From positions 3,299-67,298 of the forward strand of contig CALWCW010000066.1 of assembly GCA_944376495.1 (NCBI GenBank): a stretch of 64,000 nt of DNA, read 5' to 3'. Shown in pieces: positions 1-64,000 of the stretch. The notes beneath the pieces were generated by a model. The model did not search any database and was not told the DNA's origin. It worked only from the letters and a program-made list of their open reading frames with translations. The position numbers were made by a program, and so were the translations under genes. The stretch comes from an uncultured Clostridia bacterium. GTDB lineage: Bacteria; Bacillota; Clostridia; Christensenellales; UBA1242. Positions within the stretch are counted from its first letter, which is position 1; every line of letters starts with the position of its first letter.

Positions 1-219
1 TTAGCACGTGTGCAAGCGGACAAAGTTAAAGAAGTCATAATGGCAACCAATCCAGATGTCGAAGGCGATGCAACAGCAATGTATATAGCAAAATTATTAA
101 AACCGCTTGGAGTTCGAGTTACAAGAATCGCTCAAGGAATATCTATGGGTAGTGATTTGGAATATGCAGACGAGATGACTTTAGCAAAGGCATTAGAAGG
201 CAGGCGAGATATTGACTAA
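1..219 (+). CDS. recR: Recombination protein RecR, C-terminal part (5' end lies outside the window)
   Basis: Frame 1 is open from base 1. Toprim-type C-terminus [45 protein letters not shown] is typical of RecR. Confidence 0.85.
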
Positions 220-240
220 AATTATTATAGGTTTAGAGTG

Positions 241-436
241 AAAATAAAATGATTAATTATTAAATTAATTATTTTAAAATTTTAAAAATAATTTACAATA
301 ATATTTATAAATAAATTAAAAAATATAAATAAAAATAAAATTAATTTTATTAAAAAAATAAAAAATAATAATTAATAATAAATAATTAATTAATTTTCAA
401 AAAAAACAAAATATTTAATATATAAATAAAAATACT
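241..436. other. Almost pure A+T spacer (recR-argS)
   Basis: About 196 bp with only a handful of G/C. Low-complexity AATAATTAATTAAA-type words. Ends at the argS SD (AAGGAG). Confidence 0.9.
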
Positions 437-449
437 TTAAGGAGAAAAA

Positions 450-2219
450 ATGGTTATTGAAGAGATTGAAAAACTTTTAAATGAGGCTGGGAACAAAGCG
501 GGCTATAAAGACAATTTAGCCGTTTCATTTTCTAGCATACCTGAACTTTGTGACTATCAATGCAATGACGCCTTTTCTCTTGCTAAAAAATATGGTAAAA
601 ATCCCTTTAATATTGCTCAAGAAATTGTTGACAATATAGAAAAGAATGATTTTTTTGAATTTGAAGTTGTTCGTCCAGCCTTTATAAATGTGAAGTTGAC
701 AGATAAAAAACTGGGACAAGTTGCAAACTATTGTTTAAGCGATGAAATGGGCGGAGTTCAAAAACATAAAGTAAGTCAACGTATTGTTTTAGATTATGGT
801 GGAGCAAATGTCGCAAAATCACTTCATGCTGGTCATTTACGTTCTCCTATTATTGGCGAAAGCCTTAAAAGACTATATAAATTTTTAGGAGATGAAGTTA
901 TTGCAGACGTTCATCTTGGAGATTGGGGACTTCAGATGGGACTTACCGAACTTCAACTTTACTATGATGGGGTCCTTGATTATTATTTTAAAAATAAGGG
1001 GGGCATGCCAAGCATAACTCTTGAAATGCTGAACGAAGCCTATCCTAAAGCAAGTGCAAGAAAAGATAGTGACGAAGAATTTAAGAAAGAAGCTGACACT
1101 TGGACTTTAAAAATTCAAAATAAAGAAGAGCCTTACTACGAAATCTATAAAAAGATGAGAGAGGTTTCTGTTAAAGAAATTAAAAGACAGTATGGTGAAC
1201 TAGGAGCAACATTTGATTTATGGCTTGGTGAGAGTGATGCGGAGGGCTATATTGATAAAGCCATAAAAATTATTGAGGACAAAGGACTTGCAAAAATAAG
1301 TAATGATGCTCTTGTGGTTGAAGTTGCACAAGAAGGAGAAAATATTCCTATTACAAATGAAAACGGCGAAGTGATTAGATTTAAAAACCCAATGCCACCT
1401 GCAATGCTAAAAAAATATAATGGGGCTTCACTCTATGCGACCACTGATATTGCAACAATTCTTATGAGAAATGAAACCCTCGGAAAGATTGATAGAATTG
1501 AGTATATCACCGACCAAAGACAGAAAATGCACTTTACGCAGGTTTTTCGAGTTTGCAAAATGGCAGGCATTTCTCCAGAAAATCAACAACTATTGCATAT
1601 GAGTTATGGGACAATGAATGGAAAAGATGGCAAACCTTTTAAAACACGCTCTGGCGACACTGTAAAACTTGACGACATTATTAATCTTTTGATTGAACGT
1701 GCCAGTGAAAAGTTGAAAGCAAATAATGTGGAACAGTCAAGAGAAACTGCACTTATGATTGGTGTTGCAGCAATGAAGTTTGGTGATTTATCAAACAGCA
1801 TAAGCAAAGATTATGTTTTTGATTTAGATAGATTTTTATCTTTTGAAGGAAAAACAGGACCATATCTTCAATACACAACAGTCCGTATTAATTCTATCTT
1901 AAACAAAATTAAGGAAAGCGGTTGGGAAGGAAGTAACGAATTTTTAATTTCCTCGATTGAAGAGCGACAGATTATTAAATATATCTTAAAATTAATATCG
2001 GCTTACGAAATTTGCTATAAAGAAAAATCCTTAAATACCCTCTGCACAGCTGTTTATGAACTTGCAAGCAACTTTTCAACTTTTTATAATAATCATAATG
2101 TTATAAACGAAAAAGATTATAAAGTAAAATCAAGCTATGTTCTACTTTTAAAACTCGTTCGGAAGGAAATCGTAAACGCACTTTACGTGCTTGGAATTGA
2201 AATTCCTAAAAAAATGTAA
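450..2219 (+). CDS. argS: Arginine--tRNA ligase
   Basis: 589-aa ORF with SD AAGGAG upstream. Class I HIGH-type motif (SLHAGHLRS), KMSK-like region (FKTRSGDTVKL) and anticodon-binding C-terminus. Confidence 0.93.
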   Translation: MVIEEIEKLLNEAGNKAGYKDNLAVSFSSIPELCDYQCNDAFSLAKKYGKNPFNIAQEIVDNIEKNDFFEFEVVRPAFINVKLTDKKLGQVANYCLSDEMGGVQKHKVSQRIVLDYGGANVAKSLHAGHLRSPIIGESLKRLYKFLGDEVIADVHLGDWGLQMGLTELQLYYDGVLDYYFKNKGGMPSITLEMLNEAYPKASARKDSDEEFKKEADTWTLKIQNKEEPYYEIYKKMREVSVKEIKRQYGELGATFDLWLGESDAEGYIDKAIKIIEDKGLAKISNDALVVEVAQEGENIPITNENGEVIRFKNPMPPAMLKKYNGASLYATTDIATILMRNETLGKIDRIEYITDQRQKMHFTQVFRVCKMAGISPENQQLLHMSYGTMNGKDGKPFKTRSGDTVKLDDIINLLIERASEKLKANNVEQSRETALMIGVAAMKFGDLSNSISKDYVFDLDRFLSFEGKTGPYLQYTTVRINSILNKIKESGWEGSNEFLISSIEERQIIKYILKLISAYEICYKEKSLNTLCTAVYELASNFSTFYNNHNVINEKDYKVKSSYVLLLKLVRKEIVNALYVLGIEIPKKM

Positions 2220-2239
2220 AAAAAATTTTAAAAAGGGTA

Positions 2240-2268
2240 TTTACAATTTGAAAAAAATATGCTATTAT
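2240..2268 (+). promoter_or_regulatory. Sigma-A-type promoter TTTACA-17-TATTAT for the 56-aa ORF
   Basis: -35 at 2240-2245, 17-nt spacer, -10 at 2263-2268. GGAGG SD at 2284-2288. Confidence 0.55.
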
Positions 2269-2291
2269 AAAGTAAAGTTAATGGAGGACTT

Positions 2292-2462
2292 ATGAGTAAT
2301 GAAATTAAACCAAGAATAAAATCTGAACAAATTTTAAAATATTATGATGCCCTTTTGGCAGGTAGAATAGTCGCAAGAAAAAGTGACCTCGAAAAAAATT
2401 TAATTAAAGCAAAAGCACAAACATCAAATCATATTGATGATGAAATGTCTATGGGAATGTAA
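2292..2462 (+). CDS. Small hypothetical protein (56 aa), below the ORF-track length cutoff
   Basis: ATG at 2292 lies 3 nt after GGAGG. It has its own promoter and is followed by a T-run. Sequence MSNEIKPRIKSEQILKYYDALLAGRIVARKSDLEKNLIKAKAQTSNHIDDEMSMGM. Confidence 0.5.
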   Translation: MSNEIKPRIKSEQILKYYDALLAGRIVARKSDLEKNLIKAKAQTSNHIDDEMSMGM

Positions 2463-2600
2463 AAGGAAGTTTTATGCTTTCTTTTTTTATTATAAATTAA
2501 AATATTGACAATTTTAATGTTTTCTTTTGTGTATATTTTAGTTTATTTTATTAAATAAATTACAATTATCTAAAAATATCTATTATTTTATAAATTACAT

Positions 2601-2676
2601 CTAGGAAGCAAAAATTTTGACAAGTCAAAATTTGGGTTTGCTATCGCAAACAGCACATGAATGTGCGGCTTCCTAG
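2601..2676. repeat. Cloverleaf-like nested-palindrome element, copy 1 (possible structured RNA)
   Basis: Closing stem CTAGGAAGC/GCTTCCTAG encloses three hairpins: AAATTTTGAC-aa-GTCAAAATTT, GTTTGC-tatc-GCAAAC and GCACA-tgaa-TGTGC. Followed by TTGTTTTTTT. Confidence 0.7.
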
Positions 2677-2783
2677 TTGTTTTTTTAAAGCTCTATATAA
2701 AAATAACACAATAAAATAAAGTTAACTAATATATTATAATCAAGAACCTTAAATTTTTTTGATTTTGATTCGGTACAAGACAA

Positions 2784-2812
2784 TTGACATTGTCAAACAA
2801 GTATGTTATAAT
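2784..2812 (+). promoter_or_regulatory. Consensus promoter TTGACA-17-TATAAT, 8 nt before the ATG (leaderless architecture)
   Basis: -35 at 2784-2789, embedded in the palindrome TTGACA-T-TGTCAA. -10 at 2807-2812. No SD in 2813-2820 (TTTTTTAT). Confidence 0.7.
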
Positions 2813-2820
2813 TTTTTTAT

Positions 2821-4557
2821 ATGGAGCAAACATTAGAAAAGTTTAAATCTCATTTGTTTAAAGTCTGTGAGGATGATTGCCTTCGTAAACTTGCACTTGA
2901 TTTTTATGAAGATTTTAGTAAGTTCTATAAGGGGCAAGTTTTTGTGCGTGAAAATTTTGAAACAATTGAGATTGATGGGGAAATTTATGAACAGGATATA
3001 GTAAAAGATTTATTTGCTGATAAAGACGAGGTTACGGCGGAAGAAATTTTCACTTATAATTTTATTAACTTTGTTGAAAAATTGGAGTTCTTTGAGAAAC
3101 AAAACCATGTTGCTGGGGTTGTTAATGCAATCAAAAAACGTATTTTATTATATAAACCAAATTCTAAACAATTTTTTAATTATATTGTTGATAAGACAAA
3201 AGACACTCCTCCTTTATTTTCAATATTTTCAGAGAGCAAATTAAATAAAGGTGTAGAACTTTCTAAAAATCAAATTGCTGAATATAAAGCAATAGCAAAA
3301 AAATATGATATTGACATGGAAGCACAAATTCAAGCGTTACGCAAGAATCCTGAAAAAATTATTAAAGAAACTTTTTATCATGAGTTTTGTCATCTATTTG
3401 AAGTGAGAAAATTTAAAAATGGCAAGTATTTAAAAAATAACATGTCCAGTAGAATAGTCGAATTAAAAAATAAGAGAAGAAAAAAATGTATGTCAGGAGT
3501 GACATCTATTGATGAAAATTTGAAAGTTAAAGAAAAATTTATTAAAGATAATGCTTGTCTTATAGGCTCAAATGCGTTATCTGAAATTTTGAATGAAGAA
3601 CTAAATCAAAATGTTTTAAGAAGATTTTCAACAAAAGATGTTTCTGGCCTATATCAATCTACCGCTTCAAAAAAACAGATGAATAGTGGGTCAACTTATA
3701 GAATTAATTATGATTTTGCAACATTGTTTAAATGTGTAATTTTTGATGAAGATATGAAAAACTTGAGATTTAATGCAAGTCATATGATTAAATGTTTTAA
3801 TCAATTTCAAATAAGTGAAGAACTTTTGTCAAAATGTATAGAAGATATAAAAACAAATCTAATAAATATTAATTATGATATTTATTTTCGAGTTCAAAAT
3901 GTTTTAGATAATTTGAAAAGTGGCAAAAATACTAGTTTTGAAATTATTAATATTTTATCTGGTGTTTTCGAAAATGCAAAAAATATGGATGATACTTTTG
4001 TCTTTTATACCAAACTTTCACCTTATTTAATCGAATTTAAAGAAAATATTCAAGCTTTATATATGGATGTCATAAAATCTTCAGTCATTCAAAAGTTAAA
4101 TGATGACCAGTTTGTTAAAGATGATGAATTTTACAAACAACTTAATCAAACTTTGGAAAACATAGATAATTTTCTTATTTATCCCGTTGAAAATATTGAA
4201 GAAAATTACTTTGATGAAAATGGAAAGAAAGAACGGAAAAATCATTCTTCTTTGAATTTATATTCGCTTGATAAATGTGTTGAAAAATTTAAAAACAAAC
4301 TTGAAAATCATAAACAAATAAAAATTTTCCATGAATTATTTCATTTGATTAAACAACATGTTGAAAATTTGCCAGATGAAGAGAGGGAGAGGGTATTATC
4401 TCATTTGACTTTCTTTGAAAAACAAGATTCTATAGATAAAAAATATGATGCTCTTCAACTATTTTTAACATTTGATGAAATTTATAATGAAAGGTCCTTT
4501 CATTTATCGCAACAAACAAACAGGCAATTAGATGATAGCGAAAAGGATTTATTTTAA
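2821..4557 (+). CDS. Hypothetical 578-aa protein with a single HExxH (zincin-like) motif
   Basis: Long uninterrupted ORF. Motif ETFYHEFCHLFEV near residue 187. No signal peptide or TM segment. K/N/E-rich and helical-looking. Confidence 0.75.
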   Translation: MEQTLEKFKSHLFKVCEDDCLRKLALDFYEDFSKFYKGQVFVRENFETIEIDGEIYEQDIVKDLFADKDEVTAEEIFTYNFINFVEKLEFFEKQNHVAGVVNAIKKRILLYKPNSKQFFNYIVDKTKDTPPLFSIFSESKLNKGVELSKNQIAEYKAIAKKYDIDMEAQIQALRKNPEKIIKETFYHEFCHLFEVRKFKNGKYLKNNMSSRIVELKNKRRKKCMSGVTSIDENLKVKEKFIKDNACLIGSNALSEILNEELNQNVLRRFSTKDVSGLYQSTASKKQMNSGSTYRINYDFATLFKCVIFDEDMKNLRFNASHMIKCFNQFQISEELLSKCIEDIKTNLININYDIYFRVQNVLDNLKSGKNTSFEIINILSGVFENAKNMDDTFVFYTKLSPYLIEFKENIQALYMDVIKSSVIQKLNDDQFVKDDEFYKQLNQTLENIDNFLIYPVENIEENYFDENGKKERKNHSSLNLYSLDKCVEKFKNKLENHKQIKIFHELFHLIKQHVENLPDEERERVLSHLTFFEKQDSIDKKYDALQLFLTFDEIYNERSFHLSQQTNRQLDDSEKDLF

Positions 4558-4593
4558 AATTTGTTTTTTACAAATTGATAATAAAGAGGCGTT

Positions 4594-4809
4594 ATGAGAA
4601 TTAAAAAGGATTTAAAAGAATTTTTACCTTGGAATAAAGGGAAATTTAAAAAGGTAGAAACAATGCTTGCAAAAGAATTTAGCGGACAGGAAAATTTGAT
4701 TGGGAAATCAAGTATTTATTGGGCACGTAAAAAGAAACTTCTTAAAGAACTTTACAACATTGACTGGAAAACTCCTCAAGAGTTAAATCCAGATACAATT
4801 TTTGATTAA
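4594..4809 (+). CDS. Hypothetical 71-aa basic protein
   Basis: SD AAAGAGG lies 5 nt upstream. Sits 36 nt after the 578-aa gene and is followed by a terminator. Confidence 0.55.
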   Translation: MRIKKDLKEFLPWNKGKFKKVETMLAKEFSGQENLIGKSSIYWARKKKLLKELYNIDWKTPQELNPDTIFD

Positions 4810-4817
4810 GCAAAGTG

Positions 4818-4850
4818 AGCACATCAATTTTTTCGGTGTGCTTTTATTTT
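4818..4850 (+). terminator. Rho-independent terminator
   Basis: AGCACATC / GGTGTGCT 8-bp stem (one G-U pair) followed by TTTTATTTT. Confidence 0.6.
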
Positions 4851-4922
4851 ATTGAAAAAATTTTAAAATTTGTTTTGTGTTTTAGAATTAAAAATATATA
4901 ATATATTTGTTAGGAGTTTAAA

Positions 4923-5642
4923 ATGTTTCTTAATTATATTTTACCGCTTATTATTAGCATCATATTTATTGTCCTTTTTGTGACTATCTGCACAATAAAA
5001 CTCAAAAATGCTCCAGAAAGCAAAAAACTTGTTCCTGTGCAGGTGGTATTTTGGGTTTTAGTTGCTTTAGAATTTGCAAAAATTTTCTATTTGATAGCTC
5101 AAAATGGTTCATATCAGCCAAGTCGTTATCCAATTGTTTTTTGTTCGCTGGTTTTCTTCGCATATCCTCTTTTTTGTTTTAAAAAGAACAGATTTTCAGA
5201 GGTGGCAAAAGGATTTTCAGTTATTCCTGCTATGATTATATTCGTTTTGTTCGTTGCGATTCAATGGCAGTTTAATATGTCGTTAATTCAGGGACATAGT
5301 TATTTGTTCCATGCGGCAATGCTTGCAGTTTCAATCTACTTATTGACGGCAAAAATCTACAAATTTGAGTTTAAGAAATTCTATTCGTTATTTCTAGTCT
5401 TGTCAGGTTATATTGTTTTTTCAACAGTTTTAAGTTTATTCATTGGCGGAGATATTTCTTATTTTGGACCTAATAGCTCTTATCTTGGAATAATCTACAA
5501 TAATTTTGGTTATGCGGTTGGCAACTTGCTTGTTATTATGCTGTTCTTTGTGCTTTGTTTTGCGGTTTATGGAATTATTGGGCTATGCCAACGGAAAAAG
5601 AAAAAAGTTGTAACGAATGAAAGTGGGGAGGTGAAACAATGA
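4923..5642 (+). CDS. Polytopic integral membrane protein (hypothetical)
   Basis: SD AGGAG. About 7 hydrophobic segments. Stop overlaps the next start (ATGA). Confidence 0.75.
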   Translation: MFLNYILPLIISIIFIVLFVTICTIKLKNAPESKKLVPVQVVFWVLVALEFAKIFYLIAQNGSYQPSRYPIVFCSLVFFAYPLFCFKKNRFSEVAKGFSVIPAMIIFVLFVAIQWQFNMSLIQGHSYLFHAAMLAVSIYLLTAKIYKFEFKKFYSLFLVLSGYIVFSTVLSLFIGGDISYFGPNSSYLGIIYNNFGYAVGNLLVIMLFFVLCFAVYGIIGLCQRKKKKVVTNESGEVKQ

Positions 5643-6427
5643 TTTTTGATATTTTAGCATTACTACTTGTATGTATTTTCTTCCCTGTTATTGTTTATTC
5701 GGGAATTAAAATTTATAAACCAAAAAGCTATAAAGGATTAATTATTGGATTATCAATCGCATTCTTATGTATGGAATTATTAAGATTTTTCTACAATGCA
5801 AGCTTGTATGACGGAGGTGTAACTCCAGCCGACGATATTAAATATTCATTCATTACCATACTTGTAATTGTCTGTATGTTTGCAACATTTAGTTCAGGAA
5901 AAGTAAGAAAGTTAAGTAGAGGTTTATTTTGCCTAACAAGTTTAATCCCTGTTGTTCTGGCAATAACGAACTCTAGCATTTATACAAATGTTTTAGATAC
6001 TTATGCTGTGACAAAGGCTTTATATTTTTTAGAAGCAGGTATTGTTTTGACAATTGCGTTGCTATATGTAATTCAAGATAAAACGGAGTTCTCTCCATGG
6101 CAAATTCTTTGGTCAATTATTCTATTTGTAATTTTTGTTGGACTAGACCTTCTTGTCATTTTCTTCTGGAGAACAGAAGCGATTATAGATACTACTTGGT
6201 ATATTGGAATGGCGGTTTCTGTTGTGACAATTCCTCTTGTTTATGGAGTAAACGTGCTTGTAAATAAGTTAATCAAAAAGAAATCGGAGCAAGTTGTAAA
6301 TGGTCAAGCAGAAAAAGAGTTGAGTGCTGATGCAGAAAGAATTGAAGAAGATATGCCCGCTAACTCTAATAATAATGAAGAAGAGATTATAAAACAAGAA
6401 GAGAATATAGAAAAAGAAAAAAAATAA
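5639..6427 (+). CDS. Polytopic integral membrane protein (hypothetical) with acidic/K-rich C-terminal tail
   Basis: Translationally coupled to the previous gene. About 7 hydrophobic segments. Tail EEDMPANSNNNEEEIIKQEENIEKEKK. Confidence 0.75.
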   Translation: MIFDILALLLVCIFFPVIVYSGIKIYKPKSYKGLIIGLSIAFLCMELLRFFYNASLYDGGVTPADDIKYSFITILVIVCMFATFSSGKVRKLSRGLFCLTSLIPVVLAITNSSIYTNVLDTYAVTKALYFLEAGIVLTIALLYVIQDKTEFSPWQILWSIILFVIFVGLDLLVIFFWRTEAIIDTTWYIGMAVSVVTIPLVYGVNVLVNKLIKKKSEQVVNGQAEKELSADAERIEEDMPANSNNNEEEIIKQEENIEKEKK

Positions 6428-6442
6428 TAAAAACAAATTATT

Positions 6443-6468
6443 AAAAAGCACCACAGAGGTGTTTTTTA
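6443..6468 (+). terminator. Rho-independent terminator
   Basis: AAAAAGCACC-acaga-GGTGTTTTTT. Confidence 0.65.
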
Positions 6469-6480
6469 ATTGTAAAAAAA

Positions 6481-6628
6481 TCAAAATAAAAAGTTTAAAA
6501 TTATTAAATAATTAAAAAATAATTAATTAAAAATAATAAAAATAATTATATTTTTAATAAAAATTAATTTTATTTATTATTAAAAAAATAAAAAAATTAT
6601 AATCTTATTTTTATATTAAATAATTTTT
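6481..6628. other. Almost pure A+T spacer
   Basis: About 150 bp, nearly devoid of G/C, ending at the GGAGG SD of the Y-family polymerase gene. Confidence 0.9.
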
Positions 6629-6637
6629 GGAGGAAAA

Positions 6638-7903
6638 ATGGACAAAAAGAGATGTTATTTTGTAATAGACATGAAATCATTTTTTGCATCTGTTGAATGT
6701 GCCGAGCGCAGTCTTGACCCAATGACTACAAAACTTGTAGTTGCTGACCAGTCTAGAACAGAAGCCACTATTTGTCTTGCAGTTTCACCAGCATTAAAGG
6801 CTTTAGGTATTAAAAATAGATGCAGACTTTTTGAAATTCCAAAGAATATAGAGTATATTGTTGCTCCTCCAAGAATGAAAAAATATATTGAATATGCGGC
6901 AGACATTTATGCAATTTATCTAAAATACATTGACAAAAACGATATTCATACTTACTCAATTGACGAGTCAATTATAGATGTCACTGATTATTTAAAATTA
7001 TATCAAATTAGGGCTAAAGATTTCGCAAAAAAACTTATGAATGAAATTTATGAAACATTGCATATTCCCTCAAGTGCTGGAATTGGAACAAATATGTATC
7101 TCGCTAAAATAGCCCTTGACCTTACAGCTAAACACTCTCCCGACAGAATTGGTTGGCTTACAGAAGAAAAATTTATAAAAACTCTTTGGAATCATAAACC
7201 GCTTACTGATTTTTGGCAAATTTCAAGTGGAATATCATCAAGGCTTGCAAAATATGGAATATTTGACATGGAGGGCATTGCAAAGGCAAATGAAGATATT
7301 TTATATAAAGAGTTTGGAATTAATGCCGAACTTTTAATTGATCATGCGTGGGGAAAAGAAAGTTGTTTGATGAGTGATATAAAATCATATAAAGGAAAAT
7401 CAAAATCAATTTCTTCATCTCAAATTTTACCAGAAAACTATGACTTTGAAAACGCAAAACTTGTTATGCGTGAAATGATTCAAAATGGATGCTATCAACT
7501 TTTCAGACAGGGTTACGTTACATCGCTTTTACATCTTTTTATAGGCTATGGTGATGATAGGTCGCAAGCAAAAGGTAGCATTAGAATGCCAGTTACAACA
7601 AATCTTTTTTCTTTTATTGTCAAATATATGGAAAAACTTTTTGACGACATAGTAGATAAGAAAAAACCAATTAGAAAAATTGGCTACGACTTTGCAGAAC
7701 TTAAAACTTCCGAATATGAGCAATATGATTTATTTACAGACCTTAAGGAAATAGAAAAAGAAAAGCAACTTGTCACAAGTATTTTAGAAATACAAGATAA
7801 ATATGGGAAAAATTTTATATTGAAAGGAGAAGATTTGACAGAAAAAGCAACTCAACGTGAAAGAAATTCACAAATAGGAGGACATAAAAGTGGAGAGAAT
7901 TAA
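6638..7903 (+). CDS. Y-family (translesion) DNA polymerase, UvrX/DinB-like
   Basis: N-terminal motif YFVIDMKSFFASVECAERSLDP (D-x-x-x-F-[FY]-A-x-x-E) and overall IMS-family layout. 421 aa. Confidence 0.85.
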   Translation: MDKKRCYFVIDMKSFFASVECAERSLDPMTTKLVVADQSRTEATICLAVSPALKALGIKNRCRLFEIPKNIEYIVAPPRMKKYIEYAADIYAIYLKYIDKNDIHTYSIDESIIDVTDYLKLYQIRAKDFAKKLMNEIYETLHIPSSAGIGTNMYLAKIALDLTAKHSPDRIGWLTEEKFIKTLWNHKPLTDFWQISSGISSRLAKYGIFDMEGIAKANEDILYKEFGINAELLIDHAWGKESCLMSDIKSYKGKSKSISSSQILPENYDFENAKLVMREMIQNGCYQLFRQGYVTSLLHLFIGYGDDRSQAKGSIRMPVTTNLFSFIVKYMEKLFDDIVDKKKPIRKIGYDFAELKTSEYEQYDLFTDLKEIEKEKQLVTSILEIQDKYGKNFILKGEDLTEKATQRERNSQIGGHKSGEN

Positions 7904-7904
7904 A

Positions 7905-8231
7905 ATGCCAAGAAGTGAAAGAGCAAAACAATTTGCTCCTTTTGATGCCTTAAAAGGCTTGCATGATGCCTTAAGGCTTAAAGAGTATGAACACGATGCA
8001 GTTCAAAAAGGAGAGATAAGCGAGGAAGAGGCTTTGAAGATTTCAAATACATTGTCTCAAATAAAAAGGGGAGATATTGTTCAAGTGAAATATTATTCAG
8101 ATGGTCACTATCATGACGTAAAAGGAAGATGCGAACTACTTTTGGATGAAAATATTTTGAAATTAGATAAAATAAATATTCCTATAATGGAAATACTTGA
8201 TATTATGTTAATGAAAAATCAACAAGATTAA
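7905..8231 (+). CDS. YolD-like protein (accessory partner of Y-family polymerases in Firmicutes)
   Basis: Motif RAKQFAPFDALKGL. Sits immediately downstream of the polymerase, as in uvrX-yolD pairs. An alternative GTG start at 7890 lies 8 nt after AGGAGG. Confidence 0.7.
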   Translation: MPRSERAKQFAPFDALKGLHDALRLKEYEHDAVQKGEISEEEALKISNTLSQIKRGDIVQVKYYSDGHYHDVKGRCELLLDENILKLDKINIPIMEILDIMLMKNQQD

Positions 8232-8302
8232 TTCTTTTGTTCTTTCTGTAGAATTTAAATACAAAATTAACGATACTTAAAATAAAACTTTAAAACATTT
8301 TC

Positions 8303-8331
8303 TTGACAAAATTAAATATTTGTTAAATAAT
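8303..8331 (+). promoter_or_regulatory. Promoter TTGACA-17-AATAAT, 6 nt before the ATG (leaderless architecture)
   Basis: -35 at 8303-8308 and -10 at 8326-8331. No SD in TATTAC before the ATG at 8338. Confidence 0.55.
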
Positions 8332-8337
8332 TATTAC

Positions 8338-8943
8338 ATGAGCATATTACTTTCTTTTTTAATTGGCTTATCAATGCTTTTTTCTTATTCAGTTGGTGGC
8401 GAAGGGGTGATTATAGCATCACATTGCTATCTTTTTTCATCTCCGTCTTTTGAAAGTGAAAAAATTATGAATGATGATAGCGAACTAATTTTATATCATA
8501 ATGATAAAGTGACTATTTTGCAAGAAGATGGAGATTTTTTACTTATTAGGACTGAAGAATATGATAAAGAAGGTTATGTTTATAAATATTATGTTACGTC
8601 AAATTCTTCGCAAGATGTTTATCCTGTTTTTAATGCGACAATAAGAAATGATACAACCATCTATGATTTAGACCAAAAACCAACCGAATGGACAGCAAAG
8701 GCAGGAAGTCGAGTTTATATCTACGGCGGATTTAATGAAAATGGAATGACCGCTATTCAAGTGGTGCTTGAAGATGGCAGTTTGTATAATGGTCTTGTTA
8801 ATTCTGAAGATTTAAGTCCAGACGGAATAAGTTCGACTTTGATAATAGGTATTTCTGTTATTGCAGCGGCGGTTACAATAATTTTATCAATTGTCTTTTT
8901 GAAAAAGACAAAGAAGAAAAAAGCAAAAAAAATTCAAAATTAA
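8338..8943 (+). CDS. Secreted, C-terminally membrane-anchored protein with SH3b-like repeats (hypothetical)
   Basis: N-terminal signal-like MSILLSFLIGLSMLFSYS. GYVYKYYV-type SH3b signature. C-terminal TM segment plus KKTKKKKAKK tail. I prefer ATG 8338 to the track's TTG 8320. Confidence 0.65.
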   Translation: MSILLSFLIGLSMLFSYSVGGEGVIIASHCYLFSSPSFESEKIMNDDSELILYHNDKVTILQEDGDFLLIRTEEYDKEGYVYKYYVTSNSSQDVYPVFNATIRNDTTIYDLDQKPTEWTAKAGSRVYIYGGFNENGMTAIQVVLEDGSLYNGLVNSEDLSPDGISSTLIIGISVIAAAVTIILSIVFLKKTKKKKAKKIQN

Positions 8944-9032
8944 ATTTAATAACTTTACCATTTAAGAAAAACTTTTTAATTAAACTCAGTTTGATTATTA
9001 TAATTTTTGGCAGTAAATATTGTAATATAAAA

Positions 9033-9063
9033 AACTCTTTAGTAAACTTTGAACTAAGGAGTT
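9033..9063 (+). promoter_or_regulatory. SD-sequestering hairpin ahead of the coiled-coil gene
   Basis: AACTCTTTAG (9033-9042) pairs with CTAAGGAGTT (9054-9063): 10 bp with one G-U pair and an 11-nt loop. The 3' arm contains the AAGGAG SD for the ATG at 9067. Confidence 0.5.
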
Positions 9064-9066
9064 TTT

Positions 9067-10341
9067 ATGAATAACATTTTTAGTGATTTAGAAAAATTAA
9101 AAAGAGAAATATGGCACTTGCGGGAGAGTATAAGGGCACTATCTAGTGTAAATTTAACTTCCTTACAGGCAAAAGTCAATGAACATGACAGCCAATTTCA
9201 GCAATTATCAACGGCTTTAGACTCTCAAAATCAACTTTTGCAATCTACGTCTAATTTAGTCAATTCACATGAAACATCAATTGAAAATTTAAATGAAGAT
9301 TATCAAACACTATCAGGGAATTTGACCTCGCTGGACGGAACGGTATCATCACACACGCAGTCAATTTCAAGCATCAACTCAAGTATTACCGAATTGCAAA
9401 ACAAAGATGACGATATAGATGAAGAACTTGCATTGCATTATTCAAGAATAACAAGTAATACAAATTCAATTAATTCAATAGGCGATGATATTGATAGTTT
9501 ATCAAGTAGTTATAGTCAATTGGTTGAAGCATCTAACACGTTATACAACACTTTAGGAGATTTACAAGATGATGTAGAAGAAAACTTTGGTAATATTACG
9601 ACATTGACTGGGAATATAAGCACCATAAATACTAATTTGCAAACATTGTCGGAAGATTTGACTTCGCTGGATGGAACAGTATCATCACACACGCAGTCAA
9701 TTTCAACCATTAACTCAAGTATTACCGATTTGCAAAATAAAGATGATGATATAGACGAAGAACTAGCGTTGCATTATACCAGAATAACAAGCAATACAAA
9801 CTCCTTCAATTCTTTAAATAGCACGGTGGGTTCTTTAACAAGCAGTTATTCAGAATTGGTTACCGCTGTAAACACTTTAGATTTATCATTAAATAGTGTT
9901 GAAAATTCAATTACTGGCATTGAGGAAGATATAGGCGATATACAAGAGGCTCTTCCAGAAACAATTGTTCTTTATGATAAAGACAGCACCGATTCAAATA
10001 TCAATTTGGGTTATACGAATGGTGCATTAGGAAGAACGACTTTAACTATTGATTTGTCGTCATATGAGAAATTAAGTATTTATGCAAGTTTGAATGGGTT
10101 TTCTGCTCAAACAACTATTTATCTTAAGAATAGAACTCTTACTGACCATGTCATTTTTTCTGCCGCTGATAATTTTACATCACTTCATTTTTTGAAAGTA
10201 AATATTCCATCTTCTTTAGATAAAGTAGAAGTTAAAAATATGGGTGTCTATACTTATGATTCCACTACTGGTAATGTAAGTTTTCAATATTCTTCAAGAA
10301 AAGCAGGATATTTTATTTATAGAATTGAAGGAATGAAATAA
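9067..10341 (+). CDS. Coiled-coil repeat protein with a beta-rich C-terminal domain (tail-fibre-like; hypothetical)
   Basis: 424 aa, S/T/N/L-rich with a heptad-like N-terminal 300 aa. Internal 112-aa duplication. C-terminal 130 aa are rich in aromatic and beta-type residues. No signal peptide. Confidence 0.75.
   Translation: MNNIFSDLEKLKREIWHLRESIRALSSVNLTSLQAKVNEHDSQFQQLSTALDSQNQLLQSTSNLVNSHETSIENLNEDYQTLSGNLTSLDGTVSSHTQSISSINSSITELQNKDDDIDEELALHYSRITSNTNSINSIGDDIDSLSSSYSQLVEASNTLYNTLGDLQDDVEENFGNITTLTGNISTINTNLQTLSEDLTSLDGTVSSHTQSISTINSSITDLQNKDDDIDEELALHYTRITSNTNSFNSLNSTVGSLTSSYSELVTAVNTLDLSLNSVENSITGIEEDIGDIQEALPETIVLYDKDSTDSNINLGYTNGALGRTTLTIDLSSYEKLSIYASLNGFSAQTTIYLKNRTLTDHVIFSAADNFTSLHFLKVNIPSSLDKVEVKNMGVYTYDSTTGNVSFQYSSRKAGYFIYRIEGMK
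9321..9464 (+). repeat. Intragenic direct repeat, unit 1
   Basis: About 90% identical (by eye) to 9657-9800, offset exactly 336 nt (112 codons). Encodes LTSLDGTVSSHTQSIS.INSSIT.LQNKDDDIDEELALHY.RITSNTNS. Confidence 0.9.
9657..9800 (+). repeat. Intragenic direct repeat, unit 2
   Basis: Partner of 9321-9464. Substitutions are spread over all four bases. Confidence 0.9.
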
Positions 10342-10562
10342 TTGTTGATATAATAATAATTTTATTTTAATAAATTCTTAAAAATTATTGAAATTTAATA
10401 TATTTATTTTATTTTTTAATATATTTATTAAATTATTTAATTTAGGTAAAATAATTTATTTTTTAATTTTATTTAGTTAAATTAATTTAATTTTATTTAA
10501 TTATATAATCCCTTTTCTTTTAATTGTTTAGAAAAATTATAAAATTGTTAATTTACTTAATT
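10342..10562. other. A+T-dominated spacer between convergent genes
   Basis: About 220 bp of T/A-rich low-complexity sequence between the stop at 10341 (+) and the stop at 10563 (-). No convincing G/C-containing terminator hairpin. Confidence 0.85.
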
Positions 10563-11483
10563 TTAGTCAAATCGCAATCCTTTTAAAACGGGTTGACGCA
10601 TCCCTCCATCTTTTGTCAACATCATATATTGCACAGTGCAGATTAGATTGGGATTTATCCATATAATGTCCTTATCTTTTAATTGCTCAAATAGTGGTTT
10701 CTTAATTTTATTTATACTAGCAAAGTCTAGTAGTAAGTTTTTTTCTTCTTTTGACATAGTTGCATTTACATTTCCTCTATATTGAAGATTTCCTTGTTTG
10801 TCAAAATCGCCTAAAATTAAATCTTTTATTTTTCCATTGTCATCCAATTTGAATCCGCATACTATAAAATCTTCGTCAAGAAGATTTTTTATTTTTATCC
10901 AATTTTTACTCCGCTTTCCTAGTTCATAAACGGAATCTTTTTTCTTGGCAACAATTCCTTCCAAATTTAATTTTTTTGTTTGATTAAAAAGTTCAATTCC
11001 TTTTTCTTCAATATAACGACTTATGCTCAAAAGTTCGTTTTCTTTAATAGTCTTTTTTAATAATTCTTTTCTTTCAAGCAATGGCTTATTTATGAGTTCT
11101 CTATCTTTTAAAAATAATATGTCGTAAGCAACAAAATGAACTTTTGTTTTTTCGCTTTCAATTTCGATTCGAAATTTATCTGTTAAAAGGCTTCGTTTTT
11201 GTAAGGCAAAAAAATCGGGTGTACCGTTTTTGCTTATAACAACCAGTTCACCATCAATTATACACTTCTCTTTAGCTTGCTTGTGAATATTGTTGAGTTC
11301 GGGATAAACAGAAGTGACGTCTTTATTTCTTTTGTTACGCAAAATGGTTTTATCATTATCTAAATATGCAACGCATCTTATACCATCAAGTTTAAGTTCG
11401 TAAATATAATCTTTGTCATTAAAGGGGAGTTTTTCACTTTCAAGAAGCATCGGTGAAATATTTTTCTTATCAAACAAATTCAT
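10563..11483 (-). CDS. ligD: ATP-dependent DNA ligase (LigD ligase domain only)
   Basis: Adenylation motif YELKLDGIRCVAY (KxDG). 306 aa with no polymerase or nuclease domain. Start lies 1 nt after the ku stop. Confidence 0.85.
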   Translation of the reverse strand: MNLFDKKNISPMLLESEKLPFNDKDYIYELKLDGIRCVAYLDNDKTILRNKRNKDVTSVYPELNNIHKQAKEKCIIDGELVVISKNGTPDFFALQKRSLLTDKFRIEIESEKTKVHFVAYDILFLKDRELINKPLLERKELLKKTIKENELLSISRYIEEKGIELFNQTKKLNLEGIVAKKKDSVYELGKRSKNWIKIKNLLDEDFIVCGFKLDDNGKIKDLILGDFDKQGNLQYRGNVNATMSKEEKNLLLDFASINKIKKPLFEQLKDKDIIWINPNLICTVQYMMLTKDGGMRQPVLKGLRFD

Positions 11484-11484
11484 C

Positions 11485-12276
11485 TTATGCCTTCTTTTTT
11501 ATTTTGACAACTTTATCAAGATTTTGAACCGAAGCCTGTAAAGCATCCATAAGGTCAGTGATTTTAATCGTTTTGTCATCATCAACTTGTTTTATTTGTT
11601 TTCCTTTTGCTTTATCTTTAATAGCCTGTTTGACACGAGCGTTATATTCATCTTTGTAATCAGCGGGGTTAAAATTTCCGCTCATACCTTTTATAATCTC
11701 TTTTGCTAAAGTAACCTCTTGCTTTGAAATATCTTGCTTGATTTCACCTGTTGGACTATGTTGAACTTCTTCATCAAAAAATAATTTGCTTAATAAAAGG
11801 TTGTCATCTCGCACCCAAAGAGCAATTACGCATTCGCTAGACCCTAGCATAGTTTTTGCAATTCCAACTTTATTTTCCTTTTTTAAAACTTCCTTTAAAA
11901 GATAGAAGGCTTTTTCAGCACCCTTACTCTCTGGAACAACATAGTAAGTTTTGTCATAATAAATAGGATTGATTTCTTCAAGCGATACAAATTTGTCAAT
12001 AATAATATTTTTATCTTTTTTGCTTTTAAGCCTTTCAAGTTCTTCATCTTCAAATATAACATATTGCCCTTTTTCTATCTCATATGCTTTCACAATATCT
12101 TCATTTTTTAAAACTTTGTCATTACAATCAACGCAAGTTTTCTTGTATTGGACTCTTGATTTTGTTTTTTTATCAAGCATATTAAATCCTATATCATTGT
12201 TCTTAATGGTATTGTGAAGGGTTATAGGAATATAAACAAGCCCAAAGCCTATTGAAGTCTTGTAACTATAAGCCAT
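11485..12276 (-). CDS. ku: Non-homologous end-joining protein Ku
   Basis: N-terminus MAYSYKTSIGFGLVYIPITLH is typical of bacterial Ku. SD AAAGGAG precedes the ATG at 12276, so the track start 12312 is rejected. Confidence 0.85.
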   Translation of the reverse strand: MAYSYKTSIGFGLVYIPITLHNTIKNNDIGFNMLDKKTKSRVQYKKTCVDCNDKVLKNEDIVKAYEIEKGQYVIFEDEELERLKSKKDKNIIIDKFVSLEEINPIYYDKTYYVVPESKGAEKAFYLLKEVLKKENKVGIAKTMLGSSECVIALWVRDDNLLLSKLFFDEEVQHSPTGEIKQDISKQEVTLAKEIIKGMSGNFNPADYKDEYNARVKQAIKDKAKGKQIKQVDDDKTIKITDLMDALQASVQNLDKVVKIKKKA

Positions 12277-12312
12277 AAAAATCTCCTTTATTTTAGTATG
12301 TCGTTTTAACAA

Positions 12313-12425
12313 ACAATTTAAACATATAAAAATAAAGTTTAAAATTAAATTAAAATAATAAAAATTACAAATAAAATAATAAAAAATTTTTAAAATATAT
12401 AAATAATTTTTAAAAATAGTAAAAA
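12313..12425. other. Almost pure A+T spacer
   Basis: About 110 bp, nearly G/C-free, upstream of ku on the minus strand. Confidence 0.85.
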
Positions 12426-12482
12426 ATAAGTCCCTATTTTAAACCATATGGGTCTTATTGGGACTTATAATATTGAATAATT

Positions 12483-12998
12483 TTATTCTAAAGTTTTTAA
12501 GAATTGTTCATAATGTCTTGATTTTGCTTCAAATATTCCACCAGCAATAGCAGTTGGGATTGCACTTATAGCACATATTGTTGGTGCATTACTTGTGCTA
12601 CTGTTATAGGCTTCAAGAAATTCAGGTTCATAATTTGTTATATAGTCATGGACATCATAGTCTTCGTTCATTACTCTTTTAGATTGTGCATAATATTCAT
12701 CTAAACTAATTTCTTTGTTGTCATATTTTACATCAAGTTCTTCAAGTCTTTGTTCTTTCCATTGCTGATTAAATTCTTCATATCTTGTTTGAGAAATGAC
12801 ATCGTCTTGTTTGACTGATTCATTATAAGCTATAGCCGCTGATGTTCCAAGTAACCCCAACGTGCCTAGCAAAAGAGTTATTCCTAATCCTAAATGTATA
12901 TTTTTAATTAAGGTATAGTTTTTCTTGTCTTTAAGTAATGCTTCATTTTCTTCCATATTTTCTATTTTCTTCTTGTTCATGTAATATCTTAATGTCAT
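12483..12998 (-). CDS. Hypothetical two-TM membrane protein (paralogue of 13016-13711)
   Basis: SD AAAGGAG. One TM segment near residue 35, a Y/Q/N/E-rich middle region and a second hydrophobic segment near the C-terminus. Confidence 0.65.
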   Translation of the reverse strand: MTLRYYMNKKKIENMEENEALLKDKKNYTLIKNIHLGLGITLLLGTLGLLGTSAAIAYNESVKQDDVISQTRYEEFNQQWKEQRLEELDVKYDNKEISLDEYYAQSKRVMNEDYDVHDYITNYEPEFLEAYNSSTSNAPTICAISAIPTAIAGGIFEAKSRHYEQFLKTLE

Positions 12999-13015
12999 TT
13001 AATTCTCCTTTTACT

Positions 13016-13711
13016 TTACTCATTTTTATTTTCGTCTATAGATTGATTTTTGTTTTTATTGCTTTCTTTATCACCAAAGTAATCATCCAAAAAAATATTA
13101 TAAAATTCATCATTTTCATCAATATGTGATGGTGATTTTTCATGAATAAATCCATATTTGTCTTGCTCAAAGAAATCATAGTTTGTTTCATGTTCTTGTC
13201 TTAAAGCGCGGTATTTTTGATATTCTTTTTCAGCACTTGTGCCATAGAAGAAGGTTAGATACAGTGCACAGAAACCTGCTATTGCAACGGCTGATGAAAT
13301 TTTATAGGTTCTTTCGCACTTTAAAATAAGGTTATTGTAATAATCTTGTTGTTCACTTGTTCCGTATGTTGAAATATATCCATCAATACTTGCATCTTGT
13401 ATGTTAGAGGTTTTTGCCTGATATTGCGAATATGAAATTTCACCTTCTTTGTATTGATTGTAAAATTTTTGCGTTTGTTCATTTTTGTAGGCTCGGTTAT
13501 ATTGATAATAGCCTGTTTCGTTTAAAAGTTCATTCCTTTTGTCAGAAAAATTATTAAGGTTAGTGCCAAAAGCATATATTCCACCGACAATACCAATCCA
13601 ACTTAATGCGTGACCAACCAAAAGTGAAATCATTTTTATTTTATTTCTTTTTTCACTTTTGAGTAGTGCTTGGTATTCAAAATCTTGTTTTAATAATTCT
13701 TCTTTTATCAT
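13016..13711 (-). CDS. Hypothetical two-TM membrane protein (paralogue of 12483-12998)
   Basis: ATG at 13711 preceded by AGGAAG. Same TM / Y-Q-N-rich / TM layout plus an acidic, N/K-rich tail. The track extension to 13879 lacks any start signal. Confidence 0.65.
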   Translation of the reverse strand: MIKEELLKQDFEYQALLKSEKRNKIKMISLLVGHALSWIGIVGGIYAFGTNLNNFSDKRNELLNETGYYQYNRAYKNEQTQKFYNQYKEGEISYSQYQAKTSNIQDASIDGYISTYGTSEQQDYYNNLILKCERTYKISSAVAIAGFCALYLTFFYGTSAEKEYQKYRALRQEHETNYDFFEQDKYGFIHEKSPSHIDENDEFYNIFLDDYFGDKESNKNKNQSIDENKNE

Positions 13712-13733
13712 GTTTCTTCCTTTTTGCTCTATA

Positions 13734-13762
13734 ATTTTATCACAGCACAAAAGGATTGTCAA
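13734..13762 (-). promoter_or_regulatory. Promoter TTGACA-17-TAAAAT
   Basis: Minus strand: -35 at 13762-13757 and -10 at 13739-13734. A leader of about 16 nt carries the SD. Confidence 0.55.
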
Positions 13763-13933
13763 TACCCATTTTAATATATTTATTTTGATAATTATATAAA
13801 TTGTTCCTAAAAACGTAAGTGATGATTTTGTAAAAAAGTTTTGTTTTATAATCTTATAATAAAAAAGAAACAGTATCAAATTAACTGTTTCTTCTTGAAT
13901 TATGTAAGATAATTAAAAGTTTTATATTTTTAA

Positions 13934-14476
13934 TTAAAATTCTTCCACAAGAATTTCAAAGTAAGCTTCTGGGTGATTGCAAACAGGGCAAACTTTAGGT
14001 GGTTCGTTTCCTACGTAAACATGTCCACAATTTCTGCAAACCCAAATTTTCTTATCTGTTTTTTTGAATACTTTGCCTTCTCTTACAAGCTGTGCAAGTT
14101 TATTATATCTTTCCTCATGGCGTTTTTCAATTTCACCAACAGCTGCGAATTTATATGCAATGTCATCGAACCCTTCTTCTTTTGCCTCTTGAGCCATTCT
14201 TGCATACATATCAGTCCATTCGCCATGTTCACCAGCAGCAGCATCAACTAAATTTTCAAGTGTTGAAGGAACGTCGCCTCCATGAAGTTCTTTGAACCAC
14301 ATTTTTGCGTGTTCTTTTTCATTATTAGCAGTTTCTTCAAAAATTGCTGCTATTTGTTCATAACCATCTTTTTTTGCTTTTGAAGCATAATATGTATATT
14401 TATTTCTTGCTTGGCTTTCACCAGCAAATGCTTCCATTAAATTTTTTTCTGTTTTAGTCCCTTTTAAGTCTTTCAT
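13934..14476 (-). CDS. rbr: Rubrerythrin
   Basis: Ferritin-like diiron N-domain (EAFAGESQARNKY..., ...EKEHAKMW) plus C-terminal rubredoxin-like CRNCGH...CPVCNHP. Confidence 0.9.
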   Translation of the reverse strand: MKDLKGTKTEKNLMEAFAGESQARNKYTYYASKAKKDGYEQIAAIFEETANNEKEHAKMWFKELHGGDVPSTLENLVDAAAGEHGEWTDMYARMAQEAKEEGFDDIAYKFAAVGEIEKRHEERYNKLAQLVREGKVFKKTDKKIWVCRNCGHVYVGNEPPKVCPVCNHPEAYFEILVEEF

Positions 14477-14721
14477 TTCTTTACCTCCGAGAGTGATTAT
14501 AGCATAAATTTGTGTTTTGACAAAGTAAAATTATGTTTATTAATAAGGATTTTTATTAAAAATTAAATCAATCCTTAGTTAATTCAAAAATTACTTGAAA
14601 ATTAAATCTTATTGTTGTAGAATAAATTAGATTAATCTATAAGTGGGAATTTATTATGTTAATCTAATATAGTAACTATTTTTATAGTTATAATACATAA
14701 TAAATATGAAAAGAGGGGATT

Positions 14722-15723
14722 ATGATAAAATCAATTTATAAAAAAATATTTAAACTGGCTGACAAAAATATTGTAAAAAAATGTTTAAAGACAAACTACA
14801 AAATATCAAAATTTGTGACAGATAAAGTTGATTTTGTTTATGGTAAGGACATTAAACGAAATCGCTTTGATTTATATTATCCTAAAAATAACAATCAAAA
14901 ATTGCCGACAATTTTAAATGTTCATGGTGGAGGTTATGTTGCAGGGTCAAAAGAGAATGAGATTGAATATTGTTGCAAACTTGCCGAACTTGGCTTCTGC
15001 GTAATTAATATGGAATATACCTTATCTGAACAAGAGGGATTTCCAAAACCTGTTTATGAAGTTTTTGACCTATTTAATTATATTGAAAATAATAATGAGA
15101 TAAGTTCTCATATTGACTATGACAAATTTTTTCTTGCTGGAGATAGTGCGGGAGGCCATATTGTTAGTTCGGTTGCTAATATACAATGTAACGATGAGAT
15201 AAAAAAATGCTTCGGAGTGGAAGGAGGACCAGAAATAAAAGGACTTATTTTAAATAGTCCAGTTTTTGGTGCTTTTAGGTTTGGAAATCTTCCATTCATT
15301 AAAAGAGATTTTGAAAAAATTGTTTTTGGAAAGTATGTTGGAAGCGAGTTGCAAAACTATTGTCATAACCTAGATATTCTTACAGATAAGTTTCCTCCTG
15401 TAATAATATTTTCTGCTAGCAATGACTTTATTAAAATTCATGCTAATATGTTTTGTAAAAAGGCGAAGGAACTAGGACTTAATGTTCAAAGTTATACCTT
15501 TGTAACTGGAAAACATTTAGGTCATGATTTTGTAATTTACAATTTAAGCGATAAAGAAGGAATTTTTGCTTTAGAAAAAATTAAAACTTTTGTAAATGAT
15601 GTTATTGATGGAAATTTAAAGCAAGGTGTGTTTTGTGAAAAAATCAATTTATCTAAAGTGGAAAGATTAGAGAAAAGAAATAAAAAAAGAGAGGATAAAA
15701 ATTTTTCAGAAAAAGAGGATTAG
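14722..15723 (+). CDS. Alpha/beta hydrolase (esterase/lipase, HSL-type)
   Basis: Oxyanion HGGGY and nucleophile elbow GDSAGG. K/E-rich C-terminal tail. Confidence 0.8.
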   Translation: MIKSIYKKIFKLADKNIVKKCLKTNYKISKFVTDKVDFVYGKDIKRNRFDLYYPKNNNQKLPTILNVHGGGYVAGSKENEIEYCCKLAELGFCVINMEYTLSEQEGFPKPVYEVFDLFNYIENNNEISSHIDYDKFFLAGDSAGGHIVSSVANIQCNDEIKKCFGVEGGPEIKGLILNSPVFGAFRFGNLPFIKRDFEKIVFGKYVGSELQNYCHNLDILTDKFPPVIIFSASNDFIKIHANMFCKKAKELGLNVQSYTFVTGKHLGHDFVIYNLSDKEGIFALEKIKTFVNDVIDGNLKQGVFCEKINLSKVERLEKRNKKREDKNFSEKED

Positions 15724-15822
15724 TAAAAAAAAATGTTTATTTATATTTTAAACGTTAATGATTTTTTATTTGTTTTTTAATTAAAAGTTAAAATATCAAA
15801 TCAAAGACTTGTTTATTAATCT

Positions 15823-16542
15823 TTATTTTATAAGGGCTAAAATGTTTTTAAATTTTTGTTTATCTTGTTTTTTATATGTTATATAAAAATTCATTGTCGC
15901 ATCATCATCAAGAATTGGCAAACTTATTCTATTAATTTCCGCACGAACTGGTAAAGTCAAGTTTGTTGAAAAATTAGGAATGGTTGAAGCATTTATAATT
16001 TCGTATAGGTTTTCCATTGCTTGAGGGAAAAATTTAGATTTAGGGAGATTTTTGGCTACGATTTTGTCCCAAATTCCTAAATTTTCAGCCACCAAAAAAG
16101 ATTGTCCATCAATTTCTTTAAAATGAACACCATTTTTCATCCCAGATAAAAAATGCGATTTAGGAATTGTTATGTATAAATTTTCTGTAAAAGCAAATTT
16201 TGATTCAAGTGTAGGGTCTAAAACTTCATTAGAAGTAAAGATAAAATCATAATTGTTATTTTTTAGTCCATAAATTAAATCATTTTCTTCTTCAATCTTA
16301 CTTTTAATTGTCTTAACGGGAAACATTGAATAAAAAAGGTTGCCATATTTAATCATTGGTCCTGGTGCAACTGAACCAATTGATAAATTCGTCTTTTGAT
16401 TATAAAAAGCAATTACTCTTTCACGCATATATTCTTCAGCATCAATAACATTAATGGCTTGGCGGACAAGTTCATGCCCGACATCGTTTAAAGATAATTT
16501 ATTTTTTGTTCTGTCAAAAATAGGAACGGAAATATGAAGTTT
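15823..16542 (-). pseudogene. LysR-family regulator, 5'-truncated (HTH lost)
   Basis: The substrate-binding domain is intact. The frame stays open upstream of the track start and reads ...[26 protein letters not shown], the end of a LysR HTH/linker. It then hits a stop at 16549-16551 with no start codon. Confidence 0.75.
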
Positions 16543-16838
16543 TGGTTGCTATTGGGAAAAAATATAACAAATCATCTGCTCAAGTAATTTTACGTTGGCT
16601 TATTCAACGTGGAGTGATTGTCGTTTGCAAATCAACGCATTTAGAAAGAATACAAGAAAACTTTAATGTTTTTGATTTTGAATTGACAGAAGAAGATATG
16701 AAACAAATTAAACAACTTGATAAAGAGGAGAGTCTTTTCTTTAATCATCAAGATCCTAAAATGGTGGAATGGTTTGACCAAATTGTGATGGTTCGTAGAA
16801 CTAATAATGACGCAAGTAAAGAAAAGAAATCTTGGTAG
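16536..16838 (+). pseudogene. Aldo/keto reductase, C-terminal about 100 aa only
   Basis: [55 protein letters not shown] matches the AKR C-terminus. The N-terminal roughly two-thirds is absent. In-frame stop at 16521-16523. Confidence 0.75.
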
Positions 16839-16886
16839 AAACAAATCTATATAAAAAACCTAATCAATCTATTTGAATCAAGCGAA

Positions 16887-16945
16887 AAAATACCTTAACT
16901 TATTTATCCCTACAGGTTAATTTAGTTAAGGTATTTTTATTTATT
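16887..16945 (+). terminator. Long-stem terminator
   Basis: AAAATACCTTAACT / AGTTAAGGTATTTT 14-bp stem with a 23-nt loop, followed by TTTTTATTT. Confidence 0.6.
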
Positions 16946-17207
16946 CTTAATTGTAAAATTTAAAAAACAACTGCTTTTGTCACCAATGATTTATTATATA
17001 ATTTGTATTAGATTTTAAAAAATTTTATTATCAATTTACTAAAAATATTATAAATTTATCAGTTTTTTAGATATTTTTAGTAAATTTTTGTATTTTTTGT
17101 AATTTTTTTCGTAAAAATTTTAAAATTAAAATCCTTTTATTAAAAATTTGTGTGTGATTTTTAGATTTTAATTTCTAAATAGTAGTTTTTTGTGAGATTA
17201 TTATTTT

Positions 17208-18128
17208 TTAATTTACTAAAAATCCTTGAATTATATAATCTTCTGCTTCTTTTTGTGTTAACCCTAATGTCATGAGTTTTATAAGTTCATCTCCTGCAAT
17301 CTTTCCTATTGCGGCTTCGTGAACTAATGAGGCATTATTGTCAATCGCATCAATTTTTGGAATAGAAATAATTCTTGCTTTGTCTAGTAAAATTCCATCA
17401 CATTCAACATGACCAAAACATTCATTTTTACCAATGAGGTCTGACTTAAATTCTTGATAAGAGTTGTCTTTTGCAACGCTATGGCTTACAACCTCCACCG
17501 AAGAATGTTCTCCTATTAAATCAACTTTGAATTGAGTTTTGGCTGTTTGATTTTCTGTAGTTAAAATATTTTCATGTATGATTAATTTCGCCTTATCTTC
17601 AAGTTTTGCGTATGTTTTTCTTAAAGAGAGAGTGACTCCGCTAAGTTGAGAGGTTTCAAGTTCCATCACGCTATTTTCTTTTTGATAAATTCTAGTCACA
17701 GGATTTAAAATCTTTCCTCCGCTTCCTTCTCCCTCTCCAATATGTCTTTCAATATATTTAACTTTGCTATTTTTCCCAATATGAAAACTATGAATGCCAT
17801 TATGCGAACTTGTATTACACGTTTTATTATGGATTCCGCAACCTGCAACGATTACAACGTCACAATTTTCGCCAATATAAAAGTCATTATAAACTAAATC
17901 ATTAAGTCCACCAACGGTTATAATAACAGGAATATGAATACTTTTGTTTTTAACATTTGGATGAACAATTATATCTATTCCGCTTTTATTCTTTTTGGGA
18001 ACAATATCTATATCTTTAGTTGATTGTCTTTCCACTGCTTGTCCATTTTTACGCAAGTTGAATGCTCCGCTTGGGATAGAGTGTAGGTCGGCAATTTTTT
18101 CAAGTAATTTTTTCTCTATATTATTCAT
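17208..18128 (-). CDS. SufB/SufD-family Fe-S cluster assembly protein
   Basis: Beta-helix-type repeats and C-terminal ...ASLVHEAAIGKIAGDELIKLMTLGLTQKEAEDYIIQGF. ATG at 18128 preceded by GAGGTG. Overlaps the sufC stop by 8 nt. Confidence 0.75.
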   Translation of the reverse strand: MNNIEKKLLEKIADLHSIPSGAFNLRKNGQAVERQSTKDIDIVPKKNKSGIDIIVHPNVKNKSIHIPVIITVGGLNDLVYNDFYIGENCDVVIVAGCGIHNKTCNTSSHNGIHSFHIGKNSKVKYIERHIGEGEGSGGKILNPVTRIYQKENSVMELETSQLSGVTLSLRKTYAKLEDKAKLIIHENILTTENQTAKTQFKVDLIGEHSSVEVVSHSVAKDNSYQEFKSDLIGKNECFGHVECDGILLDKARIISIPKIDAIDNNASLVHEAAIGKIAGDELIKLMTLGLTQKEAEDYIIQGFLVN

Positions 18129-18825
18129 TTTCACCTCGCAATCTTCCGCATTTGTCATTTTCTAGCATTGGTGCTATATCATTTAGTTTTCCTTGTGCTA
18201 ATATCTCTCCATTCTTCAATAAGATTATTTCATCGGCAATTTCTAATATTTTTTTCTGATGACTTACAATAATATTCGTTGCGTTTTTTAGTGACGAAAA
18301 AATTTTGATAAGATTGTCAAAACTCCATAGGTCAATCCCAGCCTCTGGTTCGTCAAAAATATTTAGTTTTGCATTTCTAGCAATAGCCATTGCAAGTTCT
18401 ATTCTCTTAAGTTCTCCGCCTGAAAGTTTGTCGTCAATAGGGCGGTCAAGATAGTCTTTTGCACATAACCCAACAGTTGATAAAAAATCACAATGATTAT
18501 TGAGTTTATTTTTTTCACCGCTTGCAAGGTCTAAAAGTTCTCTTACTTTTATGCCTTTAAATGTAACAGGTTGTTGAAAAGCATAACTTATGCCTTTTCT
18601 TGCTCTTTCATCAATCGTTAGGGCTGTCAAATCCTCATTATCAAAAAAGATTTCTCCACTTGTTTGTTTTAAAATGCCCATTATGATTTTAACAAGTGTA
18701 GATTTACCACTGCCATTAGGCCCAGTTATAACATATATTTTTTCGTCTTCAAATTTTAGATTTATATCTTTTAAAATGTCATTATTCTCTTTGACACTAT
18801 AACTTAATTTTTTTATTTCTAACAT
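18121..18825 (-). CDS. sufC: Fe-S cluster assembly ATPase SufC-like (ABC ATPase)
   Basis: Walker A GPNGSGKST, signature LSGGELKR, Walker B NIFDEPEAGID. Paired with a SufB/D-family gene. Confidence 0.75.
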   Translation of the reverse strand: MLEIKKLSYSVKENNDILKDINLKFEDEKIYVITGPNGSGKSTLVKIIMGILKQTSGEIFFDNEDLTALTIDERARKGISYAFQQPVTFKGIKVRELLDLASGEKNKLNNHCDFLSTVGLCAKDYLDRPIDDKLSGGELKRIELAMAIARNAKLNIFDEPEAGIDLWSFDNLIKIFSSLKNATNIIVSHQKKILEIADEIILLKNGEILAQGKLNDIAPMLENDKCGRLRGENE

Positions 18826-18831
18826 GCTTGT

Positions 18832-18860
18832 ATTATATCAAAAGCAAATTCTTTTGTCAA
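18832..18860 (-). promoter_or_regulatory. Consensus promoter TTGACA-17-TATAAT, 6 nt before the sufC ATG (leaderless architecture)
   Basis: Minus strand: -35 at 18860-18855 and -10 at 18837-18832, then ACAAGC and the ATG at 18825. No SD. Confidence 0.7.
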
Positions 18861-19060
18861 ACAAGAAAGAATATGTTTGTTTGATAATAAAAAGGTTAAA
18901 CTAAAAAAGAAATTGCACTTTTGTTCTATTTGACAATTATAAAGCACCTTATTTTATGTTGATTTTCAAGGTGCTTAAATTAATAAATGATTTATTTAAA
19001 AATAAATTTAATTATTAAAAAAATTATTTTTATAATTATTTGATAAATTCATGAACTTTA

Positions 19061-20668
19061 TTATAATCCAAAAATTTTTCCTTTATCGTCGATTTTCATT
19101 TGTTCACTATTTGGATTTTTCCCAAGTCCTGGCATTAAAGATATGTTGCCAGCAATTGCAACAATAAAACCCGCTCCATTTTTTAATTCTAAATCTTTGA
19201 TGTGAAAGGTGAAATTTTGAGGACAACCTATTAATTTCATATCATCTGACAGAGAATACTGTGTTTTAGCAATAATTACGGGATAGTGTGGGGCTATTTC
19301 GTTTAATAGGGCTATTTTTGCTTGTGCAGAAGGGTAGTATTCAATATTTGATGCTCCATAGATTTTTTTAACTATTTTTTCTATCTTCTCTTCTAAAGAA
19401 TCTTCTAGATTGTAGCAAAATTCAAGTTTGCTAGGTTTTTTTGAGGTTAATTTTAAAACTTCCTTTGCAAGTTCAATGCAACCCTCGCCTCCTTGCAAGA
19501 AAGGACTACATTCCAGACATGATATTCCAAGATTTTGACATAGATTTTTTATTTCATCAAATTCATCTTGTTTGTCGTCAGGGAATTTATTAACTGCAAC
19601 TATAACTTCTTTATTAAACACATTTTTAATGTTTTCTATGTGTTTTTGTAAATTGGCAAAACCTTCATTAATTTTTTTATTTTCGCTATGATTTTTAAAG
19701 GCTTTTACAGTTGCAACTATGACTACTGCATTAGGATTTAAGTTAGCTAAACGACATTTTAAATCAAAAAACTTTTCACCGCCTAAATCGGCACCAAAGC
19801 CTGCTTCAGTAATGCAATAATCGCCCAAAGAAAGAGCGGTCAAAGTCGCTATAATTGAATTGCATCCGTGCGCAATGTTGGCAAAAGGCCCGCCATGAAC
19901 AATTGCTGGAGTTCCCTTCAAAGTTTGAACAAGATTAGGCTTTATTGCATCTTTAAGAAGAATTGTTATTGCATCTTGTGCGTGTATATCTTTTGCAAAA
20001 ATAGGTTTATTATCATAGTTATAAGCGACTAAAATATTTTCTAGTCTATTTTTTAAATCCTCAAGTGACGAACTTAAACATAATATTGCCATTATTTCAC
20101 TAGCCGCTGTAATATCAAATTTTTCTTTTCGCACGACATTTCTTTTAAGAGGTTCTTCATTGATGGTTATTTCTCTTAACGCTCTATCATTAACATCCAA
20201 ACACCTATGAAAAACAATTTTTTCTGGATTGATATTTAATTCATTCCCTTGAAAAATATGATTATCAATTAATGCACAAAGAAGGTTGTTCGCACTTGTT
20301 ATTGCGTGAAAATCTCCCGTGAAATGCAAGTTAATATTGTCACTAGGCTCAATTGTCGCCTTACCTCCTCCAGTTGCACCGCCTTTTATTCCAAATACTG
20401 GGCCAAGAGATGGCTCACGCAACGCGAGAACTGCCTTTTTTCCGAGTAACGAAAGAGCATCGGCAAGACCAATTGAAACGGTAGTTTTTCCTTCTCCAGA
20501 AGGAGTTGGATTGATTGAAGTTACTAAAATAAGTTTTCCTCTTGGAGAAAAATTAATTTTGTTAATTTTTGCCATATATTTGCCATAAAGGTCAATATCA
20601 TCTTCAGTTAAATTAAGTTTTTGGGCAATTTTTGATATGTTCAATATCTCTGCATTTTGATTGTTCAT
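19061..20668 (-). CDS. fhs: Formate--tetrahydrofolate ligase
   Basis: Full-length FTHFS similarity (..TPSGEGKTTVSIGL.., ..VHGGPFANIAHG..). ATG at 20668 preceded by AAGGAG. Confidence 0.93.
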   Translation of the reverse strand: MNNQNAEILNISKIAQKLNLTEDDIDLYGKYMAKINKINFSPRGKLILVTSINPTPSGEGKTTVSIGLADALSLLGKKAVLALREPSLGPVFGIKGGATGGGKATIEPSDNINLHFTGDFHAITSANNLLCALIDNHIFQGNELNINPEKIVFHRCLDVNDRALREITINEEPLKRNVVRKEKFDITAASEIMAILCLSSSLEDLKNRLENILVAYNYDNKPIFAKDIHAQDAITILLKDAIKPNLVQTLKGTPAIVHGGPFANIAHGCNSIIATLTALSLGDYCITEAGFGADLGGEKFFDLKCRLANLNPNAVVIVATVKAFKNHSENKKINEGFANLQKHIENIKNVFNKEVIVAVNKFPDDKQDEFDEIKNLCQNLGISCLECSPFLQGGEGCIELAKEVLKLTSKKPSKLEFCYNLEDSLEEKIEKIVKKIYGASNIEYYPSAQAKIALLNEIAPHYPVIIAKTQYSLSDDMKLIGCPQNFTFHIKDLELKNGAGFIVAIAGNISLMPGLGKNPNSEQMKIDDKGKIFGL

Positions 20669-20897
20669 TAATACTCCTTTTTCACTTTTTAAGTATATCA
20701 CATTTTTATATCAAAAAGCATATATTTTAACGTCTTTTTTTTAAAAATGAAAACTATATTTGTTAATAAAAAAGAAAATAATAAATTTAATTAATTTTTT
20801 AAAAAAGATTGACATATAATTAAAATAGGTAAGGTATAAAATAAAAATAAGAAAAGTTTGTTTTTAAGCAAGTTTTTCATTTTTAAAGGAGGGGAAT

Positions 20898-21131
20898 ATG
20901 AGCAGTTTCGTTAAGGCTATGGATAGTATGCCAATGATTGTTAAAATTATTTTAGCATTACCAGTTCTTGACATTATCTGGAATATTTATCGTGTTGTAA
21001 GATCTGCAGCAAAGAAAAGTGTTCTTGGTATAATTCTTGGTGTTGTTTTAATCATAGTTGGTATCCCATTTATGTGGCTTGTTGATATTATTAGTATCAT
21101 CGTTTGCAACAAAGTTTTGTGGATTGATTAA
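20898..21131 (+). CDS. Small two-TM membrane protein (hypothetical)
   Basis: SD AGGAGG. 77 aa with two hydrophobic helices. Terminator follows. Confidence 0.6.
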   Translation: MSSFVKAMDSMPMIVKIILALPVLDIIWNIYRVVRSAAKKSVLGIILGVVLIIVGIPFMWLVDIISIIVCNKVLWID

Positions 21132-21140
21132 GAGTAAAAG

Positions 21141-21168
21141 AAAAACGTCTTATTTAGGCGTTTTTTTG
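21141..21168 (+). terminator. Rho-independent terminator
   Basis: AAAAACGTC-ttattta-GGCGTTTTTTT. Confidence 0.7.
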
Positions 21169-21225
21169 TTGTAAATTTTTTAAAATGTGTTATACTATAA
21201 ATATAGTATTTTGATTGGAGGAATT

Positions 21226-21897
21226 ATGGCAATTTTAGATAGGCTTTTTGGTCGTGGAACAAATTATGATGATGACTTTTATGATGAAGACGATGAAGAC
21301 GATGACGAAGAAAGTGAAGATGACGAAGACGATGAAAACCCTTTTGGCGATGATGACGAAAATGAAGATGGATTTAGCGGGGATCCAGACCTTAATGACC
21401 CTAACAACCCTGATAACCTTTTAAATTTTAATGAGGAAGAAACATTTGACGAAGAAGATGATGATAAAGATAAGGATGATGAGGGAAACGATAAAGACGA
21501 TAAGAAAAAGAAAAAAAAGAAAAAAGATGATAAGGGTGATAAAGGCAATAATAAGAAAGACGTTGAAGGGAAGGGAAAGGTTAAAGTTCAACATGCAAAT
21601 GCAAGAGTGCCAAAATCAATTATTAGAAAAAATGCTTTATCATATGAATGTCTCCCAAATCCAGAAGGAACGTGTCCATTTTGTCATCAATTTACAATTG
21701 TTAAAAGTATGAGAATGGGGGATAAATTGCTAGTTACTTTGCCAATTTTAGTTGTTGCTCGTAATAATGTTAATACATTTTATTGCATGAATCCAAGATG
21801 TAAGAAAAACTGGAAATCGGGTTGGTGTTTTAGAGCCGCAGGCGAACGCTTTATTGGTGCAAAGCTTCCAACTAAAAGAATGTTTAATAAAGATTAA
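21226..21897 (+). CDS. Polyampholyte (D/E block then K block) protein with a C-terminal zinc-ribbon-like domain (hypothetical)
   Basis: ATG at 21226 after GGAGG. Residues about 12-100 are almost only D/E/N/G/F/P, followed by KKKKKKKKDDKGDKGNNKK. C-terminus carries CPFCHQF...YCMNPRCKKNW (CxxC...CxxxxC). Confidence 0.7.
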   Translation: MAILDRLFGRGTNYDDDFYDEDDEDDDEESEDDEDDENPFGDDDENEDGFSGDPDLNDPNNPDNLLNFNEEETFDEEDDDKDKDDEGNDKDDKKKKKKKKDDKGDKGNNKKDVEGKGKVKVQHANARVPKSIIRKNALSYECLPNPEGTCPFCHQFTIVKSMRMGDKLLVTLPILVVARNNVNTFYCMNPRCKKNWKSGWCFRAAGERFIGAKLPTKRMFNKD

Positions 21898-22080
21898 AAA
21901 TAAGAATTTTTACTAGATTAAATGACGGGGTAGTCTATTTATATCAAAACGTTAACCTATGATAATTTATATAAATAAAATATTTTTATTTTGCTGATGA
22001 AAAATAAAATTTAATTGTTTAAGTTATGTATTTGAAAATATTTAATGACGCATTATTGAATAATTAGAAATTAAATTTGA

Positions 22081-22115
22081 AAAAAATATCCATTTTTATT
22101 TGGATATTTTTTTTT
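22081..22115. terminator. Bidirectional-looking hairpin (A-run / stem / T-run)
   Basis: AAAAAATATCCA-tttttatt-TGGATATTTTTTTTT. The 3' arm overlaps the -35 (TTGGAT) of the ppdK promoter (TATAAT at 22123-22128). Confidence 0.6.
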
Positions 22116-22159
22116 GATGTTTTATAATATGAACGGACAAAAAATAAAAGGAGATTTCT

Positions 22160-24787
22160 ATGAAAAAATTTGTTTACTTATTCAAAGAGGCTGACGGCAA
22201 GAATAAAGCCCTCTTTGGTGGCAAAGGTGCAAACCTTGCTGAAATGACCAGTCTTGGAATGCCTGTTCCACAAGGTTTTACAATTACTACTGAAGCCTGC
22301 ACACAGTATTATCAAGATGGCAGAAAAATTAATGATGAAATTTTGGCTCAAATTGAAGAAAAACTTCAAGAACTTGAATCAATCACAGGGAAAAAGTTTG
22401 GAGATAAAAACAATCCACTTCTTGTATCTGTTCGTTCAGGGGCTAGAGTTTCAATGCCTGGTATGATGGATACTATTTTAAACCTTGGTCTTAATGATGA
22501 GGTTGTTGAAGGACTTGCAACTTTAACAAACAATCCTCGTTTTGCTTACGACTCTTATAGAAGATTTATTCAAATGTTCAGTGATGTTGTTATGCAACAA
22601 GAAAAATCTAAATATGAAAGAATTCTTGACAAGGTTAAGGAAGAAAAAGGTGTTCAATTTGATAAAGACCTTTCTGCTAATGACCTTAAAGAAATCGTTC
22701 AAATGTTTAAGGACCTATACTTAAAAGCACAAGGCGAAGAGTTCCCACAAGAACCAAAGAAACAATTAATTGAAGCTGTAAAAGCAGTATTTCGTTCTTG
22801 GGACAATGACAGAGCAAATGTCTATAGAAGAATGCACGACATTCCTTATGAATGGGGAACTGCTGTCAATGTTCAATCAATGGTTTTCGGAAACATGGGC
22901 GAAACTTCAGGAACAGGCGTTGCCTTCTCTCGTAACCCTGCAACAGGTGAAAATAAACTCTATGGTGAATATCTAATGAATGCACAAGGTGAAGACGTTG
23001 TTGCTGGTATTAGAACTCCTCTTCCAATTTCTACTTTAGAAGAACAAAATCCTGAAGTTTATAAACAATTTGCAGAAATTGCAAAGACTCTTGAAAGACA
23101 TAATAAAGATATGCAAGATATGGAATTTACTATTGAAAATGGCAAACTCTATATGCTTCAAACTAGAAATGGAAAAAGAACTGCTAAAGCTGCTTTAAAA
23201 GTCGCTGTTGACCTTGTAAGCGAAGGACTTATCACTGAACAAGAAGCATTAATGATGCTTGATCCAAAACAATTAGATGCACTTTTGCACCCACAATTTA
23301 ACGACGCAAGTCTTAAAAAAGCAACTCCTATTGCTGAAGCATTGCCAGCATCTCCTGGTGCTGCTTGCGGTAAAATTTGCTTTACAGCAGAAAAAGCAAA
23401 AGAGATGGGAGCAAACGGAGAAAAGGTTGTTTTAGTTCGTTTAGAAACTTCTCCAGAAGATATTGAAGGTATGGCTGCAAGTCAAGGTATTTTGACTGCT
23501 CGTGGTGGTATGACTTCTCACGCAGCCGTTGTTGCTCGTGGTATGGGAACTGCTTGCGTTGCAGGTTGCAGTGCGATCAAATTTGCAGAAGATGAAAAAT
23601 CATTTTCTGTTAACGGAAAAACTTATGTTGAGGGAGATGTTATCTCTTTTGATGGTTCAACAGGAAAGGTTTATGATGGAGAAATTCAAACAGAACCTGC
23701 AAAAATTTCTGGTGAATTTGCAACAATTATGCAATGGGCTGATAAATATCGCGCATTGAAAGTTAGAACAAATGCTGATAATCCAAAAGACGCTAAAAAT
23801 GCTTTCAATTTTGGTGCAGAGGGTGTTGGTCTTTGCAGAACAGAACATATGTTCTTTGAAGCCGATAGAATCCCAGCAGTTCGAGAAATGATTGTTTCTT
23901 CTACTGTTGAAGAAAGAAAGAAAGCACTTGCTAAACTTCTTCCAATGCAAAGAAAAGACTTTATCGGAATTTATGAGGCTATGGAAGGACTTCCTGTTAC
24001 AATTCGTTTCCTTGACCCACCTCTTCACGAATTCTTACCTCATGAAGATAGTGAAATAAAAGCACTTGCAAAAGAAATGGGAATCTCTTTTGATAGATTA
24101 AAACAAACTGTGGCAGACCTTCATGAATTCAACCCAATGATGGGACACAGAGGTCTTAGACTTGCTGTTACTTATCCTGAAATTGCTGAAATGCAAACTC
24201 AAGCAGTTATTGAAGCGGCAATCACTGTAAATCAAGAAAAGGGTTATAATATCGTTCCTGAAATTATGATTCCTCTTACTTGCGATTGGAAAGAGTTTAA
24301 GTATGTTCGTGATATTGTCGCAAATAAGGCTGATGAAATCATCGCTGAAAAAGGTGTTAAACTCACATATAAAATTGGAACTATGATTGAAATTCCTCGT
24401 GCCGCTCTTACAGCTGACGAAATCGCAAAATATGCTGAATTTTTCTCATTTGGAACTAACGACTTGACTCAAATGACGTATGGATTTAGCCGTGATGATG
24501 CTGGTAAATTCTTGGATGTTTACTATGCTAAAAAGATTTTTGAAAGCGACCCATTTGCAAGACTTGACCAAAATGGTGTTGGTAAACTTGTAAAAATGGC
24601 TTGTGATTTAGGAAAATCAACTCGTCCTGATATTAAACTTGGTATCTGTGGTGAACATGGTGGCGACCCATCATCTGTTGAGTTCTGCCATAATAGCGGA
24701 CTTACTTATGTTTCTTGCTCACCATACAGAGTTCCTATCGCAAGACTTGCTGCCGCTCAAGCAAATATAAAAAATCCTAGACAATAA
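22160..24787 (+). CDS. ppdK: Pyruvate, phosphate dikinase
   Basis: 875 aa. N-terminal ATP-grasp (GGKGANLAEM), phosphohistidine region GGMTSHAAVVARGMG, and a PEP-utilising C-terminal domain. Confidence 0.95.
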   Translation: MKKFVYLFKEADGKNKALFGGKGANLAEMTSLGMPVPQGFTITTEACTQYYQDGRKINDEILAQIEEKLQELESITGKKFGDKNNPLLVSVRSGARVSMPGMMDTILNLGLNDEVVEGLATLTNNPRFAYDSYRRFIQMFSDVVMQQEKSKYERILDKVKEEKGVQFDKDLSANDLKEIVQMFKDLYLKAQGEEFPQEPKKQLIEAVKAVFRSWDNDRANVYRRMHDIPYEWGTAVNVQSMVFGNMGETSGTGVAFSRNPATGENKLYGEYLMNAQGEDVVAGIRTPLPISTLEEQNPEVYKQFAEIAKTLERHNKDMQDMEFTIENGKLYMLQTRNGKRTAKAALKVAVDLVSEGLITEQEALMMLDPKQLDALLHPQFNDASLKKATPIAEALPASPGAACGKICFTAEKAKEMGANGEKVVLVRLETSPEDIEGMAASQGILTARGGMTSHAAVVARGMGTACVAGCSAIKFAEDEKSFSVNGKTYVEGDVISFDGSTGKVYDGEIQTEPAKISGEFATIMQWADKYRALKVRTNADNPKDAKNAFNFGAEGVGLCRTEHMFFEADRIPAVREMIVSSTVEERKKALAKLLPMQRKDFIGIYEAMEGLPVTIRFLDPPLHEFLPHEDSEIKALAKEMGISFDRLKQTVADLHEFNPMMGHRGLRLAVTYPEIAEMQTQAVIEAAITVNQEKGYNIVPEIMIPLTCDWKEFKYVRDIVANKADEIIAEKGVKLTYKIGTMIEIPRAALTADEIAKYAEFFSFGTNDLTQMTYGFSRDDAGKFLDVYYAKKIFESDPFARLDQNGVGKLVKMACDLGKSTRPDIKLGICGEHGGDPSSVEFCHNSGLTYVSCSPYRVPIARLAAAQANIKNPRQ

Positions 24788-24900
24788 TCAAAATTATATA
24801 AAAAATATTAAAATTTTAGTTTTAGAATATTTAGTAAAAATAAAATTAAATAATATTTTAAAAAATCATTTATTTTAAATTGTTTTAAAGAATTTAAGTA
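24788..24900. other. A+T-dominated spacer
   Basis: About 110 bp of low-complexity A/T between the ppdK stop and its terminator hairpin. Confidence 0.8.
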
Positions 24901-24904
24901 AAAT

Positions 24905-24931
24905 CAGGTTTCGTTAAGAGACCTGTTTTTT
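24905..24931 (+). terminator. Rho-independent terminator (ppdK)
   Basis: CAGGTTTC-gttaa-GAGACCTG followed by TTTTTT. Confidence 0.7.
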
Positions 24932-25157
24932 GTTTTACCTTTAAATTATAACTTCTTAAATTTAGTATATTTGTAAAAAAAGTATTTACTTAAATTATAG
25001 AATATTATCATCAAAATCGGAGATTATTCAAGGTTCTTATTTTGCCAGAAAACAATTCTTTAAAATTCCATAATTTATTTATATGTTAATGTTAAATCAA
25101 TTAAACATTATTTAGATTTTTTAATTAATAAAAAAGTATATTTTTTCATATTTTTTC

Positions 25158-25186
25158 TTGACTTTATTTTTTCTTAATGCTAAAAT
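25158..25186 (+). promoter_or_regulatory. Promoter TTGACT-17-TAAAAT of the T-box leader
   Basis: -35 at 25158-25163 and -10 at 25181-25186. Confidence 0.65.
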
Positions 25187-25192
25187 GTAGGC

Positions 25193-25398
25193 ATTAAGAC
25201 GTTGAGAAAGTAAGTAGTTTTATTATAAGCTTTCAGAGAGACAGTGGTTGGTGAAAACTGTTAAGTTTTATAAAATGAAAGACAACTTTTGAGTTTTAAA
25301 AATATTTTCTTAATGAGTGGTCATTTTGACAAATTAGGTGGCACCGCGGATAAAAATTATTCGTCCTAATGCAAATATTTTTGCGTTAGGACTTTTTG
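25193..25398 (+). promoter_or_regulatory. T-box leader (tRNA-sensing riboswitch), specifier GAC (Asp)
   Basis: AGAGA box (25235-25240 region). Specifier-loop context GAAAGACAA with GAC at 25281-25283. T-box sequence AAATTAGGTGGCACCGCGG at 25331-25349. Terminator GTCCTAATGCAA/TTGCGTTAGGAC plus TTTTT at 25363-25397. Confidence 0.85.
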
Positions 25399-25484
25399 TT
25401 TACATTAATTAAATTATCAAATTTTGATTTTTGTCAATAAAAAATCCTAAAAGTAAAACAAAATTTGATATAAAGGAGAAAAAT

Positions 25485-27218
25485 ATGATTTTTGAAAATG
25501 AATATAGGACTATTGATTGTGGTAGTTTAAGAATTTCAGATGTTGGAAGCACTCAAAGGCTTGCTGGTTTTGTTGATACCATAAGAAAATTAGGTGGAAT
25601 TACATTTGGAGTTTTAAGAGATTTCTATGGCAAGACGCAAATTATTTTGCCTGAAAATTTAGATTTAGAATTAAATCGAGAAGACGTTGTCACTGTTTCT
25701 GGGCAAGTTCGAGAACGTTCAAGCAAAAATCCAGCAATGGCAACTGGCGATATAGAACTTGTTGTTGAAAGTATTGAAATTTTAGGCAAATGCGAACATG
25801 TCCTTCCTTTTGAAATTAAAACGAGTGAAAGTGTTAATGAAGACTTAAGACTTAAGTATAGATATTTAGATTTAAGAGCCGATTACAATAAGGAGATGTT
25901 AAAATTACGAAGTGACTTAATGCACTATGTTCGCAATTTTATGCACGATTTGGGATTTTTGGAAGTTCAAACTCCAATTTTGACCGCATCAAGTCCAGAG
26001 GGGGCAAGGGATTTCCTGGTTCCTTCAAGATTAAATAAAGGCAAATTTTATGCACTTCCTCAAGCACCTCAACAATTTAAACAACTTCTTATGACAAGCG
26101 GGGTTGATAAATACTTTCAAATAGCACCTTGCTTCAGAGATGAAGATGCAAGAGCCGACCGCTCTCCAACAGAATTTTATCAAATAGATATGGAAATGGC
26201 ATTTGCAACTCAAGAAGAAGTTTTTAAGGTTGTTGAACAATTGTATGCTGGAATTTTCGAAAAGTTTGCTGGCAAAAGACCTGCAACACCATTTAAACGT
26301 TTGACTTTCGAGGAAGCGATGAGAGATTATTGCTCTGATAAACCAGATATGAGAAATCCTTTAAAAGTTAGTGATGTAACAGACATATTTGCAAATTCAT
26401 CTTTCAATGCGTTTAAAGATAATGTTATAAAAGCAATTAAAGTTGATTGCAAAGATAAAGGCAGAAAATTCTATGATAGTTTGACAGAATTTTTAAAATC
26501 AAGAGAAGCAAAAGGGCTTGCCTATGTTCGTGTCAATGAGGCAGGCGAGTTTGAAACTGGAATTTCAAAATTCATAACAGATGATGAAAAGAAACTTTTG
26601 AAAGAGCGAATGGAATACAAAGAAGGCGAAACAATTTTCTTTGTCGCAGATGAAAAAGACAGGGTCATAAAATTTGCAGACCTTTTAAGACAAGAACTTG
26701 GAAAACGACTTGAACTTATTGATTTGGATGATTATAGTTTTGTTTGGATTGTCGATTTTCCTTTCTATGAACTTGATGATGAAGGAAACATTTGTTTTTC
26801 ACATAATCCTTTCAGTTTACCACAAGAAAGCATTGAAGAGGTTAAGAAAAATCCTCTTTCTGCCAAAGCATATCAATATGACCTTGTCATAAATGGCTAT
26901 GAAAGTTTATCTGGTGCTGTTAGAAATCATAGACCAGACTACATGGTAGAACTATTTAAAATTGCAGGGTATGATAAATCAGTGGTAGAAAATAAATTCC
27001 CAGCACTTTATAATGCCTTCTCTTATGGTGCACCTCCACACTGCGGAATGGGTGCGGGATTTGATAGGCTTATGATGCTTCTTACTCACAATGAGTTTAT
27101 AAGAGATGTCATAGCTTTCCCTATGAACAAAAATGGTTGCGACCCACTCACAAATGCACCAAATGTTGTTGATGAAAAACTATTAAGAGATGTTCATATA
27201 AAATTGATTGATGATTAA
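25485..27218 (+). CDS. aspS: Aspartate--tRNA ligase
   Basis: ATG at 25485 after AAAGGAG. Bacterial-length class IIb enzyme with OB-fold N-terminus, motif 2 FRDEDARADR and motif 3 GAGFDRL. Confidence 0.93.
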   Translation: MIFENEYRTIDCGSLRISDVGSTQRLAGFVDTIRKLGGITFGVLRDFYGKTQIILPENLDLELNREDVVTVSGQVRERSSKNPAMATGDIELVVESIEILGKCEHVLPFEIKTSESVNEDLRLKYRYLDLRADYNKEMLKLRSDLMHYVRNFMHDLGFLEVQTPILTASSPEGARDFLVPSRLNKGKFYALPQAPQQFKQLLMTSGVDKYFQIAPCFRDEDARADRSPTEFYQIDMEMAFATQEEVFKVVEQLYAGIFEKFAGKRPATPFKRLTFEEAMRDYCSDKPDMRNPLKVSDVTDIFANSSFNAFKDNVIKAIKVDCKDKGRKFYDSLTEFLKSREAKGLAYVRVNEAGEFETGISKFITDDEKKLLKERMEYKEGETIFFVADEKDRVIKFADLLRQELGKRLELIDLDDYSFVWIVDFPFYELDDEGNICFSHNPFSLPQESIEEVKKNPLSAKAYQYDLVINGYESLSGAVRNHRPDYMVELFKIAGYDKSVVENKFPALYNAFSYGAPPHCGMGAGFDRLMMLLTHNEFIRDVIAFPMNKNGCDPLTNAPNVVDEKLLRDVHIKLIDD

Positions 27219-27430
27219 ATAATAACAAAAAAAATAAATAATTAATTAAAATAAATAATTAATTAAAATAAAAAATGATTAAAATTAAAAATAAATAATT
27301 GATTAATAATTTAATTAATAATTAATAAAAATTATAAAAATGCTTAAAAATTAAATTAAAAATAATTATTTAATAAAAACAAATTAAAATTTGAAAAAAA
27401 ATAAATATTATTAATTTATTGAAAATAATT
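27219..27430. other. Almost pure A+T spacer (aspS-asnS)
   Basis: About 210 bp with about 8 G/C by my count. Contains the tandem word ATAAATAATTAATTAAAA twice. No hairpin terminator. Confidence 0.9.
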
Positions 27431-27442
27431 AAAGGAGTGATT

Positions 27443-28831
27443 ATGAAAAGAACAGAAATAAGAGATTTATATAGGACATATCAAGATTTTAAAGATAAAG
27501 AAATTATAGTATGCGGTTGGGCAAGAACTATTCGAGATTCAAAAAATATCGCCTTTATTGAACTCAATGATGGGGCATTTAAAAGTGTTCAAATTGTTGT
27601 TGAAAGAGATAAAATTGAAAATTACGAGCAAGTTGTCAAAGAGAACGTTGGCACTTCATTTGAAATTCAAGGTCGTGTTATTCTTACTCCAAACGCACAA
27701 CAACCTTTTGAAATAAATGCTAGTGTTGTTCAAATTTTAGGTTCATGCGACCTTGATTATCCTCTTCAAAAGAAACGTCATACTATTGAATTTTTAAGGA
27801 CTATTCCAACTATAAGGGCAAGAGGAAATCTTTTTAACGCAGTTTTCAGGATTCGTTCTGTCGCATCATTTGCGATTCATAAATTTTTCAATGAGAGAAA
27901 CTTTGTCTATGTTCATACTCCAATAATCACTTCAAACGACTGTGAAGGGGCAGGTGAAATGTTCCAAGTGACGACATTAGACCTTGATAAGCCACCAATG
28001 AAAGACGGAAAAGTTGATTATAGTCAAGATTTCTTTGGGAAGAAAGTTTCGCTCACTGTTTCTGGACAACTTCATGAAGAAACTTTAACTCATGCTTTTG
28101 GGAAAACCTATACCTTTGGACCAACTTTTAGGGCTGAAAATTCAAATACATCTCGTCATGCTGCTGAGTTTTGGATGATGGAGCCAGAAATGTGCTTTTG
28201 CGATTTAGAAGAACTTATGGATAACGAAGAAGAAATGGTCAAATATGTCATTTCATACGTTATGCAAGAGTGTCACGATGAACTTGAATTTTTAAATAAA
28301 TTTGTTGACACTGGACTTATTGAAAGACTTCAAAATGTTGTTCAAAATGAGTTTGTTAGACTTGATTATACGCAGGCTATTGAAATTTTGAAAAAAGTGA
28401 AAGACAGATTTGTATTTCCAGTTGAATGGGGAGTTGATTTGCAGTCTGAACATGAACGTTATCTTACCGAAGAAGTATATAAAAAACCTGTATTTTTAAA
28501 GAACTACCCAAAAGATATCAAGGCATTTTATATGCGTCAAAATGATGACGGGAAAACTGTTGCGGCAGTTGATATGCTTGTCCCAGGTATTGGCGAACTA
28601 TGTGGCGGAAGTCAAAGAGAGGAACGTCTTGAAAAATTAAAGACAAGAATAAATGAATTAGGACTTAAAGAAGAAGATTATTCTTGGTATCTTGACACTA
28701 GACGTTATGGAACCAACATTCATTCTGGATATGGACTCGGTTTTGAAAGACTTGTAATGTATTTGACAGGTATTTCAAACATAAGAGATGTTGAATTTTT
28801 CCCAAGAACTGTAGGTTCTATACAAGGATAA
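27443..28831 (+). CDS. asnS: Asparagine--tRNA ligase
   Basis: ATG at 27443 after AAAGGAG. Class IIb with motif 2 FRAENSNTSRHAAEFWMME and motif 3 GYGLGFERL. Confidence 0.92.
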   Translation: MKRTEIRDLYRTYQDFKDKEIIVCGWARTIRDSKNIAFIELNDGAFKSVQIVVERDKIENYEQVVKENVGTSFEIQGRVILTPNAQQPFEINASVVQILGSCDLDYPLQKKRHTIEFLRTIPTIRARGNLFNAVFRIRSVASFAIHKFFNERNFVYVHTPIITSNDCEGAGEMFQVTTLDLDKPPMKDGKVDYSQDFFGKKVSLTVSGQLHEETLTHAFGKTYTFGPTFRAENSNTSRHAAEFWMMEPEMCFCDLEELMDNEEEMVKYVISYVMQECHDELEFLNKFVDTGLIERLQNVVQNEFVRLDYTQAIEILKKVKDRFVFPVEWGVDLQSEHERYLTEEVYKKPVFLKNYPKDIKAFYMRQNDDGKTVAAVDMLVPGIGELCGGSQREERLEKLKTRINELGLKEEDYSWYLDTRRYGTNIHSGYGLGFERLVMYLTGISNIRDVEFFPRTVGSIQG

Positions 28832-28882
28832 AAAATTTTAATAAATTTGAAATTGAACAAATAAAAATCTTAAAAAAAATAA

Positions 28883-28920
28883 AAAAGATGATAAAATTAT
28901 GAATATCATCTTTTTTATTT
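28883..28920 (+). terminator. Rho-independent terminator (asnS)
   Basis: AAAAGATGAT-12 nt-ATCATCTTTT followed by TTATTT. Confidence 0.65.
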
Positions 28921-29012
28921 ATTTTATTTTTATTAATTTTTGTGTTAAGAATTTATTTTTAATTATTTTTTTATAATTATTTTTTTTATAATTATTTTTT
29001 TATTTAAAATAA

Positions 29013-29435
29013 TTATTTTTCTAAATCGTGAATAATGAAGTCGTTTAAATGGTCAGGGGTTATAATGCTATGTAAATCATGTGAGCGAACTCCAACAAAA
29101 GCACCAAACGAACTTTTTACAAAACCAACATAATTATTTTTTTGAATCGATTTATAATAGTTTGAAAGTTCTCCGTATTTTTGACGTATCTGTTCGGCTG
29201 AAATAAAATTCCCTATTAAATATTTTTTTCTATAGATAGGTTCTGATTGCAAGTTTATTATATTATTGCCTATTTTACTATTTTTCTCTAGTTGGTCAAA
29301 TAAAATAATCTGAAAGGTTGTTTCTGGAATTTGAACCTTTTTATTATTTTTAAACTCTACAACGTTAGTTTGAATAACATCTTGAGATGGCACAAATTGA
29401 TTGTTTTGGTAATAACCTGCGTAAAATAATCTCAT
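29013..29435 (-). CDS. Hypothetical 140-aa protein
   Basis: ORF only. No SD. Lies 30 nt downstream of the 88-aa ORF. Confidence 0.5.
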   Translation of the reverse strand: MRLFYAGYYQNNQFVPSQDVIQTNVVEFKNNKKVQIPETTFQIILFDQLEKNSKIGNNIINLQSEPIYRKKYLIGNFISAEQIRQKYGELSNYYKSIQKNNYVGFVKSSFGAFVGVRSHDLHSIITPDHLNDFIIHDLEK

Positions 29436-29465
29436 ATTATGAGTTATTGAAGTTTTTGTAATAAC

Positions 29466-29732
29466 TTAGCCAAAAGTTAATTCATCCTTTAATTTCATTG
29501 CATTTAATTTTTTTGTTTTAGGGTCTATAGAAAATTTTGTTTGATTGAATTTTTGACTTGAAAGAATGAATTTTTTATTTTTATATATAACTATTTCTTT
29601 AATTTTATCATACAGAAAAAGACCTATTGCATCTTTAGGAATTTTTACACATTTAATATCATTCTTTTTAATTCTTTTTATTATGCTTTTTTGATTTGGA
29701 AATTGAAATAGAACATAATGATATATCTTCAT
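29466..29732 (-). CDS. Hypothetical 88-aa basic protein
   Basis: ORF with a weak SD (AAGGA, 9-nt spacing). Confidence 0.5.
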   Translation of the reverse strand: MKIYHYVLFQFPNQKSIIKRIKKNDIKCVKIPKDAIGLFLYDKIKEIVIYKNKKFILSSQKFNQTKFSIDPKTKKLNAMKLKDELTFG

Positions 29733-29969
29733 AAACTCAATCCTTTTTTATTATTTTACTATGATAAACAACAAAAGTCAATATCTTTTAAAGATTTATG
29801 ATGTGTAAATTATTTTATTATATCTCTAAATAAAAATCAATATTATTTGACATATTTTTTGTCATTATGTCAAATTTCTACATTTTTGTCTTTGCGAGAG
29901 TAATAAGTTTAAGTTTATAATGATTTAGACAACTTATTATTTTTATACAATAATAAAAAGGTGATTATT

Positions 29970-32249
29970 ATGAACATTAAGCTTAAATATGCGTTATTAT
30001 TCTTGGGCTACAGTATTCTATTTTTTGTCTTATCAAGGGCAAGCATTTATAACATTATTTTTCCTTTTGCCTTTTCAATGCTTTTTGCTCTTGCTTGGGC
30101 AGAACAAAAGGTTTGGCTTTTATTACCAGCATACTTAATAGGGACAATAGCAAACAATTATTCTTTTGAGGGGATTATATCTTCGCTCGTTACAATTTTT
30201 GTTTTAGCGTTCCCTTACTATTTACATTTGGTCATTAAAAAACCAATGAAAAAGGTAGAACTTTTTATTTATGCTGGATTTAGTCAAGTTGCATATTTAA
30301 TCTTTAGCATTCTTGCAAATCTAAATCCAATAAGTTATATTGGCACAATCTTGGTAGGACTTATTTTTCTATATTTATCAATCAGCCTTTTTGAATCATT
30401 GCTTTCAAGAGGATTAAGTTATAAACTCACAACCTTTGAAATGGTTTGCGGCTCTATTATTCTAATGGCTTTTAGTTGCGGACTTGCCACTTGTGATATT
30501 TATGGTTTTTCATTTTTAAAACTTATTGTTTCATTTTTAATATTAACAATTTCATATTCTTCAAGTATCAGCAATACTCTTCTTTTTAGTGCTATCACGG
30601 GGCTAGGAACGTTACTAGGAAATAATAATGCTATTTTTGTTGCGCCTTTTATTATATGGACTTTAGCGGTTATAATGTTTAGAACTCGTAACCGAATTTT
30701 TCCAGCACTGGCATTAGTAATAAGTGAGTTAATCATAAATTATTATTTTGATTTGTATTATACGCAGGAATTTTTAAACTTTATACCAATAATTTTAAGC
30801 GGAGTGATATTTGTGATTTTACCAACCCAATTTTATAATGAAATTTCTGTCCTTCTTTCTAGTAATAATGAACGCCTTGCAATGAAAAATGTTGTTAATC
30901 GAAATCGCGAACTTTTATATAGACGTCTCAATAATCTTTCAGAAGTGTTTTTTGAAATGAATCATGTCTTTCGTAAATTAATCAAAACGGGAATGAGTGA
31001 AGAAGAAATTAAAGATATGCTTTATGAAGAATTAAAAAATACTATTTGCAAGGGTTGTAGTGAACAAAAACATTGCCATAGAACCTTTAGTGAAGATACT
31101 AAAAAAATATTTAAAGAATTGATTACTATTGCTTTTGAGCGGGGAAAGATAACATTGCTTGATTTTCCAAGTTATCTTTCCTCAAGATGTGCAAAAACAA
31201 ACTATCTTATCAATGAAATCAACACGCTTACAAAGCAATATAAATCTTATTCACAACTTGTTGGCAATGTAGATACAAGTAAACTTTTAATTTCAGACCA
31301 ACTCGCCGGCATTTCCGGGATTATGAAATCGCTGGCCAGTGAAGTTGAAACTCAAGTTTCATTTGATTCATCACGAGAAAATAAAATTATTGACGAATTA
31401 TCAACAAACAATATCATTTGTTCTGATGTCGTGGTCTATGAACAAGATGCAAAAACTATGATGGCATCAATGGTGGTTCGAGAAGAGGATGTTTCTAAAT
31501 TAAAAATGCAACAAATTGTTTCAAAAATTTGTGGTAATAAAATGACTATTTTTGAAACTTTTCCTTCTACAAAAGCGGGAATGATTAATGTGAGTTTGAA
31601 AACTGCACCAAGATTTGATTGTCTTTTTGGTCTTTCTTCTCATGCAAAAAGTGGAAATACTATTTCTGGCGATTGTCATTGTATCGAAAGGCTTGACGGC
31701 GAAAAATTTATGTTTGCTATATGTGATGGTATGGGAAGTGGCGAACAGGCAGGACAAAAATCTGAAACTGCAATTAGTTTAATTGAAAACTTTTATAAAG
31801 CGGGGTTTGATAATGAAATCATATTGTCATCTGTCAACAAACTTTTAAATCTAGAAAGTGATGACGTCTTTTCAACAATTGACATTTGTATTGTCGATTT
31901 AAAAAACGGTATTGCAGACTTTGTTAAAATGGGGAGTGCATCTTCTTTTATTCGTGGGCAAGAGGGTTGCAAAATTTTAGAGTGTTCAGCACTTCCAATG
32001 GGAATATTACAAGATGTTTCACCGCTTACTAAAAAAGTAGTTTTATGCGAAAAAGATTTTATAATTTTATGTTCTGATGGTATTAATGATACCTTTGGTA
32101 GTGATGGCGAGATGAAAGATTTCTTACTTACAATAAAAACCGCAAATCCTCAAGAATTTGCTGATAAAATACTAGAAAAGGCTCTTGCTAATAATAATGG
32201 TTATGCCGTTGATGATATGACTTGTCTTGTTATTAAGATTTTTAATTAA
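29970..32249 (+). CDS. spoIIE: Stage II sporulation protein E (membrane PP2C phosphatase)
   Basis: About 10 N-terminal TM segments, a central region, and a C-terminal PP2C domain (..FAICDGMGSGEQA.., ..DDMTCLVIKI). ATG at 29970 after AAGGTGA. Confidence 0.88.
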   Translation: MNIKLKYALLFLGYSILFFVLSRASIYNIIFPFAFSMLFALAWAEQKVWLLLPAYLIGTIANNYSFEGIISSLVTIFVLAFPYYLHLVIKKPMKKVELFIYAGFSQVAYLIFSILANLNPISYIGTILVGLIFLYLSISLFESLLSRGLSYKLTTFEMVCGSIILMAFSCGLATCDIYGFSFLKLIVSFLILTISYSSSISNTLLFSAITGLGTLLGNNNAIFVAPFIIWTLAVIMFRTRNRIFPALALVISELIINYYFDLYYTQEFLNFIPIILSGVIFVILPTQFYNEISVLLSSNNERLAMKNVVNRNRELLYRRLNNLSEVFFEMNHVFRKLIKTGMSEEEIKDMLYEELKNTICKGCSEQKHCHRTFSEDTKKIFKELITIAFERGKITLLDFPSYLSSRCAKTNYLINEINTLTKQYKSYSQLVGNVDTSKLLISDQLAGISGIMKSLASEVETQVSFDSSRENKIIDELSTNNIICSDVVVYEQDAKTMMASMVVREEDVSKLKMQQIVSKICGNKMTIFETFPSTKAGMINVSLKTAPRFDCLFGLSSHAKSGNTISGDCHCIERLDGEKFMFAICDGMGSGEQAGQKSETAISLIENFYKAGFDNEIILSSVNKLLNLESDDVFSTIDICIVDLKNGIADFVKMGSASSFIRGQEGCKILECSALPMGILQDVSPLTKKVVLCEKDFIILCSDGINDTFGSDGEMKDFLLTIKTANPQEFADKILEKALANNNGYAVDDMTCLVIKIFN

Positions 32250-32334
32250 TAGATTATATTGATTAAAAATATTGTAAAATAATTTTAAAAAAAATATAAT
32301 TATTTAGATTTTTAATATTTTTAACATTAATTAT

Positions 32335-32363
32335 TTGCAACAAAATATTATATATTGTATAAT
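32335..32363 (+). promoter_or_regulatory. Promoter TTGCAA-17-TATAAT directly abutting element copy 2
   Basis: -35 at 32335-32340 and -10 at 32358-32363. The closing stem of the element starts at 32365. Confidence 0.65.
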
Positions 32364-32364
32364 T

Positions 32365-32454
32365 GGGTGAGAAAATCAAATTTTGAACTTTGTTCAAAAT
32401 TTTAATAATGCTGACGCATTATTGCGTGCGTGGAAGCACGCGATTTTCTCACCC
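32365..32454. repeat. Cloverleaf-like nested-palindrome element, copy 2 (possible 5' leader structure of tilS)
   Basis: Closing stem GGGTGAGAAAATC/GATTTTCTCACCC (13 bp) encloses AAATTTTGAAC-ttt-GTTCAAAATTT, AATAATGC-tgac-GCATTATT and GCGTGC-gtggaa-GCACGC. Confidence 0.7.
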
Positions 32455-32486
32455 TTTCAACGTAAAGAGAAAACAAGGAGAGAGAA

Positions 32487-33821
32487 ATGCTTAACTGTGA
32501 GAAGTTTATAACTGATAATGGTTTATTTAAAAGCGGTGAAATTATAGGAGTTGGATGTAGTGGTGGCAGTGATTCAATGGCACTACTGCATTATTTAAGC
32601 GAAAATCAAGAAAAATTTGACATAGAAGTGGTTGCAATTCATATTGACCATGAAATTCGTGAAAATAGTTATCAAGATGCAGACTTTGTCAAGGAAAAGG
32701 CAAAAGAATTTGGCGTAAGGTTTTATAAGTTTAGAGTAGATGTTCCAAAACTTGCAAAAGAAAAAGGCATTGGGATTGAAATGGCTGCTAGAGAGGCTCG
32801 CTATAATATTTTCAAATCACTTTTAAATAAAGGAATTATTGATAAAATTGCACTGGCTCATCATGTTTCTGACCAAGCAGAAACTGTCCTTATGCACATT
32901 TTTAGAGGCTCGGGTATAGCTGGTGCAAGGGGAATGAGTGCAATTAGCGAAAATATGTATGTTCGTCCATTTTTAAATACCACAAAAGATGAAATTTTGG
33001 ATTATTTAAATGAAAATCATATAGACTATTGCGAGGATGAAACAAACATAGATACAGATTATAATCGAAATTTTGTTAGACATGTGCTTATGAAAGAAAT
33101 AAAAACTCGTTGGCCTAATGCTGAATTAGCAATTGCAAATTTTGCGAAGGCAGTAAAAGATGATGATGACTATATCAATAAACAAATTTACGCAGATGCA
33201 ATTATGAGCGAAGATAAAACTGTAAAAATACCTTTGTCTTATTTCCTATATGATAACGCACTTGTCAGCCGAACTATATTTAAAGCATTAAAATCTATAG
33301 GCATAGAAAAAGATATTGAAAGAAAACATCTTGAGGCTATTAAAGAACTTGCTATAAATGGAGAAAATGGGAAAAGAATATATCTGCCTTTTGAAGCCAT
33401 TGCAATAAAAGAATATGATTATTTAACAATATATAATAGGCATAAAGAAGAAGTTACTTTTAACGAAGAATTTAAAACGGGCGAATTTAATGTTGCTTAT
33501 AAAGGGGTTTTAATTGTAAAACGGGTTAAAGACTTTAATCTTCAAGAAGGGCAACTATTGATAGATTATAGAAAAGTTCCTAAAGATGCAAAATGGCGAT
33601 TTAGACAAGATGGAGATGTGTTTACGAAATTTGGTGGCGGAACTAAAAAATTAAAATCATATATGATTGATAAAAAAATACCTTCTAGAATAAGAGATTT
33701 CATTCCTGTCCTTGCAAGTGGGAACGAAATATTTGCAATTGCAGGAGTAGAAATATCGGATAAAGTTAAAGTTGAAGATGTCCCGACGGCATATCTAGTT
33801 GACTTTAAATTAAATAAATAA
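32487..33821 (+). CDS. tilS: tRNA(Ile)-lysidine synthase
   Basis: PP-loop VGCSGGSDSMAL, a TilS substrate-binding middle and C-terminal domain. SD AAGGAGAG. Sits downstream of spoIIE, as in Bacillus-type synteny. Confidence 0.9.
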   Translation: MLNCEKFITDNGLFKSGEIIGVGCSGGSDSMALLHYLSENQEKFDIEVVAIHIDHEIRENSYQDADFVKEKAKEFGVRFYKFRVDVPKLAKEKGIGIEMAAREARYNIFKSLLNKGIIDKIALAHHVSDQAETVLMHIFRGSGIAGARGMSAISENMYVRPFLNTTKDEILDYLNENHIDYCEDETNIDTDYNRNFVRHVLMKEIKTRWPNAELAIANFAKAVKDDDDYINKQIYADAIMSEDKTVKIPLSYFLYDNALVSRTIFKALKSIGIEKDIERKHLEAIKELAINGENGKRIYLPFEAIAIKEYDYLTIYNRHKEEVTFNEEFKTGEFNVAYKGVLIVKRVKDFNLQEGQLLIDYRKVPKDAKWRFRQDGDVFTKFGGGTKKLKSYMIDKKIPSRIRDFIPVLASGNEIFAIAGVEISDKVKVEDVPTAYLVDFKLNK

Positions 33822-33969
33822 TTACTACGAAATAGTTTTTTTTGATTTCAATATATTCCATAAAAAATTATTAACTTAAAAATTAATTTGCAAATATAAA
33901 TCCACAAATTATTTGTGGATTTTTTATAAATTTAATTTTTATATATAAAGCATTAATTATTTTATAAAC

Positions 33970-33998
33970 TTGACGTTTAAATTATTTTATATTATAAT
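33970..33998 (+). promoter_or_regulatory. Promoter TTGACG-17-TATAAT, about 210 nt upstream of tRNA-Leu
   Basis: -35 at 33970-33975 and -10 at 33993-33998. Confidence 0.6.
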
Positions 33999-34216
33999 AA
34001 TAAAGAATAGAGAAAAACATAAAAAGCAAATGATACAAATTTCGGAACAATAGAAAAATGCTCATCCAAAACAATGCAAGACTATTAATAAGGTTACAAA
34101 AGTAATTAAAAACACTATGGCAATGTGGGATTCTGAGCGATTTTTAATTGATTGGGTGTAAAGTGACAGACATACAAGGTTCTGAAACTTGTGTAAATAA
34201 AATTAAAAATAAAAAT

Positions 34217-34300
34217 GCGGAAGTGGCGAAATGGCAGACGCGCAAGTTTCAGGTGCTTGTGAGTAAAATCATGTGGGTTCGACTCCCATCTTCCGCACCA
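34217..34300 (+). tRNA. tRNA-Leu (anticodon CAG), type II with long variable arm, CCA encoded
   Basis: Acceptor GCGGAAG/CTTCCGC. Anticodon stem CAAGT/GCTTG with loop TTCAGGT. Variable arm TGAGTAAAATCATGT. T-arm GTGGG-TTCGACT-CCCAT. 3' ACCA. Confidence 0.9.
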
Positions 34301-34363
34301 AAATAAAAAATAATTTAATTAAAAACAAATAATCAAAGAAAAATTTTGATAAATGGAGGAAAA

Positions 34364-34834
34364 ATGATAAAACTTGTTGGGAAAGATTTTACAATTGATT
34401 ATTATATTGAAAACATTTACTGTCTAGATAATTTTTCTGCGTTTAGTGTTGAGATTGATGGAGTTGTATATAAAACAATTGAACATGCGTTTCAAACATT
34501 AAAATTTTTAGAAACAGCACCTGAAGTTGCAAAAATAATAAAAAATTGCAAATCTCCATTTGAGGCACGATTATTAGCACATCAATATAAACCAATGCGA
34601 AGAAAAGATTGGGGTGAGATAAAGTATAAAGTTATGGAGATGTTATTGACGCAAAAAGTTTTACAAAACCATTATGTTAAAGAAAAACTTATAAACACAA
34701 ATCCTTATACCATCATTGAAGATTGCGGGGAAGATGATGATAAAGATTGGGGTTGTGGTTTAGATGGGACAGGAGAAAACCATTTAGGCAAAATATGGAT
34801 GAAAATACGTAACAACTTAAAAGATAATTCTTAA
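34364..34834 (+). CDS. NADAR-family (YbiA-like) protein
   Basis: Signature VYKTIEHAFQTLKF and ...DKDWGCGLDGTGENHLGKIWMKIR. ATG at 34364 after GGAGGA. Confidence 0.75.
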   Translation: MIKLVGKDFTIDYYIENIYCLDNFSAFSVEIDGVVYKTIEHAFQTLKFLETAPEVAKIIKNCKSPFEARLLAHQYKPMRRKDWGEIKYKVMEMLLTQKVLQNHYVKEKLINTNPYTIIEDCGEDDDKDWGCGLDGTGENHLGKIWMKIRNNLKDNS

Positions 34835-34923
34835 AAGAATATAGTTCCATGCCAACTTGGAGTTGTAATCTATTTAACGACTACTTTATCACTTGTTGAA
34901 TTAAGGGTGTATAATTTGAGACG

Positions 34924-34958
34924 AAGAGAGAAGTTAAATACAAACTTCTTTTTTTTGT
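34924..34958 (+). terminator. Rho-independent terminator
   Basis: AAGAGAGAAGTT-aaataca-AACTTCTTTTTT followed by TTGTTTT. Confidence 0.7.
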
Positions 34959-35028
34959 TTTACTAATTTTGTATGAAAGATTTTGCCTTTATAAAATAAT
35001 ATAGTATATTATATCATAAGGAGTTTTT

Positions 35029-35664
35029 ATGAGAGAAATTGATTTTGAAACATGGAACCGCAAGGATATTTTTAATTTATACTATCAATATGACATACCA
35101 CAAATTTCGCTATGCACACCTTTAGAGGTGTCTAGAGTATATGAATTTGCAAAATCAAAAAATTTGTCTTTTTATTTTTGCATTTGTCACATTTTCTATA
35201 CTGCACTTTTAAAATTTGAAGAATTTATGATACGTTCAATCAATGGTAAAATTGTTGTTGAAGATGGAGAATTTGCGAATATTTGTGCAACTAAACAGGG
35301 TGAAGAAATTTTTAAGATAATAAATTGCAAGTATTACTCAAATATTGAAAAATTTTGCAATGAAATGAATAACAAATTACAAACTCAAACCTCGTTTATT
35401 GAACCCTTTCCTCTTGATGCAAGAAAAAGTCAAGTTATTGCCTATATTTCCTGCACACCCTGGTTTGAGTTTTCACATATAACGCACCCTCAAGATGTCC
35501 AACGAAACTCCTTTGTGCCTCATATTAGTTTTGACAAAATGAAAATAAACGAAAAAGGTGAGCGTTGGCTCAATGTTTCTATTCAAGTAAATCATGCTGC
35601 TATCGATGGCTTTTTAATTGCTAAACTATTGGATGAAGTTAAATCAATAATAAATCATTTATAA
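35029..35664 (+). CDS. Chloramphenicol-acetyltransferase-family (type A CAT-like) protein
   Basis: N-terminus IDFETWNRKDIFNLYYQYDIPQISL and catalytic-region VNHAAIDGF (CAT has HHAVCDG). 211 aa. Confidence 0.7.
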   Translation: MREIDFETWNRKDIFNLYYQYDIPQISLCTPLEVSRVYEFAKSKNLSFYFCICHIFYTALLKFEEFMIRSINGKIVVEDGEFANICATKQGEEIFKIINCKYYSNIEKFCNEMNNKLQTQTSFIEPFPLDARKSQVIAYISCTPWFEFSHITHPQDVQRNSFVPHISFDKMKINEKGERWLNVSIQVNHAAIDGFLIAKLLDEVKSIINHL

Positions 35665-35689
35665 AATAAGTTTGGTTAATTGCATATAG

Positions 35690-35929
35690 TTTACAGCATT
35701 TTACATACACACTAGTAAAGAAGAATATTTTACAGATGAAGTTCCCCATAATTTGTCTGTTAAAATGATTGTAATTGATGAGAAAGCGTATAAACTAGGT
35801 TACGACAATAGTGATGATTCAGATTACTTTGACCTTTGTGACATAGTTCATAGATATTGTTCAATGTTTTCTTTACCTAGCAAACTTTTGGAGCAAGTTT
35901 TATCTAATAAACTATTTGAAAAATGTTAA
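35690..35929 (+). pseudogene. Possible gene remnant (open frame without a credible start; internal ATG 35765 would give 54 aa)
   Basis: The frame is open from the TAG at 35687-35689 to the TAA at 35927-35929. No SD or promoter. It lies in an otherwise empty 370-bp gap. Confidence 0.25.
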
Positions 35930-36000
35930 AATCAAAATTTAAATAAATCACGGCTAGAGAAGGTAGAACTATAAAAATCGGCAAAGATTTTATAATAAAC

Positions 36001-36029
36001 TTGACGAACTATTTGTTTTGGTTTATAAT
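36001..36029 (+). promoter_or_regulatory. Consensus-like promoter TTGACG-17-TATAAT, 6 nt before the ATG (leaderless architecture)
   Basis: -35 at 36001-36006 and -10 at 36024-36029, then TTAATC and the ATG at 36036. No SD. Confidence 0.7.
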
Positions 36030-36035
36030 TTAATC

Positions 36036-36494
36036 ATGGAGTTAAAAAATTTTGGACAACTTAAAAAAGAAGAACTTGAACAAATTATAGATATTCACTA
36101 TAACTATTGGTGCAAATTTAATCCTAGTATGATTAGAGAAAATACTGAAAACAAGTTTAAAAATCTCTATACTTTAAATCAAATACCTATTGGAATTGCT
36201 CTTTTTGATAAGAATAATTTGGTGGTCTTTTGTGTTATCAAAAAAGAGAATTTAAAAAAATATCCTCAATTTTTCCCTTGGATTTCTGATTTAATGATTT
36301 TTGAGGAGTATAGAAATAAAGGTTATGGAACATATTTGGTCAAAAACATTGTCAAGATGCTCAAAAACAAGGGTTTTGAAAAAGTTTATGTCTGGACGGA
36401 CCAAGCACCTAATTTCTACAAAAAATTGGGATTTAAATTTTTGCAAAAGATAGAAAAAAATGAAGGCGGTGAGGGGGAACTTTATGTTATTTAA
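36036..36494 (+). CDS. GNAT-family N-acetyltransferase
   Basis: Acetyl-CoA motif region IFEEYRNKGYGTYLVKNIVKMLKNKGF (R/Q-x-x-G-x-G/A). Confidence 0.8.
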   Translation: MELKNFGQLKKEELEQIIDIHYNYWCKFNPSMIRENTENKFKNLYTLNQIPIGIALFDKNNLVVFCVIKKENLKKYPQFFPWISDLMIFEEYRNKGYGTYLVKNIVKMLKNKGFEKVYVWTDQAPNFYKKLGFKFLQKIEKNEGGEGELYVI

Positions 36495-36560
36495 TTTAAT
36501 TAAAAATTAAATGTCAAAATATTAATTAAAAGAAAAATTAAAAGTGCAAAGGAATTGATT

Positions 36561-37097
36561 ATGGAAATTTATGTAATGCGACACGGAAGAACCTTTTGGA
36601 ATGAACAAGGTATCACGCAGGGTCGGACAAATAATGAGTTAAGTGATTTTGGTAAAGAGTTTACTGAAAAGGTGGCAGAAAATTTCAAGGATGTAAAAAT
36701 AGATGTGATTTTCACTTCACCACTAAAACGCACTATGCAAACTAGCGAAATTATAAACCAATATCATAATGTTAAAATAGTAAAAGATGAAAGAATTATT
36801 GAAATAGATGAAGGGATTTTCACAGGAACAAGATTTATTGATTTAACTGACGAAGAAAAAGTTTTGAAGAAAGCATATTCGCAAAGTTGCAACATTGAAA
36901 GTCCTCTTAATGTTTTTTCTCGTGTTAAAGATTTTGTTAATTGGTTAAAAGTTCAACCTTATAATAGTGTCTTGGTTGTATCACATGGTATTATTGTATC
37001 ATATCTTGAACATATATTATCCAATAAAAACGCAGAATTTGTTCAACCGCTAGAAACGTTTGATAATGCAGAAATAAAGCATTTTAATTCGAATTAA
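36561..37097 (+). CDS. Histidine phosphatase family protein (phosphoglycerate-mutase-like)
   Basis: RHG motif IYVMRHGRTFWN and a second catalytic His in VVSHGIIV. Confidence 0.8.
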   Translation: MEIYVMRHGRTFWNEQGITQGRTNNELSDFGKEFTEKVAENFKDVKIDVIFTSPLKRTMQTSEIINQYHNVKIVKDERIIEIDEGIFTGTRFIDLTDEEKVLKKAYSQSCNIESPLNVFSRVKDFVNWLKVQPYNSVLVVSHGIIVSYLEHILSNKNAEFVQPLETFDNAEIKHFNSN

Positions 37098-37186
37098 TTT
37101 ACAAAAAAGAGTTAGTGAAAAATTAAAAAATAAAATAATACAAAAATTTTAACTAATTATAAGTATAACAACAAATATTTTAAACA

Positions 37187-37225
37187 AAAGGGCTTAGTTT
37201 TTTGAAAAGTCCTTTTTATTTTTCC
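37187..37225 (+). terminator. Rho-independent terminator
   Basis: AAAGGGCTT-11 nt-AAGTCCTTT followed by TTATTTTT. Confidence 0.65.
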
Positions 37226-37281
37226 GTATCACTAAACAAGATAAAATTTAATATAGTGTTTTATGGAGAAATATTTTACAA

Positions 37282-37818
37282 ATGACTTTTGAGTTTATAC
37301 TTGCCCAAATTTTTGGTTTTGTAGCATTAATTTTAGTCTGTATATCTTATAGTTTCAATAATAAGAAAGTGTTTTTATTATATCAAATTGCATCAAACAT
37401 TTTTTATGCAATGTCCTTTTTGACTTTGGGCGTTTTAGTGGGTGGATTTAATACTCTAATTTCAATTACAAGAGTGACTTGTTTATTCTTTTTTGAAAAA
37501 GCCGACAAAACACCGCCTCATTTCGTTTATTTTATTTTTGCTCTTACATATTTTATATCAGGAAGTTTATTTTTTCAGTCAACACTTGATATAATGGCAA
37601 TAATAAGTTATGAAATTTTTAATCTTGCAATGTTTAACAAAAATATTTCAAAACTTCGATTTATGATGATTTTACCAAACTTCATGATTGCAATATATAA
37701 TCTATTAAGCAAGACTTATACAAATGCTATTTTAGATTTTATTGAAATAACGGTTTTGATTGTATCAATCATAAGATTTAAAAACTATGAAATGAAAAAA
37801 ATGAAATTTTTGATATAA
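37282..37818 (+). CDS. YgjV-family inner membrane protein
   Basis: 178 aa with about 5-6 TM segments. N-terminus ILAQIFGFVALILVCISYSFNNKKVFLLYQ resembles YgjV-type proteins. Confidence 0.6.
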   Translation: MTFEFILAQIFGFVALILVCISYSFNNKKVFLLYQIASNIFYAMSFLTLGVLVGGFNTLISITRVTCLFFFEKADKTPPHFVYFIFALTYFISGSLFFQSTLDIMAIISYEIFNLAMFNKNISKLRFMMILPNFMIAIYNLLSKTYTNAILDFIEITVLIVSIIRFKNYEMKKMKFLI

Positions 37819-37926
37819 TTTCAAAAATACTAGGTTTTTATAGCAAAAAAAATATATTTTTGTCTTTCTTTGTAGGCAATAAATAATTTTGAGTTTTCTT
37901 CACATCTTAAATGCGAGGAGGATTAT

Positions 37927-38715
37927 ATGAAGAGATTACTGACAACTTTTTTTGCTTTTACATTATTACTTGTAGGACTTTTTATAGTTCAAGATGCACC
38001 AAAGAAACCAATAGGAGCGAAACAATTTTCTTCTTCCGCTCAAGAGGTTATTGAATATACTGATGAGAGCGGGCTTTCTGGTGATAGTGAAATTGCTGTT
38101 AAGACTGGCGATGAAATTAAAAATGAGGATGTTCAAATATGTGTGATTGGGAATGCCACTAAAAGTGTCGCTCCAGATAAGGCTCATATTACGGCAGTAG
38201 TTCAAACGCTTGACATGGACATGGTAAAATCAAAAGATGATAATTTTGAAATTTTTAATAAATGTATTGATGTTTTAGTTAAAGCAGGGATTGCTAAAGA
38301 GAACATTGTGCTTGATAGTTATATTTCTTATCCAAGTTATGACTATAATGGCGGAAAAACTCTTGTTGGTTATTACTCAATAAGCACTTTTTCGTTTGAT
38401 GTTGAAAATTTATCTGACATGAAAAAATATATCGACACAGCAACTGAAAACGGAGTGACAAGCATCAGAAATATCGAGTATTCACTTTCAAATATAGATG
38501 AAGTTTATTCGGAAGTTTTAAATAATGCTTATCAAAATGCTGTAGCAAAAGCAAAAAATATAAGCGGGAGAGATGATTTGCAAGTTAAAAAATTAAAAGA
38601 AGAATATGTTTACTCTTGCACAACTTTATATAAAACCTATTCAGAAGGACTTGATAACAACAATATGATTGGCAATATTGATGTTCAGGCTCGTGTTGTT
38701 GTTGAATTTGAATAA
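37927..38715 (+). CDS. SIMPL-domain (DUF541) secreted protein
   Basis: Signal peptide. I.V.G.A...V.PD.A-type start of the SIMPL fold (ICVIGNATKSVAPDKAHITAVV). SD GAGGAGG. Confidence 0.65.
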   Translation: MKRLLTTFFAFTLLLVGLFIVQDAPKKPIGAKQFSSSAQEVIEYTDESGLSGDSEIAVKTGDEIKNEDVQICVIGNATKSVAPDKAHITAVVQTLDMDMVKSKDDNFEIFNKCIDVLVKAGIAKENIVLDSYISYPSYDYNGGKTLVGYYSISTFSFDVENLSDMKKYIDTATENGVTSIRNIEYSLSNIDEVYSEVLNNAYQNAVAKAKNISGRDDLQVKKLKEEYVYSCTTLYKTYSEGLDNNNMIGNIDVQARVVVEFE

Positions 38716-38764
38716 AAATTTGTAATTTATTTTATTTCAATTTTAATTAAAAAAATATTTTATA

Positions 38765-38803
38765 AAAAGACAAAAAAGAAAAATCTAATTTGTCTTTTTT
38801 TAT
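38765..38803 (+). terminator. Rho-independent terminator
   Basis: AAAAGACAAA-14 nt-TTTGTCTTTTTTT. Confidence 0.7.
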
Positions 38804-38899
38804 TTAGAGTGAGCAGAATATTGCGAATACGACAAATTATTTTTTATTTAATTAATTTTTATAAATTTTTAGTAAGTAAATGTTTTTTATTAAATTAAA

Positions 38900-38928
38900 T
38901 TGACAAATTATTTATTATATATTATACT
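38900..38928 (+). promoter_or_regulatory. Promoter TTGACA-17-TATACT, 8 nt before the helD ATG (leaderless architecture)
   Basis: -35 at 38900-38905 and -10 at 38923-38928, then AAATTATT and the ATG at 38937. No SD. Confidence 0.65.
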
Positions 38929-38936
38929 AAATTATT

Positions 38937-40973
38937 ATGATTATTGATGAAGAAAGAAAAAAATATTGTGAAATCAAAGACAAACTTGTTTCATACAGGC
39001 AACATCTAGAGGACGAAAAAGAACTGATAGATAAAGTCAAAGATAACGATATTCAATATATGCTTCAAGAAATCAATGCAAGGCAAATCTATCAATATGA
39101 AAAAAATAAATTGCGTCCTTATTTTGCAAAGATTATTTTTTGCAAAGATGACCAAATTGAACCAGAAATTGTTTATATAGGAAGAATTGGGTTTGCAAAT
39201 TTAGATGATGATATAATAATTGACTGGCGTGCTCCAATTTCTGACCTTTATTATAATTCAAGGCTTGGAAGTGCAAGTTATAAGACAGAAGAAAATTTTG
39301 TGATTAGCGGTGAACTTACGCTAAAACGTCAAATAAATTTTGAAAATGGTGAAATCATATCTGTTTATGATTTAGATAACTCAATAAGTGGTGATGAATT
39401 TTTGCAACCTTATTTAAATGCTTCAGCAGATAACAGACTTAAAAACATTATAGCAACAATTCAAGAGGAGCAAGATAAAATAATTAGAATGCCACTTGGA
39501 GATAATCTAATCGTTCAAGGAGTTGCAGGAAGCGGGAAAACCACCGTTGCATTACATAGGCTTTCGTATTTAATTTACAACAACAGAAAAAGTATTAAGC
39601 CAGATAAGTATTTCATTATCTCGCCAAACATGATATTTAAAAGTTATATTTCATCTTTGCTCGAAGAACTTGATGCAGACCAAGTGAATAGTTCAAGCAT
39701 GGAAGATATCATAAATGTTTTTATCAATAAAGAATATAGGATTTTAAACAAACATGAAATGCACGATATTCTTGAGCAAAAAGGCGAAAATGACGACTTT
39801 TTAAGGTTTAAGGGAAGCGAAGAGTTTGTTCAAGTAATTGATAAATTTATTGAGGACTATGAAAAAGAGTTCTCTTGTCAAGACTTTTTGGTTAAAGGTA
39901 TAAAAATTTTAGATAAATCGGTTTTATATGATAAATATATTCACAATAAAAAAAGCACTATCGAAAATTCAGTTTTCGTTTGGGCTAATGCAATGGACTC
40001 ATTTGTCAAAGATAATGAGGAGATTGAAGAGCATATCAAAAATCTTTATGTTACAGATAAAATTTCTTTTAATCAAAAAATTGAAATTGAAAGAGAACTT
40101 CAAAAAAGTATAAAGGGGAAGATTTTTAAATTTTATAAAAAGAAATCTTTAATGGAACTTTATAAAAAATGTATAAACCAAATTGAAAGATATACCGATT
40201 ATAAATATAGCAAGATTTTGAAAAAATATACCCTTGATAATTTGAATAAAAACATAATCTCTTATGATGACATTGGTGCGCTTATATACCTTTATACAAA
40301 GGTGTTCAATCAAAACGAATTTGAAGATATAAAACTTGTTGCAATTGATGAAGCACAAGACCTATCATTTCTAACATTTAAAGCCTTAAAAGAACTATTT
40401 AAACAGGCAAACTTTTCAATTTTTGGAGATATGGCACAAGGAATTTATGGCTATCAATCTATTAATAAGTGGTCAGAAATTGCCTCGATATATGATAGCC
40501 CAAAATTTCTTCATTTAAATAAGAGTTATAGAACGACAATAGAGATTACTTCTTTTGCAAATGAAACATTGAAAAAAATGGATTATCAACTTGCGGACAA
40601 CGTTATTAGGCATGGAGAAAAAGTGCGACAAATTGAAACAATGCAAGTTAAAGATATGATTTTGCAAGAGATAGAACAATCCAAGAAAAAGGGTTTCAAA
40701 TCTTGTGCCGTAATTTGCAAAGATAAAAATGAACTTTATAAGGCAAATGAACTTCTTAAAGGCATTGTAAAAATGCAAGAAGAAAACGATTCAGATTATG
40801 ATGACAACCAAACAGTTTTATTGACACTTGAATCTGCAAAAGGTCTTGAGTTTGATTTTGTCATAATTTATGATAGTGGAAGTTATGAAGATAACTTGCT
40901 TGATAATAAAAGATATTATGTGGCTCAAACTCGTGCATTGCATGAACTTGTCATAATAAATCAAAAAAAATAA
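38937..40973 (+). CDS. helD: HelD-type (helicase IV-like) UvrD-family ATPase
   Basis: HelD N-terminal signature IIDWRAPISDLYY, Walker A GVAGSGKTT, Walker B AIDEAQD, and a UvrD C-terminal domain (ESAKGLEFDFVII). Confidence 0.85.
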   Translation: MIIDEERKKYCEIKDKLVSYRQHLEDEKELIDKVKDNDIQYMLQEINARQIYQYEKNKLRPYFAKIIFCKDDQIEPEIVYIGRIGFANLDDDIIIDWRAPISDLYYNSRLGSASYKTEENFVISGELTLKRQINFENGEIISVYDLDNSISGDEFLQPYLNASADNRLKNIIATIQEEQDKIIRMPLGDNLIVQGVAGSGKTTVALHRLSYLIYNNRKSIKPDKYFIISPNMIFKSYISSLLEELDADQVNSSSMEDIINVFINKEYRILNKHEMHDILEQKGENDDFLRFKGSEEFVQVIDKFIEDYEKEFSCQDFLVKGIKILDKSVLYDKYIHNKKSTIENSVFVWANAMDSFVKDNEEIEEHIKNLYVTDKISFNQKIEIERELQKSIKGKIFKFYKKKSLMELYKKCINQIERYTDYKYSKILKKYTLDNLNKNIISYDDIGALIYLYTKVFNQNEFEDIKLVAIDEAQDLSFLTFKALKELFKQANFSIFGDMAQGIYGYQSINKWSEIASIYDSPKFLHLNKSYRTTIEITSFANETLKKMDYQLADNVIRHGEKVRQIETMQVKDMILQEIEQSKKKGFKSCAVICKDKNELYKANELLKGIVKMQEENDSDYDDNQTVLLTLESAKGLEFDFVIIYDSGSYEDNLLDNKRYYVAQTRALHELVIINQKK

Positions 40974-41145
40974 AATATAAAATTGAAAAAATAAAAATAT
41001 TTAAGGAAATAAAATAAAAAAATAATAAAATAAATTTTAAAAACAATAATAAATTATAATAAAAAATAAATAAAAATTTTAAAAATTATTTTATTAATTA
41101 AAAATATAAACTTAAACTAAAACTAAATTAATTAAAAATTTAATT
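40974..41145. other. Almost pure A+T spacer (helD to methyltransferase)
   Basis: About 170 bp, A-rich on the plus strand with very few G/C. No hairpin terminator. Confidence 0.9.
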
Positions 41146-41154
41146 GGAGAATGA

Positions 41155-41940
41155 ATGGACAAAAATTTAATTAATTATGGTCAGCATTATATGATTGACG
41201 AAACTATTTTTGATAAACTGATTGAAGAGAGTGAATTAAAGCCAAATGACATTGTTTTAGAAATTGGTGCTGGCGATGGAAGGTTGACAAAGAAACTATG
41301 CTCAAAATGTCAAAAAGTCATTTCTTTTGAAATTGACAGGCGAAATAAAGTTGAATTAGAAAAGTTAAATTTAAAAAATGTCATATTTTACTTTTGTAAC
41401 TTTCTAGATTTTAGTTTTCCTCTTTCTTTTAACAAAATTATTGCTTCTTTGCCTTATCAAATAACCGAACCTTTTATTGAAAAAATATCAAGACTAGATT
41501 TTGAGAGTGCGACCTTAATTGTAGGGAAAAAATTTGCAGAAGGTTGTGACAAGAAAAGACTCACGAAAAATGCTATTTATACCAATTGCTATTTTAATGT
41601 TTCATATATACAAGATGTTTCTCCAGATAAATTTAACCCACCACCAAAGGTTTATTCTTCTATTATCAAACTTGTGAAAAAAAGTAAAAACGAGTTGTTG
41701 GAAGAAAAAAGTTTCTTTATTTTTAAACAACTTTTTGAGCAAAGAGATAAGAAACTTAAAAATGCCTTAAAAGAAAGTCTTATAAGATATTATCAAGAAA
41801 AGGGTGAGGTTTTAACGCAAAAAGAAAGCAAAGCCAAGATATCTCAAATTTTTACTGATGAAGAACTTGACCTCTATATTGAAAATTTTACAAATCAACA
41901 ATATGAAAATCTTTGGAAGAAGGTGGATAAGTTAAACTAA
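41155..41940 (+). CDS. rRNA adenine N6-methyltransferase family protein (KsgA/Erm-like, divergent)
   Basis: GQHYMID (compare GQNFL), SAM motif EIGAGDGRLT, and ASLPYQITEP (compare NLPYxIxTP). 261 aa. Confidence 0.7.
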   Translation: MDKNLINYGQHYMIDETIFDKLIEESELKPNDIVLEIGAGDGRLTKKLCSKCQKVISFEIDRRNKVELEKLNLKNVIFYFCNFLDFSFPLSFNKIIASLPYQITEPFIEKISRLDFESATLIVGKKFAEGCDKKRLTKNAIYTNCYFNVSYIQDVSPDKFNPPPKVYSSIIKLVKKSKNELLEEKSFFIFKQLFEQRDKKLKNALKESLIRYYQEKGEVLTQKESKAKISQIFTDEELDLYIENFTNQQYENLWKKVDKLN

Positions 41941-42059
41941 ACATTTACTTCTAATATATTTTATTTTATATGATGTTAATAAAAATTTTAAACATCTTAA
42001 AAAATACTTGTTAATAAATCAATCTTTTTTATGAATTATATTTAATGATTTAAAAGAGA

Positions 42060-42088
42060 TTGATTTTTTTTGTAATATTTTATATAAT
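42060..42088 (+). promoter_or_regulatory. Promoter TTGATT-17-TATAAT, 7 nt before the lepA ATG (leaderless architecture)
   Basis: -35 at 42060-42065 and -10 at 42083-42088, then CTTTGTT and the ATG at 42096. No SD. Confidence 0.65.
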
Positions 42089-42095
42089 CTTTGTT

Positions 42096-43904
42096 ATGGA
42101 AAGAATTAAAAGAATAAGAAATTTTTGTATAGTTGCTCATATTGACCACGGCAAGTCAACTCTTGCTGACAGGCTTATTGAAAGCACGGGAACGCTTGCT
42201 AAACGTGATATGCAAGCACAGATATTAGATAATATGGATTTAGAACGTGAAAAGGGAATTACAATAAAGTTGACACCAACTAGGATGAATTACACATTTG
42301 AAGGAGAGGAATACGAACTCAATTTGATTGATACTCCAGGTCATGTTGATTTTACTTATGAGGTTTCACGTTCTTTAGCGGCTTGTGAGGGTGCGATTTT
42401 AATTGTTGATGCTTCTCAAGGGGTTGAGGCTCAAACTCTTGCCAACGCTTATCTTGCCATTGACAACAATCTTGAAATACTTCCAGTTATAAACAAGATT
42501 GACCTTCCAAGTGCAAGACCTGAAGAGGTTAAAAAAGAGATTGAAGATGTCGTTGGAATACCAGCAATGCATGCACCATGTATATCAGCAAAAGATGGGA
42601 CAAATATTGATGAAGTTCTTAAAATGATTGTCAAAGAGTTTCCTTCTCCAAAGGGTGACGAAAATGGACTTTTAAAATGTTTGATTTTTGATAGTTACTA
42701 TGACAATTTTAAAGGTGCTATTTGTCTTATACGTGTTTTTGACGGAACTATTAAGGTTGGAGATAAAATCAAGATGATGCAAACAGGCAAAACATACGAA
42801 GTGACCGAAGTCGGCATTTTTGTACCTAACGAAAAAACTGTTGATAAACTTGAAGCGGGTGACGTTGGTTATATTGCAGGTTCTATTAAAAATATTTCTG
42901 ATATTGAGGTGGGTGACACAATAACAAGTGCAGATAATCCTATTACAGAGGCTTTACCAGGCTATAAAAAAGTTCAACCAGTTGTTTTTTGTGGGGTCTT
43001 TCCAGTTGACGGAGCAAAATATAACGAACTTAAAGATGCTCTTGAAAAATTAAAATTAAATGATGCTTCTCTTGATTTTATGCCTGAAGTTTCTCAAGCA
43101 TTGGGATTTGGTTTTAGATGTGGCTTTTTAGGTCTTTTACATCTTGAAATCATAACAGCACGCATAGAGAGAGAATATAACCTTGATATTATTACAACAG
43201 CACCAAGTGTGCATTATCATGTTCATAAGACGAATGGTGAAATGCTTGAAATTTCCAATCCTTCTTCACTTCCAAATCCAGTTGAAATTGATTATATTGA
43301 AGAACCTGTTGTCAAAAGTAGTATTTTTGCTCCACCTGAATATGTCGGTGCGATTATGGAACTTTGTCAAGAAAAACGAGGAGTTTATAAAGGTTTAACT
43401 TATCTAGATTCAAACAGGGTTCGAGTAGATTATACTTTGCCACTTGGAGAAATAGTCTTTGATTTTTTTGATAGTTTAAAGTCAAGAACAAAGGGTTATG
43501 CAAGTTTTGACTATGAACTTGCAGGTTACAGCAGAAGTGACCTAGTTAAAGTTGATATTCTTCTCAATGGCGAAAAATGTGATGCACTTTCAATCATAGT
43601 TCATAAAGATAAGGCATATTCAAGAGGTCGAGCACTAACTGAAAAACTCAAAAAAATCATTCCACGCCAACTTTTTGAAGTTCCAATTCAAGCCGCTATA
43701 GGCACTAAAGTTATTGCAAGAGAAACAATTTCGGCTATGAGAAAAGATGTCCTAGCAAAATGTTATGGCGGAGATATAACAAGAAAACGTAAACTACTTG
43801 AAAAACAAAAGGAAGGGAAAAAACGTATGAGAAAAATAGGTTCTGTTGAAATTCCTTCCGAGGCTTTTATGTCAATATTAAAACTTGATGATGAGGACAA
43901 ATAA
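42096..43904 (+). CDS. lepA: Elongation factor 4 (LepA)
   Basis: N-terminus [27 protein letters not shown] plus the LepA-specific C-terminal domain. The track TTG start at 42060 coincides with the -35 box and is rejected. Confidence 0.93.
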
Positions 43905-45011
43905 ATGACAGGAATTTATATCCATATTCCTTTTTGTGAAAGCAAATGCGTTTATTGTGCCTTTTCTTCTTTTGTGAATAGAGAAAAAGAAAACGACTAT
44001 TTTAGTCATTTAAAAAAAGAAATAGAAAATACGTCAAAAAGCATAAAAGACAACGTTAAAAAGGTGGATTCAATATATTTTGGTGGCGGAACTCCAAGTG
44101 TTGTAAGTTCAAACAAAATTAAAGACATTTTAGATTGTATAAAGAAAAATTTTGTTATTAATGAGGACTGCGAAATAACAATAGAGGCAAATCCAAATTC
44201 TTTAGATAAGCAAAAACTTGCTGAATATAAAAAAATGGGAATAAATCGTCTTTCTATTGGCATTCAAAGTTTATATGATGAAGAACTAAATTTTTTGGGT
44301 AGAAAACATAATAGAAATATGGCTATAGAGGCAATAAAAAGTGGAAAAAACTCTGGATTTGAAAATATTTCCGTTGATTTGCTTATAGGAATAAAAGGTC
44401 AAACTAAAAATAGGTTTGTTTGTGAACTTAATGAACTTATAAGTTTGGGCATTAAACATTTTTCATGCTATATGCTTCAAGTTGAAGAAGGAACAAAACT
44501 TTATAATATTGTTAAAGAAAATGAAAAAGAAATTCTTGATGAAGATGAGTGCGTTAAAATTTATGAAGAGTGCGTAAGAACTCTTGAAGAGAATGGGTTT
44601 GTAAGGTATGAGATTTCAAACTTTGCCTTAAAAGGTTATGAAAGCAGGCATAATCTCAAATATTGGTCAGGAGAAAATTATATTGGATTTGGGTTGTCAG
44701 CACATTCTTATATTGACGGAACTAGATTTGCAAATTCTAATAATTTTGAAGGTTATTTTGCTGGAGAAAAATCACTTTGTGAGAAATTATCTGATAGTCA
44801 AAGAATAGAAGAGTTGATTATGCTTGGACTGCGTTGTCGGCTTGGAGTTGACAATCAAAAATTAAAACAACTTGGTTATGATTTAACTCAAAATGAAGAT
44901 TTTAAAAATTTTGTAAGAGATTGTGTTTTAATAAAAGAAGGCGAAATTATCAAATTAAATCCTCAATATTATGGCGTCAGCAATTTCATTATAACCCGAC
45001 TTTTACCATGA
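43905..45011 (+). CDS. hemW: Radical SAM family heme chaperone HemW (HemN-like)
   Basis: CxxxCxxC (CESKCVYCAF). Follows lepA with no intergenic nucleotide between the lepA stop and its ATG (conserved lepA-hemW synteny). Confidence 0.85.
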   Translation: MTGIYIHIPFCESKCVYCAFSSFVNREKENDYFSHLKKEIENTSKSIKDNVKKVDSIYFGGGTPSVVSSNKIKDILDCIKKNFVINEDCEITIEANPNSLDKQKLAEYKKMGINRLSIGIQSLYDEELNFLGRKHNRNMAIEAIKSGKNSGFENISVDLLIGIKGQTKNRFVCELNELISLGIKHFSCYMLQVEEGTKLYNIVKENEKEILDEDECVKIYEECVRTLEENGFVRYEISNFALKGYESRHNLKYWSGENYIGFGLSAHSYIDGTRFANSNNFEGYFAGEKSLCEKLSDSQRIEELIMLGLRCRLGVDNQKLKQLGYDLTQNEDFKNFVRDCVLIKEGEIIKLNPQYYGVSNFIITRLLP

Positions 45012-45112
45012 GTTTTTTCAATTGTTATATTGGTAAATTAATGTAAAGATATATTTTTGAATTAGAAGCGAAATTAATATTTTAAATTTTTTTAAGATTT
45101 TTCTATAATTAC

Positions 45113-45141
45113 TTGCAAAATTATAAAAGTTGTGTTATAAT
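45113..45141 (+). promoter_or_regulatory. Promoter TTGCAA-17-TATAAT (ylxM-ffh operon)
   Basis: -35 at 45113-45118 and -10 at 45136-45141. Followed by the 10-bp hairpin TTTTGTAAAG/CTTTACAAAA at 45145-45172. Confidence 0.65.
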
Positions 45142-45180
45142 CAATTTTGTAAAGTAAATTTGCTTTACAAAAAGGGCTTT

Positions 45181-45456
45181 ATGAAAGTTGAAGAAAGTTT
45201 GTATTACAATAAATTGTTTGATAGTTACGGAAAGCTTTTAAGCAAAGGTCAGCAAGAGATTATGTCTGCTTATCTAATTGATGATTTGACTGTTAGTGAA
45301 ATTGCACAAAATATGCTTATTTCACGTCAAGCGGTTTTAGATAGCATAAGAAAAGCAGAGATTAAACTTGAAAAACTTGAAAGTGAACTTGAGTTTGTCA
45401 AAAAGATTGAAAAACTTGAAGAGGAAATTGAAAGACTGAAAAATAAAATTAATTAG
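45181..45456 (+). CDS. ylxM: YlxM/UPF0122 helix-turn-helix protein
   Basis: Sigma-70 region-4-like LTVSEIAQNMLISRQAVLDSIRKAE. Conserved position upstream of ffh. Confidence 0.8.
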   Translation: MKVEESLYYNKLFDSYGKLLSKGQQEIMSAYLIDDLTVSEIAQNMLISRQAVLDSIRKAEIKLEKLESELEFVKKIEKLEEEIERLKNKIN

Positions 45457-45465
45457 GAGATTAAA

Positions 45466-46779
45466 ATGGCATTATTTTCATCGCTATCTGAAAAATTTAA
45501 TCACATATTTTCAAAGCTTACTAAACGAGGAAGATTGACTGAACTTGAAATTAAAGAGGCTATGCGAGAAGTTCGCATCGCATTACTTGAAGCAGATGTC
45601 AACTATTTGGTTGCGAAAGATTTTGTCAAAAACGTTTCTGAAAAAGCGGTTGGAGATGAAGTTTTAAAAAGTTTAACTCCGGCTCAACAAGTCATTAAAA
45701 TCGTAAAAGATGAACTTGTCACACTTATGTCATCAAACAATCAAAAACTTGCCGTTTCGCCTTCTCCTCCAACAGTGATTATGATGTGTGGACTTCAAGG
45801 TGCGGGAAAAACGACAATGTGTGCAAAACTTGCGTCACATTTAAAAAAATCTGGCAAAAAACCTTTGCTTGTGGCTTGCGACATCTATAGACCTGCAGCG
45901 ATTGAGCAACTTCAAGTTGTTGGGAAACAAGCAAACACCGAAGTTTTTGAAAAGGGGACACAAAACCCTGTGAAAACTGCAAAACAAGCCATTGACCATG
46001 CACTAAAACAAGGTTATGATACAGTTATTATTGATACAGCCGGAAGACTTCATATAAATGAAGAACTGATGAATGAACTTAAAAACATCAAAAAAGAGGT
46101 CAATCCGTCTGAAATACTTTTGGTTGTAGATGCTATGACTGGTCAAGATGCAGTTACTGTTGCACAATCATTTAATGATGCCCTTGACATTACGGGTGTT
46201 ATTCTTACAAAACTTGATGGTGACACAAGAGGCGGTGCAGCACTTTCTATTAAAGCAATAACTGGAAAGCCTATCAAATTTACGGGCGTTGGCGAGAAGA
46301 TTGGTGATATTGAACCATTCTATCCAGACCGAATTGCAAGCAGAATTTTAGGCATGGGCGATGTTCTTTCACTTATTGAAAAGGCTCAAGAGGCTGTCAG
46401 TGAAGAACAAGCCAAAGAAATGGAAAAGAAGTTTAGAGAAAATTCATTTACCTTTGATGATTATTTAGCACAAATAGAAAGCGTTAAAAAAATGGGAAAT
46501 ATAAAAGATATTTTGTCCATGATTCCAGGAATTAGCGGGAAAATAAAAAATCTTGATATTGATGAAAATCAAATGCAAGTCAATAAGGCAATAATTCAAT
46601 CTATGACTCCAAAGGAAAGAAAAAATCCAGAAATTATTAAGGCTAGTCGTAGGCAAAGAATTGCAAAAGGAAGTGGAACTTCTATTCAACAAGTAAATCA
46701 ACTTTTAAAGCAATTTGAGCAATCAAAAGAACTTATGAAACAGCTCAAAAATGGAAAGTTTAGAAAAGGACTTTTTTAA
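45466..46779 (+). CDS. ffh: Signal recognition particle protein Ffh
   Basis: NG domain (GLQGAGKTT, DTAGR, TKLDGD) and a methionine-rich M domain. Confidence 0.95.
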   Translation: MALFSSLSEKFNHIFSKLTKRGRLTELEIKEAMREVRIALLEADVNYLVAKDFVKNVSEKAVGDEVLKSLTPAQQVIKIVKDELVTLMSSNNQKLAVSPSPPTVIMMCGLQGAGKTTMCAKLASHLKKSGKKPLLVACDIYRPAAIEQLQVVGKQANTEVFEKGTQNPVKTAKQAIDHALKQGYDTVIIDTAGRLHINEELMNELKNIKKEVNPSEILLVVDAMTGQDAVTVAQSFNDALDITGVILTKLDGDTRGGAALSIKAITGKPIKFTGVGEKIGDIEPFYPDRIASRILGMGDVLSLIEKAQEAVSEEQAKEMEKKFRENSFTFDDYLAQIESVKKMGNIKDILSMIPGISGKIKNLDIDENQMQVNKAIIQSMTPKERKNPEIIKASRRQRIAKGSGTSIQQVNQLLKQFEQSKELMKQLKNGKFRKGLF

Positions 46780-46931
46780 TAATGGTATATCGTTGCAAAC
46801 GGCAACTATATATATGGCAAAATATTAACGCATTTTGTCAATGTCATATCTTAATTAATTATAAACAAATTAACTTTTGCTAAAATTAATTAAGTAGGCA
46901 AAATTAACACAAATTTATAAAGGAGGAAAAA

Positions 46932-47180
46932 ATGGCAGTTAAAATCAGACTTACAAGAAAGGGTGATAAAAAATCTCCATTCTACAGAGTTGTAGTTGCT
47001 GATTCAAGAGCTCCAAGAGATGGAAGATTTATCGACATTATTGGAACTTATAATCCACTTACTGACCCTGCAGAAATCAAGATTGATGCTGAAAAAGCTA
47101 AAACATGGCTTAAGAATGGTGCATTACCAACTGATACAGCAAAACAACTTCTTGTAAAAAGCGGAATAATTGAAAAATAA
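46932..47180 (+). CDS. rpsP: 30S ribosomal protein S16
   Basis: [44 protein letters not shown]. Confidence 0.95.
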
Positions 47181-47209
47181 TCACTTTTTTAAAAAGGAGC
47201 AAATTTTTA

Positions 47210-47440
47210 ATGAAAGAACTTTTAGAATATATTGTTAAAAGTTTAGTTATAGATGAAGATGCAGTTAAAGTGACTGAAACTGAAGAAAATGATGAAACTG
47301 TTTATCATGTATTTGTAAGTGAAGATGACATGGGACGTGTTATTGGCAAGTCTGGGAAAGTCGCTTCAAGCATTAGGGCTATAATTAAATCTATTTCATC
47401 TCGCAATCACAAAAAAGTGTTTGTGAAGTTTGGTGAATAA
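47210..47440 (+). CDS. KH-domain RNA-binding protein (YlqC-like)
   Basis: VIGKSGKVASSIRAI (GxxG KH motif). Conserved rpsP-KH-rimM position. Confidence 0.85.
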   Translation: MKELLEYIVKSLVIDEDAVKVTETEENDETVYHVFVSEDDMGRVIGKSGKVASSIRAIIKSISSRNHKKVFVKFGE

Positions 47441-47442
47441 CA

Positions 47443-47928
47443 ATGTTAGAAATTGCAAAGATATTAAAACCGCAAGGAATAAAGGGCGAAGTTAAAGCAT
47501 TGCCTTTGACAAATGTCCTTGCTGTTTTTAATTCTATCAAAGATTGTATGATAGAAAATAAAACCTTTAATATTGCCCATGTTTCCATTAGGCAAGGTTT
47601 TTTGTATATTAAATTTAATGAAATAAACACAAGAAATGATGCAGAGATGTTAAGAGATAAAAAGATTAAAGTTGATAAATCAGTTTTAGAAAACGCAAAA
47701 CAAGAAGATGAGTTTTTGATTGATGACCTTCTTGGTATGGTTCTTCACGATGAAAATGGAAATATAGTTGGTCAAATTGTCGATGTTATCAATTATGGTG
47801 CAAGCGATATTTTTATTATAGAGCATGAAAATAGAAAATATCAAGTTCCATATGTTGATGAGGTTTTTATTAACGAAAATGGTCGATTGGTGGTCAATAG
47901 CGAAAAACTTAAAGAGGTCATGATATGA
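47443..47928 (+). CDS. rimM: 16S rRNA processing protein RimM
   Basis: N-terminus IAKILKPQGIKGEVK and a PRC-barrel C-terminus. Synteny supports the call. Confidence 0.88.
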   Translation: MLEIAKILKPQGIKGEVKALPLTNVLAVFNSIKDCMIENKTFNIAHVSIRQGFLYIKFNEINTRNDAEMLRDKKIKVDKSVLENAKQEDEFLIDDLLGMVLHDENGNIVGQIVDVINYGASDIFIIEHENRKYQVPYVDEVFINENGRLVVNSEKLKEVMI

Positions 47929-48590
47929 TAATAGATATTTTGACCTTATTTCCTGAAGCATTTTCTTATCTTGACAATAGTATTTTGAAGCGAGCAAAAG
48001 AAAGTGGACTCTTAGAGATAAATATTCACGATATTAGAGATTTTTCTTTAGATAAACACAAGAAATGTGATGACTATCCTTTTGGCGGTGGTGCAGGAAT
48101 GCTTATGAGTGTTCAGCCTATATATGATGCAGTTAATAACGTTTTAACTGACCACTCAAAAATAGTTATGCCAAGTCCTAGCGGAGAAAAATTGAGCGTT
48201 ACCCTCGCTCAAGAACTTTCTAAAGAAGAACATCTCATCTTTATTTGTGGGCATTATGAAGGAATTGACCATAGAGTAAACGAAATTTTTAATCCTCTTG
48301 AAGTTTCAATTGGTGATTATGTTCTGACAGGCGGAGAACTGCCTGCAATGGTCATTATAGACACTATCTCAAGATTTATTGAAGGAGTGATAAGCAGTGA
48401 AAGTTTAAGCGAAGAGAGTTTTTCAAATGGACTGCTTGAATATCCTCAATATACACGTCCGGCAAATTTTATGGGATATAAAGTCCCGGATGTTTTACTT
48501 TCTGGCAATCATGCCGAGGTTGATAATTGGAGGAAAGAACAATCTTTAAAAAAGACTATGGAAAAACGACCAGATTTATTAAAAAAATAA
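47925..48590 (+). CDS. trmD: tRNA (guanine37-N1)-methyltransferase TrmD
   Basis: IDILTLFPE..., ...DDYPFGGGAGMLM..., ...GDYVLTGGELPAMV. Overlaps the rimM stop. Confidence 0.93.
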   Translation: MIIDILTLFPEAFSYLDNSILKRAKESGLLEINIHDIRDFSLDKHKKCDDYPFGGGAGMLMSVQPIYDAVNNVLTDHSKIVMPSPSGEKLSVTLAQELSKEEHLIFICGHYEGIDHRVNEIFNPLEVSIGDYVLTGGELPAMVIIDTISRFIEGVISSESLSEESFSNGLLEYPQYTRPANFMGYKVPDVLLSGNHAEVDNWRKEQSLKKTMEKRPDLLKK

Positions 48591-48785
48591 ATTTATTAAT
48601 TTAAAAAATTTATTAATAAAATAAAAAATATTATTTTTATTTAATTTATTTAATTATTCATTTTTTCATTTTTTTAATATTATTTAATTTTATTTTATTA
48701 ATTAAAAATATTTTATTAAATTTATTTTTATTAATATTATTTTTAAAATTTTAATATTTAATTATTTTATTATTTATTTTTATAG
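48591..48785. other. Almost pure A+T spacer (T-rich on the plus strand) at the position where rplS is normally found
   Basis: About 195 bp with very few G/C between trmD and rbgA. Confidence 0.9.
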
Positions 48786-48801
48786 ATGAGAAGGATGATT
48801 T

Positions 48802-49638
48802 ATGAGTGAAGAGTTGACAAATCAAAAGATTAACTGGTTTCCGGGACATATGTCTAAAACTTTGAAAGAAATCAAAAAGTTGCTTTCAAATGTAGATGTC
48901 GTTTGTTATGTCTTGGACAGTAGAGCACCTATTTCATCTATCAATCCCAGCCTAAATAAACTTGTTAATGATAAACCAATTTTATATATCTTTAATAAAA
49001 TTGATATGGCAGATGAGAAAAGAGTCAAAGAATTAGCAAAAGATTATAAGGGCGATAAAAAAGATTATGTTTTATTAAACAGCACTTTGTCAGGTGGAAG
49101 TAAGATTATAAAGCAGAAAATAAACAATTTGGCAAAAGATAAAATCGAAAAATTCAATAAAAAAGGAATTAGGACTATAATTAGGGCTATCGTTATTGGA
49201 GTGCCAAATTCTGGGAAAAGCACACTCGTTAATAATTTGTGTGGAAAAGCAAAAGCAATAACTGGAAATAGACCAGGGGTTACTAAACAGACTCAATGGC
49301 TTAACATTGGTGACAACATCGAACTTTGCGACACGCCGGGAACTTTATATCCTAATTTAGAAAATCAAGATATTGCTGAAAAATTGCTTTTTATTGGAAG
49401 TGTTAAAGATGAAATCATTATTGATAATTATTTGCTTGCTCAAAAACTTTTGCAACTTTTAAAAGAAAAATATCCGCAAAATGTTAAAAATAGATATGGT
49501 GATGATGCAACTTTAGATAGCATAGCAAAAAAACGGGGATTTATATTAAGTAAAGATGAATTTGATTATGAAAGGACTGCAAATGCTATATTTGATGATT
49601 TTAGAAAGGGACGATTTGGAAGGGTGACATTAGACTAA
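48802..49638 (+). CDS. rbgA: Ribosome biogenesis GTPase A (YlqF/RbgA)
   Basis: Circularly permuted GTPase: INWFPGHMSK..., NKIDM, GVPNSGKST, DTPG. Confidence 0.88.
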   Translation: MSEELTNQKINWFPGHMSKTLKEIKKLLSNVDVVCYVLDSRAPISSINPSLNKLVNDKPILYIFNKIDMADEKRVKELAKDYKGDKKDYVLLNSTLSGGSKIIKQKINNLAKDKIEKFNKKGIRTIIRAIVIGVPNSGKSTLVNNLCGKAKAITGNRPGVTKQTQWLNIGDNIELCDTPGTLYPNLENQDIAEKLLFIGSVKDEIIIDNYLLAQKLLQLLKEKYPQNVKNRYGDDATLDSIAKKRGFILSKDEFDYERTANAIFDDFRKGRFGRVTLD

Positions 49639-49982
49639 TGTTAAAGACAAATAAAATTAATGGTGATAAGGGTGAAATTTTAAGTTCTCAATATTTGACT
49701 AAAAAGGGTTATAAAATATTAGAAACCAATTTTAAAAACAAAATTGGCGAAATTGACATTATTGCTTTTAAAAATGGCTGCTATGTTTTTATTGAAGTAA
49801 AAAAAAGAGAAACAAAACTTTTTGGACGTCCTTGTGAGGCGGTTGACTATAAAAAACAGCAAAAGATAAGGAAAGTTGCTTTGTCTTATTTAAAATTTAA
49901 AAAACTTTTAGATGTAGAGTGTCGATTTGATGTTATAGAAATTTTAGGAGATGATATAAATCACATAGAAAATTGCTTTTAA
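49638..49982 (+). CDS. YraN-family (UPF0102) endonuclease-like protein
   Basis: GEIDIIA...FIEVKKR core motif. 114 aa. Start overlaps the rbgA stop. Confidence 0.8.
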   Translation: MLKTNKINGDKGEILSSQYLTKKGYKILETNFKNKIGEIDIIAFKNGCYVFIEVKKRETKLFGRPCEAVDYKKQQKIRKVALSYLKFKKLLDVECRFDVIEILGDDINHIENCF

Positions 49983-50132
49983 TATTGAGTTTAAATGCTT
50001 TTGTGTTAAGAAAAATTAAAATTGAAAATACCTTTTTGTTTTCGTTTTTTATTTAATATTTATAATATGTTTTTCATTAATATTGTTTAATTTTACACCT
50101 TTTAGGGTATAACTAATAAGAGGTGTTTTATT

Positions 50133-50639
50133 ATGCGAAAGTTTAGGTTTATTTTAATTTTTGTTTTGCTTTTTTGTAGTTTTACATTTTTTGCGTGCGA
50201 AGATGCAACAACTCTTAATTGTGCTTCAATAAGTGAAATAACTCAAGCCGGAAGTGAAAATTATGGTGTTAAAGTTAATTTTTATAATGATTCAAGATTG
50301 AAAGGGAAAGGAGTTGATGTTCAAATAAAGTTTAACAAACTCGGAGATATAACTATTTGGGAAGAAAACCACGATAGAGGCATTTATACGATTGACGATA
50401 TAGATGAGTGGCAGTCAATGACAAGTATAATAGCACTTTTAAATGAAATGGAAGGTCAAGAAAAATTTATGAAGTTTGAACAGGCAAGCGCTAAGACATA
50501 TCTATTTAACTTTGATAAATCAATTGAAATCACCATGAGAGTAGTGGCAGGGGACATAGAGGATAATATTGAAAATAATGGCGAAATTTTGGTGGGGAGC
50601 GAACCAATCTCCAAACAATTCACATTAAAAATAAAATAA
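50133..50639 (+). CDS. Putative lipoprotein (hypothetical)
   Basis: Signal peptide MRKFRFILIFVLLFCSFTFFAC with Cys after the hydrophobic core. SD AGAGGTG. Confidence 0.55.
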   Translation: MRKFRFILIFVLLFCSFTFFACEDATTLNCASISEITQAGSENYGVKVNFYNDSRLKGKGVDVQIKFNKLGDITIWEENHDRGIYTIDDIDEWQSMTSIIALLNEMEGQEKFMKFEQASAKTYLFNFDKSIEITMRVVAGDIEDNIENNGEILVGSEPISKQFTLKIK

Positions 50640-50668
50640 AAGCGAAAATTTGCTTTTATTTTTTTTAA
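50638..50668 (+). terminator. Rho-independent terminator
   Basis: AAAAGC-gaaaattt-GCTTTT followed by ATTTTTTTT. Confidence 0.6.
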
Positions 50669-50698
50669 CTTTATAGTATCATATTATAAGGAGAAATT

Positions 50699-51346
50699 AT
50701 GATAAGAGTCAATAATTTGTATTTGAGATACACTCGAGAATTTTATGCACTTTTTAATATAAATATGGAAATTGAAGATGGAGAGAGCGTGGCATTTGTT
50801 GGAGAGGATGAAAGCGGAAAAACTAGTTTACTGCGTATTTTTGCAAAACTTGAAAAACTTACAAAAGGTGAGATTTATATTAAAGATATTCCTATAGAAA
50901 AAGTCAATTATAAAGAAGATATAAGTGCTGGATATGTTCCATCAAAACCAGTTTTCTTTGAAAAAAAATCAGTTTATGAGAATTTAAAATACATTTTAAA
51001 AGTTTGGGGTTACAGCGAAAACGAAATTGAAAGCAAGATTAATGATGCAATAATTGAATACTCTCTTGAAAAAATCAAAGATACTAAAGTCAAAGATTTG
51101 ACTCTTGATGAGAAATATATTCTTTCTCTTATTAGATTGACGTTTAGAGAACTTGACTTGCTCATGGTTGACAATATATTTGATAAAATGAATGAAACTG
51201 TTTTTGAAGTTGCATCAAAATTAATAAAGTCTTTACAAAAAAAGAATACCACTTTGATAGTAGCAACAACTAAAGAATCAGTGGCAAACATGTTCTGCAA
51301 ACGAAAAATTTATTTTAAAGACGGCTCTATTGTTGATAAATTATAG
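50699..51346 (+). CDS. ABC-ATPase-like protein with degenerate catalytic motifs
   Basis: Walker A GEDESGKTS is present. The signature reads LTLDEK instead of LSGGQ, Walker B reads LLMVDN (no catalytic Glu), and no H-loop His is evident. No permease gene is adjacent. Confidence 0.65.
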   Translation: MIRVNNLYLRYTREFYALFNINMEIEDGESVAFVGEDESGKTSLLRIFAKLEKLTKGEIYIKDIPIEKVNYKEDISAGYVPSKPVFFEKKSVYENLKYILKVWGYSENEIESKINDAIIEYSLEKIKDTKVKDLTLDEKYILSLIRLTFRELDLLMVDNIFDKMNETVFEVASKLIKSLQKKNTTLIVATTKESVANMFCKRKIYFKDGSIVDKL

Positions 51347-51400
51347 TGTGTGATGATAAAATTTTAATAAATGTAAAAATTTAAATTTGAATATATAAAC

Positions 51401-51835
51401 CTACAAAATAAGTTCATCTTTTGGTGAACTTATTTTTTCTTTCTTATTACCGTCATCTTTATTTGAAGATTGAGAAAAAATTTGAGAAAGTGAAGAAAGG
51501 TTTGAATTTTTACCTAGCAAAGATAAAAGCATTGGCAAAAGGTTTTGGTTTTGTCCTGAAAATAAATTATTTAATGATGAGAAAGGATTGTCGTTTTGAG
51601 TATTTTGATTTGCTTGACTATTTTCATTAAATTTGCTTTGTTCCGAATAGTGTATGTCATTATTTTGACTTTGCTCCGAGTGAGAACCATTTGAAAAACC
51701 TTGCGTTTGAGAATATGCTTCACTTGGGTAACTTGAAAAAGCGGGATTTTGCGAAAGATTTTGTCCCGAATTTGAATTATTGTTCTGGTTATTGTTAAAC
51801 AATTTTGCAAACATCTCAAGCAAAGAATTATCCAT
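51401..51835 (-). CDS. Q/N/S-rich low-complexity protein (hypothetical)
   Basis: 144-aa ORF. Central 100 aa are dominated by Q, N and S. Short hydrophobic patch LLPMLLSLLG. No SD; a possible weak leaderless promoter TTCACC-18-TATAAA lies 5 nt before the ATG. Confidence 0.5.
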   Translation of the reverse strand: MDNSLLEMFAKLFNNNQNNNSNSGQNLSQNPAFSSYPSEAYSQTQGFSNGSHSEQSQNNDIHYSEQSKFNENSQANQNTQNDNPFSSLNNLFSGQNQNLLPMLLSLLGKNSNLSSLSQIFSQSSNKDDGNKKEKISSPKDELIL

Positions 51836-51963
51836 ATCTTTTTATATTCAAAACATGATAAAAAGGTGAATTATAAAAAACAAATTAAAGATTAAATGGT
51901 TTTTTAAATAAAAATTTTGTAAAAATAAATGCATTTTTTTCATATATTGAATTAGGAGAATTT

Positions 51964-52233
51964 ATGGCAAAATTATCTGATTTTAAATCTAAAAATGAAG
52001 AACAAAAAAAAGATAGATATGTGAGCGAAAATGACTTGCAAAATATTTATAATCACTACAAAGATATGTCGCAAGATGACCTTTCAAAAGAACTTTTCAG
52101 CGAAGTTGCAAGACAAAAGAGTCAAGGAACATTTGATTATGACAGACTGAACTTTATGATAGATTCAATTCGGCCATCTTTAACTAATGAACAATATGTA
52201 AATATGAAAAGGATGCTTGATAGTTTAAAATGA
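51964..52233 (+). CDS. Hypothetical 89-aa protein, translationally coupled to the S8 protease
   Basis: SD AGGAGA. Stop overlaps the next start (ATGA). Confidence 0.6.
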   Translation: MAKLSDFKSKNEEQKKDRYVSENDLQNIYNHYKDMSQDDLSKELFSEVARQKSQGTFDYDRLNFMIDSIRPSLTNEQYVNMKRMLDSLK

Positions 52234-53372
52234 AATACAATAAAATAGATAAAATGCTTTTACAAATTGTTTCATTTTTGGAAACTGATAAAAAATGGGA
52301 TTGCATTGTTAAAGCAAATGATTACATAAGGTTGAAAAATATTTTTAAAAATAAAATTATTCACGTTTTAAATGAATATCCTTTTATTAAATCTTTTAGA
52401 GTTAAAGCAAGCAAAAAAGAGATTGCACTTCTTTCAAATATGAGTCAAGTTCAATTTATTTCTTCGGTCAGCAAGGCCTCTGTTTTAATGAATATTTCAA
52501 AAAAAATATTAGGAATTGAAAGTTCAAGTTTGACGGGGAAGGGCTTAACGGTTGCATTTATTGATACTGGTATTTATGAGCATCCAGATTTTGTTGTCGG
52601 TGAAAAGCGCATAATTTTTTTTAAGGATTTTATCAATAACAAAGAAAAATGCTATGATGATAACGGGCATGGCACTTTTGTAAGTGGTGTTTGCTCTGGC
52701 AATGGTGCGATGTCGGGAGGGAAGTTCTCTGGTATTGCTCCGCAATCAAACATTATAAGTCTTAAAGCACTTAATGGTCTAGGTGAGGCGTCTGCAGATA
52801 AAATTTTAGATGCTATGGAATGGGTATTTAATAATTATAAAAAGTATAACATTAGAGTGGTTTGTATGAGTTTTGGCAGTGAACCGCTTGGCTATAATGA
52901 TCCTATTATGGCGGGTGCTGAAGCGTTGTGGCAAGAAGGTATTGTCGTTGTGGCAGCAGCGGGGAATAGTGGTCCAGAATTTCAAACAATCAAAAGTCCA
53001 GGTGTTTCAAGTAAAATAATAACGGTAGGCGGGTTTAATGATAATCGTATAGATTTAGATAATTTTGATGAACATTTTTTTGAGGTCGCAGAATTTTCTT
53101 CTAGGGGACCAGCGTTTAAAAGGTTCAAACCAGATTTAGTCGCTCCTTCAGTTGACATAGTATCTTGTGGACGAGATAAACCTTACACAACTTTAAGCGG
53201 AACTTCTGTCGCAACTCCTATGATTGCAGGATGTGCTTTGATTCTTTTAGAAAAAGAGCCTTATCTTTCTCCCAATGAGGTAAAACGCACATTGCTAGGA
53301 AATTGTCATGCAATTTGCTATAATAAAAACCTTGAGGGGTATGGTTATCCTGTTATAAATAAGTTAATTTAA
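52230..53372 (+). CDS. Subtilisin-like serine protease (peptidase S8) with an N-terminal propeptide-like region
   Basis: Catalytic triad contexts VAFIDTGI (Asp), HGTFVSG (His) and SGTSVATPMIAG (Ser). Confidence 0.85.
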   Translation: MKYNKIDKMLLQIVSFLETDKKWDCIVKANDYIRLKNIFKNKIIHVLNEYPFIKSFRVKASKKEIALLSNMSQVQFISSVSKASVLMNISKKILGIESSSLTGKGLTVAFIDTGIYEHPDFVVGEKRIIFFKDFINNKEKCYDDNGHGTFVSGVCSGNGAMSGGKFSGIAPQSNIISLKALNGLGEASADKILDAMEWVFNNYKKYNIRVVCMSFGSEPLGYNDPIMAGAEALWQEGIVVVAAAGNSGPEFQTIKSPGVSSKIITVGGFNDNRIDLDNFDEHFFEVAEFSSRGPAFKRFKPDLVAPSVDIVSCGRDKPYTTLSGTSVATPMIAGCALILLEKEPYLSPNEVKRTLLGNCHAICYNKNLEGYGYPVINKLI

Positions 53373-53535
53373 TAAAATTGAAAAAAGTAAATACGCAGTC
53401 ATTTTTTGACCATTGCCTCAATCGTTACTCTATTGTTATATTAATTTGTAAACTCTAAAACGCATAGCATTTTTTAAATTTATAAAATATCACATTAAAT
53501 ATAATAACATTTTGTATAATTTAAAATAAAAAAAT

Positions 53536-53568
53536 AAAAAATAGCCAAGTAAAGTTGGCTGATTTTTT
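53536..53568. terminator. Bidirectional terminator between convergent genes
   Basis: AAAAAAT-AGCCAA-gtaaag-TTGGCT-GATTTTTT. Confidence 0.7.
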
Positions 53569-53592
53569 GCTTATAAATTGTAAACTTATTGG

Positions 53593-53922
53593 TTAATTTA
53601 ACTCTATTGAAACTTCTGTAAATTGATTGATGTTTTTGCAAGCAGTTTTTTTGTTTGCAAGTTTGATTAATTTTCTTCCTGTTAAAGCTTTTTTAGTTGA
53701 AATTTTTTGAATGTTGAATTTTTGAGTATCATACTCTTTTAAATCAGCAAATGAAAGATATTTTCCTTCTTCCGACTTAAATAAATAGATTAAATTATTT
53801 TTAGATTTTGTTGAATAAACTTCTGAAAATTTCAATTTCTTTAAAGATTTCAACTTTGCTTTTGTTTCTCTTTGTTTTTCCTTATACAAGACATAATCAT
53901 ACAATACATTTTTAAATTCCAT
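53593..53922 (-). CDS. Hypothetical 109-aa basic protein
   Basis: SD AAAGGAGAA. ORF only. Confidence 0.55.
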   Translation of the reverse strand: MEFKNVLYDYVLYKEKQRETKAKLKSLKKLKFSEVYSTKSKNNLIYLFKSEEGKYLSFADLKEYDTQKFNIQKISTKKALTGRKLIKLANKKTACKNINQFTEVSIELN

Positions 53923-54153
53923 AAATATTCTCCTTTTATTTTTCTTTTCTATTTTAGCGTCACAATTATAACACTTTAAATTTTATTGTCAATAGACTTT
54001 TCAAAAATTTCTTAAAAAATTTATAAAAATTTTTACATTTTTTTATGAATAATATATTTTAAGTGTTATGATTATTTTTATATAAATATTTATTAATTTA
54101 TTTGGAAATAAATGTCTAATGTTGTAAAATATTGTTATATTAAAGGATAAATT

Positions 54154-54813
54154 ATGAAAAACTTTTTTAGTGAATTTAAGAAATTTATAAGTCGAGGAAA
54201 TATTCTTGATATGGCTGTCGGTGTCATCATCGGTGCTGCTTTTAGTGCAATTGTCACTTCTTTAGTAAATAAAATTTTAATGCCTATCGTCAATCTTGCT
54301 GTTTATGCCTGCACAGGGGGAAATGGTATATCATTAATCACCGTTTTGAATGGCGAGGAATATATGATTACAGACTCAACAGGTGCTAATGTTATAAACC
54401 CAGCATGTATTTATATTGATTGGGGAGATTTTATTCAAGCAGTTGTAAACTTTATAATTGTCGCTTTAGTAATTTTTACTATTATTAGAATTATCATGAA
54501 GAGTAAGGGCTTTTTAAAGAATATGGAAACTAAAGCAATGAAAGGCAAACTTACAAGAGCTCAAAGAAAAGATTGCAAAGCAAAAGGTATTAATATTAAA
54601 GATAAAGAGGCTGTGAAAGCATATTTAGAAGAACAGGCTCAAAAGAAAGCAGACGAAGAGGCAAAGAAAAAAGAACAGGAAGAACTTGAAAAGCAAAATT
54701 CTACAAACTATATTTTAAAAGAAATTCGTGACCTTTTAAAAGAAAATAAAACTGAAGAGGCTGTGCAAGTTCTAGAACAAACTCAAGATAGTCAAGAAAA
54801 CAAAAATAGATGA
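54154..54813 (+). CDS. mscL: Large-conductance mechanosensitive channel MscL, with enlarged loop and long charged C-terminal extension
   Basis: N-terminus FKKFISRGNILDMAVGVIIGAAFSAIVTSLVNKILMPIV. 219 aa, which is longer than the MscL proteins I know. Confidence 0.85.
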   Translation: MKNFFSEFKKFISRGNILDMAVGVIIGAAFSAIVTSLVNKILMPIVNLAVYACTGGNGISLITVLNGEEYMITDSTGANVINPACIYIDWGDFIQAVVNFIIVALVIFTIIRIIMKSKGFLKNMETKAMKGKLTRAQRKDCKAKGINIKDKEAVKAYLEEQAQKKADEEAKKKEQEELEKQNSTNYILKEIRDLLKENKTEEAVQVLEQTQDSQENKNR

Positions 54814-54915
54814 TTTAGATTAAATCAATATAAGGATTTTATCGCAAAGCATATTATCATTAAATTATAATAATAAAGGTTGTTTATTTACAAGCAAAAT
54901 ATTTTAGGAGATACA

Positions 54916-55317
54916 ATGAGAACAAGTGCAAGAGCCATTATTTTTATAGATGGCAAATTATTGACGATGTTTAGAAGGAAAAGAAAAGATAACATTGTTA
55001 AAGAATATTATGTTATTCCAGGCGGTGGACAAAATGAGGGAGAGGCACTTGAAAATACCGTTAAAAGAGAATTGAGCGAAGAAATGGAGTTAAATATAGA
55101 AGTCGGAGATTTTCTTGGAAAACGTAAAACTGCAGAAACCGAAGAATATTATTTCTTTTGCAAAGTTAAAAGTGGTGTGCCAAAGTTGAGTGGTGAAGAA
55201 CTAGAACGCATGACTGAAGATAATTTTTACGAACCTAGGCTTGTTGATATACAAGATTTAGACAAAATTGATATTAGCGGAAAAGATTTTATTAATAAAG
55301 CATTGCAGTTAAATTAA
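54916..55317 (+). CDS. NUDIX hydrolase
   Basis: Nudix box GGGQNEGEALENTVKRELSEEMEL. ATG at 54916 after AGGAGA. Confidence 0.82.
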   Translation: MRTSARAIIFIDGKLLTMFRRKRKDNIVKEYYVIPGGGQNEGEALENTVKRELSEEMELNIEVGDFLGKRKTAETEEYYFFCKVKSGVPKLSGEELERMTEDNFYEPRLVDIQDLDKIDISGKDFINKALQLN

Positions 55318-55331
55318 GCAATGTTTTTATT

Positions 55332-56552
55332 TTACTGTTTTATGGTAATTTTCGATGTGGAGAAAAAAAATGATAGATAGGGAGAAGGAGATTTTCCTAA
55401 TATTAAATTGACAAGATTTTTTGCTCCATATATTGAATAGACTATTCCATTTGCTCCATAACCTAAATTATAAAATAAATTTTTAATTCTTTCATCTTCG
55501 CCGATAACCGAAAGGTTGTTTTTTGTTGTCGAAAAAACTCCACAAAATTTATAGTCAATATTGACATATTCTAATTGTGAAAACATTTCTATTGCATATT
55601 GTTTTAGCATTTGATATTTTTTTACTGCATCCTTATCTTTTATAAAATCACCTTTAAATAAGATATCTTCACCGCCAATTATAAGTCGGTTATTAGGAGA
55701 AAGACGCAAATAATGATAGGGGTCAGAATTATCTTGCAATAGTTCTCCATTCCATAACTTCTTTTTTAATGGTTCAGTAACGATTGTATAACTAATATAT
55801 TTTTCACACAATTTTTTATTAGTGAAAAGCAAACTATTATAGCCAGTGCAACAGATTAAATATTTACAATTAATCTTGACACCATAGTTTGTTATTATTT
55901 CAAACATATCATCTTTTTTTATTACTTGTTTAGCCTCTGTATTTTCAAAAATTTTTATTTTATTTTTTATGTAATCTATCAATTGTTTTTCAAAAAGGTA
56001 AGGATTAAATTCGGCTCCACCATTTTTAGCAAGCAATCCTGTTTTTAAAGAAAATGGGAAAGGGTTATGTATTTCATCTACATAATAAACAGGGAATTTG
56101 TTGTTTTTACGAAATTCAAACTCTCTAATAATCTCCTTTTTATCTCCTTTTTTAGTTGAAAATATTAGGGTATCTCTTTTATTATATTGACACTTATTGC
56201 CTAATTTTCTAATTATCAAATCTATATCTTTAAGAGCATTTAAACCAACTCTGTAAATGTTTACGACATCTTCTTTGGTGAAAAATCTTTTCAAATCATT
56301 TGCATGGTCATCTAATTGATATTCTAATAGAGCGGTAGCACAACTTGTATTTAAAAAGCCTAAACGATTTTTATCGATTAAAATAGTGTCTAAATTATTT
56401 TCGGCAAAATAATAGGCAGTTATTGCTCCATCAATACCTCCGCCAACAATTAGACAATCACAACTAATGTCATAATCAAGATATGGAAAACTTTGTATTT
56501 TTTCTGTCACATCACAAAAATATGGCTTTCCTTTAACATATTCTTTAATCAT
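55332..56552 (-). CDS. FAD-dependent oxidoreductase (DAO-like)
   Basis: N-terminal dinucleotide fold CLIVGGGIDGAITAYYF. 406 aa. SD AAGGAGA. Confidence 0.75.
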   Translation of the reverse strand: MIKEYVKGKPYFCDVTEKIQSFPYLDYDISCDCLIVGGGIDGAITAYYFAENNLDTILIDKNRLGFLNTSCATALLEYQLDDHANDLKRFFTKEDVVNIYRVGLNALKDIDLIIRKLGNKCQYNKRDTLIFSTKKGDKKEIIREFEFRKNNKFPVYYVDEIHNPFPFSLKTGLLAKNGGAEFNPYLFEKQLIDYIKNKIKIFENTEAKQVIKKDDMFEIITNYGVKINCKYLICCTGYNSLLFTNKKLCEKYISYTIVTEPLKKKLWNGELLQDNSDPYHYLRLSPNNRLIIGGEDILFKGDFIKDKDAVKKYQMLKQYAIEMFSQLEYVNIDYKFCGVFSTTKNNLSVIGEDERIKNLFYNLGYGANGIVYSIYGAKNLVNLILGKSPSPYLSFFFSTSKITIKQ

Positions 56553-56823
56553 ATATCTCCTTTTTTATCTTTTAAATAGTTAATTGTATTAGGCAATAAA
56601 TAATATTTATACATTTTTTATTCTTTCTCAAATATGAAAAAATATTTCAAAATGTATATTAATAATTGTTTCTATTCATTTTTAGTTTTTACATAATAGT
56701 TAAATTAATTTAAAATTACAAAGATAAAACATTACTATAATTTTGTCGAATTTAACTAAAAAATCTTTGCAAAATTGGACAATTTATGGTAAGATTTAAA
56801 TTGATGAGAATAAAGGAGAGATT

Positions 56824-58377
56824 ATGCAAATTGCAATAACTGGTATCACTGGTAATATGGGACAGGCGGTTTTAAAACATATTATTGATATTAAAGAAAT
56901 AGACAATATAAAACTTCTTGTTTTAGAAGATGATAAAAGAATAAAAAAAATATTAAAAAAATATGCTAAATATAAAGATAAATTGAATGTTATGCTTGGT
57001 AATCTTAAGGATTTTAATAAGTGTGAGGAACTTGTTAAGGGCTGTAGTTACGTCATTAACCTTGCTGCAGTTATTCCGCCTCATTCAGACCAAGAACCTA
57101 AAAAAGCAATTGAATGTAACGAAATAGGAGTTAACAATTTAGTAACAGCCATTGAAAAGATAAAATTTAAACAACCAAGATTCATACATATTTCAACTGT
57201 CGCTTTATATGGCAATAGAAATCACAAACATCCATGGGGCAGGGTCGGTGACCCGTTGCTTGTAAGCCCATTTGATATTTATTCAGTTACAAAGATGAGA
57301 GGCGAGTTTAGGGTTTTAGAATCTGAAATTGAAAATTTTGTCGTGTTAAGACAAACCGCAATGCTTCATGAGAATATGTTAAATGACAATATGAGTGATG
57401 GACTTATGTTTCATACTTGTTTCAATGCACCACTTGACTGGGTAACTGCTAATAATAGTGGTCTTTTAATTGCAAACATTTTAAAAAGAGATATAACAGA
57501 AGATTTATCAAAAGTCTTTTGGAGAAAGTGTTTTAATATATCTGGAGGCGAAAGAAATTGCGTCACAGGTTATGACACATTAAACGATGGTTTTGCAATA
57601 ATTGGTGGAAGCGTTAAAGACTTTTTTAAGCCAAACTATAATGCAACAAGAAATTTTCATGGTGTGTGGTTTTATGATGGCGAAAAGTTGAATGATTTAT
57701 TTAATTATCAAAGCGAATCGGTTGATTTCTTTTGGAGAGACTTTGCAAAAAATCATTCTTATTTAAAGGCAGGTAAAATTGTTCCTAAATCTTTAATTAG
57801 TAAGTTTGCTATACAAAGATTGTTTAAAAGTGAAAATTCGCCAAAATATTGGTTAAAAAATCACGATGATGCAAAAGTTATGGCTTATTTTAAAGGTTAT
57901 GAAAATTATGATAAAATTGGTGAAGATTGGTCTAATTTTGACCTTTTAATTGAAAATAGAGCGGATGGACAAGAAGTGGATTACAAGGCTTTAAAAGATA
58001 AATCAAATGCTAAACTTATTGATTATAAGTTCGACTATACAAAAAATGATGATGAAATTGATATAGATGACTTGAAAGCAGTTGCTAAAGCACATGGTGG
58101 TAAACTTTTAACTCAAGCATATAATAAAGGTGATATGAGAAGCAAGCTTGAATGGCAAACAAGCGAAGGCGATAGATTTTTCGCAAATGCCTATACTGTG
58201 TTAAGAGCAGGACACTGGATGAACGATACTTATAAGAAATATTGCTGGAATTTTGATAAACTTGCAAAACAAGATGAGATTTATGCTCAAATATGGTTTG
58301 ATTCTCATGATGAAGATGAAAATCAATATTATTATTTTGATGAAAATTTTAATGCTCATGCAGAGAAGAGGGATTAG
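56824..58377 (+). CDS. NAD(P)-dependent epimerase/dehydratase-family (extended SDR) protein with an uncharacterised 200-aa C-terminal domain
   Basis: Rossmann ITGITGNMGQ and catalytic YSVTK (YxxxK). W/Y-rich C-terminal extension. Confidence 0.7.
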   Translation: MQIAITGITGNMGQAVLKHIIDIKEIDNIKLLVLEDDKRIKKILKKYAKYKDKLNVMLGNLKDFNKCEELVKGCSYVINLAAVIPPHSDQEPKKAIECNEIGVNNLVTAIEKIKFKQPRFIHISTVALYGNRNHKHPWGRVGDPLLVSPFDIYSVTKMRGEFRVLESEIENFVVLRQTAMLHENMLNDNMSDGLMFHTCFNAPLDWVTANNSGLLIANILKRDITEDLSKVFWRKCFNISGGERNCVTGYDTLNDGFAIIGGSVKDFFKPNYNATRNFHGVWFYDGEKLNDLFNYQSESVDFFWRDFAKNHSYLKAGKIVPKSLISKFAIQRLFKSENSPKYWLKNHDDAKVMAYFKGYENYDKIGEDWSNFDLLIENRADGQEVDYKALKDKSNAKLIDYKFDYTKNDDEIDIDDLKAVAKAHGGKLLTQAYNKGDMRSKLEWQTSEGDRFFANAYTVLRAGHWMNDTYKKYCWNFDKLAKQDEIYAQIWFDSHDEDENQYYYFDENFNAHAEKRD

Positions 58378-58381
58378 TTAA

Positions 58382-59251
58382 ATGAAATTTTTAATATGCT
58401 ATTTTTCTGGGACTGGAAACACTAAAAAAATTGTTGATAAATATAAAGAAGAATTAGAATTAAAGAAAGTTGAGGTAGATACAAAAAAGATTGAGGAAGA
58501 GTTAAATTTTGATATTAATGAATATGATGTGCTTATGATTGCTTATCCTGTTCACGCATTTAATGCTCCGTCTATCGTTCTAGATTTTGCGAAAAAACTT
58601 TCAAAAACTGAAAAACAAAAACGCCTTATCATTATAAAGACCTCGGGCGAGCCTTTGGCTTTGAACAATATTTCTTCTCAAAAACTTGTAAAAATTTTAA
58701 AAAAGAAAAATTATATTTTGACTAATGAATATCATTATGTTATGCCTTATAACATAATCTTTAGGCACAGCGATAATATGGCATATAAAATGTGGAATAC
58801 AGCCCAAAATGTTATACCTATTGATTGTAAGGAAATTCTTAAAAATAAAGAAAATAAATTAAAAAAGGTCTTTATGGGAAATGTTCTTCTTTGGCTTTTC
58901 CAAATTGAGCATTGGGGTGGTAGATTTAATGGCAAAAGATATAAAGTTAACGAAAAATGTATTAAATGTCAAAAATGCGTCCGAAATTGTCCAACAAATA
59001 ATATAAAAATTGAGAACGGCGAATTCAAGTTTGGAAAGAATTGTTTGATGTGCATGAGATGTTCTTTTCTATGCCCAACAAATTCTATTAAAATAGGTCT
59101 TTTTGAGAAATGGAAGGTCAACGGTGAATATAATTTTGACAATTACAATGAAAATGAAGAACAAAACCATAAAAAATATTGCAAAAAGTCCTATAATAAA
59201 TACTTTAAACGTTGTGAAGATAAAATAAAAAAAGATAAGGAAGTAATTTAA
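58382..59251 (+). CDS. Flavodoxin-like / 2x[4Fe-4S] ferredoxin fusion protein (EFR1-type)
   Basis: Flavodoxin-like ICYFSGTGNT. Two Cys clusters CIKCQKCVRNCP and CLMCMRCSFLCP. Confidence 0.75.
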   Translation: MKFLICYFSGTGNTKKIVDKYKEELELKKVEVDTKKIEEELNFDINEYDVLMIAYPVHAFNAPSIVLDFAKKLSKTEKQKRLIIIKTSGEPLALNNISSQKLVKILKKKNYILTNEYHYVMPYNIIFRHSDNMAYKMWNTAQNVIPIDCKEILKNKENKLKKVFMGNVLLWLFQIEHWGGRFNGKRYKVNEKCIKCQKCVRNCPTNNIKIENGEFKFGKNCLMCMRCSFLCPTNSIKIGLFEKWKVNGEYNFDNYNENEEQNHKKYCKKSYNKYFKRCEDKIKKDKEVI

Positions 59252-59267
59252 AATTTCCTTATTTTTT
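59237..59267 (+). terminator. Rho-independent terminator overlapping the stop codon
   Basis: AAGGAAG-taatttaaaa-TTTCCTT followed by ATTTTTT. Confidence 0.6.
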
Positions 59268-59352
59268 ATATTTTTTTATAATTTTATTTATAAATGTTTA
59301 ATAAAATAAACACTAGAAAAATTATTAATGATTTTATAAAATTATATTTTTA

Positions 59353-60330
59353 TTATGATTTTTTGTCATTATTTAGATTTTTTTCATTTGTATTTTCTTT
59401 ATTTATAATATCTTTAAATATTTTATAACTGACTTGTTTCGGAATGCCAACGCTTTTGTCTTCTTGAACCTCTTTTGTTTTTTCTTTTTCTTCATTTTTG
59501 TCAGTTTTATGATTTATTGAGTTATTCTTTATTTCGTTATCTGTATCTGTTTCTTCACTATAGTTTATAAGAAGAGGCTTTTCTTCGCTTTTCTGTGCTT
59601 GTTTATTTTTGTTCGTTAGTTTTGCACCTAAATTTACAACAAATTTTTCAATTTGGGATTGATATTTGTAACTGACATAAAATAAAACTAAGCAAATTAT
59701 AATAAGAACTATCCAAACAGGAATACCCCATCCGCTATACGGTATTAACTGTCCGCTTCCCAAAAAGCAGGTTGTGGCTATTGTTATAGGCCTTGTGATA
59801 AGGTTGGTGATTATAAAAAATCGATAACTCATATTGACTGTCCCTGCGACAATACATAAAATATCATCTGGGAATAATGGTAAAAGCATCATTAAAAAGT
59901 AAACGAATTTTCCTTGCCTTAATTTCTCTTCCCATTTTAACGTAGTCTTTTCTCCAGCAACCCAAACAACCAATCTTCTGCCAATCTTTTTGCCTAAAAA
60001 GAAGGCAAACAAACTTCCTGAAAAAACTGCAAGAAAACTTATACCCAAAGTTATCCAAGGACCAAATAGTAAGGTTCCTGCGACTGTTGTGACAGCTGCA
60101 GGTATTGGAATTAAGGTTGTTTGTAAAAATTGAATAATAAAAAATATTATATAACTATATGCTCCAAAACTTAATATAACATCTTTTAATTTTTCCGCAC
60201 TATCAATTTTTTCAAGTGTTCCAGTAAGTTCTAGGGGAAGGTATATTGCAAGAAATATTAAAATTAAAGCAACTATAATAATAGTGAGTTTTATTATTTT
60301 TTGTTTGGTTTCTTGTTTTATTTTTGCCAT
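59353..60330 (-). CDS. TVP38/TMEM64 (DedA-superfamily) membrane protein with an N/K/E-rich C-terminal extension
   Basis: Multiple TM segments and the LLPLFPDDILCIVAG motif typical of the family. About 90-aa low-complexity tail. Confidence 0.78.
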   Translation of the reverse strand: MAKIKQETKQKIIKLTIIIVALILIFLAIYLPLELTGTLEKIDSAEKLKDVILSFGAYSYIIFFIIQFLQTTLIPIPAAVTTVAGTLLFGPWITLGISFLAVFSGSLFAFFLGKKIGRRLVVWVAGEKTTLKWEEKLRQGKFVYFLMMLLPLFPDDILCIVAGTVNMSYRFFIITNLITRPITIATTCFLGSGQLIPYSGWGIPVWIVLIIICLVLFYVSYKYQSQIEKFVVNLGAKLTNKNKQAQKSEEKPLLINYSEETDTDNEIKNNSINHKTDKNEEKEKTKEVQEDKSVGIPKQVSYKIFKDIINKENTNEKNLNNDKKS

Positions 60331-60336
60331 ATTAAT

Positions 60337-60366
60337 ATTATAGCATATTTATTGAAAAGATTGCAA
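60337..60366 (-). promoter_or_regulatory. Promoter TTGCAA-18-TATAAT, 6 nt before the ATG (leaderless architecture)
   Basis: Minus strand: -35 at 60366-60361 and -10 at 60342-60337, then ATTAAT and the ATG at 60330. No SD. Confidence 0.65.
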
Positions 60367-60403
60367 GGTGTTTATGTTTGATTTTGTTACTTTTCAATAA
60401 AAA

Positions 60404-60493
60404 GGGCTAGGAAGCATTTTGAACTTCGTTCAAAATAGAAAAGGCTTTGCTTTTTCTGCCTTAAACTTTAAGTTTAAGGCAGCTTCCTAGCCC
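60404..60493. repeat. Cloverleaf-like nested-palindrome element, copy 3
   Basis: Closing stem GGGCTAGGAAGC/GCTTCCTAGCCC (12 bp) encloses ATTTTGAAC-ttc-GTTCAAAAT, AGAAAAGG-ctttg-CTTTTTCT and GCCTTAAAC-tttaa-GTTTAAGGC. Confidence 0.7.
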
Positions 60494-60582
60494 GCCACAT
60501 AATTTAAACATAATGTCAATTTTTATCAACTCATTGTTTTTTAACTAATTGATGTTTTTAATTAAATAAACAAAAATGGATT

Positions 60583-61530
60583 TTAAATATTTTTAATACC
60601 ATACTGTTTTAATAGTAAATTATATTCTTTTGGACAGCGAAGTTTATATGCGAAATACTTAAAAGAGGTTTTATAAATATCTTCCCAAGCCTTAACTTGA
60701 GGCAAGTATTGCTTATATAAACCAACTTGCTCCAAATAATTTCTTATAATGAGCATACTTCTTAATGAACTTTCAAGTTGCTTTAAGAATTTTTCTTTAC
60801 TTTTAAAAGCAAACGACTGGTTGTCATGAACGCAATAATGCAGTTGAGTTCCGTGAACATTTACGACATTATTTGCATTTGATAAAAAGACTATTGAATA
60901 AACATTGTCCTCACCACTTAAAAGACCTTCTGCACTTTTAGCAATTTCTTCTAAATATGGCTTACATTTTTCAAATAATGAACGAGAAATCATTTTGTTC
61001 CACACATACAAATAGTCTTGTTTTATTTGTTGATTTTCACAAAGATATTTAAAAAACTCTCCATTTTTGAAATTAATATTTTGTTTTAGAAGAAAGGAGA
61101 AGGGTTTTAAAATTTGTTTATTTTTCACGTCTGTTTTTAAAAAATCAGAGAAACAAACATCAGCATTTGAAGAAATCATCTTATTGACAACTGTTTCATA
61201 GTAATTATTTTCCACATAGTCGTCACTATCAAGAAATGCAATATAATCACCAGTGCAAGCACAAAGAGCGGTCCATCTTGCAAGATAAAGACTTTTATTT
61301 TTTTCATGATTGATAAGAGTGGCATTCTTCATTTTTTTGACAGCCTTTTGAAGTATCTTTTGACAACTATCAGTTGATGCGTCATTGACAAAAATAATCT
61401 CTAAATTATCATATGTCTGCTTTTTTAAAGAGTCTATGCAGTTTTGAAGATAGTTTTCAACGTTATAAACTGGAACCAAAACCGACACTTTATGATTGTT
61501 TGATTTTTTTCCTTTCTTTTTAAATAACAT
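60583..61530 (-). CDS. Family 2 glycosyltransferase
   Basis: VSVLVPVYNVENYLQNCIDSLKKQTYDNLEIIFVNDASTD and the DxD region LDSDD. Confidence 0.85.
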   Translation of the reverse strand: MLFKKKGKKSNNHKVSVLVPVYNVENYLQNCIDSLKKQTYDNLEIIFVNDASTDSCQKILQKAVKKMKNATLINHEKNKSLYLARWTALCACTGDYIAFLDSDDYVENNYYETVVNKMISSNADVCFSDFLKTDVKNKQILKPFSFLLKQNINFKNGEFFKYLCENQQIKQDYLYVWNKMISRSLFEKCKPYLEEIAKSAEGLLSGEDNVYSIVFLSNANNVVNVHGTQLHYCVHDNQSFAFKSKEKFLKQLESSLRSMLIIRNYLEQVGLYKQYLPQVKAWEDIYKTSFKYFAYKLRCPKEYNLLLKQYGIKNI

Positions 61531-61757
61531 TTTTTCACCTTTAGCAAAATTATAGCATATTAAAAAAAAATTTAAAAATACAAATCAGTTTTTTTGAAGA
61601 ATATAAAATTAATTTTATATTATAATATAAATAAAAACGGATAATATTTAATAATTACCTAACAATTAATTATAAACTTGAGTTTTAACTGAAATATTCT
61701 TTTTATTTATTTGACAATTATATTTCAAAATGATATTTTATTATTAAGGAGAAAATT

Positions 61758-63773
61758 ATGAGAAGGTTAAGGTTATCTTTAATATGTATGGTTGCACTTG
61801 GAGTTGTTGGCTATATTTTAGGTGCTGTCATAGCCTACTTAAATACTCAAGACATTGTTGAAGCACTAACAAATAACATTGCCTTTATTGCTCTAGGCAT
61901 AGGTGCTGCGGGCGGATTATGTATCGGACTTGTTACTAAAATTAAAGACAATACGGGAAGAAATCAAGGTGAAGATTCTCAAGGAAATAAAACTGATATT
62001 GCTTATGATTCAAAATTTATTTCACAAGCAAGGTTAAAGTCTGACCCCGAACTTGTTTATACTACTTGGACAAATCTTCCATCTGTCAAAAAAACAGGGT
62101 TCGTTTTTAGAAATAAACAGGTTGGATCACATTTTGAAATTAATATGAAGCCTGAAACTCACGCACTAGTTTTAGGTACTACTGGAACTGGTAAAACTCA
62201 AATTCTTGCTAACCCAACAATAAGAATTTTGGCTCACTCTGGTCAAAAACCAAGTCTTGTCATGACAGACCCTAAAGGCGAACTTTATGCAGATAATGCA
62301 GAGGTTTTAAAAGAGGAAGGGTATAACATTGTCGTTTTAAACTTAAATGACCCCTATGCTTCTTCTATGTGGAACCCAATGGAAATTGCTTATAAGGTTT
62401 ATGAGAGGGCAGGAAATCTTACAAAAGAAGTTAAAAAATTTAGTAATTGCACGCCTGAAGATATGGGTTATAGAAAAATTGACCCAGATAGATTAAATGG
62501 TGCGACTTATGGTGATACGTGGTATGGCTTTGAAGGAAAGGCATTCCCAAATAATGATTTATTAAAATTGGAACTTGAAGCAAGAAAAATTCAACTTGAA
62601 GATGAGGCTCGAAGTGACTTAAGAAATATTGCTTTGTCATTAATCCCTGAAGATCCTAACTGCAAGGATACTACATGGCCTAACGGTTGCCGTGACCTTA
62701 TAACTGGTATTATGTATGCTATGCTTGAGGACTCTAGAGATCCAAGACTTGGCATGACTGTTAATAAATTCAACTTTTTCAATTTATATAAAATTTCAAT
62801 GCTTAAAGACCCAGCAGGTGAGAGAGATAGCGCACTTAAAACTCTTACAAAGTATTCAGAAGGTCGTGACCCTATTCATAGCAATGTCCACAACCTTATG
62901 GCAACAGTATGTCTTGCAAGTCCAGTGACTCAACGTTCTTTCCTTGCAACTCTTGGTTCGTCTGTTGGTAAAACTCTAGGTGATGATGGTATTCTTTATA
63001 TGACCAGCGGAACTGATGTTGACTTTGAACAAATACCAGAAAAACCAACCGCATTTTTCATTAGAATCCCAGACCACAAAACTGAAAGACATCCTCTTGG
63101 TGTGCTTTGTATAAGCCAACTTTACAAGGTTTTGGTTGATGTTGCAAATAAAACTGTTAATCCAAAAACTAAAAAGACAGGACAACTTAAACGACCTGTA
63201 TATTTCATCCTTGATGAGTTTGGTAATATGCCAGCCGTTCCAGGATTTGGAACAATGGTTACAGTTTCTCGTTCAAGAAATATTTTCTTTGAAATTATTT
63301 TGCAATCATATAAACAACTTGATATCAAGTATGGACCTGATGAAGCACAAAATATTCGTGGTAACTTCCAAATGGAAGTATTCCTAGGTTCAGAGGACCC
63401 TTCAACAATTCAAGCATTCTCTGAAGCCTGCGGTGAAACAACTGTATTCCATAAAGAAGAATCTTCTTCAAGAAATACAAGAACTCCAGAGCAGGGTGAA
63501 AATATATCTACCTCAACTCAAAGAACACGCAGACCACTTCTTGATAAACAAGAACTGCGTCAACTTGAACGCTGGACTGTTATTGCAAAGATTTTCAGAA
63601 AAGAAATTATGAAAGATGTTATGACTCCATTCTTCCAAACTAAATGTATGGTGAAAAAATCGGCTCCTGAAATGGCTTCTATTTCTAAAATCTTGAATGT
63701 TGAAGAAATTTATTACGATGTAAATAAACGAAATGCAATCGTTCTTAACCCAAGAAGTCGTTTTGATGAATAA
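61758..63773 (+). CDS. Type IV secretion coupling protein (VirD4/TraG/TraD family ATPase)
   Basis: Two N-terminal TM helices, Walker A GTTGTGKT, Walker B YFILDEFGNMP. 671 aa. Confidence 0.8.
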   Translation: MRRLRLSLICMVALGVVGYILGAVIAYLNTQDIVEALTNNIAFIALGIGAAGGLCIGLVTKIKDNTGRNQGEDSQGNKTDIAYDSKFISQARLKSDPELVYTTWTNLPSVKKTGFVFRNKQVGSHFEINMKPETHALVLGTTGTGKTQILANPTIRILAHSGQKPSLVMTDPKGELYADNAEVLKEEGYNIVVLNLNDPYASSMWNPMEIAYKVYERAGNLTKEVKKFSNCTPEDMGYRKIDPDRLNGATYGDTWYGFEGKAFPNNDLLKLELEARKIQLEDEARSDLRNIALSLIPEDPNCKDTTWPNGCRDLITGIMYAMLEDSRDPRLGMTVNKFNFFNLYKISMLKDPAGERDSALKTLTKYSEGRDPIHSNVHNLMATVCLASPVTQRSFLATLGSSVGKTLGDDGILYMTSGTDVDFEQIPEKPTAFFIRIPDHKTERHPLGVLCISQLYKVLVDVANKTVNPKTKKTGQLKRPVYFILDEFGNMPAVPGFGTMVTVSRSRNIFFEIILQSYKQLDIKYGPDEAQNIRGNFQMEVFLGSEDPSTIQAFSEACGETTVFHKEESSSRNTRTPEQGENISTSTQRTRRPLLDKQELRQLERWTVIAKIFRKEIMKDVMTPFFQTKCMVKKSAPEMASISKILNVEEIYYDVNKRNAIVLNPRSRFDE

Positions 63774-63832
63774 AGGGAGTTAAAACTTAATTGTTTGTTG
63801 CATTTTCAAATTAATTAAATAAAACAAATATA

Positions 63833-63875
63833 AAGTTATATAAAGATTATTTTTCTTATATAACTTTTTATTTTA
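63833..63875 (+). terminator. Rho-independent terminator
   Basis: AAGTTATATAAAG / CTTATATAACTT stem (one bulge) followed by TTTATTTT. Confidence 0.6.
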
Positions 63876-63939
63876 TATTCTTTATTTTTCTTGTGTTTTA
63901 AAAAATTTTTATGATATAATAAAAATTGATGGAGGAATT

Positions 63940-64000
63940 ATGAAAAAATTAGTATTTTATCGTTGTGCTGTATGCGGAAACGTAGCAATAAAATTAGTTG
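63940..64000 (+). CDS. Desulfoferrodoxin/desulforedoxin-like N-terminus (3' end outside the window)
   Basis: GGAGG SD. MKKLVFYRCAVCGNVAIKLV matches the Y-x-C-x-x-C-G-N-x-V start of Dfx-type proteins. Only 20 codons are visible. Confidence 0.5.
   Translation, partial: MKKLVFYRCAVCGNVAIKLV

Follow-up and report, generated by a model that had tools for sequence, protein, structure and literature searches.

Whether a structured element that abuts the promoter of one gene is a regulator of that gene, or a repeat that came to lie in its leader, is the question raised by tilS in the 64,000-nt stretch of DNA analyzed here (the window). The source species, an uncultured gut Clostridia, is represented solely by metagenome contigs. 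The first-pass annotation had placed a copy of a repeated element directly against a tilS promoter and had read it as a structure at the 5′ end of the tilS mRNA (a stabilizer, a protein or RNase landing pad, or a regulatory leader) or as a DNA-level site. The features of the locus are as follows.

29961..32249, plus strand: spoIIE (Pfam)
32335..32340, plus strand: −35 hexamer TTGCAA of the putative tilS promoter; TTGCA is kept at the same place in relatives L007, L009, L255 and L257
32358..32363, plus strand: −10 hexamer TATAAT of the same promoter, 1 nt before the element and within a conserved column block of alignment A2
32365..32454, plus strand: element copy 2, a four-armed cloverleaf with a 13-bp closing stem enclosing three perfect hairpins
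32365..32377, plus strand: 5′ arm of the closing stem, GGGTGAGAAAATC, within which the predicted transcription start falls
32378..32402, plus strand: hairpin 1 (11 bp, loop TTT), its stem ATTTTGAAC/GTTCAAAAT conserved in the family and its loop variable
32404..32423, plus strand: hairpin 2 (8 bp, loop TGAC), its core TGC-NNNN-GCA also found in copy 1, L075 and L067b
32424..32441, plus strand: hairpin 3 (6 bp, GC-rich), flagged together with ATTTTCTC as terminator-like
32442..32454, plus strand: 3′ arm of the closing stem, GATTTTCTCACCC, pyrimidine-rich, with the purine tract at 32460-32486 as its alternative partner
32474..32481, plus strand: tilS Shine-Dalgarno sequence AAGGAGAG, read from the sequence
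32487..33821, plus strand: tilS, encoding tRNA lysidine synthetase (444 aa), with its ATG at 32487 (Pfam)

The two arms of the closing stem, GGGTGAGAAAATC and GATTTTCTCACCC, pair perfectly over 13 bp and a single base, T32364, separates the first of them from the −10 hexamer, exactly as had been annotated. Folded as RNA, the element has a minimum free energy of −47.7 kcal/mol (z −10.7), a value reached by 0 of 200 shuffles, and folded as DNA it has one of −34.4 kcal/mol (z −10.3). Directly 3′ of the whole element stands TTTCAACG; the absence of a T-run there, and the position of the tilS Shine-Dalgarno sequence 20 nt downstream, were likewise borne out. A terminator scan, of a simple type that is blind to multi-hairpin closing stems, returned a terminator-like unit inside the element, formed by hairpin 3 followed by ATTTTCTC, with the hairpin called at 32427-32442. 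All six of the other contigs from the same species carry the element, with a hairpin 3 that is 4 nt shorter through GCGT slippage and still paired. The closing stem of copy 2 is of a GAAAA type as against the GGAAG type of the family, a divergence that gives its 3′ arm a U-rich sequence. If closing stem and hairpin 1 stack coaxially, the result would be a perfect 24-bp helix, a possible substrate for RNase III.

The promoter was examined on its own and by comparison with relatives. TTGCAA-N17-TATAAT at 32335-32363 agrees with the consensus at 10 of 12 positions, with a −35 hexamer of TTGCAA as against TTGACA and without a TGn extension. The GC content of the window is 29%, and promoter-like pairs are common in such DNA (10 were seen in 1.2 kb, with 5.5 expected), so that the match is weak when taken by itself. 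Its support comes from conservation. The spoIIE-tilS spacer was compared in six lineages (L007/8, L009/10, L011/12, L255/6, L257/8 and L259/60), reached via TilS homologues that are 74-80% identical, and in a gapless 40-nt alignment of the window with five of the lineages (A2) the conserved columns are TTG.A-N17-TA...T, the remainder being free AT-rich sequence. The hexamers and their 17-nt spacing, which the annotation had taken for a promoter, are therefore conserved in relatives that do not have the element, and the pair is very likely a real tilS promoter. A hexamer scan of the interval from the element to tilS gave no promoter-like site, which means that the tilS mRNA starts in the element or reads through it.

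The same comparison also speaks to the origin of the element. The annotation had proposed comparing the spoIIE-tilS spacer among relatives to see whether the element was inserted, and the answer is positive: the promoter is kept and the element is found in none of the six spacers. The −10 hexamer lies 20-42 nt from the ATG in relatives versus 124 nt in the window, and subtraction of the 90-nt element leaves 34 nt in the window. By eye, the bases that follow the element (AACGTAAAGA) resemble those right after the −10 hexamer in L007 (AACTTATAAGA), a resemblance by which the inserted block may consist of T, the cloverleaf and TTTC. As judged from these alignments, the putative tilS promoter is ancestral and predates the element, and the element is an insertion specific to this lineage, placed in the old tilS leader right behind the conserved −10 hexamer. 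Its absence from all of the related tilS leaders argues against a regulator specific to tilS. The spacers differ in one further respect, in that relatives have a canonical hairpin and T-run directly after spoIIE and the window has no intrinsic terminator between the spoIIE stop and the tilS promoter, and the element may on this account serve the 3′ end of spoIIE. The earlier statement that the element is not a terminator at this locus consequently stands only in part: no T-run follows the whole element, but hairpin 3 with ATTTTCTC is terminator-like and the spoIIE terminator is missing.

The expected form of the tilS leader was followed by partition-function folding. Placed about 7 nt after the −10 hexamer, the predicted tilS start falls at 32369-32372, inside the 5′ arm as the annotation had it. 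With a start at 32369 or earlier, the closing stem has a pair probability of ~0.99 and holds the 3′ arm; with one at 32370 or later the probability is at most 0.15, and the 3′ arm makes about 6 pairs with the purine tract at 32460-32486. The accompanying claim that some 8 of the 13 closing pairs would be kept in the mRNA is therefore possible but fragile, as the stem is predicted to be largely lost from 32370 on. The two leader folds are separated by 0.5-3 kcal/mol, and co-transcriptional folding could favor the closing stem. The tilS Shine-Dalgarno sequence is unpaired with a probability of about 0.43-0.49 for any start, and a transcript reading through from upstream is predicted to form the full 13-bp closing stem (P ~1.0).

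The element at tilS is one of several. A structural scan of the window found 3 cloverleaves versus 0 in each of 30 dinucleotide shuffles, and at least 7 copies lie outside it in other uncultured Clostridia. The members in addition to copy 2 are these.

2601..2676, plus strand: copy 1, followed by the T-run TTGTTTTTTT at 2677-2686; identical in 8 contigs of the same species
60404..60493, plus strand: copy 3, antisense to the flanking minus-strand genes; two alleles among strains
L075:2382-2455, L067:15-88 and 7908-7992, L052:1806-1897 and 7659-7738: other members, in uncultured Clostridia/Eubacteriales genomes
L262:9294-9372 and 12099-12191: diverged members of the same architecture, in a species whose ArgRS is 72% identical

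All members are 74-97 nt long and have four helices joined by linkers of 0-2 nt, with 0-3 G-U pairs and closing-stem arms of 7-14 bp. Copy 2 has the full set of family features, namely a closing stem around three hairpins, a hairpin-1 stem of ATTTTG..CAAAAT, and covariation in the other stems. The hairpin-1 stem ATTTTGAAC/GTTCAAAAT is identical in copies 2 and 3, the closing arm CTAGGAAGC is common to copies 1 and 3 (its GGAAG core recurs in L075, L067b and L052a), and hairpins 2 and 3 of the window copies differ in sequence yet remain perfectly paired. The cores of hairpin 2 appear by eye to be homologous with compensatory changes, being AATGC/GCATT in copy 2 and L067b, AGTGC/GCACT in L075, and GTTTGC/GCAAAC in copy 1 and L262b. 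When 185,579 species genomes were searched for the hairpin-1 pattern, 102 loci came back, among which family members were found only in L052, L067 and L075, and possibly in L023 and L029. Most of the 102 proved to be chance palindromes, coding sequence (e.g., C-terminal EILNIVQNAK) or single terminator hairpins.

A covariance model (R1) was built from idealized, trimmed seeds of copies 1, 3 and L075, which were used in place of a MAFFT alignment of the raw copies that had ignored structure, and copy 2 was held out. The model found the whole of copy 2 (30.2 bits, E 2e-5) and missed the diverged members L052a and L262a/b. In an alignment of nine copies (A9), which was guided by the model and hence is fitted to it, 96.8% of cells are paired as compared with 77.5% in shuffles and 30-50% with slid partners, and 13 pairs change on both sides, a count reached in 0 of 500 shuffles. 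Covarying pairs include 6 of 9 in the closing stem and 5 of 5 in hairpin 3, and the hairpin-1 stem is invariant around a loop that varies (TTT, TTC, CAA, CTA, GCA, CAAG). Compensatory change in this family is much stronger than is usual in decaying MITEs.

The copies were then considered in their genomic context. The density is 3 copies per ~80 kb of the source species (window plus flanks) and 2 in 14.7 kb of L262. A structural scan of the tilS and argS neighborhoods of L007/L264, L009, L011, L255, L257, L259 and L265 found no copy, nor did a model search of the first six of these lineages. Six of the eight copies examined lie 0-140 nt past the end of a co-oriented gene, copy 2 at 116 nt after the spoIIE stop. 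The L075 copy lies between divergent genes with a T-run after it, and T-runs are absent at copy 2 and L052a. Copy 3 is preceded by AATAAAAA (60396-60403 in the plus-strand reading), a T-run when read on the minus strand, so that this strand, which encodes both flanking genes, reads element, T-run and then the promoter of the next gene. The described flanking of copies 1 and 3 by U-runs is thus correct, with the run of copy 3 on the minus strand. The independence of context ascribed to the element also held up, as copies occur at gene ends, in a leader and in a divergent intergenic region, and are found both along and against the direction of transcription. The three window copies share one orientation on the leading strand as given by GC skew, even where the genes run opposite, an agreement with a chance probability of 0.25.

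Signs of mobility were sought in the same material. An L262 copy sits in the ybaB-recR spacer, a spacer that is only 47 nt in the source species, and this copy is, by that comparison, an insertion relative to the source species. The flanks of eight copies, inspected by eye, gave no consistent direct repeat that could be a target-site duplication, and no unpaired CTAGGAAGC or GGGCTAGGAAGC end beside a transposase was found in the window or in 260 loci. All sampled strains carry all three window copies with only small changes within stems, and they show no presence/absence polymorphism of the sort that would point to recent mobility. Retention appears long in at least one case: copy 1 and L262:12099-12191 each lie at the corresponding place behind a small ORF that follows argS, and their hairpin-2 stem is the same (GTTTGC/GCAAAC) though the ArgRS proteins are only 72% identical, which suggests that the fold was kept over a long time. 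Taken with the strong covariation, this retention suggests that the fold itself is under selection, to a degree not required of an element that is only selfish or neutral.

The family matches nothing described in the collections searched. At the gathering threshold, Rfam 15 yields only a T-box (25193-25371) and tRNA in the window and not the element, and E-value searches with copies 1, 2 and 3 gave scattered sub-threshold matches with no family in common. A tRNA or tRNA-like origin was considered and set aside; the tRNA cloverleaf has arms of 7/4/5/5 bp with conserved D and T loops, the element has arms of 13/11/8/6 bp with variable loops, and ARAGORN finds only a tRNA-Leu at 34217. Blastn against plasmids and phages gave only marginal matches, of which a recurrent Staphylococcus plasmid match (E 0.7) is low-complexity similarity without the architecture. 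Viral contigs with hairpin 1 amounted to 4 loci, three being the same protein-coding stretch and one unrelated. A metagenome search with the pattern AGGAAGY-N0-3-ATTTTGAAC returned at least 120 loci, none with a full hairpin 1 among the matches listed. With no Rfam, tRNA, plasmid or phage match, the cloverleaf family is undescribed. To our knowledge, hairpin 1 fits none of the sites for LexA, CodY, Rex, CIRCE and others, and the spacing of GAAC-N3-GTTC is wrong for a Cheo box.

Given the spread of the family and the empty tilS leaders of relatives, copy 2 is probably, at somewhat better than even confidence, a dispersed structured repeat of the REP, MITE or SPRITE kind that is tolerated as an insertion in the tilS leader, and not a regulator dedicated to tilS. 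A family held in uncultured low-GC gut Clostridia, with its closing stem, its conserved hairpin-1 stem and a pair of additional hairpins that stay paired as their sequence changes, would have placed one member right after the conserved −10 hexamer of the ancestral leader. Transcription of tilS would then start in the 5′ arm or read through the element, giving a long structured 5′ leader that would end ~20 nt upstream of a largely unaffected Shine-Dalgarno sequence. Secondary effects are plausible in the form of a 5′ stem-loop that blocks decay dependent on the 5′ end, of partial termination at hairpin 3 and UUUUCU, and of a 3′ end for transcripts reading through from spoIIE. Copies beside a T-run may act as orientation-independent terminators or 3′ stabilizers. 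The insertion explanation leaves one feature unaccounted for, in that hairpin 1, whose stem is conserved and whose loop is free, has the look of a binding site for a specific protein.

Several other readings share parts of this evidence. The element may mainly be a 3′-end structure of spoIIE, a weak terminator or 3′-exonuclease barrier that replaced a lost terminator, with the overlap of the tilS start incidental; this is a minority possibility, and one compatible with insertion. The relatives have the spoIIE hairpin and T-run that the window lacks, the unit of hairpin 3 and ATTTTCTC inside the element is the sole plus-strand terminator-like match in 31800-33000, most family copies lie, as copy 2 does, just past a co-oriented gene end, and a transcript from upstream would form the full closing stem. 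The U-tract, however, is short and interrupted (UUUUCUC), only UUUC follows the whole element, and a terminator at this position, past the tilS promoter, would truncate the tilS transcripts too. The internal terminator-like unit could also belong to a cis-regulatory leader or attenuator of tilS, in which the start site or a bound factor would set the closing stem against pairing around the Shine-Dalgarno sequence while hairpin 3 and UUUUCU attenuate. The sharp predicted switch between starts at 32369 and 32370, and the U-rich 3′ arm created by the change from GGAAG to GAAAA, are what such a leader might show, but every related tilS leader examined is without the element, the same element is met beside genes that have nothing to do with tilS, at 3′ ends and in inverted orientation, the predicted accessibility of the Shine-Dalgarno sequence barely changes (0.43 versus 0.45-0.49) and the folds differ by so few kcal/mol. 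Nor are there conserved unpaired bases resembling a ligand pocket in junctions with linkers of 0-2 nt, and we regard a dedicated tilS leader as quite unlikely.

Action of the element as DNA seems about as improbable. The hairpin-1 stem, which is invariant around a free 3-4 nt loop as in a 9-N3-9 operator-like palindrome, might here be the site of a dimeric protein (recombinase, transposase or regulator); alternatively the whole unit might be a single-strand substrate of HUH or Xer enzymes, and at tilS it would form a roadblock or cruciform. The stems are almost all Watson-Crick, the two strands fold nearly equally, the DNA fold is as extreme as noted above, the window copies share their leading-strand orientation, and the same palindrome occurs beside (GCTAATT)n arrays in another MAG. 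Against this, no candidate protein was found and no target-site duplication at the eight copies, an orientation result from three copies is weak, G-T wobbles fall on either strand in different alleles, and where hairpin-1 palindromes stand alone in other genomes, most are coding sequence or matches by chance. The wobbles had also been considered as evidence for an RNA strand (6 versus 1 for the strand that reads hairpin 1 first) and were dropped, as a copy 3 allele puts a wobble on the other strand. That the copies are separate small RNA genes, every one with a promoter and a terminator of its own, so that the tilS promoter would drive a small RNA, is the reading we would find most surprising. 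Several copies have weak promoter-like hexamers 1-25 nt ahead of them, T-runs follow copy 1 and the L075 copy in its divergent intergenic region, and covariation is strong; yet the copy 2 promoter predates the element, copy 2 has tilS directly after it in place of a terminator, copy 3 has its T-run on the other strand, so that the RNA there would be the reverse complement, the promoter-like sites occur at background frequency, and no Rfam family matches. A further, unlikely alternative is that the cloverleaf is a functional, long-kept module with a dedicated hairpin-1 partner and was co-opted at tilS as a leader switch dependent on the start site. The partner could be a transposase or recombinase that acts on single-stranded DNA and copies the element, or else an RNA-binding factor for which the element serves as an orientation-independent terminator or insulator.

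If a tolerated insertion is the right explanation for copy 2, a small structured repeat has rewired the very start of the transcript of an essential housekeeping gene, and the ancestral empty sites are available for comparison. The locus also carries a warning for annotation, since strong covariation and an adjacent promoter do not make a gene-specific riboswitch. The family is of greater interest than the tilS copy, on account of its cloverleaf architecture, its invariant hairpin-1 stem with a free loop and its strong compensatory change, and it could reveal a new terminator or RNA-end route in low-GC gut Clostridia, or a new mobilization system.

Short repeats with related properties are known in other bacteria. 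SPRITE, BOX and RUP of Streptococcus pneumoniae are short non-coding intergenic repeats that form stable stem-loops and can alter the expression of neighboring genes, and SPRITE resembles a Rho-independent terminator (PMC10969869). Correia, BOX and SPRITE elements are among the small repeats that can provide a terminator, a promoter or an RNase III site (PMC2649163, PMC10969869), and Correia elements create all three (PMC2649163). Compared by description, in function and architecture only, our element is like SPRITE, BOX and RUP in being a short intergenic stem-loop repeat of low-GC Firmicutes. It differs in folding as a compact four-way junction, where sequence is conserved in only one of the three inner hairpins, in its apparently low copy number (3 per ~80 kb) and in its host, an uncultured Clostridia. 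With MITEs such as the Correia elements of Neisseria (CREE) it has in common an intergenic position near promoters or leaders and terminal inverted repeats, a part played by the arms of its closing stem; in contrast, no target-site duplication was seen at the eight copies inspected, no parent insertion sequence was found in the window or in 260 loci, and its interior is not conserved apart from hairpin 1 and short cores, the hairpins covarying instead of decaying. Stem-loops at the 5′ end stabilize Bacillus mRNAs, as in the aprE leader (references in PMC3997798), and the element is like the aprE and ermC stabilizers in being a stable structure at or near the 5′ end and upstream of a strong Shine-Dalgarno sequence. 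Those are short, gene-specific leaders, whereas the element is a repeat insertion whose pairing at the 5′ end depends on the start site.

The comparison extends to elements with DNA-level roles. The element is like REP and BIME sequences in being an extragenic palindrome found mostly past gene ends, with structure better conserved than sequence. A REP, as known from Enterobacteria and Pseudomonas, is a single imperfect hairpin (20-40 nt) whose GTAG head is conserved and which is linked to a RAYT gene, and REP and BIME sequences can stabilize the upstream mRNA or terminate transcription. The element has no GTAG head, and its unit is the 74-97 nt four-way junction. Integron attC and CTX-phage attP sites offer a further parallel, with a fold that is conserved while the sequence varies, a variable center enclosed by a closing stem, and a possible strand and orientation bias, but the element lacks an R″/R′ core (GTTRRRY), extrahelical bases, a cassette array and a nearby integrase. 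One short stretch, GCTTCCTAG, may match a half-site of the Bacillus subtilis dif sequence.

No intrinsic terminator follows spoIIE at 32250-32334 in the window lineage, and in all four relatives L007, L009, L255 and L257 a hairpin and T-run lie immediately 3′ of the spoIIE stop codon. On the other side of the gene, about 1 kb separates spoIIE from an asnS-like gene in the window (28838-29826), a segment that is lacking from the same-species contig L001, where only 87 nt are present in its place. The adjoining asnS-like gene is 95% identical between the window and L001, as against 99.8-99.9% elsewhere, and the two minus-strand ORFs within the segment had no Pfam match. A tRNA-Leu(CAG) gene is located just downstream of tilS (34217-34300).

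Two more cloverleaf elements were present in L262 (9294-9372 and 12099-12191), a contig from a species whose ArgRS is 72% identical, and neither was recovered by the covariance model search. One of these is an insertion within the ybaB-recR spacer, while the other matches window copy 1 in relative position, with the hairpin-2 stem GTTTGC/GCAAAC common to both. A Parcubacteria MAG, from a distant phylum, also contains a cloverleaf-like element (L023:7903-7999), in which hairpin 1 has the same sequence and the closing stem is 14 bp long; the start of this element directly abuts a tRNA gene at its 3′ end. Two related multi-hairpin elements on one 1.5-kb Clostridia contig (L029:449-531 and 611-698) have the closing pair AAAACCCCCATTTTG/CAAAATGGGGGTTTT, and one of them contains the hairpin-1 palindrome. 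This palindrome, ATTTTGAAC-N3-GTTCAAAAT, was also found in MAG CALWRJ01 (L021:3345, L022:5163, L084:7343 and L103:4639), immediately 3′ of gene ends and adjoining tandem arrays of the heptamer GCTAATT, with as many as 42 copies within 8 kb. The CALWRJ01 palindromes and their arrays look like a separate repeat employing the identical palindrome.

Downstream of argS, a small ORF of 56 aa (2292-2462) without a Pfam match has counterparts of 40-60 aa at the equivalent position in the contigs L262, L264 and L265, and the promoter-like region upstream of it is conserved. Further along, a sigma-70 consensus promoter, TTGACA-17-TATAAT with TG, matches perfectly (12/12) at 2784-2812 and ends 8 nt before the ATG at 2821 of a 578-aa protein, also with no Pfam match; this gene is a candidate for a leaderless mRNA.

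Adjoining cloverleaf copy 3 is a gene for a TraG/VirD4-type conjugative coupling protein (61758-63773). Since this gene is followed in flanking contigs by RadC and GmrSD-like genes, the region is probably a mobile island. Elsewhere in the window, a T-box leader (25193-25371, 102.7 bits) is located upstream of an aspS-like gene, and a 187-nt direct repeat of 84% identity occurs at 9290-9476 and 9626-9812, with a copy spacing of 336 nt.

Follow-up and report, generated by a model that had tools for sequence, protein, structure and literature searches.

In the 64,000-nucleotide stretch of DNA that was analysed (the window), a short palindromic element, the third of three copies there, lies between a GT2 glycosyltransferase gene and a gene for a DedA/VTT-domain protein, both of which were identified by Pfam matches (Table 1). 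This is the setting that an earlier, sequence-only reading had described, and its minus-strand order of GT2 stop codon, element, TTTTTATT, DedA promoter and ATG at 60330 holds as well. The GT2 stop codon is at 60585-60583, and transcription of that gene is directed through an 89-nt spacer into copy 3, which runs from 60493 to 60404 on this strand. The gap between the DedA -10 box and the ATG is just 6 nt, so a leaderless mRNA is predicted; the layout TGnTATAAT-N6-ATG, without a Shine-Dalgarno sequence, is kept in three of four related species, and the gap is 8 nt in the fourth. No other terminator-like site lies between the GT2 stop and the DedA promoter, and the spacer has no canonical terminator. 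The weak promoter-like site in the spacer is indistinguishable from chance (2 sites, as against 2.5 expected from shuffles).

Table 1. Positions of the element copies, of the parts of copy 3 and of its neighbouring genes and signals
Feature	Position	Strand	Remarks
Element copy 1	2601-2676	either	Closing stem CTAGGAAGC; P2 first on the plus strand, then TTGTTTTTTT
Element copy 2	32365-32454	either	Closing stem GGGTGAGAAAATC; P2 first on the plus strand
DedA/VTT-domain gene	59353-60330	-	PF09335, E 1e-19; 3' of copy 3
DedA promoter TTGCAA-18-TATAAT, upstream TG	60366-60337	-	Promoter scan; predicted
T-run TTTTTATT	60396-60403	-	Directly 3' of the closing stem
Element copy 3	60404-60493	either	90 bp; nested-palindrome four-way junction, closing stem and three hairpins
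Closing stem, left arm GGGCTAGGAAGC	60404-60415	either	Pairs perfectly with 60482-60493
Conserved arm P2, ATTTTGAAC-TTC-GTTCAAAAT	60416-60436	either	Sequence comparison
Variable arm 2, AGAAAAGGC-TTT-GCTTTTTCT	60437-60457	either	One G·T (plus strand), which is A·C on the minus strand
Variable arm 3, GCCTTAAACT-TTA-AGTTTAAGGC	60458-60480	either	Fold
Closing stem, right arm GCTTCCTAGCCC	60482-60493	either	12-bp stem, 8 G-C pairs
Weak promoter-like site TTGATA-17-TAAATT	60501-60529	-	9/12 matches; 7 nt before copy 3
GT2 glycosyltransferase gene	60583-61530	-	PF00535, E 8e-34; 5' of copy 3

Copy 3 has a G+C content of 40% in a host genome of 29%, and its parts follow one another as GGGCTAGGAAGC / ATTTTGAAC-TTC-GTTCAAAAT / AGAAAAGGC-TTT-GCTTTTTCT / GCCTTAAACT-TTA-AGTTTAAGGC / A / GCTTCCTAGCCC, that is, as three perfect hairpins within a closing stem and with almost no unpaired junction bases. 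A second haplotype carries a perfect A-T pair in place of the G·T (or A·C) of variable arm 2. The RNA of either strand is predicted to fold into the four-way junction, at -47.8 kcal/mol (z -6.7) for the minus strand and -52.0 kcal/mol (z -9.1) for the plus strand; none of 200 shuffles matches the fold energy on either strand, and DNA parameters give the same fold. P2 is the sole arm whose sequence is common to all copies and to the metagenomic relatives described below.

Copy 1 comes after the terminator of a 56-aa ORF and before the promoter of the gene that follows; copy 2 has the tilS -10 box (32358-32363) on one side and the tilS RBS and ATG (32487) on the other. The conserved arm, (A)AATTTTGA...TCAAAATT(T), is the first arm on the plus strand in 3/3 copies, and comparison of the closing stems bears out the earlier observation that the whole copy 1 stem is contained in that of copy 3. 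Within this genome the three copies have just the conserved arm in common, and copies 1 and 3 a further 9 bp of closing stem; the shared sequence amounts to about 20-30 nt. The window copies have fold z-scores of -6.2 to -9.1 over both strands, the P2 hairpin pattern has 4 matches vs 0.03 expected, and a generic four-way-junction finder ranked the three copies far above the weak chance matches in the window. Their density is 3 in about 83 kb of host genome.

Several familiar identities were considered and rejected. Rfam searches of the window, the locus and two arrays of relatives, at gathering and permissive thresholds, gave nothing meaningful (the best match was hveRNA, with 29 bits vs a threshold of 90). 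A tRNA has a 7-bp acceptor stem, D, anticodon and T arms, and conserved T-loop and D-loop bases; the arms of the element are 9-13 bp long with 3-nt loops, and ARAGORN and Rfam find just the true tRNA-Leu at 34217. A small ORF or type I toxin was suggested by AGGAAG followed by TTG, from which ORFs of 19 and 23 aa run through copies 1 and 3 and end at the closing-stem TAG; the frame stops after 8 codons in family A and after 6 in the relative L069, and the peptides share only residues dictated by the palindromes. A literature search on these sequences and on cloverleaf repeats in Clostridia found nothing relevant.

Relatives were found as follows: L069 came from a species-level genome scan, and about 20 more members came from metagenomes with a seed pattern that required AGGAAG next to P2. 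Family members are 70-90 bp long, and their closing stem is a 6-13-bp terminal inverted repeat, usually ...AGGAAGY/RCTTCCT..., around three hairpins that abut with hardly any junction bases between them; perfect closing stems of 9-13 bp were seen. The conserved arm has the form AAATTTTGA-loop-TCAAAATTT, with a loop whose length differs among copies (3-5 nt, up to 7), and the two non-conserved arms only have to remain palindromic. Copies also differ in how their arms are ordered with respect to the flanks and in P2-loop polarity, and the P4 loop is hypervariable among copies that are otherwise near-identical. Some relatives form modular tandem arrays with units of the type [ATATAAAyT]AT[module][ArTTTGAAT]AAnCATC[hairpin]TCCGATAA, in which the module order is shuffled and the loop is hypervariable. 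In the metagenome ERZ808286 near-identical copies have differing flanks, and contigs break at the copies. A genome-wide scan with the bare P2 palindrome returned mostly noise, since the 21-mer is common in unrelated phyla.

A covariance model (R1) built from about 20 of the metagenomic relatives gives scores of 39.4 bits to copy 2 and 33.7 bits to copy 1. In the alignment of these relatives the paired fraction of cells is 96%, and both sides have changed in 22 of the 26 pairs; 0/500 shuffles were as good, and controls in which the pairing was slid drop to 32-60% paired. Compensatory change this widespread in arms 3 and 4 would be expected of a selected RNA structure, and it counts against reading the element as a repeat.

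Does the element have an orientation of its own? The sequence-only reading had preferred a symmetric entity, at the level of DNA or of structure, to an oriented RNA gene, and had argued this from a T-run next to the element in both orientations. Independent tests uphold that conclusion, but the T-run argument is weak, because an outward-facing T-run flanks 33% of 85-nt non-coding intervals in the window on one side or both and T-runs at 2/3 copies are therefore expected by chance (p about 0.26). Over 24 distinct members there are 712 base pairs on one strand vs 708 on the other, 11 vs 11 G·U pairs (1.5% of pairs) and summed fold energies of -659 vs -668 kcal/mol, and the covariance model gives copy 3 23.5 bits on the minus strand and 22.2 bits on the plus strand. 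The insertion of copy 2 at a site that is empty in four related species, described below, supports the same conclusion. Watson-Crick pairs make up 98.5% of the predicted pairs, and because nearly all pairs are of this kind the element reads and folds alike on both strands. Orientation relative to genes, for which a census had been proposed, is mixed: 11 elements are co-directional with the upstream gene and 10 are opposite, in a metagenome census some of whose loci may be one site sampled more than once. The element behaves as a strand-symmetric interspersed repeat rather than an oriented RNA gene, and it is without intrinsic transcriptional polarity. Copy 3 had also been called inverted. On the chromosome it is not, since all three copies are P2-first on the G-rich plus strand; what differs at copy 3 is that the flanking genes are on the other strand.

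Two further ways of assigning a strand were tried and set aside. G·U vs A·C pairs show no strand preference (the two within-species SNPs favour opposite strands, and the family count is the 11 vs 11 given above), and likeness of the copy 3 flanks to those of family A scored 5.7 for the minus strand and 1.7 for the plus strand vs a background 95th percentile of 7.9. With respect to replication, as judged by GC skew, copies 1-3 and the relative L244 are all P2-first on the G-rich strand; family A is mixed, and the overall count is 9 vs 7.

The direction of the T-runs is more informative than their presence. Those of copies 1 and 3 both face the host-gene direction, vs a background of 17-19% per side (joint p about 0.03), and because both face the host genes copy 3 is probably the GT2 terminator. 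On the minus strand the 12-bp stem is followed directly by the T-run, although the consensus terminator scan calls nothing there and the "loop" inside the closing stem is a 66-nt domain of three hairpins, so that this is not a canonical intrinsic terminator. A consistent terminator-type orientation was not found across the family, as is seen from the 11 vs 10 census and from the position of copy 2 in a 5' UTR; L244 and L176 lie inside apparent operons and have no U-run, and copy 2 and family A lack one too. Local co-option as a terminator likely explains the "inverted" T-run of copy 3.

Comparison with relatives bears on how the copies came to their sites. The tilS promoter is kept in four related species whose promoter-RBS interval lacks the 90-nt copy 2, and by this comparison copy 2 is a lineage-specific insertion between the conserved -10 box and the RBS. 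The element is likewise absent upstream of DedA in four relatives. Copy 2, and such absences at orthologous sites, show that the family was inserted sporadically between genes, in either orientation; the adjoining genes are housekeeping genes. Within the species copy 3 varies without sign of constraint (2 SNPs in its 90 nt vs 1 in 162 nt of flank). An inverton with 12-bp inverted repeats was rejected, as the orientation is the same in 10/10 other samples with an identical DedA protein. No direct repeats that would represent a target-site duplication were seen at the approximate borders of copies 1-3, L069 and L244. No transposase recurs among 93 neighbouring proteins (from about 83 kb of host genome and the flanks of 17 loci), and the 25 families that are commonest near elements include no recurring mobile-element family. 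BLAST gave no matches in plasmids or phages; viral contigs contain four lone occurrences of the palindrome, in one of which the covariance model matches the P2 hairpin only.

Could the family instead consist of independently transcribed, tRNA-sized cloverleaf small RNAs, each read from a promoter immediately before its closing stem, with a common protein bound to the conserved arm and target specificity supplied by the variable arms and loops? A -10-like box does end 5-8 nt before the closing stem of each window copy (TATAAA at copy 1, TTGCAA-17-TATAAT at copy 2 and TTGATA-17-TAAATT on the minus strand at copy 3), TATAAAyTAT lies upstream in family A, and the strong covariation, the hypervariable P4 loop of otherwise near-identical copies and the T-run that follows L069, even though that element lies between divergent genes, would all suit such RNAs. 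However, the copy 2 promoter is that of tilS itself and is kept in relatives that lack the element, the TATAAAyTAT of family A has no -35 partner and forms with the downstream ArTTTGAAT an outer stem (which in L114 covaries to a perfect ATTCAAAC/GTTTGAAT), reading from the apparent promoters gives copies 1 and 3 different arm orders, G·U pairs are rare and strand-symmetric, and there is no Rfam or tRNA match. We regard small RNAs of this kind as unlikely. An ordinary oriented cis-acting RNA signal, such as a branched terminator family or a 5' leader that is selected at its site and does not move, would account for T-runs on the host-gene strand at copies 1 and 3 and for the position of copy 2 within a 5' UTR. 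It is harder to reconcile with the mixed orientation to genes, with members that lack a U-run, with orthologous sites where the element is absent and relatives use plain hairpin terminators and short UTRs, and with closing-stem and arm sequences held in common, which independent terminators are not expected to have; copies located in 5' UTRs or within operons, or antisense to the genes on both sides, are already indicated, and we think this explanation quite improbable.

A duplex DNA operator for a dimeric regulator, with the surrounding palindromes incidental, is the least probable of these explanations and in our judgement a very poor candidate. The P2 half-sites TTTTGAA/TTCAAAA have what we take to be a likeness to CRP/FNR- or Rex-type inverted repeats, and many unrelated genomes contain this 21-mer as a lone palindrome, but the spacing of the half-sites differs by several bases between copies, which is incompatible with a dimer site of fixed geometry; the varying loop length of the conserved arm thus rules out an operator with fixed spacing. 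In the host lineage, moreover, the palindrome always occurs with the closing stem and two further hairpins, and the neighbouring genes have no common function. A bolder idea, to which we give a low but appreciable probability, is that the cloverleaves and arrays are substrates of an undescribed mobilisation or cassette-shuffling system of uncultured low-GC gut Clostridia, or else a new class of multi-copy, protein-bound cloverleaf RNA. In the first case a hairpin-reading enzyme would recognise the conserved arm on folded single-stranded DNA, and the inner arms might flip or swap in a manner resembling AAV flip/flop or integron cassettes.

The explanation that we prefer, with somewhat better than even confidence, is that copy 3 is a lineage-restricted, small interspersed nested-palindrome repeat that is strand-symmetric, sporadically inserted and the probable terminator of GT2. 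When co-transcribed, such an element would form a very stable four-way junction in the host mRNA. In the GT2 3' UTR the 12-bp G+C-rich closing stem of copy 3 and UUUUUAUU would most likely end GT2 transcription, and copy 3 may also shield the 3' end of that transcript and, by termination, insulate the leaderless DedA promoter 30 nt downstream. Copy 1 would have the same terminator or 3'-end role on the plus strand, and copy 2, which has no U-run, may instead cap the 5' end from within the tilS 5' UTR. The varying loop length of the conserved arm points to its being recognised as a hairpin; a trans-acting enzyme with affinity for hairpins in single-stranded DNA might, we speculate, be what recognises it.

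Transcription, mRNA stability and the quality of assemblies are all shaped by small interspersed palindromic repeats, which are almost unstudied beyond cultured pathogens; the host lineage here is one of uncultured, spore-forming gut Clostridia with 29% GC. The design is unusual: the four-way junction is perfect, a single arm is conserved while its partner arms vary freely, and the whole is identical on both strands. At tilS, concretely, a repeat has landed between a conserved promoter and the RBS, and at copy 3 a repeat apparently serves as the only terminator before a leaderless gene. Annotators should not call these cloverleaf elements sRNA or tRNA-like genes, and the elements account for breaks between contigs in assemblies of related metagenomes. 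Should there be a dedicated enzyme that recognises the hairpin, the arrays of the relatives would point to a new kind of mobile-cassette biology.

The closest known kinds of element are BOX, RUP and SPRITE, Correia and REP elements. Like BOX, RUP and SPRITE, the cloverleaf element is short, non-coding, highly base-paired and intergenic, has a Firmicute host, and is confined to one lineage and nearly absent from relatives; transcription with neighbouring genes only, as predicted here, is a further likeness. Pneumococcal SPRITE repeats resemble Rho-independent terminators and have been proposed to be co-opted as such, and BOX is modular, consisting of boxA, boxB repeated n times and boxC (Croucher et al. 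2011, PMC3049150). The relatives of the cloverleaf element share with BOX the principle of modularity alone, in their tandem arrays, and there is neither sequence similarity to BOX, RUP or SPRITE nor any defined boxA, boxB or boxC module. Those repeats form one long stem-loop and their copies can be aligned over the full length, whereas the cloverleaf is a perfect four-way junction of nested palindromes whose copies share one arm and part of the closing stem. The pneumococcal repeats also have a coding-strand orientation bias of about 61-63% (PMC3049150), which is not seen in the 11 vs 10 count.

The Correia element of Neisseria (CREE) is 100-156 bp long, with 26-bp TIRs, a TA target duplication and >100 near-identical copies (PMC2649163). 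Like CREE and MITEs (PMC2649163, PMC10969869, PMC2229807), the cloverleaf element has terminal inverted repeats, no coding capacity and insertion either way round, and an RNA hairpin that forms from either strand and, as is predicted here, alters the expression or stability of adjacent genes. Unlike CREE it has a TIR of 6-13 bp, no visible target duplication, 3 copies in about 83 kb and diverged interiors. Terminal inverted repeats and a highly base-paired structure are MITE features, and copy 2 is an insertion; typical MITEs are near-identical, as are copies with differing flanks in ERZ808286, but the three copies in this host share only about 20-30 nt. REP sequences are single imperfect palindromes of 20-40 nt with a conserved head motif, present in hundreds of copies mainly in Proteobacteria, and the mobilisation of REP/BIME, in the form of single-stranded hairpins, has been ascribed to a RAYT (HUH Y1) enzyme that acts in trans and reads one hairpin. 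The cloverleaf element resembles them in being an extragenic palindrome conserved as a hairpin, without target duplication, and in a predicted role as an mRNA 3' stabiliser or attenuator; it differs in its length of 75-90 bp, its four nested perfect palindromes and its 3 copies per about 83 kb.

An intrinsic terminator is a short G+C-rich hairpin (loop 3-8 nt) with a U-tract within 0-2 nt. Copies 1 and 3 are similar in that, on the transcribed strand, a T-run comes immediately after a G+C-rich stem, but their "loop" of 57-66 nt is three more hairpins, stem and arm sequences are common across sites, and other copies have no T-run or lie in a 5' UTR. Finally, the inverted terminal repeats of parvoviruses such as AAV are T-shaped nested palindromes, A-[B B']-[C C']-A', that exist in flip and flop forms. 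The cloverleaf elements differ from these in being chromosomal and internal, with three inner arms and no evidence of hairpin-primed replication, and no flip/flop polymorphism was seen at copy 3 in 10 samples; the likeness is one of form only, in that the order of the inner arms and the orientation of the loop can vary while the fold is unchanged.

Copy 3 of the element (features are listed in the table) folds into a four-way junction as follows: a 12-bp closing stem, the outer inverted repeat, encloses three 9-10-bp hairpins and leaves no more than one junction base unpaired. Its fold energy is -47.8 kcal/mol (z -6.7) on the minus strand and -52.0 kcal/mol (z -9.1) on the plus strand, none of 200 shuffled sequences folds equally well, and DNA parameters return the identical fold. 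On the minus strand TTTTTATT lies directly 3' of the closing stem. Everything that the sequence-only reading stated about coordinates and sequence here proved correct when sequence, fold, ORFs and promoter were checked. The DedA/VTT gene can soundly be inferred to be leaderless, because its extended -10 box, short spacing and missing Shine-Dalgarno sequence are kept in four related species (-10-to-ATG spacing of 6 nt in three and 8 nt in the fourth). The layout TGnTATAAT, 6 nt, ATG without Shine-Dalgarno is seen at window 60325-60366 and in relatives at L243 (1-92) and L244, L245 and L246 (~9940-10003), and the DedA/VTT proteins of the species sharing it are 69-75% identical. The 578-aa ORF at 2821-4557, behind the 12/12 promoter, has no Pfam match and is the window's second (near-)leaderless gene.

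Positions and layouts of the element copies, their relatives and neighbouring features
Feature	Position	Strand	Details
Copy 1	2601-2676		CTAGGAAGC / AAATTTTGA-CAAG-TCAAAATTT / GTTTGC-TATC-GCAAAC / GCACA-TGAA-TGTGC / GCTTCCTAG, then TTGTTTTTTT
Copy 2	32365-32454		GGGTGAGAAAATC / AAATTTTGAAC-TTT-GTTCAAAATTT / AATAATGC-TGAC-GCATTATT / GCGTGC-GTGGAA-GCACGC / GATTTTCTCACCC
Copy 3	60404-60493		GGGCTAGGAAGC / ATTTTGAAC-TTC-GTTCAAAAT / AGAAAAGGC-TTT-GCTTTTTCT / GCCTTAAACT-TTA-AGTTTAAGGC / A / GCTTCCTAGCCC
Family A (metagenomic relatives)			GGAAGT / AAATTTTGAA-ACRAG-TTCAAAATTT / GTGC-TAAC-GCAC / GCAAAG-N(5-6)-CTTTGC / ACTTCC
GT2 glycosyltransferase ORF	60583-61530	minus	flanks copy 3
DedA/VTT-domain protein ORF	59353-60330	minus	flanks copy 3
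DedA promoter	60366-60337	minus	TTGCAA-18-TATAAT with TG; end 6 nt from ATG
Small transcription unit	2240-2495		between argS and copy 1; promoter 2240-2268, RBS, 56-aa ORF 2292-2462, hairpin + T-run
Promoter of 578-aa ORF	within 2784-2823		TTGACA-17-TATAAT with TG, perfect 12/12; end 8 nt from ATG
T-box leader	25193-25371	+	102.7 bits; ordinary, unrelated to element
tRNA-Leu(CAG)	34217-34300	+	ordinary, unrelated to element
Tandem arrays	L110 5476-5930; L176 5200-5640; L194 1-300; L196 150-290	L196 reverse	~140-nt units

A generic search for a closing stem with three adjacent hairpins placed copies 1-3 far on top; the few remaining matches were weak, A+T-only and like those obtained from shuffled sequence. 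No further copy is present in another 19.5 kb of the source genome, and density over the window plus this DNA is ~3 per 83 kb. A 4-nt indel separates two versions of copy 2's last arm from different samples (GCGTGCGTGGAAGCACGC vs GCGTGGAAGCACGC; window 32427-32444 vs L001 2942-2955), and both are still hairpins. In copies 1 and 3 (plus strand 2617-2676 and 60419-60490) AGGAAG followed by TTG starts ORFs of 19 and 23 aa that both stop at the closing-stem TAG; a coding role was rejected, the frame not being kept in relatives. Elsewhere in the window is a 187-nt direct repeat (9290-9476 and 9626-9812, 84% identity, spaced 336 nt).

Scanning one genome per species for the palindrome of P2, the hairpin arm common to all copies, returned for the most part unrelated lone palindromes and just one true member, L069 2382-2455 (uncultured Eubacteriales MAG; closing stem GCAGGAAG, then TTTTTATAG). 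The palindrome GAATTTTGAACGNTGTTCAAAATTC, at a seemingly equal upstream position in several Poribacteria MAGs (L008 5736, L028 1715, L030 5063, L096, L100 5396), is probably an operator unrelated to the element. A metagenome scan with AGGAAG-N(1-4)-ATTTTGA-N(4-7)-TCAAAAT gave ~20 true members, family A. Nine of these served to build a covariance model, which found, in 767 kb, copy 2 at 39.4 bits (E ~1e-6) and copy 1 at 33.7 bits, both full-length and on the plus strand. In an alignment that was fitted to the model and includes some weak matches, 96% of cells are paired and both sides have changed in 22 of 26 pairs; 500 shuffles never came up to these values, and in slid controls the paired share drops to 32-60%. 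These values argue, within a model-fitted alignment, that the fold is conserved while the sequences of arm 3, arm 4 and part of the closing stem have been replaced. One four-way junction of unrelated sequence with a P2-like arm is present at L244 2382-2460.

Is the element an oriented RNA? Twenty-four distinct members were each folded on both strands: base pairs number 712 on one strand and 708 on the other, G·U pairs 11 on each, and the energies add up to -659 and -668 kcal/mol; 98.5% of pairs are Watson-Crick without strand bias, which is not usual for a one-strand RNA. For copy 3 the covariance model gives 23.5 bits on the minus and 22.2 bits on the plus strand. With "P2 first" taken as forward, the gene 5' of the element runs the same way in 11 cases and the opposite way in 10, and all four gene contexts are represented. 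Copy 3 has two SNPs in other samples, each one transition within a stem; the first creates a plus-strand G·U pair and the second a minus-strand one. These four tests (strand symmetry, model scores, gene orientation and SNPs) say no. The sequence-only reading had proposed a symmetric DNA- or structure-level entity and had named the orientation census beforehand as the test against it; the mixed outcome leaves that proposal standing, and independent evidence, not its T-run argument, lends it support. Copy 3, described in that reading as inverted relative to its U-run, is not inverted on the chromosome: P2 is the first arm on the plus strand in all three copies, and what differs at copy 3 is which strand carries the genes beside it. 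The plus strand is G-rich throughout the window and presumably the leading strand, and L244 likewise has P2 first on its G-rich strand; family A shows both arrangements (9 vs 7 overall), which leaves a link between orientation and replication direction as no more than a lead.

P2 keeps its stem AAATTTTGA/TCAAAATTT, with a loop of anything between 3 and 7 nt. It is more likely recognised as a hairpin, in single-stranded DNA or RNA, than bound as a duplex by a dimeric regulator, since the latter would need fixed spacing. On the P2-first strand the loop is A-rich in copy 1, L069, family A and L244, and T-rich in copies 2 and 3 and two others. Loop polarity and arm order vary independently, a pattern consistent with palindromes that evolve as DNA; parvoviral terminal repeats, with their flip and flop forms, resemble it in form only.

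The T-run argument, that the element adjoins a T-run in both orientations, is not compelling by itself. In non-coding parts of the 29% GC window a T-run follows 17-19% of positions on a given strand and 33% of element-sized intervals have an outward-facing T-run on at least one side, so T-runs at two of three copies are unremarkable (p ~0.26). At both copies the T-run direction matches host-gene transcription (plus at copy 1, minus at copy 3; joint probability ~0.03), copy 2, in a 5' UTR, has none, and nothing else terminator-like separates the GT2 stop from the DedA promoter. The element itself would have no polarity, and at gene ends its closing stem with a neighbouring U-run would act as terminator and 3' protector; a similar role has been proposed for pneumococcal SPRITE repeats (PMC3049150). 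The 56-aa ORF has a hairpin and T-run of its own (2463-2495); copy 1 is located past them and could form a second barrier ahead of the strong promoter at 2784-2812.

The spoIIE-tilS order and the tilS promoter TTGCA-N17-TATAAT are kept in relatives whose TilS is 68-80% identical, except that in L248 (TilS 75% identical, 72-nt spacer only) a promoter match is not evident. In relatives tilS has a short, element-free leader before the RBS (~27 nt in the closest); in the window a 90-nt element starts 2 nt past the -10 box and a 32-nt leader follows. The conserved promoter and short leaders make copy 2 an insertion specific to this lineage, placed within a 5' UTR; the promoter upstream belongs to tilS. 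In related species (as at L247 9808-9835) the spoIIE stop is followed at once by a canonical hairpin and T-run. Inspection by eye shows none at window 32250-32334, and the spacer's only terminator-like match is inside copy 2; because of this spoIIE transcription may read into copy 2 and tilS. Just upstream of spoIIE in L248 (2497-7460) is a mobile island, absent from the window, with a reverse transcriptase, a rolling-circle Rep-like protein and a large serine recombinase. At DedA, four relatives share the leaderless promoter and lack both element and GT2 gene, and the covariance model had no match in ~150 kb of these relatives.

In metagenome ERZ808286 near-identical family A units stand in differing flanks and contigs often stop inside them, as expected for a multi-copy repeat. 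Five of its copies (L111 10168-10235, L141 8809-8876, L162 9469-9537, L171 10860-10927, L186 1011-1079) are almost identical save for a sharply localised hypervariable spot, the last-arm loop (CTATA, CATCG, CGCTCA, CAATG, CATTCA) together with the 2 nt preceding the last arm. Genes beside 17 members encode housekeeping enzymes, and no transposase recurs there; plasmid and phage collections gave no match, ten samples showed no inversion polymorphism at copy 3, and none of the copies shows a target-site duplication. Family A genomes carry several interchangeable structured modules, of which the four-way junction is one and others start GTGATG... or GTAATG...; each is set as [ATATAAAyT]AT[module][ArTTTGAAT]AAnCATC[AGTT-hairpin-AACT]TCCGATAA. 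The bracketed module flanks pair into an outer stem, which in L114 is perfect through a compensatory change (ATTCAAAC/GTTTGAAT). Each array unit joins a module (four-way junction or other fold) to a conserved linker with a covarying hairpin; units are tandem, module order varies by locus (B-A-C, C-A, V0-A-B), and contigs often break off within arrays. The window's organism has none of these linker motifs. BOX elements are comparably modular, with unrelated sequences.

We lean slightly towards an interspersed repeat with a terminator role at copy 3. The main rival, an independently transcribed family of cloverleaf sRNAs, is improbable. Rfam at gathering thresholds finds in the window just the T-box and the tRNA, both outside the element; at permissive thresholds the element's top match is 29 bits vs a gathering score of 90, and ARAGORN reports tRNA-Leu only. 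The element works like the small interspersed palindromic repeats known from other bacteria, BOX, RUP, SPRITE, Correia, REP/BIME and MITEs. It fails the defining test of each (sequence, size, target duplication or copy similarity) and so belongs to none of these families; what is distinctive in it is the perfect four-way junction of nested palindromes, the single conserved arm and the complete strand symmetry.
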